The position numbers and the translations under genes are program-made. Shown in pieces: positions 1 through 64,000 of a stretch of 64,000 nt of DNA (position 1 is its first letter; every line of letters starts with the position of its first letter). The notes beneath the pieces were generated by a model. It was not told the origin of the DNA and made no database searches. It worked only from the letters and a program-made list of their open reading frames with translations. The DNA is from Lytechinus pictus (Eukaryota), in NCBI RefSeq assembly GCF_037042905.1, contig NC_087245.1:3474001-3538000 (forward strand). Reading direction: 5' to 3'.

Positions 1-170
1 ACCCCAAAAAATCACCTACCACAATGATCCTGACCCCAAACACTCACCCATTACAACGATCTCGACCCCACACACACACACCTAGCACAACGATTCCAAC
101 CCCGTAACTTACCTAGAATAATGATCCTAACAGCACACACTCTCCCTTAACACGATGGTCCCAACCCCTT
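1..170. repeat. Degenerate ~32-bp minisatellite (ACAAYGATCC..ACCCC core)
   Basis: About five imperfect copies of acaa(c/t)gat(c/t)c...accc within the first 170 bp; two more diverged units near 388-440. Confidence 0.6.
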
Positions 171-1373
171 CATTTTATCGTTTTGGCAATACATTTGTTG
201 AAAATGGATATTGTCATTTTCATACCTAGATTACATTTAGTTTTTTGTAAAGATGAAATACCTTAGATTTGCAACTTTTCCGCCACAAATGATCCTTAAA
301 AATACGTCCAGGATTTTGGTTTCTGTTTTACGATCCCGTTGGAAGTTTCGTAACTCAATTTCCACCTTCTCCACCCCAAGCTCCTAACACATGATGATCC
401 ATAACCCATCACATCAAGTTCGATGATCCTCGACCCAACTTGCTGTATTGGTTGGTTTCTTTATTGTTTATTCTTCATCTTCATGGGATCTGTGACAGTT
501 TTTAGAATCCGGGTATTAGCTTCGATGAGTCTGCCATCGGCTTCCCATGTGTGCAAATATTGATAGAAAAATACTGCGCACGCCGTTTGTCTTGCTCCGT
601 CTTAGCCAAAAAGTCTGCGGCGATGTGTAATTTTAAACAAAGTTCAGACGTGATGTCTACTTTCTATTGGAGAAAGCTTATAACGCTTCTCCTGGGCAAA
701 GAATCGATTGAGAATTTAATCGAAATAAACATTAAAAAATTGACCAATTGAGAAGAATATTCGTCCAAGGTTTTGGCTTACTGATTCAAATTGATTCAAG
801 CCACGCATGAAAATGAGCACAGATTAACGAAGAACCCTTTTGGAAGTTAGAAATAGAAATTTAAATGATACAATAACAATGATTTGAGCATTTCTTGCCG
901 TAAATTTCAAGGCGTATTCGCTCAACCATGATATTGAAATTAACGGCAAGAAATGCTCAAATTATTGTTATTGTATCATTCAAATTTCTATTTCAAACTT
1001 CCAAAAAGTGTTTTCGTTAATGAGTGCTCATTCACGCGTGGCTGGAATCAATTTTTCTTCGATCTATTGTACATAAAAAAGGCACTGCCCTTTGTGATAG
1101 CCAAAACATTTTTGTTAATAATGTGGGTGGATTTATCAATTGCAAATAGTGGAAGGTTCAACACAAGAAATATCCCCCAAATTGTGTTTGTTCATCGATG
1201 TGTGCAAGACATAATATGACTTTACGTGCGACTGAGTTTGACACTTTATTGTAAATATAGGGTATCATTTTAAAGAACATTAAATGATCTATTGGTATCA
1301 ATTACATGTTAATATTCACTAAAACTAAGGAGTGATTATCGATCAAAGTCAGGTTTCCAAACTTTTTTTGAGG

Positions 1374-1405
<32 letters not shown>

Positions 1406-1408
<3 letters not shown>

Positions 1409-2208
1409 TGCGTCCCACAAAAAACGAAACCGAGATTTATCGATGATTTATCATAACTTAATCACAAATACAATAGACAAATGACCTACCATTGTAAAGC
1501 TTAGAATCTCCTCTTTCATCTAAAATTACTTAGATTATTTCTCATTCACGCATGAGTGAGCAAAAACAATTTGAAGAGGGGATACCAAAAAGTCATTTGG
1601 CGGGCTGTATCTGGGTTTCAAATAGAAAACCCCATTTTTGAAAAGTTCAATATCTGCTCTTTAATTTGATACCTCAATTACAGAAAATGGTCAAGAAATA
1701 ATAAAGTTCTGGTTATTTGAAATAAGGCTTGAATTTCAATAATTTCATAAAATTAAGAGGTTCTACAGGCTAGCGTTCAAACTCACTTGACGATCAGCCA
1801 TGCATTAAGTATTTTGTTAACCATGCGATAGCTTCTGTGGGAAACCGGTGAAAACACGTTTATTTAATGAAATTATGGAAATACAAGCATTGTTTCGAGG
1901 GACCATAACTTTTTTACTTCTTGACCATTTTTTGTGATTAAGATATCAAAAAAAGAGCAGATATTGAACTTTTTAGGCATGTGATTTTCTTTTTTTAATT
2001 CAGATACCCCCCGCCAAATTAGTTTTTGGTATCCTTTATTCAAATTGCTTTTGCTCACTCATGCGTGAATGGGGAATAATCTAAGTAATATCGGATGAAA
2101 GAGGAGATTTTAAGCTTTACATTGGTAGGTCATTTGTCTATTGTATTTGTGATTAAATTATGATAAATCATCGCTTAATCTCGGTTTCGTTTTTTCTGGG
2201 ACGCACTG
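1406..2208. mobile_element. Non-autonomous Tc1/mariner-type foldback element with ~300-bp imperfect TIRs
   Basis: Termini CAGTGCGTCCCA.AAAAAACGAAACCGAGATT / AATCTCGGTTTCGTTTTTT.TGGGACGCACTG; flanked by TA on both sides; inverted arms can be followed for about 300 bp; inserted at the end of a (TA)n tract. Confidence 0.9.
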
Positions 2209-3864
2209 TATATTGTGATGCCAAGAATACATGTAGGCACCCTACTGCCATAATAGTCTGTATTTACAGACCGCTTCTGGCGAAGTCTTGATAGACGAAA
2301 GCTAAAGCTAAGAATGGTTTCCTGACGTCATCTTTTGAGTCGTCCCTCATCTCATTATAAATATATATATACATGTATTTATCTGCATTGCATGCGTGAC
2401 GTGCCAGAGAAGAAATTCTGTAATTTTAGATCACACGGTTTTTCTCCTCGCACGATCACGTTTGAAGTAAGATTCATTCTGTCTACAATGTATCCGAGAT
2501 GGTCCTCATGTGCTCTTCTTGAAGGAGGCCAGATAATGGAAAGGAAATGGATTCGCACGGAGAATCTGTCAAAATGGCGAGTAAAAAAGTCAAAAACATG
2601 AAATACCACGTGACATTTTCTCCTAAAAAAAGAATAGATCTCATGTTCAACATTCTTTAGCGAGATGTCACATGATATATTCTGCTTCTGTTCCAGAACA
2701 CACTCAATACTTGAGTCACATCACTTTTCCGAAGTTATTCATAACATCATTGTCTTCGTTTGCTCCTCTTTATCTGGGAATAATAGCAGGCTTAATTTTG
2801 TCACCTATTTCTCATCCTTCTCTTAAAGCCTGTCAGTTCTAATTTAACACAAGGTTGTCATATTTCAGACGATCTCACGTCGTGTTATTCGCACTAGCGC
2901 GATAAACATTAGCGGACGTCATCACTGCCAAATGTTCTCATCATAAAGCAATTTACCATTAAAAAATCCCTTCGGAACAAACTGCTTTGTGTCTTTTGCA
3001 ATTAAGAATTATATTGATGTTATACATTTAAATTTTATGACACACTTTCGCAGAAATCGCACGTAAAAATGATTAGGATGGTAATATGGTGTTGACTTAC
3101 CTGATGATTACTTGAACGGACTTTAAAAGTTCTATTGAAGTTGGTGGCAGTGTGAAGAGATCTCGTGAAATGTTGTGTATTCTTGTGTGATTGGTGGTGG
3201 CAGGCAGCACAGAGCGATATGACCCGGTTGTCAGGTTGATTTACTGTGCAAACGGCTGTTCAAACATCGTCTCTCCCCCAAACCAATCCCTCCAAGTACA
3301 GTTCATCCAACTATCACCATCCTTCAACCTTTCGAGGATTATATAGGCTGTTGTTTTCAAAATCATGCTTAAATATCCCTTTTTATCCTAATGCAAATAT
3401 TCATAGGTTTGCTCATAACGCATCACCTCCGGGCAGAACTACCGTGAACATTTGCATTAAATCTTAAACTGTCAATCATCAGTCAAAATCGGTGTTGCAT
3501 GTGCAATTAGTTCAGAAGTCTTGCATATAACCAATAAGGATTACTAGTTTAACTTTGCCACCAATTGCAGAACTTTTCATTGCAGTTTCACAATTTAGGG
3601 ACAATTCAAGTGATTTTAATTTCGTATTTAGTGATGATGAAGTATGCAACAGTGTTTAATCATTTGAAATCAGTCAAGGATAAATTCTATTATCAGTTAC
3701 ACGAGAAATTGATCATTTTGTCTTTGACCCTCTTTCAATGTTATCGTCTTTCCTTGGATTTGATTACTCCACTCGAATACTTAATGATTTTTTTTTCCAT
3801 TTTTTTTATTTGTAGTATGTTCAGATCTACTATAGATAGTTTGTTTTCATCTTGAAATGTTTCC

Positions 3865-3960
3865 CCTCCCTCTCTCCCCCTCTCTTCTTCTCTCGCTCTC
3901 TCTCTTTCTCTCTCTCTCTTTCTCCCTCACACATATAATCTCTCTCTCTCTCTCTCTCTC
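3865..3960. repeat. (CT)n microsatellite, interrupted
   Basis: Direct reading. Confidence 0.9.
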
Positions 3961-5439
3961 ATGTTTCAGCAATCTGCCTATCATGCTGTCTATATAGTAA
4001 CCTGTCTTCCTATTTGTATTTTAATCTATCCGTCTCTAAATCCCTCTTTTTTCATTTCATTCCCTCACTTACCCTAATTTTGGCCATCCCTTCCATGTAT
4101 TTTTAAAGGTTCACAATGTAACAGTAGGCCATACTTCTGTGACACAATTATATGTCAAACGTATCGCTGTGTACTTGTCCAAAACAGTTACAGAGTTTCG
4201 AATTTAGTTACGAGATGTCCTTTTATAACTCTTATTTTGGTCCCTTGTATAACATTTATAAATGAATTGTACAGTCATATCGCAAGATTGTCTTCCGTCT
4301 TAAGTGTTTGCTCACTGTACTCTTTTTAGATTTGTCAATCTCTATTCATTGTAATTTTCTTACATTCTTCATTCAGTCTATGTCTCCATTTCTCATCCTC
4401 CTCACGTTCTCCACGTTCTTCCCATCTTCCTTTTCGTATCCCTTCATCAATCACCCTGCCATTGTCCTCACCTGAAGATTCAATTTCTCCCCCCGACAAC
4501 TCTTCTAAACCAGCTACACAGGTAATAATCCAGATAGAGTTTCTTCATCATTGTCACTCGGGGCATATAACTGCTTTCTCGCTTACCTATAGGTCGTATC
4601 ATGGGCTAATCATATACTCCGTGCCCCTTATTTGTCTCACGCATGCAAGGCTAAAAAGGGAAGTCATCATCAAAGAGGCACATCGGGGTTTCCAGTGCAG
4701 AACCTTGTTTTTGGTGTCGTACCATGGTTCAAGTATTATTACTCCTGCGAATGGATTAAAAAGATACTGTCATTATGTTATCTTGATCGTCGTGACTTTC
4801 AAAAAAGTGCATTCTTCTGGATTTCATGTTTGGTGTTGATTAATGATATTGCTGCTTAGTAGACAATGTAAATTACTCCAGCAGAATTAAGACGTGTACC
4901 CCTGTTATTGTATGAAGCCCTGAAAGATGATTATGTTATTTATAGAAAACAGAATAGATATCACGTCACAAATAGCACCTGTTAAAGCGAAATTTGTTTC
5001 CGTCTTTTCGTCCAGTGCGTCAATGGGAAGTAGTTTGTCGGTGCATGAAAGTACTCCCTGCTATTGAGGTGCACATTGTTTAATACATCAACTAACAGAG
5101 ATTTTTAAATTGCCATCATGATCCACCAAAAAGTGTATAGGTCGAGGCATTGACGAAATGTTTAGCAGCATATAGGAGTTTCTGTCAAACCATATTTATT
5201 TATATTGTCGATTACTTATTTTAAACAAACTTTTATTTTTTATGATTATTGACATGAACAACATTGTCATTTATATTTTTTTGCATATTGAGCTCCTGAC
5301 AAATATCACCATCACCGGTAATACTGTTACACACAAAGCGTTTTAATAACCCTTTCCCACCTTACCGAGATTTTCAGTGTTTTGTCATGGTTAAATATTG
5401 TACCTTCTAGTCGTTTTCCCCGAAGTCATCCACCAGGAA

Positions 5440-6145
5440 GTGTTACTCGGGGCATGCGATAGTGGTAGTATTATTTATGGTTTGGGGTTTTGAGAGGGCC
5501 TTTGTAGCTTGATTTTTACGGTTTCAGAGCTTTTCTTTTGTGAGATTGTTCCAATGCGTGATTGTTTCGGGGAAGAAGGGGTTCGCTAAGTGTGTCGTTG
5601 ATATGAAGGTAGACTTTACGTTGAATTGTCCATCGTGAGGGCGTCTCAATCGTGTTTCTTTCTTTGAGGCGTATCTTTGTAGATCTAGGTAGAGTTTTCC
5701 ACGTATCATCTTAAAAAAGCTAATGAGGCGTAGATTTTCCTTCTATCCTCTAAGGAGTTCCAGCCCAGTGTCTCCAACGTATCTGTAAAGCTGCATTCTC
5801 TACTGTTCTTCTCCATCACAAATAGAGCAGCCCGTAATGCAAGCATATTTGAGATGGGGTCTCACCAAGGTGTGATACTGACGCTCTTTTATCTCTTTGG
5901 AGCAATAATTGAACTTTCTTCTGATGAATTTTAAGACTTTTTACTCTTATATATTGCATATTGTGTCTGTATATCCCATTTCAGCTTATTTTCTATATAG
6001 ATCCCCAAGTATTTGTGACTGTTGATCTCCCGAAGCTGATCGCCTAGAAGAGTGTACTTTGTATAGCCTGGATCTTTCTTCCAAGATATCCTAAAAATCG
6101 AGCACTTAGATGCATTAAATTTTGTCATCTTGTCGCGAATCATAG
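5440..6145 (-). mobile_element. 5'-truncated, decayed non-LTR retrotransposon (CR1/L2-group ORF2 C-terminus)
   Basis: Minus-strand peptides KFNASKCSIFRI, HKYLGIYIENKLKWD, HTLVRPHLKYAC and PFFPETITHWNNL, separated by frameshifts; typical of the post-RT region of LINE ORF2. Confidence 0.85.
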
Positions 6146-7194
6146 AGAAATCGTGGTGAAAATATGTTTAAAAAAAAAAATATCGATCATGGTGACTTTG
6201 AAATTTATTGAACAATCGTAGAACCTTTGGTTTGAGTTGCCTGTTGAGCCATGTGACGAAGGTACCATAATGCCCAAATTAACAAAGCTGTAAGTTCTAT
6301 ATAAAAAAGGACGTCAGATCTTTTATGATTAACATTAAGAGTATAATTTAACAAAATACACGCTTCAAACATTTTCAAAATAAAACAAAATAGTTGCCAG
6401 TCTTAATTATTGGCATCACGTAGTATCAAAGCTCACTTTATTTATTAAAATCTTGTTTATCGGGATATTCATTTTAAGAGACCAACTCATTTGGGTCTCT
6501 GTAATGGATAGAAGATAATATCCTTTGACATCCCACGATCTGTAACAATATGGGAATTATGAGGTAACTGTAGGCAAGAAGGAAAAGGGAAATGCATCCC
6601 TAGATAGGAAAAGTTCTGCGGTCAGCTGCGAATGGCTCAACTGTGGCGGGGTACTTGTCAAATCGCACATTTTGTGGGGAAACGATCATACCGTCATTTC
6701 CTTCATGTAGGTAAATAAATGTAAATTGTTACCATCAGCAGACTCATTTACCAATTCAAAAATAAAACTACATAGGCCTACATTGCGCAAACTTGATGTG
6801 ATGAAAATAGTGACAATGTGGCCACTCATGGCAGCTGACAGTTTCTCAGAATTCTCTTTGAGGATTTTATTTTCATGCATGAAATCTGCAGATTTTGTAC
6901 AATTAGCAAGTCTTGATACCTTCTTTGTTGTTGGGACTTTAGTGGTAGAAGTCCACTCATGTTCTTTACTAATCAATTGATTTCGATATTTCTACGTCAG
7001 CATACCTTCGATGGCAGAAGAGAATTTACTATTGACTTCTCGAGCTTTCGAGTAGATGCCTGCCACGATGTGTAAACCTGGTAAAAGACAATGTCTGCTG
7101 TCTTGTGTCGTCAAACGATGCTCTGTGTTACTGCTCCACATATCATTTGTGTTCCTTATTTTATAATTTTTTATTTCTCCTCTTGGTTCCGTAG

Positions 7195-7335
7195 ATTCCT
7201 CATTCTGTACTCGGTGCTTTCTTGGACGCTATGGAACTTGGTTATAGCAAGTATGGCAATCCTTACCATAATCTGCTTCATGCGGCTGACGTCACACAGA
7301 CAGTACATCACATGTTAGCACGAATGGGACTAGTG
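7195..7335 (+). CDS. PDE1: PDE1 exon: IPHSVLGAFLDAMELGYSKYGNPYHNLLHAADVTQTVHHMLARMGLV
   Basis: gtag| acceptor, |gtaagt donor, 141 nt, YHN..H metal-binding motif. Confidence 0.95.
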
Positions 7336-10300
7336 GTAAGTGAACGAAATCATTCCAGTAGGGATGAATATTAAAGCTGTCGTAGCCGCTTCTCAAATAA
7401 CTCTAAATCATATGATTTGAAATTAATCCAAATCGGCAGATGTCTCCAGCTAAATAGGCCTAGTGGATTTAAGTACAATCTGTTGGGATTTTAATTTGAA
7501 GCCTAAAGATTTGAATTTAAATTCTTTGACTTTTAAATTAAATCTGTATGATTCGAACTGAATCCAGAATTATAATCGTCGTTATTCACACCTGATATAG
7601 AATCATATCAAATCCATGGAATTTAGAGTTTACTTCATAATTGCGCCACTTATCGAAACACGATACACATAAGGGGCCCTTTGCAGAAAGAGTATCGTTC
7701 AAACACAACTCTAAAATAACCGCTAATCCTGAATACATGGCTTTTATGTTAGAGTTGGGTTTTATTATAAATCTTTCTGTAACCGGGTTAGTTTTATGGA
7801 ATTTGCTTGTGATACATTCAAAATTCCAAAGATTTCATAAAAATCTTGATAGGCTGTAAATATTGTCCAGCCGAATGTTAAATTTAAAATTAAACCTTGT
7901 GGATTAAAATATAGAGCATTCAGATTTGATCTAAAATCTTTTGAGATTTAAAAGTTAATCATTAAGATTGAAAATTAATGGTCACTAATCACAGCCGATC
8001 TGGATTGATTTTAAATCCTTGAAATGTAGATTGTACGAGCGTAATGTGATGTTTTATTTTTACATTACCTGCTATGGGGTAAGACGTTACCGCGTAAAAT
8101 GACCAAACATTTTTTTTAGGTCATAGTTTGTTTTCAAGTGCTTCATTTTTGTTTATATCGCGCTGTCCGAATTATCTTTACTGGTAATTTTTTCATCCAT
8201 TTTTTAACGCTAACTGTAAAATGTTCTCACCACTTTCCTAAAAAGGAAATTATTTTGAACCCCTGTCTTGAATTTAGATGACATCGATATACATCGATTC
8301 TGTTCCTCTAATAAGATTTAAGCACAATGCCATGTCTTCATGGCACATGAAATATTACTTTTGCACTGTGAAATAACGGAGTTAGCAGCATTGTTTTTAT
8401 ATGAGGTGTGGAATTTAAAATTGGATTTGGCACCCATTTGACCTCGAGGTGCGTGAACGGGGTATAGTTGCATCACATGATGTAACATGACGAAATTACA
8501 TGGCACTTTCAAACCAATATGCTACGTATTTAGGATACCAAGATCGAAGTTTGATTTCAAAATATTTTCAAGTAATGATTAAGCTAGATGGGTTTTTGTG
8601 TCATTTCTTTGAATAAATATTTCCATTCTACGATCTAAGTACACTCTTAAAAATGTTGGGCAACATACGGTCCACACAACAATTGGTTAAAACTTTATCC
8701 AATTCTGGGTAGTTTTACACCAATAATATGTGCTTTGGGTGAAAACTACACAGTATTGGTTGAAAACTACCCAGAGTTGGATAAATTTTTTAACCAATTG
8801 TTGTGTGGACCGTATGTTGCCCAACATTTTTAAGAGTGTATTGTGCGTGGCTGTGTAGTTGTCCCATTGGCTTATACTTGACCCCAAAGAGCTTATATTT
8901 TCTTTGATTTATAATCTGGATATTAAATAATGTTGTAAGTGGTCTATAAGATACGACTGTATTACCTGTAAGACTGTATCAATTCGGTACACAGTCACAA
9001 CCAGTCATGTAATATGGTTTACATTCACATTGATATAGATGAAACGCTTCGGTCGAATTTCACCATCCTTTCTTTTGAAGTGGGATGCGACTTTTGTAAT
9101 GATGCTATTAAGTGTTGTGATGTAGAAGTGTCATATTACTAACTTTAATCGCGATTCTAACACGAACATTCATGTACTCCCTTCCAAAGCTTGGAAACTA
9201 ATTGACAGAGATTTTGTAAAGTGATCAAATGTAATAAAACCATATTAGGATAGCTTCTCGTTTTAAGTTAGCGTCATGTTTAAAAAAGGGGGAAATGAGA
9301 ACATGAATGGATTCATCATGTTTGGCTCCACATTTAATGTTTAGAATCTGACATTAAATGAATGACATGATCTCATGGAGACCTCATTTGGCAGGAAATC
9401 AGTGCAAATGATATCGATTGTATGCTATTTAGACGGATACATAATAAAAGAACCAACGTAAAACACGATGTCCTGGTTAGTAGATAGACACAAAAATTAG
9501 TGAACCGCTTGGGGCTCGAGTGAAGAAAAAAACATCTCTATAAAATGATCGACTAAAAAGAACAATAAAAGGAGCTTTGGGAATAAAGGGCAGAAAGTAG
9601 CGTTAAATTTATCATCCCCAATCAATTACTGCATTGATTACATTTAGTGCATATTGTTTCGCGTGTGCTGCTATGGCAACATCTTCTTTGGTTGCTTAGT
9701 GACGTATGCGTAAAGAAGTGTAATCTGAGGAGGTTCGTATGTGTGAATCGCAGATGATATACATGCGTGCGAGGGTATAGATGGAGTACTACTGTTGTGA
9801 CACCAAACAGGGCTAGAAATTAGAAAATTGTTGTACCGACCATTTAAATATTATGCTATATAACTTATGAATGACTCACAAGTACAACAGGAACAAAGTC
9901 TGCCATTTGTCTTTGATATATCAAACAGTTATGTCAAACAATATCAAACCTTTGTCATTCTAGTCCAAATTTATTGTTTGCAATTGGTACGTGTTTTATC
10001 TTTCTCTCCTTTTTTCAGTACATGAGTTCATGTTTTTTTTTCTCAAATTTTATATATTTTGGTGTGAAATTCAATTTGGTTATCCAAAAATGATTGATTT
10101 CAAACCATGAATAATAGGTACCTGCTCTAACGTGCCTTTTGTGTTTTTCCCCTGGTGATCCACCTTGTCGCTTATTTCCGTGCACATGTTTTTGAAAGTG
10201 TGTCACTTGTTCACTTCGTAAAGACTTTTTATTAAGTTAGAAATAAACATTCACGAAACACATTGTGTGTTACTTTTAGATAAAATTCGATTTATCATAC

Positions 10301-12847
10301 GAATGAAGACTTATTCGAAAAAAGGTGGTACGTGGATATATATATTTATATATGTATATACATATGAGTGCTGGGGCTGGATTCTGGAGACCTTTAATCT
10401 CTCTTTTTCTTATTTCCTTTTCTATTTTAATTTCCCCTATTTCCTTTTAATTTAACTGGTTCATGCTCTAGTTGTTATTTTGATTTTTATATGTTATGCA
10501 ACTACAAGAATATTTATTAGGAGGCTGCACTCTACAAGCTCCGCTTTTTAGCAGCCTCCTCCATTTCCAACCTGATATGTAATAATCTTGAATATAATTT
10601 TTGTACAGAAATACTTGAAATATGTTTTGTTATTTATATGTTAAAATGTACAAAATAAACTGTAATTGTTGAAAATGGAAATAAACGAAATGAAATGAAA
10701 TGAAATGAATATATATATATATAGAATAAACTAATCAAAGAAAAGTCGAATGAAATTTCAATTTTTCACGTTTTTTCACTTTTACTTTTACTAGTTTCAA
10801 TTTATTCTCCAGATTTCATTATTTTATGTGTGTATAATATTTCATTTATATTTTTTTCTTTTATCCAAGAGCCAAGTAAAATAATTTAAATTAACATGAT
10901 AAATACATCGCTATTTTGATAAATTTTGAAAAAGAATTATTGTATATCTTCATGTTCTTCCTCTCTATCTAATGTTTCTCTATAGTTATCATTCCTCTTC
11001 AACAATTATGAAGACTCTACACTCCTCCTTTTCTAAGATGTTTTTCTGTCTAATACCTAAGTTGTGTTATTGTTTTACAGCACTGGTTGTCTGACTTAGA
11101 GATCTTCGCTTCACTTCTAGCAGCAATAATTCACGACTTTGAACACACGGGTACTACAAATGCGTTCCATGTTAATACAAAGTAAGTAACATGAATTGAC
11201 TTCATAGTGGCTTAAAGGGGTGTGGGGTAGTGCAAGAGAGATGGATGGATGGATAAATATTTTTTTTTAAGATATTGATGTAAAAAGCGACAGGAAAAAT
11301 CGACTGATAAAAATACCTTCATAAACCAAGATGGATTAAATGTAGACATAAGTAGATTTAGATTTTAAAAAATTATGTGTACATTACATAGAACTTCATG
11401 CACGCATTCAACCATGTGTTTTATTCAGATGAGTAGAGAACCCAAATCTTTAATCTTCAAATTGACCATAAAAATGGAATTGAGATAAAAACAACAAGTT
11501 TAAAAGACAGATTAACAAACAAAATAACAAACGTTTGGATTCATAGACCGGGGGTCACGTTTTCAAAATGCAGGGGGGCTGAAAATTGTTCAATTTTGAG
11601 GGACTTTGTGGGGACAAGCTTATAGATCGATCACAATTTTTGTTCTCACAAATCAAAAAGTGTTTTTCACTCCAAAGAGGGATCTCTTAATCATTCCTTC
11701 CAAATAGGGGCACATGGTCGTACATACCGCAATGTACCGTTTTGGTAGAAAATCATATTTCATTACCCGTACTACCATCTCCGTAAAGCATCATCAGCGA
11801 CAACAACATCATCATTATCATCGCGATATATTTGTTACCTTTGTAGCCGTTTAAATTACAAACGCCATCTTTATAAACTTAGTTTATTATTATGACCGTC
11901 TTTATCCCGTCAATGCAGTCAACAAAATGAACACCATCGCATAATGTCGGAATCATTACAACTGTCATTTCTAAGTTGCACAAATCAGTAAACAATGATC
12001 GCATGATTTGAAAATGCCCATAGAATTCCTAATCCATTAGCTAGCTCCGCAAATAGAGTGTAACGGAGTGAATATTCGACGCCGCCAAAATATCCGCACA
12101 TTTGCGATTTAAAAATAGAAGAAGCTCAATTGAAATGGCCATGAAAATATACGGTCGCTTTGTGATCCAGTATGTTACCTCATGATACTAATTCTGTTTG
12201 ATTCATAGAGGTAAAGAGATGATGGAGAACGGGTACAGAGAAAAGATACAAAGGATTAAAAAGAGCGAGTGAAATAGAGATGAGAGATTCCGATTGATTC
12301 TGATTAATTGATGTTTGTTTGTTTTTTTCATTTAAAAGTTGATAAATAAAGATTAAATGAGAGAGATTGAATGCTCTTCCTAGATCTTGATGGTGTTGAA
12401 AAGCTTATGAATGGTTTTTGATTTTGGTGGATTTTGGCTGAACGGTCATCTTGTGGAGGATCCGTGGTGTAGTAGTTCTAACTCTCGCCTTCTAATCAGA
12501 GGGTCGTGTGTTCGAATACCACCGCGGCCTAGCGTCTTTTGGCAAGGCATTATCACACTGTCATCACTCCACCCTGGTACTGAAAGGGTACCCGGTAGGA
12601 TGTGACATAAAAGTAATTATAGCTTGCCCAGCACTGTGTGCACCTCAGAAGCGACTGACTAGAATACTTCCCAGGGAGTGGTGGATGTGCATACGTTGTT
12701 TGCGAGAATAACTGATTGAATCCAAAGACCGGGGTAATAATAAATCAGGAAGCGCTTAAATACGTACAATATATATGTCTTAAGCGCATTATAAATAACC
12801 ATATAGTAGTATAGTAGTAGTAGTAGTAGTAGTAGAAGCAGCAGCAA

Positions 12848-12913
<66 letters not shown>

Positions 12914-12914
12914 A

Positions 12915-12960
<46 letters not shown>

Positions 12961-15900
12961 TAATTATTATTATTATTGTTATTATTATTATTGTTCATTA
13001 TCTTGATCCATCAAAAATTTAGCCAGCCAAAATCTACCCGAAGTCTCACACAAAGCTTATATTCCGGTCGACCATCTATTAGCACCGCCGTAAAGACATC
13101 GATAGCAAAGGAAAATATTTTAGTCTACTCTAATGTGTCACATTATATGTGAATTTGAAGTTTTAAAACCCACCTTGTAAACGACGGATGGTTTGCGTTT
13201 TAATGATTTAAAACGAATTTTGCCCCCAAGTACCTGATAGAGTATTTTCCTCTATTAATACGAAACATTAATAATAGTATGCTTTAAGTTTTGTCCACCA
13301 TGTCCACAGTCCACATCTTCATCATGTTCATAAGGCATTATAATCATGAACTAAATTGATATTTTGATAAAAATCAAGTGTATGATTTGTATGTGTGACG
13401 TTTCCTTAAATAAAACACATAATAATGTTCATGGCTTATTTCCTTTTTATATTTCTTTTACATGATCTATGTGAAGTCTTCCTATTATATCTTATTTCAG
13501 TAATGCGTACTTAGTGTTTCGTTTCTCATTAGATTCACCTATTATGTTACAGTGATAATGTATGATTGGACAAAGTAGACTCATGCCTTCTCATCTGAAG
13601 GAGACCGAGAAAATCCCCTGTCACCTTTCCCAATATCATCGTCTCCACCCCCTATTCATTAAGGACATGCACCCCCCCCCCTCCTCTTGTGTGTCCCGTT
13701 TCTATCATCAATATATTATGTGTGCTCATTGGGAATACTATTCATCCCTTGAACAAACTCAAACACTCTATCCCTTATCTACAGCAAATGATGTTCTCTA
13801 TAAATAAACATAGTTTTATGTGTTTGAAGGAAGCAAATGGAAAATCACTTTATACCTTTACAAAAAACGAACAATTGGACGAGAGAATGTGCTGGGTGGA
13901 AAAGAGTAATGTAATTATCTTGAGTAAATGTATGCACATGGGTCATCTGATAGTATTGTCTTTTAGATAGGAACAGCTTACACGCGCGCATCAGTTGGAT
14001 AGCATCGGGAACACTAAAAAAAAACATGACCAAGGAAAGCCAGTCTTGGTACTATAGAAAGTGATATTTCAGGACTTATATTAATGTGGAGACTCTCCTT
14101 TCATCATTAAGGAGTGACCATTTCCACTTATGTGCATGCTATAGACACATATCTTACTGTATCGCAATCCAGATTACATGTAAATAAGAAGGGCAATTAA
14201 TTGGATATTCCCTTTAAGGGGTTTCAATAATAACTATATGATGTACAGGTTACTCTGCTGATTTTGTCTAATTGGTTCATTTCAAATGCGTTTGTTTCAA
14301 TAAAATGTTATTATTCAATAAAATTATACATTATTTGGCTTGCTAGTACTACAGAACTAATGTCATTTTGTCCGGTGGATTTACATGTATTACAGAAAAT
14401 GACTTGAGAAGCAGGTCAACGTTTATCAATATTTCGGTATACACTGGCGTTGTATCAGGTTTAATTTATCTTTTATGTCTCAGATCAGTCATTTATAATG
14501 AGACAGGCTTGGATTTGTACCATAAATGAATCTTATACCCAAACATGCAATCCCGTTTGTTTCATCTCAAACAGAATGACTCCCAAGCGGATATATAAAG
14601 CTCATTGCATTGAATGATGACCGTCGCCCCGGAAGCAAACGCATATAAATCTTTTCCCCCTTTTCAAGCCATAGTATGACGGACAACCGTTACACTGTCA
14701 TCACCTGGGACATTCCGATAAATAACCCAGTCTCTTTTCCTCTACCGGCTAAGTTCATATCTACCGCTGATGACGTAGATAGTCATGTGATACATGAACC
14801 CAATTAGAGGCGGAATAAAAAGTTGCCTCTCTTATGATAGGCTAATGCAATTCCCTCGTTTGTGTATCTTTAGTCAGGGTGGTAAACCGAAGCTTCTCTA
14901 ATTGAAAATGCTGCCAATTTGCGGCGTACATCCTTGGCCCCGTGTAATCCTCACGAGGGTCAAGACCTTGGCTACATTTTTTATGACAAAGTATTCTATT
15001 CAGTTCGCATTTGGGAGTAGGCCTACATTTTTGGATCGTCAAAATTATGTTTATGATTTTAATATTAGTTTCACGTATTAAACTGTATCATTAAACAATA
15101 ATAGCCAATCATAACTCGATATTTTGTCTCAATTCTTCTTGCACATCGTGTTGTTCGGCTATGTGTCATAGTCTTTCGGGTGCATATTTCAAAGCCGCTA
15201 TGCTATTGTGTTTCGTCTTGGATTGAAATATGTATAATCGAATGGTTGTTCACACTCTGTTTTAGCATCATTGTTATTAATATGATTATTATCACGTGTA
15301 TTAATCGTCGGGTGGCAGAGAAGTCCTCACGGTGATTTTCAGGCTGAATAATAGGATACAATATTTGTGATCAGAGAGAGCCTAGGGTGTTCAAAAATAT
15401 CATTTGGTCTCATCTTAATAAATATGTGCCTACAAGCAAAAAAAAATTCCTATCATTTTTTTTCCAACATAGTTGTTCTTGTTCACTGCTTTTTCTGCAC
15501 GCTCGGTGGAAAGTGACTTGCACAACACCCTCTTAGTCATGTTCTATGTCGCACGAACCCCAAGGCGTTAGAGGAATCATTGAGACGGGAGGATTTTGAT
15601 GAATTTTGTGAGAAAACAACTATTCGTGATTGTCTTTTGGCGTTATAGGTCCCCATATACTGTCGCAATGAGAGTGGCGATAAGCTAAATCATCGTCCCC
15701 AAACAGCTGGACCAACGAACCAGCACAAATCTGCTGGAATTCCAGATCCCAGGTTGGGGAAAGACTGGAGATGGATTCGTGAGACTCTCACCAAACCTTG
15801 AGGCCAGGATGAGGATGGAGGACAGATGACAGAGGGGATGGATGGATATGGATTGGGTGTAGAAGTAGCATGACAGATTACAAAGGGGTAGAATAAAAGA

Positions 15901-18900
15901 GAAAATGGCATGAAGGGGGTTAAACAGATGGCGTAATGGGTAAAAATGATATAATATGGGACTCGGAACTTGATTAACAGACATCGAATGTGCATGATGA
16001 AACGTGGTATCCCACACAATATATATTCTAGAAAAGCTATGTGATTAGTGATGGTGGTGATGTTTTACCTGATTGCTAAGAAAGCATGAATGCTTGTAAG
16101 CAAGCAACCAGAGGACCGATGGCTTAAGGTTCTCTCCGAGGTACCTGGTAACGAGGATTAATGCCTTAACAAAAGGCACTAGCGCCCAAGTAGGAATCGA
16201 ACCCGGGTCACTTGAATCCGAAGCCCTCGCTCTAATGTACCGACTGAGCTATCGTTCATCATGGAGATATTCAGTATAAGAGTCGGCATTTTCATGTCAC
16301 AGAATGATAACTAAAGAGATAATGAATAATTTCTGATTTATGGTGAGAATAAACAGAATGTTCAATAGACAATGTTGCTTGAAGATATCTGTCTGAAGGT
16401 CAATAGCACATGGTGAGGGGGAAGGAAGGAGGTTCAAGAGGAAGGAAAATAACGTGAAGTCAGTAGTTAGTGGATGGAAAGGTGAAGAGAAAGATGAGAG
16501 GAAGAAGAATAAATCCCTGAACTCCTTGGACCATGTCTACACGCTAATATGAAACGGATATGCTCGTAAAAGAACGAAATGAAGAAGCAAAACGAGAGTA
16601 GAAAGGGAGCGGTAATGAGGGATGGTGAGCATGGAATTCAGCTTGCATTCCAATTCGGGAATTTATTTGTCAAGATTAAGGTCAATCCAAAAAGACTCCA
16701 AGAGAATCTTGTTTCGAGTGCTGGTGAAGAACATGTCATCCACGGACTTAAGTTCAATGTTTACGTCGCTGGGCTCAACGATTGTCAAAACATACGTGAC
16801 TATAGTTGGGTTGTAGAACATTAGAGTTAGAGCAAGCTCTTCTTTTATTTCCCATCCTTGGGTTTCTCTCCTATTTCATGTTGTAGAGTGACTTACTATT
16901 TCTTGTTAGGTTTATATTAGATTTAGAGAAGATAGTTTTTTCACACTTGAGAACAAAACATCACCAGCCTCTCATCAACTATCTTATTCCTCTGACTAAC
17001 GAGACTCCTCCTATATGTTATGAAGGATTTGAATAGATCAACTTTCAATTTGCAATTGTGACGGTGTAATTATCATTCATGTCGACTAGTAGGGATAAAC
17101 CTGCTTGTAACTTGTCACTTTAAAAATCTTCATCGTCATGGTTTCTATAGAAACGCTGACCCCATACAATCTCCTAGGGTAGTTTGTATTTCGTGTGCAT
17201 TATCATGGTGATCTTGGTTACTATTGGATTTTGGAGAGAGTCAATCGGACCATATCCCTCGCTTCGCCACAAATCTTCATTTTTAGAATGTATTACTTAA
17301 ATAACAATAAATTCTGCAGCAAAATTATTTTTTTCGAATCAATGTGCCTCCCTTTTATTTCAAATTTGCCCCACCATCATCCCTTCGAACCGCCATAATC
17401 TACTTTCAATCTTCTTTGCAAGAATCAGCAGAAGATATATATTCATAATTCTAAACAAAAGTATTTATTTATTCATTCATTTTGTTTTATTTACCCAGTG
17501 TGGTCTCTTCAGTACAAAACTGCTTTACAAGAGAGCCCTGTTAAAGAGAGTAAAACATTACATACAACATACAGAGAAAATGCAGTCAACCATGAAACAA
17601 CAACAAATAACACCAGCATAAAAAATAGAAATACTTAAAAATAGGGTAATACATTAAAATCAGTGAAGGATGAAGACAAATCATACAAACAACTGCCAGT
17701 TAACGTCATTAAAAACATGATTATGAAGGTGTTATCCTTTATTTTTTTTAATTAAAACTTTTAAAATTATTTGCTAGCGTATTGAATTACGAATGATTTT
17801 CGTTGCATATCCGACAGAATTATGTTGATGAATCAAAATGTTTTATCGCAAGAGAACTTCTGCACTTGGTAAACGAAGAGGTATTAAAATATTCGTGAAA
17901 GAGATATTACTATATTTTTTTTCAAAAAACGGGACAAGTAGAGATTTACTATCTTTCTTCGTTTTTTTAATATAATCAATAATATATATATTTTTTTATA
18001 ATCAATAATCAATGTATAGCAATCGAAAATAAAATGAAAAAGAGAAACTAATTTTTTAACAAATAATTATGCTCTCTTCTTTTCTTGACTTTTCTTAACC
18101 TTTCAGATCTGACATGGCAATGTTTTACAATGATAGGGCGGTATTGGAGAATCATCACATAAGCAGCTCATTTCGTCTCATGAGAGATGATGAAAGAAAT
18201 ATTCTTGCTAATCTCTCAAAAGAAGAATACACGTAAGTATATTCATTTATATCACTTTACGGGTGGTAATTTGTTTATTCTTCTACTTCCTGATAAATTG
18301 ATTCTTTACAATATAGTCGGCTGAACCACCAAAATTACCAGAAAAAATCTTCACATCTGTTTTTATCCGGGTTTTTTCAATTGTTTGACTGTGATATTAT
18401 TATTTACAGAAACATTTCGTAATTCACCAGCCTATCAAATAAAAACTATGAATAACCCACGTTCTAAATTGCTGCTCGGTTCCTGTAGGGTGTTACGTTC
18501 TGCGAAACTAGAATAGCTTTTGTTCACATATAACTTGAAAGAATCATTCTTACAGTCGTCGAAGGTGCTGTGCCAATTATATTTTTTGCCTTGGAGTATG
18601 GAGGAGAGACTAACAAGATATCTTGAAGTCTCAGTGGTACCCGTCTTTGAGTTTAACCGAGTTTTTTTTTTATCATATAAAGCTAAAACCTCTTTTTGTA
18701 AACAAATTAGAATGAGTGGTCGATTTAAACGTCAGTTACCAAATGCCCTAATGCTAATTTGAAAAATATTATGTCAAATTTGTGTGTCCTTAGTACATTA
18801 GTCTACTTCATAGGTGTATATTGTATCATCTAACATGAGCTTTTAAGGAACGCTTTATACTATACCCAACGGGCATCGTTCACCAATGCGAAAAGAATGC

Positions 18901-21900
18901 GAATGGTTACTTGTCCAGAAAAATACGAAACCCAAAATGATCATTTTTTTATTATAAGGCAATCATAATTACATTTGGCAATTTACACCTCACATGCCTC
19001 CAGCTAGATCTTCCTCTTTCTTTTGAATTGATATGTTCATGATCCATACTTCATGCATGAGTGAGTGGGTGAGTATCAAAAAGTAATATAGTGGTCAACG
19101 TGTTTTCATTACAAGGATGCCTGCCATAAATGAACAAACAAATTCAGAGACTTCATTTTGATCACACATTTATCTAGTACTTAATTAACTACGTTTATTG
19201 CAGGTAGTCAATGAAAATGACCCCCCCCCCCCTGAAATTGTAAGTCCTTGCACACATTTACACAAACAGAAATTCGTTATCCGTTTATTCTTTATGTATT
19301 GAGATGTCAGAATTATTTTTTCTTCAAAATGAAGATATCGCCCGCCAAACGACTTTTGGGTGAACTTTTTTTCAAATTACTTTGATAATTGGGCCCGAAG
19401 TTTGTCATAAGTTTTATCGAGAGAAAGAATATGAACCGAACCATGCAATCATTCATAAATTACTACTCAGATTCTGTTATGATAAAGCATTAATTTTATC
19501 CCTTTTCTGAGACATTATATCAGTACATGTCAACTCGACAGAAAGGTTAAGTTCTGAATAGAAATCACATATATACATATATATGTATAAACCACAATTG
19601 TCTTTAAAATAGAAAAGTGAGGTGCGAAAGTGTAACATGAAAGATGGATTAGAATCTACCACTGCGATTTCATTAATCGTCATTCCTGACAGAAATAAGT
19701 GACACCTCCACCACCACCACCAAACATCCTACCATACATAATGACCAGTTGTTGTCCCAATCAATCAGATATTCTCATCTTAAATCCGATAGCTAATTGA
19801 AATGAATACCATGTGTTTTCCCAATTAGTCTGCAATTGTGTTTGACTCATTTAATGATGAGGGTCGCCCCTTCGACGGAGCGGACCTCTGCAGAATAGTG
19901 CGAAAAGGAGTGGATTTATTATTTTTTAAGTGATTCATTAATCACGTTAATTTTGTGTCCTATTAGGAAAATATATATAAAAATAAGGTCTATTTCATTA
20001 GATTTTTTATGTTTTATTTTATTCATATCTTTTTTTTTCATTCTTATTTACATTATCAATTTACTTCAGAACCAAAACTCTATATGACTCAATTTAAACC
20101 ACGTAGAACTAATGAAGTCAGACTTTAGGACATCATTTTTTTTCCTGATAGGCTTATTATTATTCTTTATGCAATCAAAGCATATTAGTACAAAAATGGT
20201 GACAATGAATTTAAAATTTAACCAATAATGAAAAGTATTACCCAATATAGGATTGTATAGTAGTTATATTCATATTTAAGCTTTAAGTTTTATTCATAAA
20301 TTACGTATTTCAAGGATATGTACAAAACAAAATGCCTTTTGTTTGAAACGCCCTGTAGGCCTATACTTTGTTCAGAATTATATAATGTGTGTATGATATG
20401 ATTTGTATTATGTCATTTATATCATTGTTAAAATGTTTATGCAAATATATGCCCTATCGGAGGGTAATAAAAAAATCATGAAAAAAAAATATGTACAAAA
20501 GAATGCTCATTGGAGTACTTGTCTACCTCGAGCCCTGCAAAGTGTGAACACAGTGTGCTCATGCCTTATTTAGGGGGTCAAGGGGGCTCGTGCCCCATGT
20601 TTCACTTTCATGGAGCGCAAAGAAAATACAATTAAAGGGAAACTGGGAGAATGGTAGAGAAAATTGGATGAAAGAGGAAGACAAAGGGAAAGGGAAATCC
20701 CTGAAAGTTTAATCCACTGAACATTCGAGAAAGCTTCCTCATCAAGATTTAAAATGGGTGGGGTTTTAACGCTTACCCCCATTCTGGAAGAGGTGCGATT
20801 TCGGCAATTGTCCCTGGTTACAAATAATGGAAGGGCCCCCAGACCGTGACACAGGCTCCCGGGCGCTATAAATACGCGACTGAACGTAATAGTTTAATCT
20901 GTGTAACAGTATGTCTTTGACAACATTTTTCTTCCACTCGAAAGTTCGTTTGTAGACCCCCTCCCCTCTACTTGAGCCCCCATTCCATCTTCATAGCTCA
21001 TCTGGTGTTAACGACCGTGACATGAATTAAAGCAGACTCTCATTAGTAATGTGTGCATGTCATGTGGGGTAATTTCACAGTCGAATGCATGGACAGGTTT
21101 GTCTTGCTACGAAACATTCGCTCTTATAGAGTCGATCTGTTTCTGGTACATTTGGGTTGGGGTCACATCACTATTATCGAACGAAAGAACACGAACTTTT
21201 ACTTATACACATGGAATACAATCCATGTTTACCATCATAATATCTTGTTTTGAATACGATTTGATTTTTATTTTATAATAATTTATTACTTTTGACTGAA
21301 TAGTATGAACTTCAAGTTAAAAATCATCCTGAATTTAATTCACGACAGAGCAATACACTCTTTAGATTTAAACCATTTCATGCATGCATAATAGTCAGAT
21401 CGTACGCATGAATATACGACAAAAGAACATTATTATGTCATACATGATGTATTTCGAAATTAGATTCAGTAATTCACGCATAACACATTAAATAAAAGGC
21501 ATTTGAAGTTTAATATTAACCCCACATCATTTTGGGGGTCGTATTAATCACGTTTTTTTTTTAAGTAAAGGTATATCATCTATGTTCGTCATTAGCTGAT
21601 TAATGATTATTGTGAAATGATGCCCACCAGTGGTTTATTCTTCTACTCATATCATGCATAGTGCAGGATGGGTTATGCACCTATATATTTTCATCTGTGT
21701 GCATTATTTCATATAGAATGTTATGGTGTAACATATGAGAGGAAGAGTTCAATTGTTAAAGTTCATATGAATTAATTTTAAAAAGGAAGAAAAAGACCAA
21801 AAAAATATCGCAAATGGAATTGTGATTCGATGGAATTTGTTTTCATATGTCATTAGTAACTTAACAAACATGCAACCTTAAACTATTAGGGACGTTCTGT

Positions 21901-24900
21901 TTTCAAACTAATTATTTAATATAGAGATAGCAATCCAGATAATTTTACTTCCCAAAACTATGGCGTGTTGGCGAAATGTCAAAAAGGTAAATCTGAGGTG
22001 AAAATATATCGTCTTTGTTTGTTACTTTCATGCTGTATTTGACATTAATCATTTTGTTTATTTCTTTCAATGTAACCAAAAGAATGCAAACTCGAGACGA
22101 AATATGTACTTCGTCTATGTTTCATGAGTACAGCCCATCACTTAAGTAATGAAAATCGCTTCGCATATTGTACTCCTTTTGATACGAAACAGGGCATCCG
22201 CTTGAATAACTACTTGATTATTCCTATTTTTATCGTTTTTTTTCTTTTCCCCAGGGAGCTTCGGAACCTGGTAATTGACATGGTACTAGCTACAGACATG
22301 TCCTTTCATTTCCAACAGATCAAGCAGATGAAAGCGATGATCTCCACCACAGAGGCGTAAGTCAGGAGATTATTGGGCTTTGTTTATCGTCAAACAATAA
22401 TTTGTTTTATGCGTATACTCTATAGTGTCTTATTCTAAGAATGAATACCTGAATAATAATTAAGATGAATAATCACAGACAAAAATAAAAGAAACAACAG
22501 ACAGAAATATAAATTATTACCTTCTAAAATATAATTTGACATGGCTTGTCTATATCCGCCCCCGTCGCCTAATGGAAAAATAAGAAAAATAGAAACTCCC
22601 TGAATCCATTTGCCATATTTTTTCAGTATCTAGCTAATTGAAAATCAATTGTTTGTATTCATTCTGCTGAATCCCTATTTCCAAACGAACTTTATTTCTT
22701 CATCGACTGGATCTGTTTTATCCAGACCCGTGCGGTATGCGTAATGCTGTTTTGACAAACAGGTTATATTACATGACTTTTTTGTGAAATTGCTGAGATC
22801 AAACATGATTAAATATTTGCACTCATCTTGTATTTATTTTGTTAATTAGATTGGACAAACCTAAAGTCATGGCTCTCACACTTCACTGTGCAGACATCAG
22901 CCATCCTAGTAAGGAATGGAAGTTCCATTATAAATGGACCACATTACTTATACGGGAATTCTTTAGGCAGGTGAGTAGAACCCTTTGATCTTCCCTATCG
23001 GTGAAGATCACCTGGACACCAGGTTGTCGTTGACACCACGAAAAATAGAAAGAAACGAACAGAGATACTGGAAAGTCGGGATTCGAGTAACAATAATTTT
23101 GGACTCGTTATATGAAAAATAAAACACGTAAAAACAACTAAACTAAACTTGTTGTCTTTGTGAACAGGGCGACAGAGAAAGAGAAATGGGCTTGCCAATA
23201 TCACCTCTATGCGACAGGAATTCAACACTCCTAGCTGAGTCACAAATAGGTGAGGAACTTTACTTTGATCTCATCTTTTAAGCAACTGATGTTCAATATT
23301 CAAGCTAGAACAAGTGACAGTCGCAGAACTGTTATCACGTCAAAAGTTGGCAGATAGGTGTTTTCTTCTGAAGGAGTTACGAAATCATTATTCATACTTT
23401 AGTGCATCTTACCATGGACCTATTACGAATGGACATTCAACGAATCCCCTCCTTTGACACAGAGACCGTCGCCGCTAATCCTTTTATAAACAGAGCGCTG
23501 GCAGCTGACACCCATCAAGCCGGTCGTAAAACATGCTCTCACTGATTGACAGCGGAAATCAATTGTACGCTGCTCCTACCCATTGCGATGTTGTTCGTTC
23601 ACTTTATCAAAAGCAACGCACAGCAGCGAACGTTAGCGCTATGAAAATGATAGCAGAAACAAGAAAACAGGCGTGCATAAACGTATTTTTTACGTACATC
23701 GCTAACAACCGGAAATGAAATGCATTGACATCACCTTGCAGATCCGTATATCTACGGCAAAAGAGCAGTTGAAATTCGACGAAAAAATCTGCGGAAAAAC
23801 GTTAAAATCTCAGCTTTTTCGGACAGTATCGATGTCGATAGTAGCGCTTACCTTCGGTCAGAAGTTGATTTTCATTTGGGCATAAAATTCCACAGGATTG
23901 ATGAAATTTAACGGGATTTTTTTTTATGGACAGACGACAATCGCACATTATAGAGAGCCTAAAATAATGTACTGAAAAACCGGATATGAATTGCGCATTG
24001 CATGCATTCTAGGTAATGTAAGGACTTTCCCTATTGGCAATCGGGGCTACAACATGACCGTCTTTGGTCGAAAGAGGGCCAGTGATCGATCGGTGACGAT
24101 CATCGGGCGAAAGGAGCTTGTGTAAACAATCACCCCGGGCGGTCGTTGTAAAAACCGCGTAAAGAGAAAGTTAAGGGTTAGACAGCAATTTTGACAGCTG
24201 GAAACAGGTGGTGGTCATAAAATGCTCTCGTTGAATGTCCATTCGTAATAGGTCCATGGTATAAGTAAGGAAAGAAGGCTCCGACAAAGATAATCAGTGG
24301 TGCAAGTACAATGATTTAGAGGAGCGAACTGATTCAACCTGCAATCGTTTGAGAGTGTGTCTGATCAGGGGTCACGAAATGAGTTTTCTTTGTTTTATTC
24401 AGCAAAGTCTGTTAGATCCGACAGTGTGAATAGCAATAGTCCGACACCAGTGCTTCTCGACCTGTTTTAACCAAGGAAAGTTGTCAGATCCGACCACTTG
24501 TCAAGCGAAATTGTTGATTAAGTGCTCTCAAGAATGTTTCAGCACCTGTGGAGATGATAGAACGATAGGGACAAATAACATTATTGAAATATGAAACTAA
24601 ATATTGATAGATAACAAAATATCCATTTCAAGATGCATTTGATAAATGCCTAACAAATGTCCCACCCTCGGTCTCCCCATTTCCCCATTTAATAAATCTG
24701 CGGAATATAGAAAAAAATAATGCATAGGCTTCTGAAAGTCTCTTATAGAGATAATTCTTTATTTACAATTATCTTTTCTCTTCTTTCCCCATCAAGGTTT
24801 CATCGATTTCATCGTTGATCCAAGCATGAATGTATGTGGGGATATGATAGATCGGATACTAAGAGAAGAGCTTCAATCGGCCTCCAATTCTCCATCTGCA

Positions 24901-26058
24901 GATAGTGTAGTACGGAATAAGAGGAACTCTATTCCCATGGCACGCCCATGCTCTGCACCCAGATCAGCTAGTGTTCCAGCACCAGCAAACAACAATTCAA
25001 TGAACGTGAGGGCTCTTTCAAAAAATATTTTACTTTTCCGAGATGCATGGACAGGTGCCCCCCCCCCCCCGAAAAAAAAAAGAGAAAAGGAAGGCTCAAT
25101 AATGATAAACTTTACCTTTAGGTCATCTTACTTGCCTTCTATCAGGGTACCCTGGTGATGTTTAATGGATGCATGTTATATGTCAAACTAGTATTCGCCA
25201 TCAGTATTCCTTAGGAGTACAAAATGGAACACCTGTCTTGTCAACATCTTCATGTCCGAAATTTGATTTATTTGTTTTAATCGCATGGCACTTGAAATTA
25301 ATGAACTAGCAATAAATTAATTGATACTTAACTCTTCAGCAATATTTCATTCTTGTAATGATATCAGATTTAAAAGTTAATCTTTTGTGTTGTTTTCTTT
25401 TTTAGGATCGTGATAGACCTAGTAGTCCAGGAAGGGTGAGTCTAGGTCGACGGAATTCAATCCCGGTAAGGTGTCTTCGTAGTTGGCATGAACACCTTCA
25501 TAAAAACAAGGCCAAGTGGAGAGATCTTGGGCAACAAGGTGGGTACTGCCAGATATTTGAAAGTTTCTATTCACATGGTTTATGTTTCTTTCATCATGTG
25601 TATAAAGTTCCTGTATCGTTTTACAAGCTTATTTACTAAAAAATTCAGCAAAATTAATTTTTAAGACTTTTGGAATACAGTATAAACAAGGTCTTCTCAA
25701 GAGAGTTTTCTACAAGACCTTGTCCAAGAACTTTTCCAATAAATTACCATTGTTTGACTGAATCCTTGTTTAAAGTGAAATACGAAACAGTTGCACTTTC
25801 TCCGTTTCATCTCTCTCAAACACAGAGGTAAACACTGGAGTCAAGGTACTGGACATTGACGAGGACCCGACCGACCAGAAATCAAACAAAGATGTCTTCC
25901 ATAAAAATGACTCCAATGACAACAACACAACCCGGAAAACCAGCAATGGCATCGAGGAAGAAGAAGTGTTGCATGATCAGGCTACTACTTCATCAGGGGC
26001 AGCCGAGTCATCAGGGTCTGCACAGACACCAGGTAGACAAGGATCCGGAGAAAGATGA
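7195..26058 (+). CDS. PDE1: Ca2+/calmodulin-dependent 3',5'-cyclic nucleotide phosphodiesterase 1; span of the 9 coding exons seen (5' exons not found)
   Basis: Exons 7195-7335, 11081-11181, 18107-18232, 22255-22356, 22850-22970, 23168-23249, 24797-25005, 25406-25538 and 25826-26058 are all AG/GT-bounded and phase-compatible. They encode YHNLLHAADVTQ, HDFEHTGTTN, LENHH, LATDMS, LHCADISHP, EFFRQGD, SPLCDR and SQIGFIDFIV, with PDE1-like context. Confidence 0.95.
7399..8034. mobile_element. Old degenerate MITE with imperfect TIRs, with a small palindromic element nested at ~7673-7787
   Basis: gatttgaaattaatccaaatcggc (7414-7437) is inverted as gccgatctggattgattttaaatc (7993-8016); internal gattt/aaatc repeats. 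Confidence 0.45.
8642..8838. mobile_element. Palindromic ~197-bp MITE with TA target duplication (copy 1)
   Basis: CACTCTTAAAAATGTTGGGCAACATACGGTCCACACAACAATTGGTTAAAA ... exact reverse complement at the right end; TA on both flanks; second copy at 57342-57536. Confidence 0.92.
9667..9706. promoter_or_regulatory. Pair of RFX X-box-like motifs with overlapping CRE half-site
   Basis: GCTGCTATGGCAAC (9667-9680) and GTTGCTTAGTGAC (9691-9703), followed by TGACGTA. Confidence 0.5.
10370..10709 (+). mobile_element. LINE 3' UTR remnant with stem-loop and (TGAAA)n tail
   Basis: GGAGGCTGC...GCAGCCTCC 9-bp stem, then AATAAA and a gaaat repeat tail. Confidence 0.6.
11081..11181 (+). CDS. PDE1: PDE1 exon: HWLSDLEIFASLLAAIIHDFEHTGTTNAFHVNT(K)
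   Basis: ttttacag| acceptor, |gtaagt donor, class I PDE signature HDxxHxGxxN. Confidence 0.97.
12455..12802 (+). mobile_element. tRNA-derived SINE (Arg-like head, L2-like tail)
   Basis: A box TGGTGTAGTAGT, anticodon-like loop CTTCTAA, B box GTTCGAATA, central ccctggtactgaaagggtaccc core, tail aagcgctt...aagcgcattataaat. Confidence 0.85.
12803..13000. repeat. (AGT)n followed by (TAT)n compound microsatellite at the SINE tail
   Basis: Direct reading. Confidence 0.95.
16060..16254 (-). mobile_element. tRNA-derived SINE, second family, 3'-truncated
   Basis: Minus strand: TAGCTCAGTCGGTA (A box), GGTTCGATTCC (B box), then cctcggagagaaccttaagccatcggtcc central domain. Confidence 0.8.
17141..17154. 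promoter_or_regulatory. Palindromic X-box-like motif GTTTCTATAGAAAC
   Basis: Perfect 14-bp palindrome resembling the RFX consensus. Confidence 0.4.
17460..17900 (-). mobile_element. Decayed LINE 3' end
   Basis: Minus strand cagggctctcttgtaaagcagttttgtactgaagagaccacactgggtaaataaa plus an A-rich tail; the same motif occurs on the plus strand at 44533-44580. Confidence 0.6.
18107..18232 (+). CDS. PDE1: PDE1 exon: SDMAMFYNDRAVLENHHISSSFRLMRDDERNILANLSKEEY(T)
   Basis: tttcag| acceptor, |gtaagt donor, phase 2 to phase 2, YND..VLENHH motif. Confidence 0.97.
22255..22356 (+). CDS. PDE1: PDE1 exon: ELRNLVIDMVLATDMSFHFQQIKQMKAMISTTE(A)
   Basis: Long polypyrimidine tract plus cag, |gtaagt donor, LATDMS motif. 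Confidence 0.97.
22850..22970 (+). CDS. PDE1: PDE1 exon: LDKPKVMALTLHCADISHPSKEWKFHYKWTTLLIREFFRQ
   Basis: ttag| acceptor, |gtgagt donor; ADISHP (His, as in PDE1). Confidence 0.97.
23168..23249 (+). CDS. PDE1: PDE1 exon: GDREREMGLPISPLCDRNSTLLAESQI(G)
   Basis: acag| acceptor, |gtgagg donor, 82 nt, contains the invariant Gln. Confidence 0.97.
23412..24259. mobile_element. Non-autonomous DNA transposon with 31-bp perfect TIRs, TA-flanked
   Basis: CCATGGACCTATTACGAATGGACATTCAACG at the left and its exact reverse complement at the right; TA on both sides; CpG-rich interior; no transposase ORF. Confidence 0.88.
24797..25005 (+). CDS. PDE1: PDE1 exon: (G)FIDFIVDPSMNVCGDMIDRILREELQ...APANNNSMN
   Basis: Polypyrimidine tract plus aag acceptor, GFIDFIV motif, donor |gtgagg in phase 0. 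Confidence 0.9.
25406..25538 (+). CDS. PDE1: PDE1 exon: DRDRPSSPGRVSLGRRNSIPVRCLRSWHEHLHKNKAKWRDLGQQ
   Basis: tttttag| acceptor; NKAKWRDL matches the terminal catalytic-domain helix (N+xxW+xL); donor |gtgggt. Confidence 0.88.
25826..26058 (+). CDS. PDE1: PDE1 probable last coding exon: (E)VNTGVKVLDIDEDPTDQ...RQGSGER*
   Basis: cacag| acceptor in phase 1, open to TGA at 26056-26058; low-complexity tail, so supported by phase rather than homology. Confidence 0.75.
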
Positions 26059-26560
26059 GAGGGTCTTTGTCAGGTGAAGATCATACAAGCTATAAAGGTC
26101 AAAGAATGCATAGACATTGATAGAGAAATATCCATGCCGACCATGCAAGCAGTCAAGTGATGTGATCATGAGTTGAAAAGACGTCATCAACTATTGAGAT
26201 TTAAACTGATGCAATTCTGATGCTGTGATATATATTCGGACGTGTTCTCCTGATGAAGGGAATAAGGTGAAAGTGTAACAAGGGTACATGCAATTCTAAA
26301 TGATTATAAATTATGAGATCATTGCAACAAAGATAATTGACATTAAAATTTCATAAACAGCTCTCGTTGTGTTGTTTAATTGCATCTATATTATTATCTT
26401 TGCTTTAATCTTGGACAGAAATTAATATCAAATTTATTTAATATATTGTTTGCATTAAAGATCTTTCAGATATTTATTTATCTCATGGTCCGTTTCATGA
26501 ACCATTTTGTTCTTTCTTTAGCCTTGAAAGGGCAAACAGACACAAAAATCACCCCCCCCC

Positions 26561-26591
<31 letters not shown>

Positions 26592-28344
26592 TGATTAACC
26601 AAAAACTTCAAATTGCTTTACAGCTTTTTGTTAAATATTGAGATGTGGATGATGAGTTATCAGGACGTCAATAATGACCTGCCATTGCAATGATATCTCT
26701 ACAGAAATAAAGAACAGAAACACTCGCGATTAAAGATCAGCACAAAAGACAATGTGATAACATTACGTCACCAACAAACAGAGTTATTGCACACCATTAT
26801 TGAATATGCTTCAAAGCCAATAAAAGTTTCTGATAAAAAAAGCAAAACCCCAAACAATCTATAGAAAGTGAACATTTACAGAGATACCTTTCAAAAACTC
26901 TCCCTTTTTGTTAATAAGATAAAACGTTTCAATGTTTTAGGTTTTGAAAAATGACTTGTGGGTTTTCATGATATGTACAGTGTAAATATGACATACCATA
27001 ACCTCGATTTTATACTCACCTGTCAACGGGAAAATGTTTGAAGATTTAAACATGTTTCCCCGGTAAATAGAGGGGTATGTTGTTCCATTTTATAACCGTG
27101 TGTGCATTTTACCCTACTATATCATGATTATGATTATTTTTGTGAGGATATTTGCCATCTTGTTGTGTGCCTGTTTTCCAATGGCTCATTTTGTGAAGAC
27201 AAAATGAACTTCATTGTTATGGGCGTCAAATATTTAAATTTTAATGAATTATAGACACACTGTTGTTTAGAAATTCATAAATATATTTAAATATTTTTGA
27301 AGAAATATTACCAAAGTAGTATGTAATATAAAAGAGAATGCATTTGTAAAAGGTCTTAGTCGATTCAAGCAAGCTATATTGGTTGGTTTGAGCCATATTA
27401 TACTATAAATTGAATTATTTATTTGACTGTTTTATCTCAAGATACAGACTGAGTGATAGCAGCAATACATTCTGCAGCTTTGCTAAAAGATTTTGTCAAG
27501 TGATTGCAATTATATTCAAGTTTAATATCTAGATGAGAAGTTTTTAAACGCTGTGTGAAAATATATTTTATGGAATACATCAGTTTATCTTGTTAGATGG
27601 TTTACAGAATTTTGCAGTAATGGTTATATTGCAAGTTTAAAATAATTTGAAAGCTAGGTGATGTAGAAGCAAAAGGACAATCAGCTAACTTCAAATGGAT
27701 ACTACTTCATTTTAGAAGACAAAGAGGCTCATACAGCAGAAATAGAGAGAGAGAGAGAAAAGAAAGACTGCGTTTTGTTATTCCTATGCCCAGTTGTAAT
27801 ATACCTATAATAGTCAAGAAAACAGAATTCTCCAAAAACAGAGGATGAAATAATGAATAGATTAAAACATACTTTCTATGTTCCTATCATTATACCTCAT
27901 TGATATGCGTTAGATAATTTTGTCAGTGGATTGATGTCCCAAAGATTCTTGTTATTTTGAATGGAATATCATATTCAGATTGAATGTAACCTTTCAATGT
28001 AACTGTATTGTAATGTTCTATCATTTTGATATTCCATTTTTACTTCCTACATTTTCAGAAATTAGATAGAAGATTGGGAAAATGAGTAATACATTTTATA
28101 ACCCTCTGTGAAAAAAGTATCTACTAAAACACAAGTTATTACGCTTGTTTTTGTCACAATGAAGATGAAGTTATGTAGTGGTGGCACCATGGTATCAACA
28201 TGAAGACACAAATTTACAAAAATGAAAAAGTATGGGCATTATGTAGTATAGAGACATAGCTTACCCAATTCATTTTTCACCTTCTTTGTCACATGGAAAA
28301 TGATAGGACAGGCACCCTAGCTATACATGTATGTCGCTTCTTCC

Positions 28345-28621
28345 AATAATAATAATAATATAGGATTTGTATAGCGCACGTATCCACCTTACTAGGTGCT
28401 CAAGGCGCTCCTATAATACCCTGGCTAAGCTAGTCTACCGATTCTGGTGCGCACAGCTTTTTGAGGAATTACTTCCTGCCGGTACCCATTTACCTCACCT
28501 GGGTCAAGTGCAGCACAGTGTGGATAAATTTCTTGAAGGAAAACATGCCATGGCTAGGATTCGAACCCACGATCGTCTGTTTGAAAGGCGAGAGTCAGAA
28601 CCACTAGACCACGGCGCACCC
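28345..28621 (-). mobile_element. Full-length tRNA-derived SINE with L2-type tail and (TAT)n end
   Basis: Minus strand: TGGTCTAGTGG (A box), GGTTCGAATCC (B box), cccaggtgaggtaaatgggtacc core, tail agcgccttgagcacc...gcgctatacaaat, tattattatt. Confidence 0.9.
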
Positions 28622-31357
28622 AGTATACAGTATATCTCAACATGAAAGATGAAATACAGCTGTAGCCTGTAAAAAGATGATGTCCTGTTATTCATATTAC
28701 AGAATGGCTGGTGACATACCTTTATCACGTCATAAAAAACCAAGATCATTACTTTTCTTGTAATCTGCTTTCAATTTAATTTATTCAACTTTTTTATGTA
28801 GACTGTAACAATGTTGCCAAGTATTTGATAAGACCTTATAGTTTGAAACTATCATATGAGATATTTAATTCTTTTTCATTCAATAGATTTTAAATTTATT
28901 CAGCACTTAGTAATTATGCAAATTAAATCAAAAATGTAATCTATTTCATGTTACCATATAATTCATATTGGTATCCATAATAGATGTGTATATGACCTAC
29001 ATTTAAAAACTACTTAAACAACAAGGATAACTGTAAAATCATACAGAGGTCAGTTGATTTCTTTTCATTAAGCTAAATTAAAAAGTATGAATCCATGAAT
29101 CATTATTTATAATGGAAATGAAAATGAGTTAAGTTTTATAAACAAAAGCAAAGACATGGATCATTTTGTGATGAATACTTACAAGAAATATTTTTAAAAT
29201 GAAGATTAAAACAAATAAAAATTGCTTATGAATCATCAGATGAGCACTTATTCCAAATTTGTATTATTATCACTACCCTTTATACCTTTCATTACCTGTT
29301 TGTACTACATCAAAATTCATACAAACTATTCCAAATATTATATGAGATCACCATAGCAAAGACAATACCAATGCATGCACTATAACACATTGCCCGATAT
29401 ATCATCTGAATAGGTAATGATAACTTTATAAGTTGTTATGCGTTACTTGTGTTCATTTAAATATTCTATATTTATGCATATTATATTCAAATTTGCGTAT
29501 TTAAGAGATGTGCCACATGAAATTGATGTGTATTACTCTGTCATACCATTTTCCCAGCTTTTACTCAGCAAAATACAGCCAAGACGTGTCTCTAGTATAG
29601 GTACAGATGTCATTTCATAGCATTATTAGCACATGTACTCTTGCTGACATAAAGGAGTATTTTGGTACCAGACAGTGACAGAGATATAGAAAGAGTTAAG
29701 AATAGAGAATGAGTCGTTCTTTCATCAACATTTGTCTAATTACCAACCTGTTTTTAATTGGGGAATAGTTTGCTAGGTGAGCGAATTAGACTTCTTTTGC
29801 ATTCTCTGAAACACATCCCATTCAATGGCTACATCCTTGTCACCAGATATCACCAAATGTTGCTAGGACTTGTGTGTGGACAGTTATGAACTTTTGTGAG
29901 ATTTTTTAAAATGTTGGACGAAATCTATATCATATTACTTCAAAAGTTTTAGAATTCACTTATATTACTGAAACATGCCTCTCTTCTTCAGATAATGTGC
30001 TCATTTCCTCTCCACTTTATCTCCTTCATTTTTTTCTCTGTCTCTCTCAAAGTGCCCTTTTCTTTTTCTTTCTTTCTTCCTTCCTTTTCTTTCTTGTTCT
30101 CACTCCTCCCAATTTGTGTTCATACCCTTCATCCTAATATACCATATTGTTTCTCTCATGTGTTTATACTCCACCTTAAATTCATCACAGCCATGATCAT
30201 CAAGCTGTCACAATAATAAAAAAAAAAGACAAAACAAGACATGAATCAATAAGATTATGGTATAAATGATTCATATTCTTTTAACCTTTGAAATCATGTT
30301 GACTTCTAACATATTTCAAGATTTACAAAAAAGGTAACATTTTCAAAATTATGCACAGAATTATGTTAAGATTTAATGTTAAACAAATACCTTAAACATG
30401 GATGAATTAATGAGAGGGAAAAGAAAAAAATGTAAAATGATTTGGTATAAAAGTAAGCACACAACTATAATAACTAATATAAGACACAATAAAATACTTG
30501 AAAAAGATATTTCTTGCTATCTGTTTTATATCTTCTCTCATAGGCTGAAGATCACCATGTTAATATGACTGAATATACACTTCCTTTCTAATAATCTATT
30601 CTGAAACTCTGAACACTTAATAAGAAACATTTTTTTTAAAGAAATGTTTTGAACTATTCAAAAACTTCTTTTTTACACTATTGATAACACCTTCAAAATA
30701 ATTATATCACTATTTTATTAGGTACTTCAGACCTTGCTATTGTTGATTTCTTAGGTATCATTGTCAATCTGAAATCCCTTAAATTAAATGTCATTTCCAA
30801 ATGCTCATTACCTACCTTCTTTCCCTTTTAAAACAACTTTTCAGAATCCGTCCTAATAAATCTTGCTTGGGAAAAAACAGACCCACCAACAGAAAGGTAA
30901 TTTCTTTCTATTTTTATTGTATTTGCCTTTCAGTTAGCAACTGTTTTCAAAGAAAACTACAAATCTCAGATATTAAAGATTTATCATAAAAACAAGTTTT
31001 TCTCTTGAAAACTATACTATCAAACATCAAACATGTTCTTCTTTTAACATCGGCCATTTTTTTTCTGGCACAAACTTTACTAGTATTTCCAATGTGATTG
31101 ATTTAATGCAATGATATAACAATAACACAGTTTAACTACAGAATGTTCAACTATTAATATTCAGCATAAATACATTCTTATCATGGGAGATAATCATCAT
31201 ATAACAAGTTATGTCTAAAAAAATATTACTGGATTTTTTCACTTGCCAACAATATTTAACAGTTTGTACGTTTCATATTTCATTAATTTCTAACAGTAAC
31301 AATTTACATGTCAAATATAAATGCATCCTTCAAACAATAGTTGTAAACAATTATTGT

Positions 31358-31519
31358 CCTAAAATTGTATACAGTCCTATCAATTTTCATAAGGACTGTA
31401 TACAGTTAAGTGCATGCAGTCCTTAACCTTATCCTAAGATTGTATACAGTTTAGTGTATGCAGTCTTAATCAATTTCCTAAGGTTGTATACAGTTTAGTG
31501 TATGCAGTCTTAATCAATT
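31358..31519. repeat. 44-bp minisatellite (~3.5 copies)
   Basis: Unit cctaagRttgtatacagtttagtgtatgcagtcttaatcaattt, with two near-identical copies and diverged upstream copies. Confidence 0.85.
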
Positions 31520-33196
31520 TCCTAAGGTTGTATACAGTTCTGTGCTTCCATATCTCCTTATATATCATTATCCTGTATTGTGTCATGTGTACCCTCAATT
31601 TTGCATGATTCATGCAAAGCGTATGCATACTATCAGGCTGTGTTCCCATCGCTGTCTATAATGGTCATGCAATATGTGAACAGATAGACTCAGCACTGTG
31701 GATAATTGTTCATAGTGAATATTAATGGACCATTTGTAAGCAATGGGAACAGAGCTTATATTGTTCTTGAAATACTCTTGATATATATTCTAATCAGATA
31801 CTTTGACAAGCTGTCTGTGTGTACATATACTTGTAAAATAGAAAGTGTATGAAGAGAAAAATGTGACATGGGTTGCATTTGGACCCAATAAAACGTGTTA
31901 TAAATAAAGACTGGTTTTGTTTTCATTGTGCCTTCTTTTGTAGTATAAAAGAAACTGAAGTATCTGTCTTATGAATTGAAAAATTAGGGTGATTCAAGAC
32001 TTTCGCTTCTCACATTTATTCCAAGCTGCAGTATCTTTTAGTGACAAACTAAAATACATCTCTAATTAGTCAACCATCCAAAATAAAAAATAAAAAAACA
32101 TAATTTCCAAATTACAAATATATCTTACATAATAATTTGATTTAATATCCATGTTTCTTCTACAAATGAATGTGAGCTAGATTATAAGTGATGCTCACCC
32201 AGAAATTATTTTGACTCAAATTAAGGCTATGGAAATAAGTTCAATACACAGACCTTAGCTAATAAAGGTATTTTTTCTCTGAAGAATGATTTTAAAACTC
32301 ATTGCCTCTGACACCTTTCATGGCAGAGTTCAATACAACACATTCAAGAACAACCTACAAAATTTTCAGGTTATATTTTCAAGCTTCTTAATTTCTAAGA
32401 TTAACCACCAAGAAAATATCATTTCAGACTGTAACACTCTGGAATTAGCTATACCCTTTCATTATATTCATTATTTCCTTATGAACAATAACAGCAAAAC
32501 ATTAAATAAACTAAACTGAAGTATCAAGGAACATAAAAATAGCAAAAGAAGAATTTAATTTCAGTTTTACACATCACAAGAACATATAAAACAGTCGGGA
32601 ATTAGATTATTTATTGCTCAAAAGTATATTTGTATGAAATTTTCAATAACTTTGTTTCAACGTATTGAATACGTCTACTAATTTTACCATAGTTCTTTAA
32701 TAGTGCAAGATGATTATGCGTTTCTAACAAAAAATTACTTCACTCTACAACATACAGAGTATTCAGAAACAAATTATGATAAAGAGATGTGCCTATCACG
32801 ATCCAACAATTTTTATTGCAGGCTTTTTTTTTAAACTGTGGATGTCTTCCAAGAGCGTTTATTTGTTGCTACTTAACAGAACTACCTCTGCGATCAAGAA
32901 CTACGCATAAATATAAATCTTGTTGCAGAGCCCACACATACATGTCAACCTTTCCATCTTGTGCACGAACCACAGATAGCAAGCCAGTATGTAGATTGCC
33001 AAAAAGGTTATTAACTACTCATAGACTGCAATGTCAAAATGTACTAACCACTTTACAAATTATCAAAATTTGAAGGTGACTCCATACATAAGTTTACCAT
33101 CTGATCATTAAATGTAGAACAGCAAAACAAGACTGTCATTCGATCACCCAGGAGGATCATCAAAAAGAACAATTGAAACTAAGCTCTTCTTCATAA

Positions 33197-33229
33197 TCAA
33201 CTACGGTCATCAGATCTTCGTCTGCTGCC
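33197..33229 (-). CDS. CASC3: CASC3 exon 13: GSRRRSDDRS*
   Basis: ttattacag| acceptor, phase 0, TGA at 33199-33197. Confidence 0.8.
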   Translation of the reverse strand, partial: GSRRRSDDRS

Positions 33230-36200
33230 CTGTAATAATAAATTTTAAAAAACATCAATTTACTTAAGACTTACATATATATTCCATTGGATTTATTACA
33301 AGCAATGATAATAATTTGATACATAATACATGTAATACATGATATACCAAAACAGTTATTACAGTTATTTTTCAACAAAGTAAACTCAGCTAAAAGAGGG
33401 GCAATAGGGTTTTGGGGTAAAAAAAAAGCATAATATTGTATGATTAGAACACATGCTTTACTTGAAGTAAATGGAAACAAACATCCCAAGAGTGACTAAT
33501 GATTGCAAACAGAACATAGTCAATAAAACAATGAAAACCTTGCTAGAATACAAAGTTGCAGAACCCCAGAAATAAAGTGTCATGCAGATAGATGTATTAA
33601 ATATGACAATATTAAAATATTTTCACTTACTCTATCTGGTGGCACTTCAATAGGAAGTGGGTTGGCCTGTCTTCTTGCGGGCGGTGCTCTCTTCATGCTC
33701 TGCTGTAACTCAGGTGAGTAGTAGGTGATTCCCCCTACCATCTGAGCCCCTGGGAGGGGTGGTCCCCCTTGAAGGTTAGGGGCATCATCTCCTCCCATCA
33801 GGGGTGGTGGACCTGGGCGTGATGAAGATGGCTGGCGTGGTGGTGGCTGGGATGGTGGAGGTGGTCCTTGGGGAAGAGGGGGACGTCGTTGGTTGTGTTG
33901 ACGGTTTGGAGGAGGACCACCCTATCATCGAAGAGGGGGGAAAAAAGACTTTCAATACACCTTTGTCAAATTATTTATCAAAACATTTGAACAAAACGTA
34001 GTAACATATAATAAGTCTCCCTGTTTCCATTCCCTCGCCTTACACTTGCAAAATCCACTGCCAATGTCTTCAACAAACTTCCTTCCAGTCTTCCACACCT
34101 CTGATTACCAGATAGCTTTTCACTTGATTGGAAAGCTTAATGTACTATTTGGTAATTAACAAAAAGATACTCACTTGGCATATGACCTGCATTTGAGAAA
34201 ACATCTCTGTATTAACACATGAAGGATGGGTATATGGAATTCATTTTAATTTACCCTGATGGTATGTGAATACATTATGAATTTGCATCTGTCCATCTTC
34301 TTTTCTATGTTACAGTTTAATAGATAAACTTGCTCTTCAAAGAACACTGTTCTGAATTTACAAAGCATACATATTTATTAGTTTGAATAATGCAACTCAA
34401 AAGAGAGAAAATCATACATTGCAAACACTTTTATATCAATATACCAATATCCTTTCTAGATTTTTTTCCCCTTTCCTACAGATGTATATTTTTTCTCAGC
34501 TTAGTAGTGGCACCCCTTACAAAATTAGGAAAAAAAAATTTATCCCAAACATCAACTCTAGGAAGCAAAGATCCTACCTGTGGAGGTACGGTTGAGTAAT
34601 GCTGAACTGGGACCTGTTGAGGAGGCGGGACCGGTTGCTGGGGAGGCGGGACCTGCTGGGGAGGAGGAGGAGGCACCTGCTGTGATCCCATGACAGGGTA
34701 ATGGTGTCCAACAAACATGACAGGTCCGCCTACAAACTGAGGAGGAGGTAGCTGGTTGGGATGGGGAGGTTGGGCCATCTGGGGTGGAGGGTGGTTAGGA
34801 CTGAAGAAGGCTGCACTGGGGAGGTGACCGCCTGGTGCTGGAGGCCTCATACCTGGTTGACAGACAAAATACGAGTATTATCATTGCCATTCACCACAAT
34901 ATATGTGTATAATTTGTATTCAATTATACAAAGGTTGACTAGTACATGATTTCTAAACATTTCTGATTGCATTACTGCCAAATTGAAATACATTTATAAA
35001 CTGTAAACCCTTTATCAGAAATAAATTCACTTCAAGCAAATAGCTAATCAAATACAATTCTTACCAATGCATATGCATTCAAATTAAACACAAAAGGCAT
35101 TTGACCTTGACTGTGTGACCAAAGACTTGTGCAAGACAAGCAGTGATACTTGATTACCCTTATGTCCACATTTCATGAACTAGATCCATAAACTTTCTAA
35201 GTTATGATGGTAATTTAACAAATACCCCCAACACGGCAAAAGTTCATTGATCTTGGTCATGTGACCTGAAACTCATGCATGATGTTCGCTGATGCTTAAT
35301 TACTCTTATGTCCAAGTTTCATGAACTAGATCCATATACTTTCAGTTGTGAAATTTAAAAAACTTATTCTTGGTTAAAATTTTGTTTGGATTTCCCCCAA
35401 CATAATCAATTTCATTATGATGATGATGATGGGTTCTTGTATAGCGCCGATATCCGCCTCAGCTGGGCGCTCATTGCGCTTGCTCAAAAATAGGAAATAT
35501 CTCACAAATTTCAATGTCTTCAAACAGTGCTTAGGATCACCATTCAGTTCAAGTACTGTCCTAGTAATGCTACAATTGAGTTATTCTTGCAATAATGTTG
35601 GAGTGGGGAACAGAAAAGTCTTCAGGTAAGACTCAAAAGTTTATTAGGGTCTCTGCTCTCCTGATGAATTGGGGAAGGCTATTCCACAGCTTTGGTCCAG
35701 AGATGTAGAAGGCTCTGTCACCCCAAGTTGTGTGGCTGAGAGATTCTGTCAGCAATGCTTGATCTGCTGATCTGAGACTGCGTGTTGGTCTATGCTGAGA
35801 TAAGAGCTCTGATATGTAGGGTGGAGATTTATCGTTAAGCGCTTTAAATACGAGGACCCCAAGTTTATAGGCTATTCTCTGGTTGACAGGCAGCCAATGT
35901 AGGTCACGCAGAATTGGAGTAATGTGGACTCTCTTTCTTTGAAGGGACAAAAGACGTGCGGCCATGTTCTGAAGACGCTGAAGTCTGTGCAGTTGATGTT
36001 GAGTCAAACCAGTCAAAATCGAGTTGTAAATGTCCAGTTGAGTTGTAACAAAGGCATGAACAAGGAGTTCAGCAACTTTCTTAGTTACATGCTTGCAGAT
36101 CCTTCCAAGATTACGGATAGAGATACATTGACCCTAAATGAACTTTGACCTTGGTCATGTGACCTGAAACTCTCAATGGATGTTCAGGGAAACTTGATTA

Positions 36201-39200
36201 CTCTTATGTCGAAGTTTCATGAACCAGATCCATAAACTTTTAAAGTTATGATGGAAATCAACAAATACCCCCAACATGGCCAAAGTTCATTGATCTTCAA
36301 TGATCTTTGACCTTAGTCATGTGACCTCAATCTCTGGCAGAATGTTCAGTAATACTTGGTAACCATTATGCCCAAGTTTCATGAACAAGGCCCATATATT
36401 TTCTATGTTGTGATGACATTTCAAAAAATTATCCTCCGTTAAGATTTAATGTTGACGACGACGCCGCCGCCGTCGGAAAGCAGTGCCTATAGCCTCACTC
36501 TGCTTTGCAGGCGAGACAAAAATACAATAAAGAAAATGAATGGAGAAAAAAAAAAGAATAAAACAAGACAGTACAAATATAGATAAATAAGAAATAGAGA
36601 AAGAGAGTAAATAAAATAGCAAGATGCAAAGAGAAAGTGTCTTTCTTACCAGCATGCATGTCAGGTGGTGGCATCATGACATCATGAGGGGGAGGGTGAG
36701 GGGGTGGAACCATCCTTGACTCTGGACTACCTGCTAATACATGGGGGTCTGCTCCACTCACTGGGGTGGGGTGGTGGACATGAGGTGATGTCATCGGTGG
36801 GGGCTGTGGGGGAGGGGTATGGGCGAGGTAGTCCCCTCTGCTCTGGTAGCCTGCTCAAGATTAGAAGGAAAGACAATAATGCAAAATATATTCGACAGGT
36901 ACAACAATTCTAGAGTCTGATTAGCTTCACAAATACCACTTAACAAGAAAGATAGCACAAAATTGTGGCATAACTTAAACATAAAATGGGTAAATGGAGT
37001 TTTGACAGCCACAGTACTTATTCTTACAGGATGAAAAACTGTAAGATATTTCTTTTGAAAAATAAAGAGCTAAGAACCTGTACTGCAAACAACTAATCAT
37101 TATTCAAAATAGTTCAAGTGGAACACCTGTAGCAGTCTCACCTGCATAACACAATTCAATAAAGCAGTAGAGCTGACTTTGAAAACAACTCTTGTATAAT
37201 TATTCACAAAATACACAATTCATATGATAATAAAATACTATGTTCACCTAAATGACTTTTGACCTCAATCCTGCAAATCTACAACTCGTGCAAGACAATC
37301 ACTGATACTTGATTAACCTGATGTCCATGTTTCATGAACTAGATCTATAAACTTTCAAAGTTAGGATGGCAATTCAACAAATACCCTAAAAATAGCCAAA
37401 GTTCATTGACCTTAAATGACCTTTGACCATGGTCATATGACCTGAAACTCACACAGAAAATTAACTGTTACTTGATTACTCTTATGTCCAAGTTTCATAA
37501 ACAAATACCCCCAACCTGATCAAATTTCACAAAATTTGAATGACCTTTCACCTTATTTATGTGACCTCAAACTCACACAGGATGTTCAGTGATACTTGAT
37601 TACCCGTATGTCCAAGTTGTAATAACATTTCCAAACTTTGACCTTGGTAAAGATTTTAATGTTGATTCCCCCAACATGGTCCAAATTAATTGACCCTAAA
37701 CGACCTTTGACCTTGGTCATGTGACCTGAAACTCGGGCAGGATATTCAGTAATACTTCATTAACCTTATGTCAAAGTTTCATGAACTAGGTCCATATATA
37801 GATAAGTTACGACATTTCAAAAACTTAACCTTGTTTAGATTTCAATGTTGACAATGCCACCATTGCCGCCGTCGGAAAAGCGGCGCCTCTAGCCTCGCTC
37901 TGCTACGCAGGCAAGACAAAAATTCATCTCTTTGATATATTTTGATACTTTGATTTTTCTGTTCATTCACCACTTAATTTTCATTGATTCTAACCTTTTC
38001 TGTAAACAAAACTGCAGCAAATTGATGCAGCATCTCTGACAAAGTTGGCAAATTAACTTTAAATGGCAGCAAACAGCATTTTATCAATATTTTCCTACCT
38101 CTATCTCTTCCTCCTCTAGATGGCTGTTCAGCTGGACCAACTGGTCCATCTTGACTTCTCTGTCGCTGAGATGAATACCTTTTGGGGCGCCCTCTCTGTC
38201 AAGATCATGAAAGTAGACAAATTAAAAAAAGATTAATGCTGATTTATAAGAAAGGGCATACATGCAATTTCTAACTTAAATTTGGTCATAGAATTTATAT
38301 ATTTTCATGCCCAAATGGAAAAAAAAAACAATCATATTTTATTAATTATTTATTCAAGACCTTCCTAAATAGAATTACACACTTTTTTTTCCTGAAGGAA
38401 CATAAAGTCCTAATTTTAGTTTTACATTTTACATGACGTGACATATGATTTTGAGATAATAATTATGTTCCTTTATTCTTGTTTAATGTATATGCATCAC
38501 CTTGAGTGACAATTTATAATTAAAAAAAATAAGAGCAGGTATTCATTAATTATTATATAACAAGTTCAAGGATGTAGCCAATAGTGAGTACTTATGCAAG
38601 TCATATGTTCATTCTTTAATTCAGACCTGCCGACCTCTGGGAATGAAAAACTGTATTCTGTGATTAAAAAAACTGTATTTTCCCCCAAAAAAGTGTATTT
38701 CATAATAAAATGCGTGGTGCACTCGCTCATCACGGCGCTCAAGCTGCATGCAAGCTAAAATGCGCACTGCTCTTGCAGATGAAAAAAAAAACATTAAAAC
38801 ATGTGTATATCTCACCCTGGTTTTAACAAAATGATTGGAAAAAAAAACAAGTTACCTGAAATTACATTGATCTAATAACCATATTTGTGTAAGTTGTATG
38901 AAATAGAGACATATAGAGATGATTTTTCTCAATAAATTACGATTTTGTAAAAAAAAGAAGAAAAAAAAGAAATTTTTTGCAAAAACGTACTAAATACGGC
39001 TAAAACGTACTGGTTGGCAGGTCTGCTAATTCCACCCAACCTCCCAGCCATCCATTTTTTGTGCATTTTTAGTGCATCGTTTTACCCATAGCGCATAAAA
39101 ATTGAGAAGCCATCTGAAATATCTGTTCTTTCAAAGGAAAATCCATTGGAACCGGCACTTACCTTGACACGCATACTAAATACGTATGTGATGTCATAAT

Positions 39201-42200
39201 AGAAAGCAGGAACGGGTGTGACCTCTTCATCTTTTCGATCCCTCGACAATTTGGAGGGATTTGAACCTTTACACTACAAATTTATACTGCTGACCCGTTT
39301 TATAAAACAAACAATGCACATTTTTAAATTTGTGATGTTATTGAAGATGCAGGCATCTCGCATATTTGTAATATCAAGCAAAAGTATTCAGCACAAGTGC
39401 CTCATGCTTGTTGCATATTGCAAAACCCTTGAATAGGCTGCATTGCCACAACACACTCATAAATGTGCATATTTGTACATTACTTTTATCACAGTATTTC
39501 ATCTGATACAAACACACACTAAAATAGAATGAAAATTATAACACAGTTTTTTGTATGCACATATCAAGTAATAATTTGTTCTATACACTTATTCAACCAT
39601 ACACACAGTTGCAATAATCAATTTGGTTTAGTTTAATAAATATGTATTACGATCTTACCTCTCTCCTGTCATATCTCTCCTGTCGTGATTCTTCTTGTCC
39701 ATCAACCGCAACTAAGAATAACGACAATAAAATAAAGAGCAATTGAAAATTTGACCAATCAAGCAAATACAATCAATGAAATTACTACTGGCCTAATAAA
39801 ATCTGTAAGATCAGTTGGAATTTCATGTAATGATCTACTGAGTTTTTAATATTTTATGTCTAGCTATCTCACACTTCTTAAGAACTAAGTTTTAGTAAAT
39901 CCAACAAAAGTACATGTCACCATCCTCATTCATTACTAATTTATAACAAGTGGAATGCCTCTGGCAGTCTCACCTGCATTACGCAATCTGATATAGCAGC
40001 AGTGCAGCCTTTGAAAACAGCTAATGAATAATTATTCACAGAAGAAAACACTAATATGATAATAAAATATTATGTCCATTGACCCAAAATCTTGGCCATG
40101 TGCCTGAAACGCGCACAGGGTATTCAGGGATACATTGCTGCTCTTATGTCAAAGTTTATGAACTAGATCCATAAAATGTTGAAGTTACATGTATGATGAC
40201 AATTCCACAAATACCCCCAACATTACCAAAGTTTGTTGACTCTAAATGACCTTTGACCTTAGTCATGTGACCTGAAACTCGCACAGGATGTTCAAGGATA
40301 CTTGATTGCTCTTATGTCCACAATTCATGAACTAAATCCATAACATTTCAAAGTTATGATGACAATTCCTCAAATAACCCCAACATGGCCAAAGTTTGTT
40401 GACCGTAAGTGACCTTTGACCTTAATCCTGTGACCTGAAACTCAGGCAGGATCTTTTCCACTATTTCCCTTATGTCAAAGTTTTATGAACTAGGTCCATA
40501 TACTTTCTAAGTTATGATGACATTTCAAAAACTTAACCTTATTAATTTAAGATTTCAATGTTGATGCCGTCGCTGTCAGAAAAGCGACGCCTATAGCATC
40601 GCTCTGCTATGCAGGCAAGACAAAAATAGCAATGTGTTAACAGAGATCATGAAATAAGAAGTTGATTTACTTATGATCGGGTGACTGATCCAAATAAAAA
40701 AGCAACATTTATTTTTTTCTTAATATATAACCACTTATCAAGCATGGAAAGAACAAATATAAAATCACATTATAATCATATTATAATGCAGTTTTCTTAT
40801 ATCAAATTACTAAGTTTACTTTTAAAGAAAAATCAAAACAAAGGGTGCTACACATTTTGAAAATCAAATTTCAAATTTTCAAAAGAATTGAAGGCTGAAT
40901 AAATTGAAATCCATAATCCTTTTGTAAGATTGGAATGTAAGATGATAATGGAGTATAATTTGTATTATTGACCGTTTACCAAAACTTTAAACAGATTATG
41001 ATGGTATACAACATTCATCTTGATTCCAAAGACATTCTCTCAAAATTATTCATTAACTGTAACTTACTCAATATAGTATTGAAATGATTCAACACTGACA
41101 AATTACAGCCAAGAGTGAAAAATATGAATAGTATGGCTGGGGAGTTCGGTGGATTCACAATACGGTGCGCTATCTATCGGTTGTAGCGGAAAGGACGAAA
41201 TTCGCAATGCCTCATGGGAAAAAGTCGGGATCTGTTGAGCTCACTAAAACTAAAGTGCATGTATGCATGCGATTATTCAGCGCTGGCCGATACAGCTCGA
41301 CCGGATATGCTATTTAATGGGGTCCGGGAGGTGGAACAGAAATTAGCCCGCATATTTCTTTGGGAAATTTAGACCATTAATAATAGTGCATTCATGCCAT
41401 ATGGTTTTCATTTTTGAAGCATCACAGTCTACTAGTACTGTGTGCTGCCTGCACCTGTGCGCAATGTTGACCCCGAAGTTAGATATTTGGCCTGTTCGCT
41501 GCAACCAATAGATGGTGCACCATATTGTGAATCCACCAAATTAGACATCCATGCAGACCAACTAAAAGACTACATTACCTTCTACTCCCACAGGTTCAAT
41601 AATAGGCATTGTTTCTAGTTTGGACTGCACATCTTGATCACCATGACTCCAGGCAGTGTTATCTTGAATGGAAACCTTAAGTTCTTTCACTAGATTTCTC
41701 AGCCCTTCCATCTCCTGTTCTTCAATCTGCTCTATAGGGGCTTCCTTGCTCTCCTGCCTTGTACTTCTTTGACGACGATCCCTTGAATAAGCTTTGCTTT
41801 CTCGCTGCCTGCGTGGTTGGCTCTCTTCCCTTTCTACTTCTCTCACAGGTTCTCCACTTCGGCTTTCTTCAACATCCTCTGAGGATGGGGCCCGTCCACC
41901 TGCTCTATGTGATGTTTCATGCCGGCGGTTATCTCTATAGTCAGTACCTTGCCTCCTTTTATCTGAATATGTTTCCTGTGTATCATATCTGGCATCCTGA
42001 CTTTCATATCTTCTGTCCCTATGATCATTTCGAGTATTCCGTTGTTCATACCTAGTCTCATATCTCTCATCCTGTTGATTATAATTATGTCTATAGCGTC
42101 CACCAGAACTTGCTGGTTCTGATCTATAATTGCTATTAACCCATTGTTGCTTGTGTCCTTTGTTGATATCTTGTTCTCTCCTGTCATAAAAATTATCTCT

Positions 42201-45200
42201 CCGAACATCATCCTGCTGATGGTCTCTCCTCTCAGACCCATAGTCCGGTTCACGCTTACTTTGTCGACCAGTGCGTTCATAATCATCACGATTAAATTCT
42301 GTTGTTGAAGTATCGTTTCTGTGGCGTTCGTTTCTACGATTCTGTCTCTCAAGGTAAGCATCATGTGCCCGCTCTTCGGCACTTCTGCTGTCTCCCCGAC
42401 CACTGATTCTACCAGTTCTTCTGGATCCTTCCGGACCCTTGAATCCCCATTGTCTCTCGTAATCGTTGCTATCCCCTTCACCCCTATCTACACTCCGCTG
42501 CTCTTGTTGTTCATTACGCTCCTCTTGGTACCCTCGACGATTTCCACGGTAACCGCGTCCTCTACCTATCCTCCTATCACTCCGTCCCCTATCATCAGCA
42601 TATCTTTCCTTTGAGTAGCTTTCATCATATCCTTGTTCCTCTTCCCTGTAAGATTCTCTAGAGTTTTGCCTGGCTTCTTCCTGCTCTGCTTCCATAGCCC
42701 AGGAACTGTTTTGTGTCTGAGAACGAATAGTCTTCTTTGGCACTGTTTTATTTTCTTCCTGTGGTAGACTTGGCCACTCCTCTTCTTTTTGCAGGTTATC
42801 TCTAGATGGAGGCTCCGGTTCTCTGTTGTAGACAGGCCTAAACATAAGGAAATAAAGTTCATTAAAACTACATAAAAAATGCAGTGGTGATATGTTCATG
42901 TAGCTTTACACAAGTCTATTAACACAACATTAAAATGGTTACTGAAAGGATTTATGGGATTACCAGTAGCACCCTTCCTACCAAAAATAAGTGCAACATC
43001 TCATCCAAAACAAACCATTATACCTGCTTCAGTTACCGATTTGCACCACATGATTCTATTAATTTTTCCATCTTTTCAACTCAATTTTCTCCTTCAGGCC
43101 TATCTTGACCCTAATAAGGCTGGGGGAGGGGCCTCCCAGGCCCCCTCCCCCTCCTCACGATGTCTCACTAAGTCCAAATCTCCACATTGTTCGAGACAAG
43201 TTTATTTTACCAAATTTTTTCTTTGTATCCATGATTCGACTGAGAGAAAGAATGCTTTGTTTGAAACATTGGGTGCATTGTAGTTCACATATTAAAAATT
43301 ATAATGCTGCTTTCTATGACCTTGCTGTCTGTGACCATGTTCGTGTTTTGGGGCTAAAAATCCAGGAGAAAATATCTGACATTGCATAAATTTTACCATT
43401 ATACTGGAAAAGTTGTCTTTTAAAGATTACTGGAATCTTCAATCTTGTCTGTAACACAAGTACAAAAGATTTCTACCTTCTAGGCCTTGACTCGGTCCAC
43501 CCCTCACTATCCTCATCTTCCTCATCTCTCCTCCTAAATCCCCTTCCTCTCCCTCTACCCCGTCCTCTTCCTCTGCCGCGCCCCCTACCACGCCCCCTGG
43601 TAGGTATTGGTACATCTTCTAGCTTCTTCCTCCTTATGTCCATCCCATAAATGTCACGTAGCTCTTGACTGGACTTGGGGGCTTGATCTTCTTCAACAAA
43701 TCGATCGTGTCTCCAGCGATCCTCATTCTGCCATAGCTTTTTCTTCTCCTTTGGCCTGAGGATTCAAAAGAAAGAAACAAAAAAAGACTAACCCTCCTTA
43801 TCAACAATTCATTACATAACAGAATCTGAAGTACTCTTATCTGTTGACTAAAAAACAAGTTAAAGTGAGCTGCACATAAATGAATAGAAATTAGAATTAA
43901 ATAATTTAATTTTGAATAGTCTTTATCAATATGCTCCCTTACTTGGTTTCTTGTTCCTTCTCTTCATCATCACTCATTGTCCTGCTATCATGCATATAAT
44001 AGGGTCCTTTCCTTGGTACAAACTGAGGATTCTTTCTATCTTCATCATCATCCAGATCCTGAGGTGCTTCCTAGAAAATGAAATTAGTTTTCAAGGTAAA
44101 TCATGATGATCTATAGTTCAACAAAGATAGTAAGTGAATATCTCATAGATATACCACTTCACCAAGTTAACATTTTCAACACTGTCATTTTCAAACAATG
44201 TTATTTAAATTTGCATGCAACAGCATTACTAGTATGTGCATTACATTATGATAATGCATGGTTGTTCACAGGCAAGACAGTGTAAGAGAAAGATATTAAA
44301 AGTAAATTGATACCCATGTTAACCACTCCTACCAGTCCTAGCCAAGTATACCACAGGGTCCTACCAATCATTATGAATTAAATACAGTAGCTCAGTGATG
44401 ATCAAGTTGCATGTACATTTATGCCCCAAATACAAAATAAAATTGCTGAAAGCTAACCCCATCCCCTCAGACAGGATAAAGACATTTATAAATCAATATA
44501 TTCAACATATATGTACATCAATTATCATTGAACAGGGCTCTCTCAAAAAGCAGATTTTATGTACTGAAGAGACCACCCTGTCTGAAGAAAAAAATAATAA
44601 TTAATCACTCATAAATTTATGTGCTTTTCAAGTGTTCCTACCCTACTTTTCTTTAAGCTATGTATTCATTATCTGCATACCTCTCCATCTCCACTCTGTC
44701 TTTCTTCATCCGGAGCATCTTCCGCATCTTCATCCTCATCGCGAATCTCTCCCTCTTCAAGATCTTCTTCTTCTATCTCTCCTTCTTCCAGCTCTTCTTC
44801 CTTTTCTATCTCTCCTTCCTCCAATTTGTCTTCATTCTCATTTAATTCTCTACTGTCTTCCCCAGCTGATATCCTTTCGTTGCCAACATCACTCTCTTGT
44901 ATCTCTGCCTCCTCTTCAGGTAAACGTTGATCCACCTCTACGTTTTCATCCTGGATGACGTCTTTGTTGCTTGGATAAGCCTCTTCTACTTTTTCTTCTA
45001 ATTGTTCTACACCTTCATCTTTCTCTGGTTCTAATCTATTTTCTGAAATAGTGTTTTCCAACTGCTCTCCTTTATCTGGTTCTTGTTGTACTGTGAATAA
45101 AATGGTATACATACACATTCAGACACTTAACACAGTGATTCATAAATATACACAAATAAAGGCATACATGAAATTTCAAAATTTGACAACTATCAACTGT

Positions 45201-48200
45201 ATTTTAAGACTTAGGTTGGGAAATTTAATAATAAAATTTACTTTGACAAAAAAAAAATCTAACTTCATAAAACACATGCATGTGAACTCAGCACCTCCTC
45301 TATTCTTGTACCTACAGGTATATCTCCTACTGAATAAACAAAGCTATAACTGACCATTTATGGAGGCATCATGACTAGTATCTTCCTGGGTTCCTTCAAC
45401 TGCAGGAGTAGTAATAGATTCTCCAACAACTTCCGTTTGTAAGACTTCATTAGCCCCAGGTGCTTCTGGTTCTTCCGGCACTTGCTTTCCTAGGGTGGTT
45501 TCATGAAGAGCATCAGGTGTCGTCTTCGCAGGTTGTGGTTCAGGCACATCTTGAGCCTCCACAGTATCTGAAGGAGTATTGGTAGGAGCAGATGCAAGAT
45601 TATCCTCCAAATTAGAAGAAATGGGAGGAGATTCTGTTTCATCTTTAGTGGAAGGATTCAGTGTGTCCCCTTTTCCTCCAGGCTGGTCTTCTGTCCTTGC
45701 TATATCATCAGGAGATATTGGCTCTGCCGCTACCTCCTAGTCAAGACGAAATAAAATAGAATAGGAACATATGAATTATCCTTAATTAAATGACAAATAA
45801 TTTGTCTTACAAAAATAAAGTGTTACATGAAAGTATTAGCAAATGAATTCCAATCGTACTAATTACTCAGAAGTCGAATACAGGTGTATATTTCTTCATT
45901 CCAAATTATATCAATAGCAGGAATCATATCAAGTATACATACATGTACCTAATTACAAGTACAAGTACATGTAGTTGTTTGTCAAAGAATAGTAAAAACT
46001 ACATGTAGGTGCTCATGTTTATTTCGAAAATGTTTAAACACTATTAATAAACAGGCATTTACATTTAACCGGCGGGGGTAGCAAAAACAAAAGAACAAAA
46101 AAAAAACATAAAAAACGCTTGGCTTCACCTTTGGTGTCCTTTTTCTTGACTTGAAAAAAAAAAAATTATCACTTAAACAAGTGGAGCGCCTCTGGCAGTC
46201 TCACGTGCATTACGCTATTCAATATAGCAGCAGTGTTGACTTTGAAAACTTACTATAAAATAATTATTCACAAAAAACACCATTCATATACATTGTAATG
46301 ATACAATACTACCTCAACTGACTCTTAATGACATTTGACCTTGATCATGTGATCTAAGACTTGTCAGTGATAGTTGATTACCCCTATGTCCACAATTCAT
46401 AAACTATATCCACAATTTTTGAAAGTTATGACAACAATTTAATTACCTCCAACATGGCCAAAGTTCATTGACCTTTAATGACCTTTGACCTTGTTCATGT
46501 GACCTGAAACTTGCACAGGATGTTAAGTCATACTTGATAACTCTTATGTCCAAGTTTTATGGACTAGACCTATACAATTTCAAAGTTATGAGGGTAATTC
46601 AACAAATACCCTTAACTTGGCCGAAGTTCATTGACCCTAAATGACCTTTGACCTTAATCATATAACTTGAAACTCAGGCAGGATCTTCAGTAATATTTGA
46701 TTAACCTTATGACCAACTTTCATGAACTAGGTCCTTATACTTTTTAAGTTATGCTGTCATTTCAAAAACTTAATCTTTGGTTAAGATTTGAAGTTGACGC
46801 TGCCGCTGTCAGAAAAGTGGCGCCTATAGTCAAGATGGAAACACAATATGAGGCAAGTCAATAAACTTTTGCTTTTCAAGACAATGACTCCAAAGGCATA
46901 AATATGTTCGATATCAATGATTCAATGACTTATTCACTACATCATTCCTTCTTACACCCCCAACTTTTGGTCAAGGGCTCAAGCCTGAATAACAGCTGTA
47001 ACATCTTGACCGGACTGAAGTTTATTTAGACTATTTGTTTCTTATGCTTGCTTAATTCTTTAATCATGCTATTTTGAAGAAAGTTTTATTAGTTACATGT
47101 ATACTTCCAGAAAACATATCAAATGAGCTGATTAATTCAACTTGTACTATTTGTGTGTTACATGTACGTAGTTATCTACAACTTTGAACCAAAGTTTGAA
47201 TTACTCTCCATGTCAGAATAAGGGCCATTATCTGCTATTAATTTGGACTTGTTTCTTCTGCCTTGAGATATGTCTACCTACCTTATCATTATCGTCTAAT
47301 TGTTGATTAGTACTTAATGGAGCTTCCACTTCATCTGCACTGGCATAATCAGATTCCTCATCTTCATCCAAGATTGTATCACTCTCCTGTAGACAGTGTG
47401 ACAAATGAAAACAAAACCCAGAGAAGAATAAAAATTAAGGCATCAAGATTCCATTATTACCAACCTTAATAATCATCATAAGGATGTACATTCGCCTAAG
47501 CCCCCATCCCACTTACACGTATTCTGAATCAAGTAGTATCGGCTGGAATGAAATGACCTATGTAGGACCACCAGCTGGTCAAGTTTTTATTCCCCGATAT
47601 ACATGTACAACTCTCTCATTGCGTTCAATATGTTTTGAATGCTCTGCTCGTCTGCTGGTATGTTTTAAGAATGCAGAGAGAATGGACTACAAACCCTGTT
47701 TGACATTCTTTCTTCTAGTTTGTTACAGAATTAATATATAAAGAATCTTATGGAATAAACAAAGACAATATTTAGGCCTACTTGGCAAATCAAATAATGC
47801 GAGCGCACAGCGAAAAAAGCTGCAAATGGTATTCACACCATAAAACGGACATTTTACAGAGCACTTAGAAAAACATTGGATATGAGAAAAAATGTATACA
47901 GTATTTCACTCTTTTGAACGTGTATTGTAAGCCATGCCTGTTTTGTTTCTCAGTTAGGTCTGAGTGTGCATTTAAGTCCTATTGTAGGCCCCTAATGCAA
48001 GGCTCGACATTAGCGGTGGCCCGGTGGCCCAGGGCCACCAAAAATTCACCTCGGGCAACCATTATTGATAAAATGTTAAGTTTTGGTGGCCCGAATCGGG
48101 CAACCAATAATTTTCAAAGTAGCGCAATTTTCCTCCCAATTTTGCACACATTTATCAACTTTCTACAGCTCAAATTGCAAGCCAGTTTGTCATGCGCCCT

Positions 48201-51200
48201 TTTTGTTGATTTACACACAAATACACACACACAAAGTTTGCATATTAGGCCTACAGCTATAGCATACAGCAGCTATTATCCAGCCAACCGCGCCGGCCGG
48301 CTGGCGTGAGCTTTGCATGAAGCCACTGCATACAGCTGTGCTCTAGATCTAGCTCAGCCTATTCAGACTCGGGGAGCTGCGATAAAAAATGTTGCTGCTG
48401 AGAAATCTTCCACAGAACTTTGAAAATCTAAGTCAAAGTCACCTTTTACACCAATGAAATGCCCTTCTACAGTCTATATTACGAAAATCTGGTGTACCCT
48501 GATTATTTGCAAGTATTAAGAAGAGGAATTATGACCTCTCTTTTGACTCAAAAAGACCGATTTCCACATGAATTAATACACATAAAAACACATAGGCAAG
48601 TACATCACAGTCCCACGTGTGCATTTGTATGTATGTTGATACTTGGTTTCTTTCGAAGCTGTGTATTTTCTAGCCTTAAACAAACAGACAGTTTCTTTCT
48701 TTCTTGTTTATAAATTACTTCTTAAACCACTCTTGAGAAAGTAAATACTTTGGGAAGGCATTTCATTGATATGAAATGTGATTTTTTTTTCCAACATTTT
48801 GGCAAATATAGGGAAGGACTTTTCTCACACTTTTTTTCCAGATATATTTTTTGCCGTTTTCTTTTTTTTTTCTTTCATTTTTTTTTGACAGTGGTTAAAC
48901 CATTTATACCCCTTCCCATTGAATATGCCTGATTAAAAAATATGTTTCTACTGAAAATAAAATAATACAAACTAAAGGATATAAAAAATAGAAAGGTGAA
49001 AATTATTTGCTTGGCTTTTAATTATATTCCAGTCAGAATAGACTGTTGCCACAGCTGTTAAAAAATAATGTAATGGCTTCTTAATTTTCCCCTTTTCCCC
49101 AGTTTTACATTAACTTTGTTTTATTAATTTTTCTTTCATTTTCTTTTCTTTTTTCTCTCTAATTTTTTTCTTTTCTTTTTTCCCCTGTTCTTTGTTTTTT
49201 TCTTTTTTTAATTTTGTTTCTTTTGTTTTATTTCACTAATTTCTTTTATCATTTTTGTTTTCTTTTTGTTATATACTTTTTGAAAATTATTTTCGTTTAT
49301 TTCCCCCTTTTATGCATTGTTCTAATTTTGCGGCATATTTTTCTGTGATTTTCTCCTTCTATACTATGCTGCAAAAGAGAAAACAGAAATAAACTGGATT
49401 TGGGGCATGCATAATCTAGGTTTTAGGATTCAAAGAGGAAGGAAGGAAAAACCATTGTTTTGTACATCTATCTGAGTTTGCTATGCACTATTTATTTACT
49501 TTACCATTATCTCTATACAGAGATTTAAAAAAAAGTCCACACAACCTGCGAACAATACAATTCATTTATTCACTTTCAATCATTTCATTTTTACAATGAT
49601 AGAAACAATTATCAATTAGCAAAGTAAAATAACAGCAAACAAGGTTTACATACAAGATGTATAAAGTGAAAGTAACTTAGTGGTAGTGGCTGCAGAATTA
49701 ATATTTCAGAAGTTTGTTTTATTGATTTTTAATGTTTTTTTAAAATATTTTTCGGGCCACCAAACTTTAATATTGGGCCACCAAAAAAAATAATTTGATG
49801 GTTTTGGTGGCCCAAACAGGCCACCACCAAAAAAAGTTAATGTGGAGCCTTGCCTAATGCAATATTAGCCCTTATCAAACTAGGGGGGGGGGTCAATTTG
49901 AGCCACCCCCCTCGACAAATTTTGTCACTACGCCATTGCACGAAATTTTTTTACCACACCGTTCGCTGAATTTTTACTTTCAAGTCTTGCGCATCATTTG
50001 AGACCAATTTGCGATGCCCGGGTGTGCGGTTTCAATATTCCGCAACATTTTGTAAATGCATGTCGGACCCAAAAAAAGTGATTCCATGTACAATGTCAAT
50101 GCAAATTGTGTTTCAACCAAAAATCATAAATGTATGATTATTTTTACTTTTGTCGGTTCAAATAGATTTATTTTATGCTATTTATGATCGCAAAAGGGTC
50201 CCTGACAAAGTTCATTGGAAAAAACAATAAAAAACAGAAATACAAATTTAAGAAACAAAAAATACATAAGAAATTATATTTTTGCAATTTTTTCGTTGAT
50301 ATTTGTTATAAATGTAAAAATGGATACTCTCACAAAAATTAGTATTCCACTACCTAAATAAATAGAGTTAAAGGCAAAAACATACAAAAAACAAATTTAG
50401 GGCAAATTTCATATGCTTATTTGCATAATTACGGTACTTAATTAAAAAATATAAACAATTTATTTTTGTCATGTAAATTTGATGCAGTTACATGAAATTG
50501 CTGATACACTTAACTGCATGTAAAATCAAAAGCACACAAATACGCGGAATTCTACTACACAGTCGGCTTGCATGAGTGGCTGTATTTGTATAATAGAAAA
50601 AATAAAGTTCAACAAATCAGAATACACACCTTTAATATTTTCAACTTGAAAAAAATAAAGCAAATAGGCTAAAAACCATGTAATATAACAGTTGTAAGTA
50701 GTTTTGATATAATTCTTAATTGACAATTGTTCCAACTTACCCCATAGCCATACCATGCATGTTCAACTTACCCCGTTATGGGGTAAGTTGGAACGCTTGC
50801 GATGGTCTTGTTCAAGGTGGATTTTTTTTCAGTAACCATCAGAGTTAAAATATTTATGGGGTACATTTGAAGCCCTTAGATATATGCTTTAAGCTGATAA
50901 TGATATATTGTTTCTCGAATAAAATCTATTTGGATTTTACAGCCATTTTTATCAAAAATGTTCCAACTAACCCCAATAAAGTGACATGAAATATATTTTT
51001 AAATCATTTTCCAAGTCTTCCCCTGACCTTATTTCATTCACTCATCTCCCTCCTCTTATTTTTCCTTTCCTGTTTCCCTCCTTTCTGTCCCCTTCTTTAA
51101 TTTTATTTTTTACTTTCTTCCCCCTTTTTTCTTTTTTTTTTGCTCTGCCAATAGTACTAGGGTGTCTGGAGAAAAAATTTATTTTTCTTATTTCAAGAAA

Positions 51201-53164
51201 ACATCACATTTTCTTTGTGAATTTGAAGAGAAATGACCTTCAGACTGACAGAAATGTAAAATTTTTGAAAAAAATCCAATTATTGGCTGCAAAAAAGAAG
51301 AATGAAATCGGGTAAATTTTCAGCATTTCTCTGCCATAGACTGTGTAGTTAAGAAATGGACACACACAAATCCAAATTTTTAGCTTCCGAGAGCTGTTAT
51401 AAATTTATTATTAATGCCAAAAACTTGTCCATAAAGAGTCCAATAGGATTTTTTATGCTCTATCTGATGGTATGATTTTTATAAAGATTTGGAAACCAGA
51501 TCACAATGAAAAATTGCGACAAAGTGAAAAATATTGTGCAAAACAGAAATTTCATTTTCCCATAGAAAACGCATGGAGAAATGGCAATTTCAACACACAC
51601 AAAAATAAGGATTTGCAATTTATCTCTAAATCCTTATTTAAAATGATCATATAAACTTGTCCTTACTGTCAGAAGAAGCCCCTGAATTTTCTATTTCCAT
51701 ACTAGACCAAAAGCTTCAGTCTCTGTATTTTGGTTGTTCCGCTGAACTACGTTGGCTCCACTCACCATACATAGACTGAAGGGGATGGGGCCCCGTACCT
51801 ACAGCCAACGTATAGTGAACTAGCGTTTTATAGATCGTGATTTAAAACTGTTTTTTAAGCAAAATTGAAAGTTTCATGGTTTCCATTATCATGGAAATAT
51901 AAATAAATTAAGTAATTGCATACCTTGGGCCGGAGTTATTGAAAAAAATCCTCTGGATGATTGAGAAATCTGTCATCTAAGACATTTTCACCTGACCTGA
52001 CGGTTTTTCTTGCAAGTTGCCATCTTGAATGACGTCATTATCGTATTAACTTAATGTCTCGAATCGATATATCGCGATTATAACTAGTACTCGTACTAGT
52101 ATAACTAGTATCGTTTATCTTCGGTTTCGTTCGCATATGGAGCAGATCGTATAATATCGAAAGCAATATCGATATCACATTCGTGATTGTTGACGTTCGT
52201 TTGTAAATATTTTATAGTTTGGCTGCCATTTTGACCATTTTTATCGTGTTCAACCCAATTAAACATCGGTAAAGTATATTTTTCATGCCTTTTTCATCTA
52301 TATCGTTTGAAGTATTTAAATGTTGGAATATCATCAATTAAAAGTTTGTTGTTTATACATCCTTAGATTGTAAATTCGATGTGTAAAATTACATCAAACT
52401 TTGGACTGTGAATTGACAAAAGGGAGGGAATGAGAACACATGCGAGCCCACACGTACACCCTACCGTCGGTAAATGGGGATTACAGTAAAATGTCAGAAA
52501 TTGTTGAATAAATCCCCAGAAACGACGGTTATTCCTGTCTATTTCCATACATGCCAAACACAAGTTAATAATCAGTTCAGATCACATTTTTCTAGTAGCC
52601 TGAACTTCCCCGAAAAAATGTGCCATATTTCCCCTAAATTAGCCTGTTTTATGCTGACACTTTTCAGTGTGGCTTCAGACACCCTAATAGTACTAGCCCC
52701 CCCCCCCCCCCCCCCCCCCCCTGGATCCGCCTATGAAGTAGCTCACTGCACTATCTCCCGATCATGCCAGTTTACTTTGGTAAAGAAGTTAGACTTATTA
52801 ATATGTCTTATGACGGTGTTGAGAAACGGACCCCTGCAATTTATATTTACCATATATGCAAAAAGGCAAGTCAATGGCATTGGCAATGCAATGGCTGCAT
52901 GCACGCACCCTATCGGTGAGGCAACACTCCACATTCACTTCGTACGGATACACTGTCTGTAGCGATCGAACATACCGGCGCCGGAATCGTAGTCCGGACA
53001 TGTCATGTACCAAAATGTGAAATTGACAACCAATTACTGACAAAAATAAATTCTTCAAGCGTTGCAACCACACTTACATCTCCTGAGCTATTTGCAATGT
53101 CATCCCCTTCCTTGGTTTCACTGTCATCAAGCCGAACTCTCCTCCGACGTCGTCTGTCCGCCAT
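33197..53164 (-). CDS. CASC3: CASC3 / MLN51 / Barentsz, exon junction complex subunit; 13 coding exons, 3600 nt, 1199 aa
   Basis: N-terminus MADRRRRR; SELOR/Btz domain LDDDEDRKNPQFVPRKGPYYMHD...KLWQNEDRWRHDRFVEEDQAPKSSQELRDIYGMDIR; PKRYSSQRQR; Pro-rich C-terminus with GGITYY. All introns are GT-AG and phase-consistent. Confidence 0.96.
33631..33921 (-). CDS. CASC3: CASC3 exon 12 (Pro-rich; GGITYYSPELQQ...IEVPPDR)
   Basis: atag| acceptor, |gtaagt donor, 291 nt, conserved GGxTYY motif. Confidence 0.92.
34578..34852 (-). CDS. CASC3: CASC3 exon 11 (Pro/Gln-rich)
   Basis: ccag| acceptor, |gtagga donor, 275 nt, phase 1 to 0. Confidence 0.9.
35090..36520 (-). mobile_element. Helentron-like (HINE/DINE-type) element, copy A, interrupted by an L2
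   Basis: Internal tgacc(t)ttgaccttggtcatgtgacctgaaact subrepeats, (GCC/GAC)n tract, terminus gcaggcgagacaaaaa; the other terminus is eroded. Confidence 0.75.
35417..36125 (-). mobile_element. 5'-truncated L2 LINE with (CAT)n tail and CATT target duplication
   Basis: ORF2 C-terminus LVHAFVTTQLDIYNS, RLQRLQNMAARL, HITPILRDLHWLPV, GDRAFYISGPKLWNSLP; tail gcgctatacaag then (cat)n; catt at 35413-35416 and 36126-36129. Confidence 0.93.
36650..36850 (-). CDS. CASC3: CASC3 exon 10: (G)YQSRGDYLAHTPPPQPPPM...PDMHA
   Basis: gcag| acceptor, |gtaaga donor, 201 nt, phase 1 to 1. Confidence 0.9.
37115..37920 (-). mobile_element. Helentron-like element, copy B
   Basis: Subterminal inverted repeats gtctcacctgc / gcaggcaagac, internal tandem subrepeats, (GCC)n tract, A-run flank. 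Confidence 0.82.
38099..38195 (-). CDS. CASC3: CASC3 exon 9: RGRPKRYSSQRQRSQDG...GRDR
   Basis: gacag| acceptor, |gtagga donor, conserved KRYSSQRQR. Confidence 0.93.
38622..39025. mobile_element. hAT-like MITE
   Basis: TIRs CAGACCTGCCGACC / GGTTGGCAGGTCTG; flanks only partly match (ctttaatt / ctaattcc). Confidence 0.7.
39659..39711 (-). CDS. CASC3: CASC3 exon 8: (V)AVDGQEESRQERYDRRE
   Basis: ttcttag| acceptor, |gtaaga donor, 53 nt; required to bridge phase 1 to phase 0. Confidence 0.88.
39945..40625 (-). mobile_element. Helentron-like element, copy C (most complete)
   Basis: aacaagtggaatgcctctggcagtctcacctgc ... 163-bp subrepeats ... gcaggcaagacaaaaa; short palindrome tgcc-tct-ggca next to the subterminal repeat. 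Confidence 0.85.
41148..41537. mobile_element. MITE with ~40-bp imperfect TIRs
   Basis: GGTGGATTCACAATACGGTGCGCTATCTATCGGTTGTAGCG / CGCTGCAACCAATAGATGGTGCACCATATTGTGAATCCACC. Confidence 0.8.
41579..42837 (-). CDS. CASC3: CASC3 exon 7 (1259 nt; R/D/E/Q/Y mixed-charge low-complexity region)
   Basis: tttag| acceptor, |gtaatg donor; lies within the 445-aa ORF; phase 2 to 1. Confidence 0.92.
43477..43755 (-). CDS. CASC3: CASC3 exon 6 (SELOR C-half plus (RG)10)
   Basis: ctcag| acceptor, |gtagaa donor, KLWQNEDRWRHDRF...QAPKS. Confidence 0.95.
43943..44070 (-). CDS. CASC3: CASC3 exon 5 (SELOR N-half)
   Basis: ttctag| acceptor, |gtaagg donor, LDDDEDRKNPQFVPRKG. Confidence 0.96.
44681..45090 (-). 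CDS. CASC3: CASC3 exon 4 (acidic; three LEEGEI)
   Basis: ttcacag| acceptor, |gtatgc donor, 410 nt, ends ERQSGDGE. Confidence 0.92.
45355..45736 (-). CDS. CASC3: CASC3 exon 3 (acidic, P/T-rich)
   Basis: actag| acceptor, |gtcagt donor, 382 nt open, phase 0 to 1. Confidence 0.85.
46176..46831 (-). mobile_element. Helentron-like element, copy D (one end truncated)
   Basis: Same terminus and 163-bp subrepeats as copies B and C; stops at gcgcctatagtc. Confidence 0.82.
47282..47386 (-). CDS. CASC3: CASC3 exon 2: ESDTILDEDEESDYASADEVEAPLSTNQQLDDNDK
   Basis: ctacag| acceptor, |gtaggt donor, 105 nt, SDYxSA motif. Confidence 0.9.
47998..49852. mobile_element. Non-autonomous hAT-like element
   Basis: TIRs CAAGGCTCGACATTA / TAATGTGGAGCCTTG; cctaatg directly repeated on both flanks (7 bp exact); clustered subterminal GGCCACC/GGTGGCC motifs. 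Confidence 0.85.
50725..50975. mobile_element. DNA transposon remnant with repeated GTTCCAACTTACCCC motifs
   Basis: Four copies of the motif, one inverted (ggggtaagttggaac). Confidence 0.5.
51920..52275. promoter_or_regulatory. Candidate intronic bidirectional promoter in CASC3 intron 1
   Basis: CpG-rich; AATGACGTCATT palindrome, GCCATCTT and GCCATTTT (YY1-like), TATCGATA; outward-facing splice donors on both strands. Confidence 0.5.
53078..53164 (-). CDS. CASC3: CASC3 exon 1 coding part: MADRRRRRRVRLDDSETKEGDDIANSSGD
   Basis: gaaATGG context, |gtaagt donor, MADRRR N-terminus. Confidence 0.95.
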
Positions 53165-53260
53165 TTCACAACTAATCCCCGAGCTACAATTCTAGGGTCA
53201 AAGGTCAACAATCACCGCACCGGCACCACGTGCGCCGCGCCCGAAAAGTTTCTGTGGCAA
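53165..53260 (-). promoter_or_regulatory. CASC3 5' UTR/core promoter with DR1, E-box and GC-rich tract
   Basis: GGGTCAAAGGTCA (53195-53207), CACGTG, GCGCCGCGCCCG. Confidence 0.65.
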
Positions 53261-53749
53261 ACATTTTCCTATTCATTTATTTCAAATCTTTATCCTGAGT
53301 TGCGGCCTTGCTCAGCTTTATACAAACAAATATCTGAAATTACACCATGTATACAATTAAGAAGTTCATTAAAAAAATCACTGGTCTTCCACGTACAGGC
53401 TCTACATTATTATCTAAAAACACATAATTCATAACATAAAGAAAACTAAAACAAGTTCATTATAAGAGTCTTCACATCAAAACAAAAGAAAAGAAGAAAT
53501 GCACGCACATCAAAATAAGACTCAGAACATAGAGATGTATAGTAAACATCTCTATGACTCAGAATGAGAAAGTAAAAGGAAATGTTAAGAGAGGGAGAGA
53601 AAGAGGGAGTGATAGATAGAGGCAGACAGAGGGGGGGGGGGTGGAGAGGCAGAGAGAGAGAAAAAACAAATGTGAGAGAATAAGGGGGGGAGTTCAGGAG
53701 CAAAGAAAATTATGTAATTATGTAATATTAACGATGCTTAATTTGACTA

Positions 53750-54073
53750 CAGGAGGATCCAGCCTTCGCCAATAGAGGGGGGCGGATTTTTTTCAACCAT
53801 ATTTTCCCGATCGGCCGCTCGAAGTTGATTTTTGTTTGTTTCTTTGAAGGGGTAGTCCTAATTGTCAAGGCTTTGCTTTATTCTTATGAATCAACATCAA
53901 TAGGTCCTAAGAGGCTAATCTCATTTATAAGCCTTATTTAAATATTGCGAGCACAAAGCGCGAGCTAATTTTTTTTACTTCATGTAGTTTGTTCTAAAAA
54001 TTTAACATTCTGGGCAATGTGTGTGATCCTGAACAAGATGTGCATAACTGCGAGCGCGAAGCGCCAGCAGAAA

Positions 54074-54075
<2 letters not shown>
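53750..54075. mobile_element. Truncated copy of the CAGGGGCGGATCCAG-ended element
   Basis: Aligns by eye with 58943 onward (ggatccagccttcgccaatag...ccgatcgg.cgctcga...tttgaaggggtagtcctaa). Confidence 0.75.
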
Positions 54076-54116
<41 letters not shown>

Positions 54117-54190
54117 AAAGAAATTTCTTTTAGTTCTTTACAATATTTAAAATAAAAAGATTTGCCAAAGCTGTTGTACATGTATAACTT

Positions 54191-54255
<65 letters not shown>

Positions 54256-55046
54256 CTGTATTTTGTATACTGTTCTGTCATATTCATATGTGAATCTTTT
54301 TCCGTGTACAAACATTTGTAATTCAGCCATTGGCTGCCAAGAATGTTTTGATGCCTAATAAAGACAATTATTATTGTGTACTGACTTTACTTTACAGGCA
54401 ATTCGAGCATTTTGCCCGGCCCTTTTCTTTTCATATCTTTCCTTCCTCTTTTAACGCCCCCTTTTTGCATACGGGGGGGGGCTGAGGGGCGGGCCACCCC
54501 CAGAGTACGCGAAGGATCATAATTATATTACAGAGGATGATAAAGGTATATTATCAATTAAATATTAGAAGAAAAGGAAAAGGAAATATAAAGAGCAAAT
54601 GATTATTAAACAGTCCATATTAATTTAATTCGTTCAATGAAAACTCATTTGCTCACTGGTTAAAGATGAAATGAGAATGAAAATAAATGGGATCATGATT
54701 ATCGGGAATAAGGATTCTTTTTATAGGCCATCACAGGCCACAATATATACTTCCAAAACTTGGAAATAGCATATCATGTAAATTAAATGGAAATAATATA
54801 GAGAAAGGAAATATTTTGAATAATCTTTAAGATTATACTGGGAGATGATGCAACGTTCAAAATTTTGAAGAAAAAAAAATGTATTTGACTAATTATCAGA
54901 TTGTTATGGAATTAATAAAAGTCTCCTATAAACGGATGTTATTATTGTATGTGTGTGTGGGAAATGTTTAAGTGTGTGTGAAATGTCGCTGTGATAACCA
55001 GCCCCTGTGATTTGGCCAATGTCATCAGTAACTCATTTAATTATAG

Positions 55047-56432
55047 CAGTGGCGTAACTACGGGGGGGGGGATTGGGGGGGCACGTGCCCCCCCCCCCCC
55101 CAATCGGCTGGCCAAAAAAAAAAAAACGGGGAAAAGGAGAAAAAGAGGGAGAAAGGGAAAGAAACGTAGTGGGGAAAGAGGAAATTATTGTTAATTATAA
55201 TGTTACATTATGTTATAATTATGTTATGTTATATGAAACATAATTTGCGCAGGGCCTATGTCTTCATTGTTCCTGGTGCTCGCAGTGTATGTTTAACAAT
55301 ATATATAATCCTGTTGTACTAAAACCTCCTGTTTTCAAGTCAATTTACACCCAATATATTTCCTCGCACTTTGAATTATTATTGTTTATGTAGTGACATA
55401 TGCTTCTATTTCATGACTACTTAAAGTGATTGCCCCATTTTAAGGTCTTAATATAAACCATTTCCTGTCTGTGCTTACGTTCGCATTCGTGGATTGGTGA
55501 GATATGTCTGTTCTTCATGAATTCCCAAAATCAGTCGTTAAAATGTCCCTTTTTCTGATCTGAATATCAAAAATTTTCAGCTTGCGCTTCGCGCTCGCAT
55601 CATTTGGTTAGTGAGATGCGTATATGATAATGACTACAAAAAGTGCTTCATGTGTCTTTTACATGTAATTCTAACAAGATCAGCATGCGTTTGGCACTCG
55701 CATTAGATGACTATGGTGAGATATGTACTCTTAATGGATTCCTTTAAAAAATAGTCCTTATATCCCTGTTTTGGGTCAATGATATGCAAAAATTTAAGCT
55801 TGCGCTTCGCGCTCACATATTTTTGTTAGTGAAATACGTATGATCTTCGTGAATTCCTACAAACAAGCATTAAAATGTCCCTCTTCAGGTCTGAATTTCC
55901 TAAATTTTCAGCTCGCGCTTCGCGCTCGCAATATTTGATTAGTGAGATGCGTATGTTAACCATGATTACAATGATTACAAAAAGTGCTTCATGTGTTTAG
56001 ATGTATATTATTCTAACAAAATCAGCAAGAGATTGGCACTCACAATAGATGACTATGGTGAGATATGTATACCCTTAATGGATTCCTAAAATATAGTCCT
56101 TAAAATGTCCCTGTTTGGGTCAATATATACAAAAATTTCAGCTCGCGCTTCGCGCTCGCATGGTTTGTTTAGCGAGACAGGTATGTATTATTATTACAAG
56201 AATTTGCTTATAATGTCCTTTTTAGGTCTGAATTTCAAAAAAATTCAGCTCGCGCTTCGCGCTCGCATTATGTGATCAGTGAGATACATATCCGTTTAAT
56301 GACACTGTCCTAAAAATGTCTCTATTATGTCAGTATACCTGGCAACTGAGCGCACTTCGCGCGCTCTTTAAGTGACTCAAAATTTTTGCTGGTGCCCCCC
56401 CCCCCCATGCCGTGACCCACGGTACGCCACTG
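55047..56432. mobile_element. Non-autonomous hAT element with 8-bp TSD and internal tandem repeats
   Basis: TIRs CAGTGGCGTA / TACGCCACTG; TSD AATTATAG on both sides; recurrent GCTCGCGCTTCGCGCTCGCA units. Confidence 0.93.
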
Positions 56433-57341
56433 AATTATAGGGTATATATATTTTGTGGACATTATCCCCCACTTCAACAAAGATGCTAGGATAATCATGA
56501 CCCCCCCCCCCCCATAGCGCCAGTGTATATAGTCAATTGATGTTTTGCTTGGCTTATGATCAAAGTTATAACTATATTTAAAAGTCCTGGTATCATCTAT
56601 TTCATAAATGGACGTATTCTTACCATAGTCTCATGATGCAGGGATATGTAACATGTGCAATAAGCTAAACATGCATGGGGATTTGTTATGGCTAAAATCT
56701 TTTAAGTTTAATTAAAGCGCAGGAGGATCGGAGCAACCGCGCGAGAAATTTTGCATATATTTAGAATGCAAAATTGGGCAAATTTAAGCATTTTGACCGC
56801 ATTTAAAGATGAATCCACGCATAAACAATAGTAGATATAATTTGACTATTAAAAAAATAAAATATCGTTTCTTTCTTGAAAAGTTGGGGATAATTGTACA
56901 ATGCAATCTCCCCCCCCCCCCTTCTTCTCCGGCGCCCCTGTTTTAGAAAGCATCCAAATTCAACATTCATAATTATGATTCAATAAGAGAGAGAGAAAAA
57001 TAATGAAATATAAGATTTCTCTTCGTTGTTCCTACTTATACAGCAAGACGTCTTCTATAGAAATAAGATCCCCGAATGTGATATTTCATGGCGGGAGATC
57101 TTTGACAATCCTTGAATTTCAAACAAAGACCCTGGTGTAAATCCGATCCGAGCAGTGGGGGGGGGGGGGATGAAAGCAATACATTGACCTGAAAATTAAG
57201 AATTTTGGGAACACCCCCATACCTAAGGCTATGTATACAGGGGTATATATCCGTGTACATAATATTTTACCTTTTAGTTAAAGGCCTCTAAGGATTTGTT
57301 TTTCAATGGCTATAATAATGAATTTGTTGTGTTATAAATTA

Positions 57342-57536
57342 CACTCTTAAAAACGTTGGGCAACATACGGTCCACACAACAATTGGTTAAAACTTTATCA
57401 AATTCTGAGTAGCTTTAAACCAATAATGTGTGCTTTTGGTGAAAACTACACAGTATTGGTTGAAAACTACCCAGAGTTGGATATGTTTTAACCAATTGTT
57501 GTGTGGACCGTATGTTGCCCAACGTTTTTAAGAGTG
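57342..57536. mobile_element. Palindromic MITE, copy 2 of 8642-8838
   Basis: Near-identical sequence with TA flanks. Confidence 0.92.
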
Positions 57537-58942
57537 TACTGAACTACAGTTAATATCCAAATGCGAGCGAGCGAGCAAATTTCAGTAGTTGGAAGACATG
57601 ATAACCTAAATCGTCTTTCATGAGGTATATGAATTTTGGGTAATGTGGCGAATGACCATAGCGAAAAACAAATCCTTAGAGCGAGCAAATTTTCAGTAGG
57701 TGGAAGAAAGAGTGTTGCCCCAAAACCTCTTCCAAGTGGTGTGTAATTATCATATCACTGGCTATTAATATGTACCATAATGTACAGGGGTATATAACTG
57801 CGTGCATAACACTACCACCTTGCACTTGTCGGACTATCACAATGATGGTTACATTGTAATGAATTTGTTGTGACGTAAACTACTTGATTACAGTATCCAA
57901 ATGCGAGAAAGCGAAGCGAGTAAGCAAATTTTCAATAGTTGGAAGAAACAGAAACAGAATGATTATCAAATCGTCTTTCAAGGGAGTGTAATAAGAAAAA
58001 TTGCGGCGGTGATCGTAGTTAGCAAGCCGTTTAAAATAATATGCATTAAATACAGAGGATGATAAGGGTATACTAAACGTAAACTTTATAATGATATGAA
58101 TAAGAAATATATAAAAAGAGCAAACAGGAATTTAAATAGTCGAGTTTTGTTCAATGAAGACTCATTTGCTCACTGGTCAAAGGTGAAATGAGAATGAAAA
58201 CAAATATAGCATCATGATTATCGGGAAAAAGGTGCCATATGAAATGATCATATAGGCCTTCATAGGCCACAATATAAACTTCCAAAAACGTGGAAATATC
58301 ACAATGATGAATATGAAAATGAAAGATTTTGAATAATCTTTAAAATTATCCTCGGAGATGATGCAACATTCAAAATTTTGAGAAAAATCATTTATGAAAC
58401 ATTTATTACATTGTTGTGATACTTAATATGATTAAATGGATAATGGCAAAGATGAATGTTTCATTAACGGCATCGATTTGATTAATGTCATCAGTAACTC
58501 ATCGCATATACTTTTGAAGAATATGGTAGGCCAAATATTTTTTGTACGAAATCCCCGCTCCCACAAAGAGATGACCTCCTCCCATATTCACGAAAGTGTA
58601 TTTAAAGGATGTTTTAATTCGTTTGTGACAAAAGTTATAATCATATTTGAAAGTCATTGGAATCACATATTCATAAGTGGACTTATTATAACTAAACTCC
58701 CATGAAACCAGTGGACATCCTTTGCAAGCTAAACGAAGGGATTTGTCACGGCCAAATTCTTCTAAGAATAGCGACCGCGCGAGAAATTATATGCATTATT
58801 AGAATGCAAAATTGGGCCAATTTAACACTTTGACTGCATTTTAAAGATAAATCCACACATTAACAGGAGTTTTAACCATTTGATGATCTAACAAATATTT
58901 GTTCTATTTTGGAATGTGGGGGATGATTGTACATGCCATCCC

Positions 58943-59900
58943 CAGGGGCGGATCCAGCCTTCGCCAATAGGGGGGGGGGGGCGGCGGATTTTTTTTCTTC
59001 AGCCAGCCATATTTCCCCGATCGGGCGCTCGATGATGATTGTTTGGTTTCTTTGAAGGGGTAGTCCTAATAGTCACTTCTTAGCTTTATTATTATGAATT
59101 AACATGAATATATAATATCATAATTCTTATTTATATTATGCGAGCGCGAAGCGCGAGCTAATTTTTTTGATATATCGTGCATTTTTTCCTGAAATTTGAA
59201 CATTCTGGGCAACGTTTGTTATCCTGAAAAAGATGTGTATGCAACTAAATAATTACTACGAACGCGAACAGCAGTGAACTGAGTGGAAAAGGTTCCTGTT
59301 ATGCATGCAGTTAGCCATGAAGACGTTATATATTAAATCAAATAATGCAAGCGCGAAGCGCGAGCTGATTTTTTTTACATTTTTACCTTAAGAATGGAAA
59401 TTCTAAGCACTTTTTGTAACTTAAACAAAATAGGTATATAACAAAACAATTGATGCGAGCGAGAAGCGCGAGCGAAAGATTTCGAGATTTAGACCTACTG
59501 AACGAGACACTATTCATGTTTTGTAAATCATGAAAAGGATGAGTAATTGGGGATCTTCCTTACATTAATAATGTGAGCGCAAAGCGCGAGCAGAAAATTT
59601 TGATATACGTTTTGAACTGATCGAAAACTAAAAGATACCTGTTAAGGACTGCTTGCACTTAGCCATGAAGACGTTACATATTTCAACAATCAAATAATGC
59701 GAGCGCGAAGCGCGAGCTTAAAAATTTTGATATTTCTACATATAAAATGGAAAATTTGATCAATTTTTATAATCGTGAACAGGATAGCTATATAACTAAG
59801 CAATTGATGCGAGTGCGAAGCGCGAGCGAAAAAATAATGATTTAGACCTAAAAACGATACACTTTATTCATGTTTTGTAAATCACGAAAAGAATGAGTAA
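58943..59900. mobile_element. Non-autonomous DNA transposon (CAGGGGCGGATCCAG terminus) with GCGAGCGCGAAGCGCGAGC tandem units; right end not seen
   Basis: Terminus plus about seven motif copies at ~120-bp spacing. Confidence 0.8.
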
Positions 59901-60384
59901 TACCCCTTTCATAAACCCAATACAACATATCCTCCAATTAGCCGCCTAAGAGTAATGCGGATAATTCAATAAAAATTGCGTTCATAAACTCCGAAAATTA
60001 TTTTTACGAGCGCCCGTCCTGAAAAAGGCGGATAATCGTCATGACAACTGGACACGCCCCCTCCGATGCGGTTGTGTTGGAAAAGGGTGACCTTGTGACC
60101 GCACCAAAGACCTTATAATATATTACTAGACCGAAAGCTGCGTGCGCGTTCAGCACAAAACGAATGAGATTAGGCTCCGCCTACCGCGATCATTTGAAGA
60201 CAAAAATAAGCCCTCATTGACATTCATGAGCATACAAATATTCATAATCCGGCCTTTTCATTGGCTAAGAGCGTCATTAATACGCGATTTTCCCGATTCT
60301 TTGTCATCGATACTAGTGGTATCGTGTTACAGAATTAATTATTCATTTGACCTCACTACGTCATCTAATTTATTCATTCTGAAA

Positions 60385-63080
60385 CTTTTCTTTCCACACA
60401 CAAAATGGACCTACGAACACTCCGGTGAGTACGTATGAATTGATATAACCACATGAATTCAGTGGACTATTTACACATTTCACACTGTATTTTGTGATCT
60501 TAGGTTATTTCTTTAACAAATTAGAGAGTTTGCTATCTTTCTTTTGAAAAGGAAAGCAGAATTTGGTCTTTGAAATTGAAGTAAGATTGTCATCGTCGCC
60601 CAGTGCAGCCTGTATGTTGCTTGCAGTGTTGTGGTTATGCCGTTATCCCGCTGTGTTAACCACATGTATTTTGTACGGATTCCTAGCCGGCTGGGAATCG
60701 AGAGATAATCGGGCTGGTTTGGTTCACCTCCAACAAGGACCAACCCACGATTGATTAAAACAAGAAGAATGAGGCTTCTTTTTGTACACTGTAACGTTAA
60801 GTTAGATCTAGAGGGAGATCTGCATCTATCTTCAGTAGATCGAGACTCAGTCAGGAATAAACTGCGGAGTGTGGATGAAGATACGCCTGTCATTGTGTCA
60901 ATCCTCAGTCCTTACTTTGTTTCAGTCAGATATCAAATTTATTTTGCATAACTTCAGGCTTCTGCATTTAGCCCCACCCATTTTAACTCTTATTGTTATT
61001 TATAAATAAAGTTAGACTCGGTCTTAGAAATAACATGCTGCTCTGCATGTTTGTCTTATATCAATAGATCTAGGACCTAGATCTTCTTAATTCTAGGCCC
61101 AACTTACTTTATACTTAGAATTAGATCTAGGCTAGGCTACTTTACTTTAAGTTTTATTTATTCATCGATGCTATCAACAGCTAGGCCTACCTAATTCTAA
61201 TCGACACTTACTGCCCCAGGGCTTATGATCTAGGCTACTCTAGGTCTGTAATTTAGGCCTAGATCTAGGTCTGGGCCGAAACGACTCCATTTACATGTAC
61301 GAGTATGTCTGTCAGTGGACCAAGGACTAGATCTAGATCTAGTCTCGGTCAAATTAATGGCAATGAAGTCTTAGCCAGGAATACAAGTCAGAGTCAGACA
61401 TCAAAAATTTCTAAACCGATATAGGGTCTTAGAGAACCGAAGCTTTACTTTCTAGGTCTAGATAGATCGAGAGTCCATCGTTAGTCTAGATCTAGACCTA
61501 ATTTAGATAGGGCCTACATGAATGCTGTCGCACAGCACTGAGTCTCGTTGGACTAGATCTATACTTTCTTACAAATAGATCTAGACCTAGTGCATGAGAT
61601 TATGGAATTATGTTAAAATCAAATGAAATAAGATTCGGAAATAAAAAGATCCAGATTTTTTTTTTTTTTTGGGGGGGGGGGGACGGCAGACATGTGAAAA
61701 AATTTAGAGAAACCTAAAATTCAGAAAGCGAGGGACAGATGCGACCAATATTACCTAGGGCCGTTTTGTGCATTCTCTAAAGTAAAACTGAAGGATGTCA
61801 TGCAATTCTCTTTTTGATGAAGGTTTCACATTTCAGCTCTTACCCAAACCCCTCCCCCTATACATACGGCCATGAAAAATATCACTTCTTATTATTGTTC
61901 TCTCTTTTCTTTCACAAACAGGTTGAGTTTGAATAACAAGAAAAACAGTAGAGGTCTACCTATAATGGTTCAAGATGATGATCATAAGTGCATGCATCAT
62001 TTTGCAGATTCTCATCCAGGTATAAAACTTAAACTAACCCATACAAAATTACAGATACATTACATGCATTGAATGTTAACCATGTTTACATTAAATAAAA
62101 ATAATCCGAGCCACAAAGAGGTAGGATCTGTAATGAATATACACTTCTTAAATATACAGGCTCTCGAGTCTAAAATAGAACCAATGCCAAAAGTTATGTA
62201 CCTTGGGCAAATTTATAAAATACCGGTAAGGTCATGTCCTTGATCTACTAGTAATTAAATGGCCTTTTTATTTCCTATTTGTCTATAAACAAAGCAATAT
62301 TTATTTTTCATATTTTACAAAATTCATTTTATTTATTCAGTAGTGTGATATTCATATTTCTAGATTTACGATTTTTTTATAATCTTGTTATTTTACATTT
62401 TGTCCAATAGGATGATGCAGTTTTACAATTTCCATGGAGGTGATTGATGATGATAAATAATTGGTGAAGTAGGCCTAATAGAACAGCGACTAGACCACAA
62501 AGAGAAATACAACCTACATCAGTTATATGAGTGAGTTAATTAGTGAATATTTTTAATAATGGAGGTTGTTCACATTTTTTTTGGCAACAAATAAATCTGC
62601 CTTTGAAAAACCCATTTCAATTTTGTTTTTAGATTATAGTTGGTGTCGTTTTTAATCACAGATCAAAATATTCTGTGCAACAAAACATATCAACTTTAAT
62701 TCTGACTATTTATATAATTTACATATATGTTGATTCACATATTAATATTCATGAGAAATCTCTGACATTTTTTCATAGAGTACATGTATTTATAATGGAG
62801 AGTGGTATGTAAACTGCATAGAACAGGTTTAAGTGATATGCTTTATAGAAGTACAAGTTTATAATTAGTAGAAGTAAGATTTCCTGTTATGTGTTGAAGA
62901 AACATATATATGTATAGTCTCACTTTTCTTAAAACATTTATGTTTTATAAATCACGACAATTTTAATTTAAATTCATTGATTTTCTTTCTCTATTTTTTC
63001 AATCTGCAGGACTGGTGTAACAGATGTTTTCATTCAAGAAATCCAACAAATCAAGAGTCTGACTTAGGAACCACTTGATG
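60385..63080 (+). other. Unidentified spliced transcript (lncRNA, small-ORF gene or 5' UTR exons of a downstream gene)
   Basis: CpG-rich upstream region with ATTGG; pyrimidine run CTTTTCTTTCC; donor CCG|GTGAGT after 60424; candidate exons 61922-62019, 62411-62439 and 63010 onward with polypyrimidine acceptors; no long ORF. Confidence 0.5.
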
Positions 63081-63519
63081 AAGATGGAAAAGTTTTTTTT
63101 TTTTCCAAGTCCAATTAAAAAAAAAAAAGTTTTCTTGTTGATTTTCATTAAAACTGGTTGCAAAAGGAGAAGCTATAAACATACAAATAGGAGCGGCGGA
63201 GTGAAGTTGAAAGTTGGGGGGGGGGGCATAGGGAAAATGCTGTATTACGTGAAATTTTTAAGAAGTTGCAAAATTTTGACATTTTTAAAAAGAAAATCTA
63301 AAATATTCAGAATGATATATTTCACTTTTTTTTTTTTTTTTTTTGGGGGGGGGGGGCAAGAGTCCTTCAAGCCCCCCCCCCCTCCATCTGTACGAAACTG
63401 CTTATATACCCCCACTCATGAATTATTAAACTTAATGCACAAAGGATTTCCTTCATAAGTATATTATCGAAATGAGAATATTGTTTTCTTGTTTCAAAGG
63501 GCAATCGTCATGGTGACCA

Positions 63520-63885
63520 TAAAACGGGTCCTCAGGTGAAAGGGGCACAGAACAAGTTCTTTAGGAGCACTTTTCTTGGGTAAAAGGGGGCAGTGATTCG
63601 AGAAAGGGCACTTACAAGAAGGCGAGGGGGCACTCTTTAACATATGAAACGGGCCCTCGGATGAAAGGGCACAGAACACATTCCGGGGGGGGGGGGGCAT
63701 TTTTGGGTAAAAAAAAATTGCATACAAGGAAGAGCACTTGGTAACACCTAAAACAGGTTCTCGTCAGGTGAAAGGGACACAGTACACGTTCGTGAGGGGG
63801 GATTTTTCTTGCATAAAAAGGCACTTTTCAGTGCTTCAAGAAGTAGGGGGAACTGTGTCCCCCTCCCCAGGATCGCTGCCCCAGC
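63520..63885. repeat. Three diverged ~115-bp units (tgaaagggRcacag core), probably a transposon end
   Basis: Units start near 63526, 63651 and 63756. Confidence 0.55.
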
Positions 63886-64000
63886 ATACAAAAAATTCTT
63901 TTGGTTCAAAGTATTAACATATATGCTTAAGAAAAAGGTAAAGCGTAATCCTCTGATAATGTGATATTTTTTATGGCTAATTAATAAAATTCATCCCTAA

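Follow-up and report, generated by a model that had tools for sequence, protein, structure and literature searches.

LEEGEI motifs in the acidic arm of sea-urchin CASC3 as candidate ARS2-recruitment motifs

On the minus strand of a 64,000-nucleotide stretch of Lytechinus pictus DNA (the window), three copies of the peptide LEEGEI follow one another in an acidic coding exon of CASC3, a subunit of the EJC. Each is an exact match to [ED][ED]GE[ILV], the consensus (PMC9402713) of the ARS2-recruitment motif (ARM; ELM class LIG_ARS2_EDGEI_1), for which D or E is allowed at position 4 according to the accessible part of PMC10720265, and the question raised by the locus is whether these copies recruit ARS2 (SRRT) to CASC3 or are look-alikes. 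The earlier note on this DNA recognized the known ARS2-binding short motif, correctly as the matches show, and read the triple as an avid, direct link from the EJC to the platform made up of the cap-binding complex (CBC) and ARS2. The analyses below favor a more modest reading: the three copies are, on balance, genuine ARS2-recruitment motifs in a disordered acidic arm of sea-urchin CASC3, and CASC3 is probably a new ARM client. The earlier note knew of no such description for CASC3, and none of the papers retrieved in literature searches proposes, in its listing or accessible passages, an ARM in CASC3. The ELM 2024 paper gives the class 21 instances and, in the accessible part of its text, does not mention CASC3; the nearest statement in print is the proximity of ARS2n to CASC3 and MAGOH, given with no motif or direct contact in the accessible part of PMC8860587.

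The motif exon and its host gene

The features of the locus are collected in Table 1. The three tandem copies and the spacers between them, EKEEE and EEED, were confirmed on the minus strand at 44744–44824, and a search of all six frames for [ED]EGE[ILVM] returned these three and no other match in the window. The host gene was correctly named as CASC3: the two exons 3′ of the motif exon match the Pfam Btz family (PF09405) above its cut-off of 22 bits, the best PDB matches of these SELOR exons are the CASC3 chains of EJC structures (E = 1.8e-11), and a genome-wide search found a single Btz locus. SELOR is followed by an export-signal-like stretch, a KRYSSQ motif and a proline-rich end, as in CASC3/MLN51/Barentsz, and the spacing within LRNLVKELKV suggests that urchin CASC3 still shuttles. 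Splice joints with canonical ends (45355/45090, 44680/44069 and 43942/43754) were identified in contigs of two related organisms, A and B, in both of which the motif exon is joined in frame to SELOR; the upstream joint of the motif exon is also carried by three raw RNA reads (from 23 reads in approximately 6% of the run, first mates on the plus strand only). These joints place the motifs in the CASC3 reading frame, where their distances to the beginning of SELOR (LDDDED) are 31, 41 and 52 residues. The arm before SELOR is 33% Asp/Glu, a composition that points to disorder; Pfam found no domain in the motif exon, and the ESM Atlas gave no usable match to the acidic exon.

Table 1. Features of the CASC3 locus of Lytechinus pictus, in positions of the window
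Feature	Sequence	Position	Strand	Basis or remark
ARM copy 1, LEEGEI	TTGGAGGAAGGAGAGATA	44824-44807	minus	six-frame motif match; EDGEI in related organism B, variant at 44816
ARM copy 2, LEEGEI	CTGGAAGAAGGAGAGATA	44791-44774	minus	six-frame motif match
ARM copy 3, LEEGEI, then R	CTTGAAGAGGGAGAGATT	44761-44744	minus	six-frame motif match; LEEGEIR common with FLASH FARB peptide
Acidic coding exon with the three motifs		44681..45090	minus	splice joints; AG/GT ends; 136 residues; no Pfam domain
Separate CASC3 motif just before SELOR	ERQSGDGE	44681..44704	minus	GDG[QE]E type, far better conserved than ARM among orthologue N-termini
SELOR/Btz exon, first half		43943..44070	minus	Pfam PF09405, 36.2 bits; splice joints
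SELOR/Btz exon, second half, and RG repeats		43477..43755	minus	Pfam Btz, 22.8 bits; PDB matches; splice joints
Upstream low-complexity coding exon, fast evolving		45355..45736	minus	splice joints; substitution comparison
Coding exon with [ED]Y[ED][ST]A-type conserved motif	SDYASADE	47282..47386	minus	loose read ends at 45738 match exon end
Probable first coding exon	MADRRRRRR...	53078..53164	minus	start same as in named CASC3 proteins; predicted joint to next exon
Export-signal-like stretch	LRNLVKELKV	41673..41702	minus	hydrophobic spacing equals that of human LEQDVAQLNI around export-signal residue L468

The origin of the triple was considered from its nucleotide sequence. Tandem Repeats Finder assigns the copies a period of 30–33 bp with 81–85% matches, so the triple counts as one origin followed by duplication. 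The 18-base units differ at five positions and all five differences are synonymous (as would be 12 of the 54 single changes that the unit allows); the synonymous differences asserted by the earlier note are therefore real, and they are suggestive of constraint on the protein, in a test with a bias, since identity as protein was what drew attention to the copies. One alternative is that EEGEI arose by chance in a fast-evolving Glu/Gly-rich tract and was duplicated by slippage, with no selected role, although it may stick to the basic foot of ARS2 in lysate, like other acidic tails. The tandem repeat is what this account expects, and at least one ARM appears in 9–18% of shuffles of the 136-residue motif exon (at least three appear with a frequency of 3e-4 to 8e-5); against it, the LEEGEI cores have stayed identical as protein while the spacers changed in both length and sequence. 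Weighing these points together with those given below, we regard a chance origin as possible but rather unlikely.

Conservation among CASC3 orthologues

The earlier note had offered conservation across CASC3 orthologues as a check on its reading, an expectation that largely failed at a distance (10 of 130 orthologues) and held, incompletely, at close range. The motif exon differs from that of organism B at 17 positions, 14 of them listed. The listed changes within 44744–44824 are a synonymous change in a Lys codon and a GAA to GAT change that turns copy 1 into EDGEI; this, the only listed amino-acid change in the motifs, stays in the consensus and thus speaks against a chance look-alike. Three further differences, outside the listed 14, may fall in 44680–44841, which leaves the integrity of copies 2 and 3 in this organism unproven. 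Across the two acidic exons 21 of the 30 listed changed codons are non-synonymous, and in the second SELOR exon one of eight. No other sea-urchin CASC3 was recognized among the matches listed (20 of 150 named), and conservation within echinoids therefore rests on one related organism. On present data, two related sea urchins appear to be the only carriers of the LEEGEI triple, and of these organism B was seen in part.

For the wider comparison, single SELOR exons used as queries retrieved 0 and 1 homologous proteins, and a SELOR profile search was used instead. It returned 640 proteins, the best 150 of which, with P0001, made up a set of 151; at least 40 residues precede SELOR in 130 of these, and the other 21 were dropped. 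Eleven strict ARMs were found in 10 of these 130 N-termini (drawn from the best 150 of the 640 SELOR proteins plus P0001). The LEEGEI triple is not broadly conserved, and the absence of any strict ARM from 120 of the 130, the sea star included, counts in favor of a chance origin. The distribution of the motifs that are present does not: all 11 lie within 70 residues before SELOR and none in the 8,185 residues farther away, where 0.5 would be expected, nor was any strict ARM found after SELOR in 136 C-terminal parts. The 11 instances compare with 4.1 ± 2.0 expected from 15-residue shuffles, an excess of approximately 2.5-fold that none of the 200 shuffles reached; with 10-residue shuffles and duplicates removed (128 sequences), 3 of 300 reached the observed count. 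Among the 60 permutations of its five elements the ARM order ranks second (z = 3.2), with unrelated orders at 2.5–2.9. A wider ARM pattern gave 16 instances in 14 proteins, all of them 16–67 residues before SELOR.

The named ARM carriers include Daphnia (two), a sea spider, a priapulid, a termite, a lacewing, a planthopper and a smelt, a congener of which has no ARM in its CASC3. Spider CASC3 contains EEGEL and then EEGEY, crinoid CASC3 a single EDGDI, and the sea-star orthologue no ARM. Human CASC3 carries EEGEY at 101–105, and EEGEY or DDGEY is present in seven of the eight mammals examined, the mouse being the one without. Two other short motifs of the same N-termini are much more widespread than the strict ARM with its 10 of 130, GDG[QE]E being found in 77 and [ED]Y[ED][ST]A in 54. 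The latter may resemble a VAP-binding FFAT-like motif. No link between CASC3 and FFAT was found among the papers listed by a literature search, and VAPA and VAPB are not among the rows listed in the accessible part of the PMC7470949 supplement.

Human proteomics and the route between CASC3 and ARS2

All cell data on CASC3 and ARS2 are human, and none comes from sea urchin. CASC3 is enriched in ARS2 over EGFP pull-downs (+3.71), lost from ARS2 d692–743 (log2 −2.64, the sixth row by p-value) and lost from ARS2 K719A/K722A/K734A (log2 −2.11), as given in the accessible part of Supplementary Data 1 of PMC5923425. With d692–743 it is lost alongside THRAP3, ZC3H4, CPSF2, ZFC3H1, NCBP3, PHAX and ZC3H18, whereas eIF4A3 falls only by −0.82 in d692–743 and −0.88 in the triple lysine mutant, and mutants in CBC binding leave CASC3 at +0.12 and +0.18 (one wild-type replicate). 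The loss of CASC3 from the ARS2 foot mutants sits in supplementary tables, and the main texts never draw the link; CASC3 is never named in the main text of PMC5923425. Tubulins (−1.9 to −2.2) and SET (−1.8) also drop in the foot mutants, as would be expected if look-alikes stuck to the foot, and the lysates were treated with RNase H only (PMC5923425, accessible part). Acidic tails may thus bind ARS2 after lysis. Beta-tubulin tails contain EEGEF. On the other hand, a scrambled FLASH FARB peptide had no measurable Kd for ARS2, nor had FARB for ARS2 K719A/K722A/K734A (PMC5923425, accessible part), so charge alone is not enough, which again argues against a chance look-alike.

The reciprocal experiment was made with GFP-CASC3 1–137, in five replicates each and with RNase A in the lysis. 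SRRT is enriched (log2 +1.52, −log10 p 7.58, q 0, 26 peptides) and has a test statistic of 8.8, compared with 1.5–3.9 in eight neighboring rows; it ranks approximately 68th by fold change and is abundant in the GFP control, whereas eIF4A3 is not enriched (log2 −0.21; accessible part of Table S2 of PMC7470949). Among the rows listed in this sheet there is none for NCBP1, NCBP2, NCBP3/C17orf85 or ZC3H18, and NCBP1 and NCBP2 are absent from the whole accessible part of the table. The main text of PMC7470949 contains neither SRRT nor ARS2; it states that the CASC3 N-terminus contains no known motif and leaves the decay-promoting activity of this N-terminus unexplained. The manner and place of CASC3 entry into the EJC are in dispute. 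CASC3 110–480, which lacks EEGEY, still rescues NMD (PMC7470949). We considered GDG[QE]E as the real ARM behind the human data and rejected it: neither the first acid nor the final hydrophobic residue of the ARM is present in it, and at human 145–153 it lies outside the SRRT-enriching fragment.

The human association could also be indirect, with NCBP3 (or ACIN1, or THRAP3), bound to ARS2 by motifs of its own, carrying EJCs that contain CASC3; in that case the urchin triple would be a shortcut peculiar to its lineage, silent on mammals. NCBP3 itself falls by −3.0 in the foot mutants and, according to the accessible part of PMC7544205, requires the SELOR of CASC3 for its binding to the EJC in vitro, which provides such a route, and EEGEY, missing in the mouse, lies outside the published ARM consensuses (PMC9402713 and the accessible part of PMC10720265). 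Yet carriage by whole EJCs does not readily explain why eIF4A3 falls far less than CASC3 in the foot mutants, or why CASC3 1–137, a fragment without SELOR, enriches SRRT from a sheet in which eIF4A3 is not enriched and NCBP3 and ZC3H18 have no row. We therefore give the indirect route only a minor share of the probability. The published proteomics support a human CASC3–ARS2 association, direct or indirect, that depends on the ARM-binding surface. A predicted complex of shark ARS2 698–800 with meerkat CASC3 78–122 and zinc scored 0.23 and 0.22 against a mark of 0.34; made with neither alignment nor controls, and with a peptide outside the calibration, it is no evidence either way.

The stronger claim of the earlier note, that CASC3 is an avid, direct bridge from the EJC to the CBC–ARS2 platform, appears improbable. 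It could draw on tandem ARMs, whose binding tended to be tighter than that of single ARMs (bioRxiv 2023.07.25.550453), on the proximity of ARS2n to CASC3 and MAGOH, and on the entry of CASC3 into late Bact spliceosomes in the nucleus (PMC13501132, accessible part). However, ARS2 has a single ARM site at which its clients are mutually exclusive (PMC9402713), and the ZC3H18 triple binds at 3.5 μM compared with 7.7 μM for the double (bioRxiv 2023.07.25.550453), so avidity as a strong effect is not supported. The bridge fares no better: SRRT in eIF4A3 pull-downs is unchanged in the CASC3 knockout (−0.22; accessible part of PMC7470949 Table S2), and CBP80/CBP20 did not co-purify with CASC3 in the accessible part of PMC13501132, so a role for CASC3 as the link from the EJC to CBC–ARS2 is not supported. 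In the accessible part of the latter work SRRT has no row in either the CASC3 or the eIF4A3 IP sheets.

Proposed contact with ARS2 and related motif pairs

Known ARM clients resemble urchin CASC3 to different degrees. The FLASH FARB peptide (931-DELEEGEIRSDSE-943), with an ARS2 Kd of 0.5–5 μM (PMC5923425, accessible part), has the seven residues LEEGEIR in common with copy 3, in a similarly acidic and disordered context; FLASH, however, is a histone-mRNA factor of the nucleus whose binding has been measured, whereas the three copies belong to an EJC protein that is mainly cytoplasmic and shuttles (for human CASC3, PMC3338441, accessible part). ZC3H18, ZFC3H1, ZC3H4 and ZC3H6 likewise carry motifs in twos or threes with a few residues between them, and the third motif of ZC3H18, DDDLEEGEV, resembles EEDLEEGEI of urchin CASC3, but their motifs are conserved and reside in nuclear decay or termination factors, whereas the CASC3 triple is found in two related urchins. 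NCBP3, the known ARM link from CBC–ARS2 to the EJC, combines ARS2 and EJC binding in one chain as CASC3 would, although NCBP3 is nuclear and binds the CBC directly, while CASC3 uses SELOR for the EJC and no CBC contact has been seen. PHAX (EDGQL) provides a precedent, as a non-canonical ARM client that was present in the 2018 ARS2 mutant proteomics and was explained years later; it departs from the consensus at position 4 and is conserved, whereas in mammalian CASC3 the deviation is at position 5 (Y) and the mouse has lost the motif.

We propose that tandem duplication of one unit of 10–11 codons made the three copies. Judging by known structures, the motifs would bind singly, each bending at its glycine against the basic foot of the C-terminal leg of ARS2, a foot that is not zinc-stabilized in metazoans (PMC5923425, accessible part), with its acidic residues on the ARS2 lysines and its Gly and Ile on a hydrophobic patch, and would compete for this site with NCBP3, PHAX, ZC3H18, ZFC3H1, ZC3H4 and FLASH. 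The extra copies would increase occupancy to a modest extent, through rebinding and not through true multivalency. The contact would be transient and independent of both the EJC and the cap-binding complex; it would most likely bring shuttling CASC3 to new mRNPs, where SELOR could load on an EJC, and it would not be what chiefly holds ARS2 on the EJC. Alternatively, the contact may be cytoplasmic, with N-terminally shortened ARS2 isoforms of the kind known in mammals, which lack the first 270 residues and promote NMD (PMC8860587, accessible part). From what is established for the motif class, binding of the urchin peptide to ARS2 is to be expected wherever they encounter each other, and we expect binding in vitro with good confidence; for use of the contact in the urchin cell, the arguments for and against are evenly balanced. 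Elsewhere among animals, CASC3 would carry either a single weak motif, which is EEGEY in most mammals, or no motif.

That in animals generally CASC3 is an unrecognized client docking directly on the effector surface of ARS2, through a motif 16–70 residues before SELOR and in competition with NCBP3, PHAX and the exosome adaptors, is a broader and more doubtful proposition that we put forward tentatively. If it were true, the ARM consensus would be widened to an aromatic residue at position 5, and the human CASC3 N-terminus and its decay-promoting activity would gain a partner; the urchin triple would be a pointer to a human CASC3 motif that a strict-consensus search misses, and contact with ARS2 through such a motif would join the late EJC, which promotes NMD, to the hub where newly capped RNAs are sorted. 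Should the urchin case alone hold, the triple would exemplify a short motif that one lineage has gained and amplified.

Finally, the Lytechinus pictus genome was searched for two ARMs within 30 bases. The 22 matches do not exceed the 23 of the reversed control, so only the identity of the in-frame loci is used here; simple repeats and out-of-frame matches account for most of the 22. The plausible genes with a pair in frame are CASC3 and six other loci: an ACIN1-like locus with an RSB motif downstream, a ZC3H4/6-like locus with CCCH fingers downstream, two near-identical ZFC3H1-like loci (assigned by layout and a sub-threshold HAT match), an acidic protein of no assigned family and an amiloride-sensitive ion channel gene, the ACIN1-, ZC3H4/6- and ZFC3H1-like assignments being linked to their ARM pairs by proximity and strand only. 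Five of the seven look like RNA-processing genes, and chance pairs also occur, the channel gene being one more point for a chance origin of the CASC3 motifs. If the proposed CASC3 contact is real, then with the tandem ARM in the ACIN1-like gene both alternative EJC types may load, or be handed over, via the same ARS2 site. Urchin ARS2 retains lysines matching K719/K722/K734 (assigned by their +3/+15 spacing), which are present in 113 of 113 scorable ARS2 homologues from 120 taken. The zinc-finger exon of urchin ARS2 is 100% identical to a protein labeled Lytechinus variegatus.

Conserved motifs of the CASC3 N-terminus

Two further motifs are retained among 130 CASC3 orthologue N-termini (at least 40 residues before SELOR; from the best 150 of 640 profile matches, plus P0001). 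ERxxGDG[QE]E, which lies directly ahead of SELOR, is conserved in 77 of the 130, and no binding partner was found for it. [ED]Y[ED][ST]A, represented here by SDYASADE, is kept in 54/130 and resembles a phospho-FFAT motif. Neither VAPA nor VAPB appears in the searched portion of the human CASC3 1–137 table (PMC7470949).

ARM-like words in ARS2 and an ACIN1-like gene

The 36 full-length proteins among the ARS2 homologues P0152–P0271 contain 14 ARM-like words, distributed over 13 of them, against 1.9 expected when kinship is ignored; the host word is LEEGEA. Such words could serve self-inhibition or self-association. The ACIN1-like gene carries a tandem ARM in frame, together with an RSB motif. 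In Supplementary Data 1 of PMC5923425, human ACIN1 drops by approximately −1.75 log2 with both ARS2 foot mutants. The same ARS2 site may be open to a subunit from the other alternative EJC.

Positions of motifs, repeats and loci
Feature	Location	Strand
ERxxGDG[QE]E	window 44681-44704	(-)
SDYASADE	window 47327-47353	(-)
LEEGEA (host ARS2)	exon L003:4283-4549	
ACIN1-like tandem ARM, EDGEI-K-EEGEV	L013 / G000:C2:59445042-59445073	
ACIN1-like RSB motif	L031:6242-6457	
Intronic open frame	window 35633-36133	(-)
GTCAAAGGTCA-word repeats	window, near 35100-35400, 36100-36500, 37100-37900, 40000-40600, 46200-46850	
ZFC3H1-like L027, L028	G000:C21:3994287, 11668796	
ARS2 gene	G000:C1, about 8606200-8626600	

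CASC3 introns and other host loci

A CASC3 intron holds a 166-residue open frame that, by eye, resembles the C-terminal portion of a LINE reverse-transcriptase element. A repeat family of several hundred bases with recurring GTCAAAGGTCA words occupies at least five places in the introns. The ZFC3H1-like loci, a near-identical pair in opposite orientation on one contig, represent either a duplication or an uncollapsed haplotype. The ARS2 gene shares contig and strand with CASC3, ~5 Mb apart, which is probably incidental.
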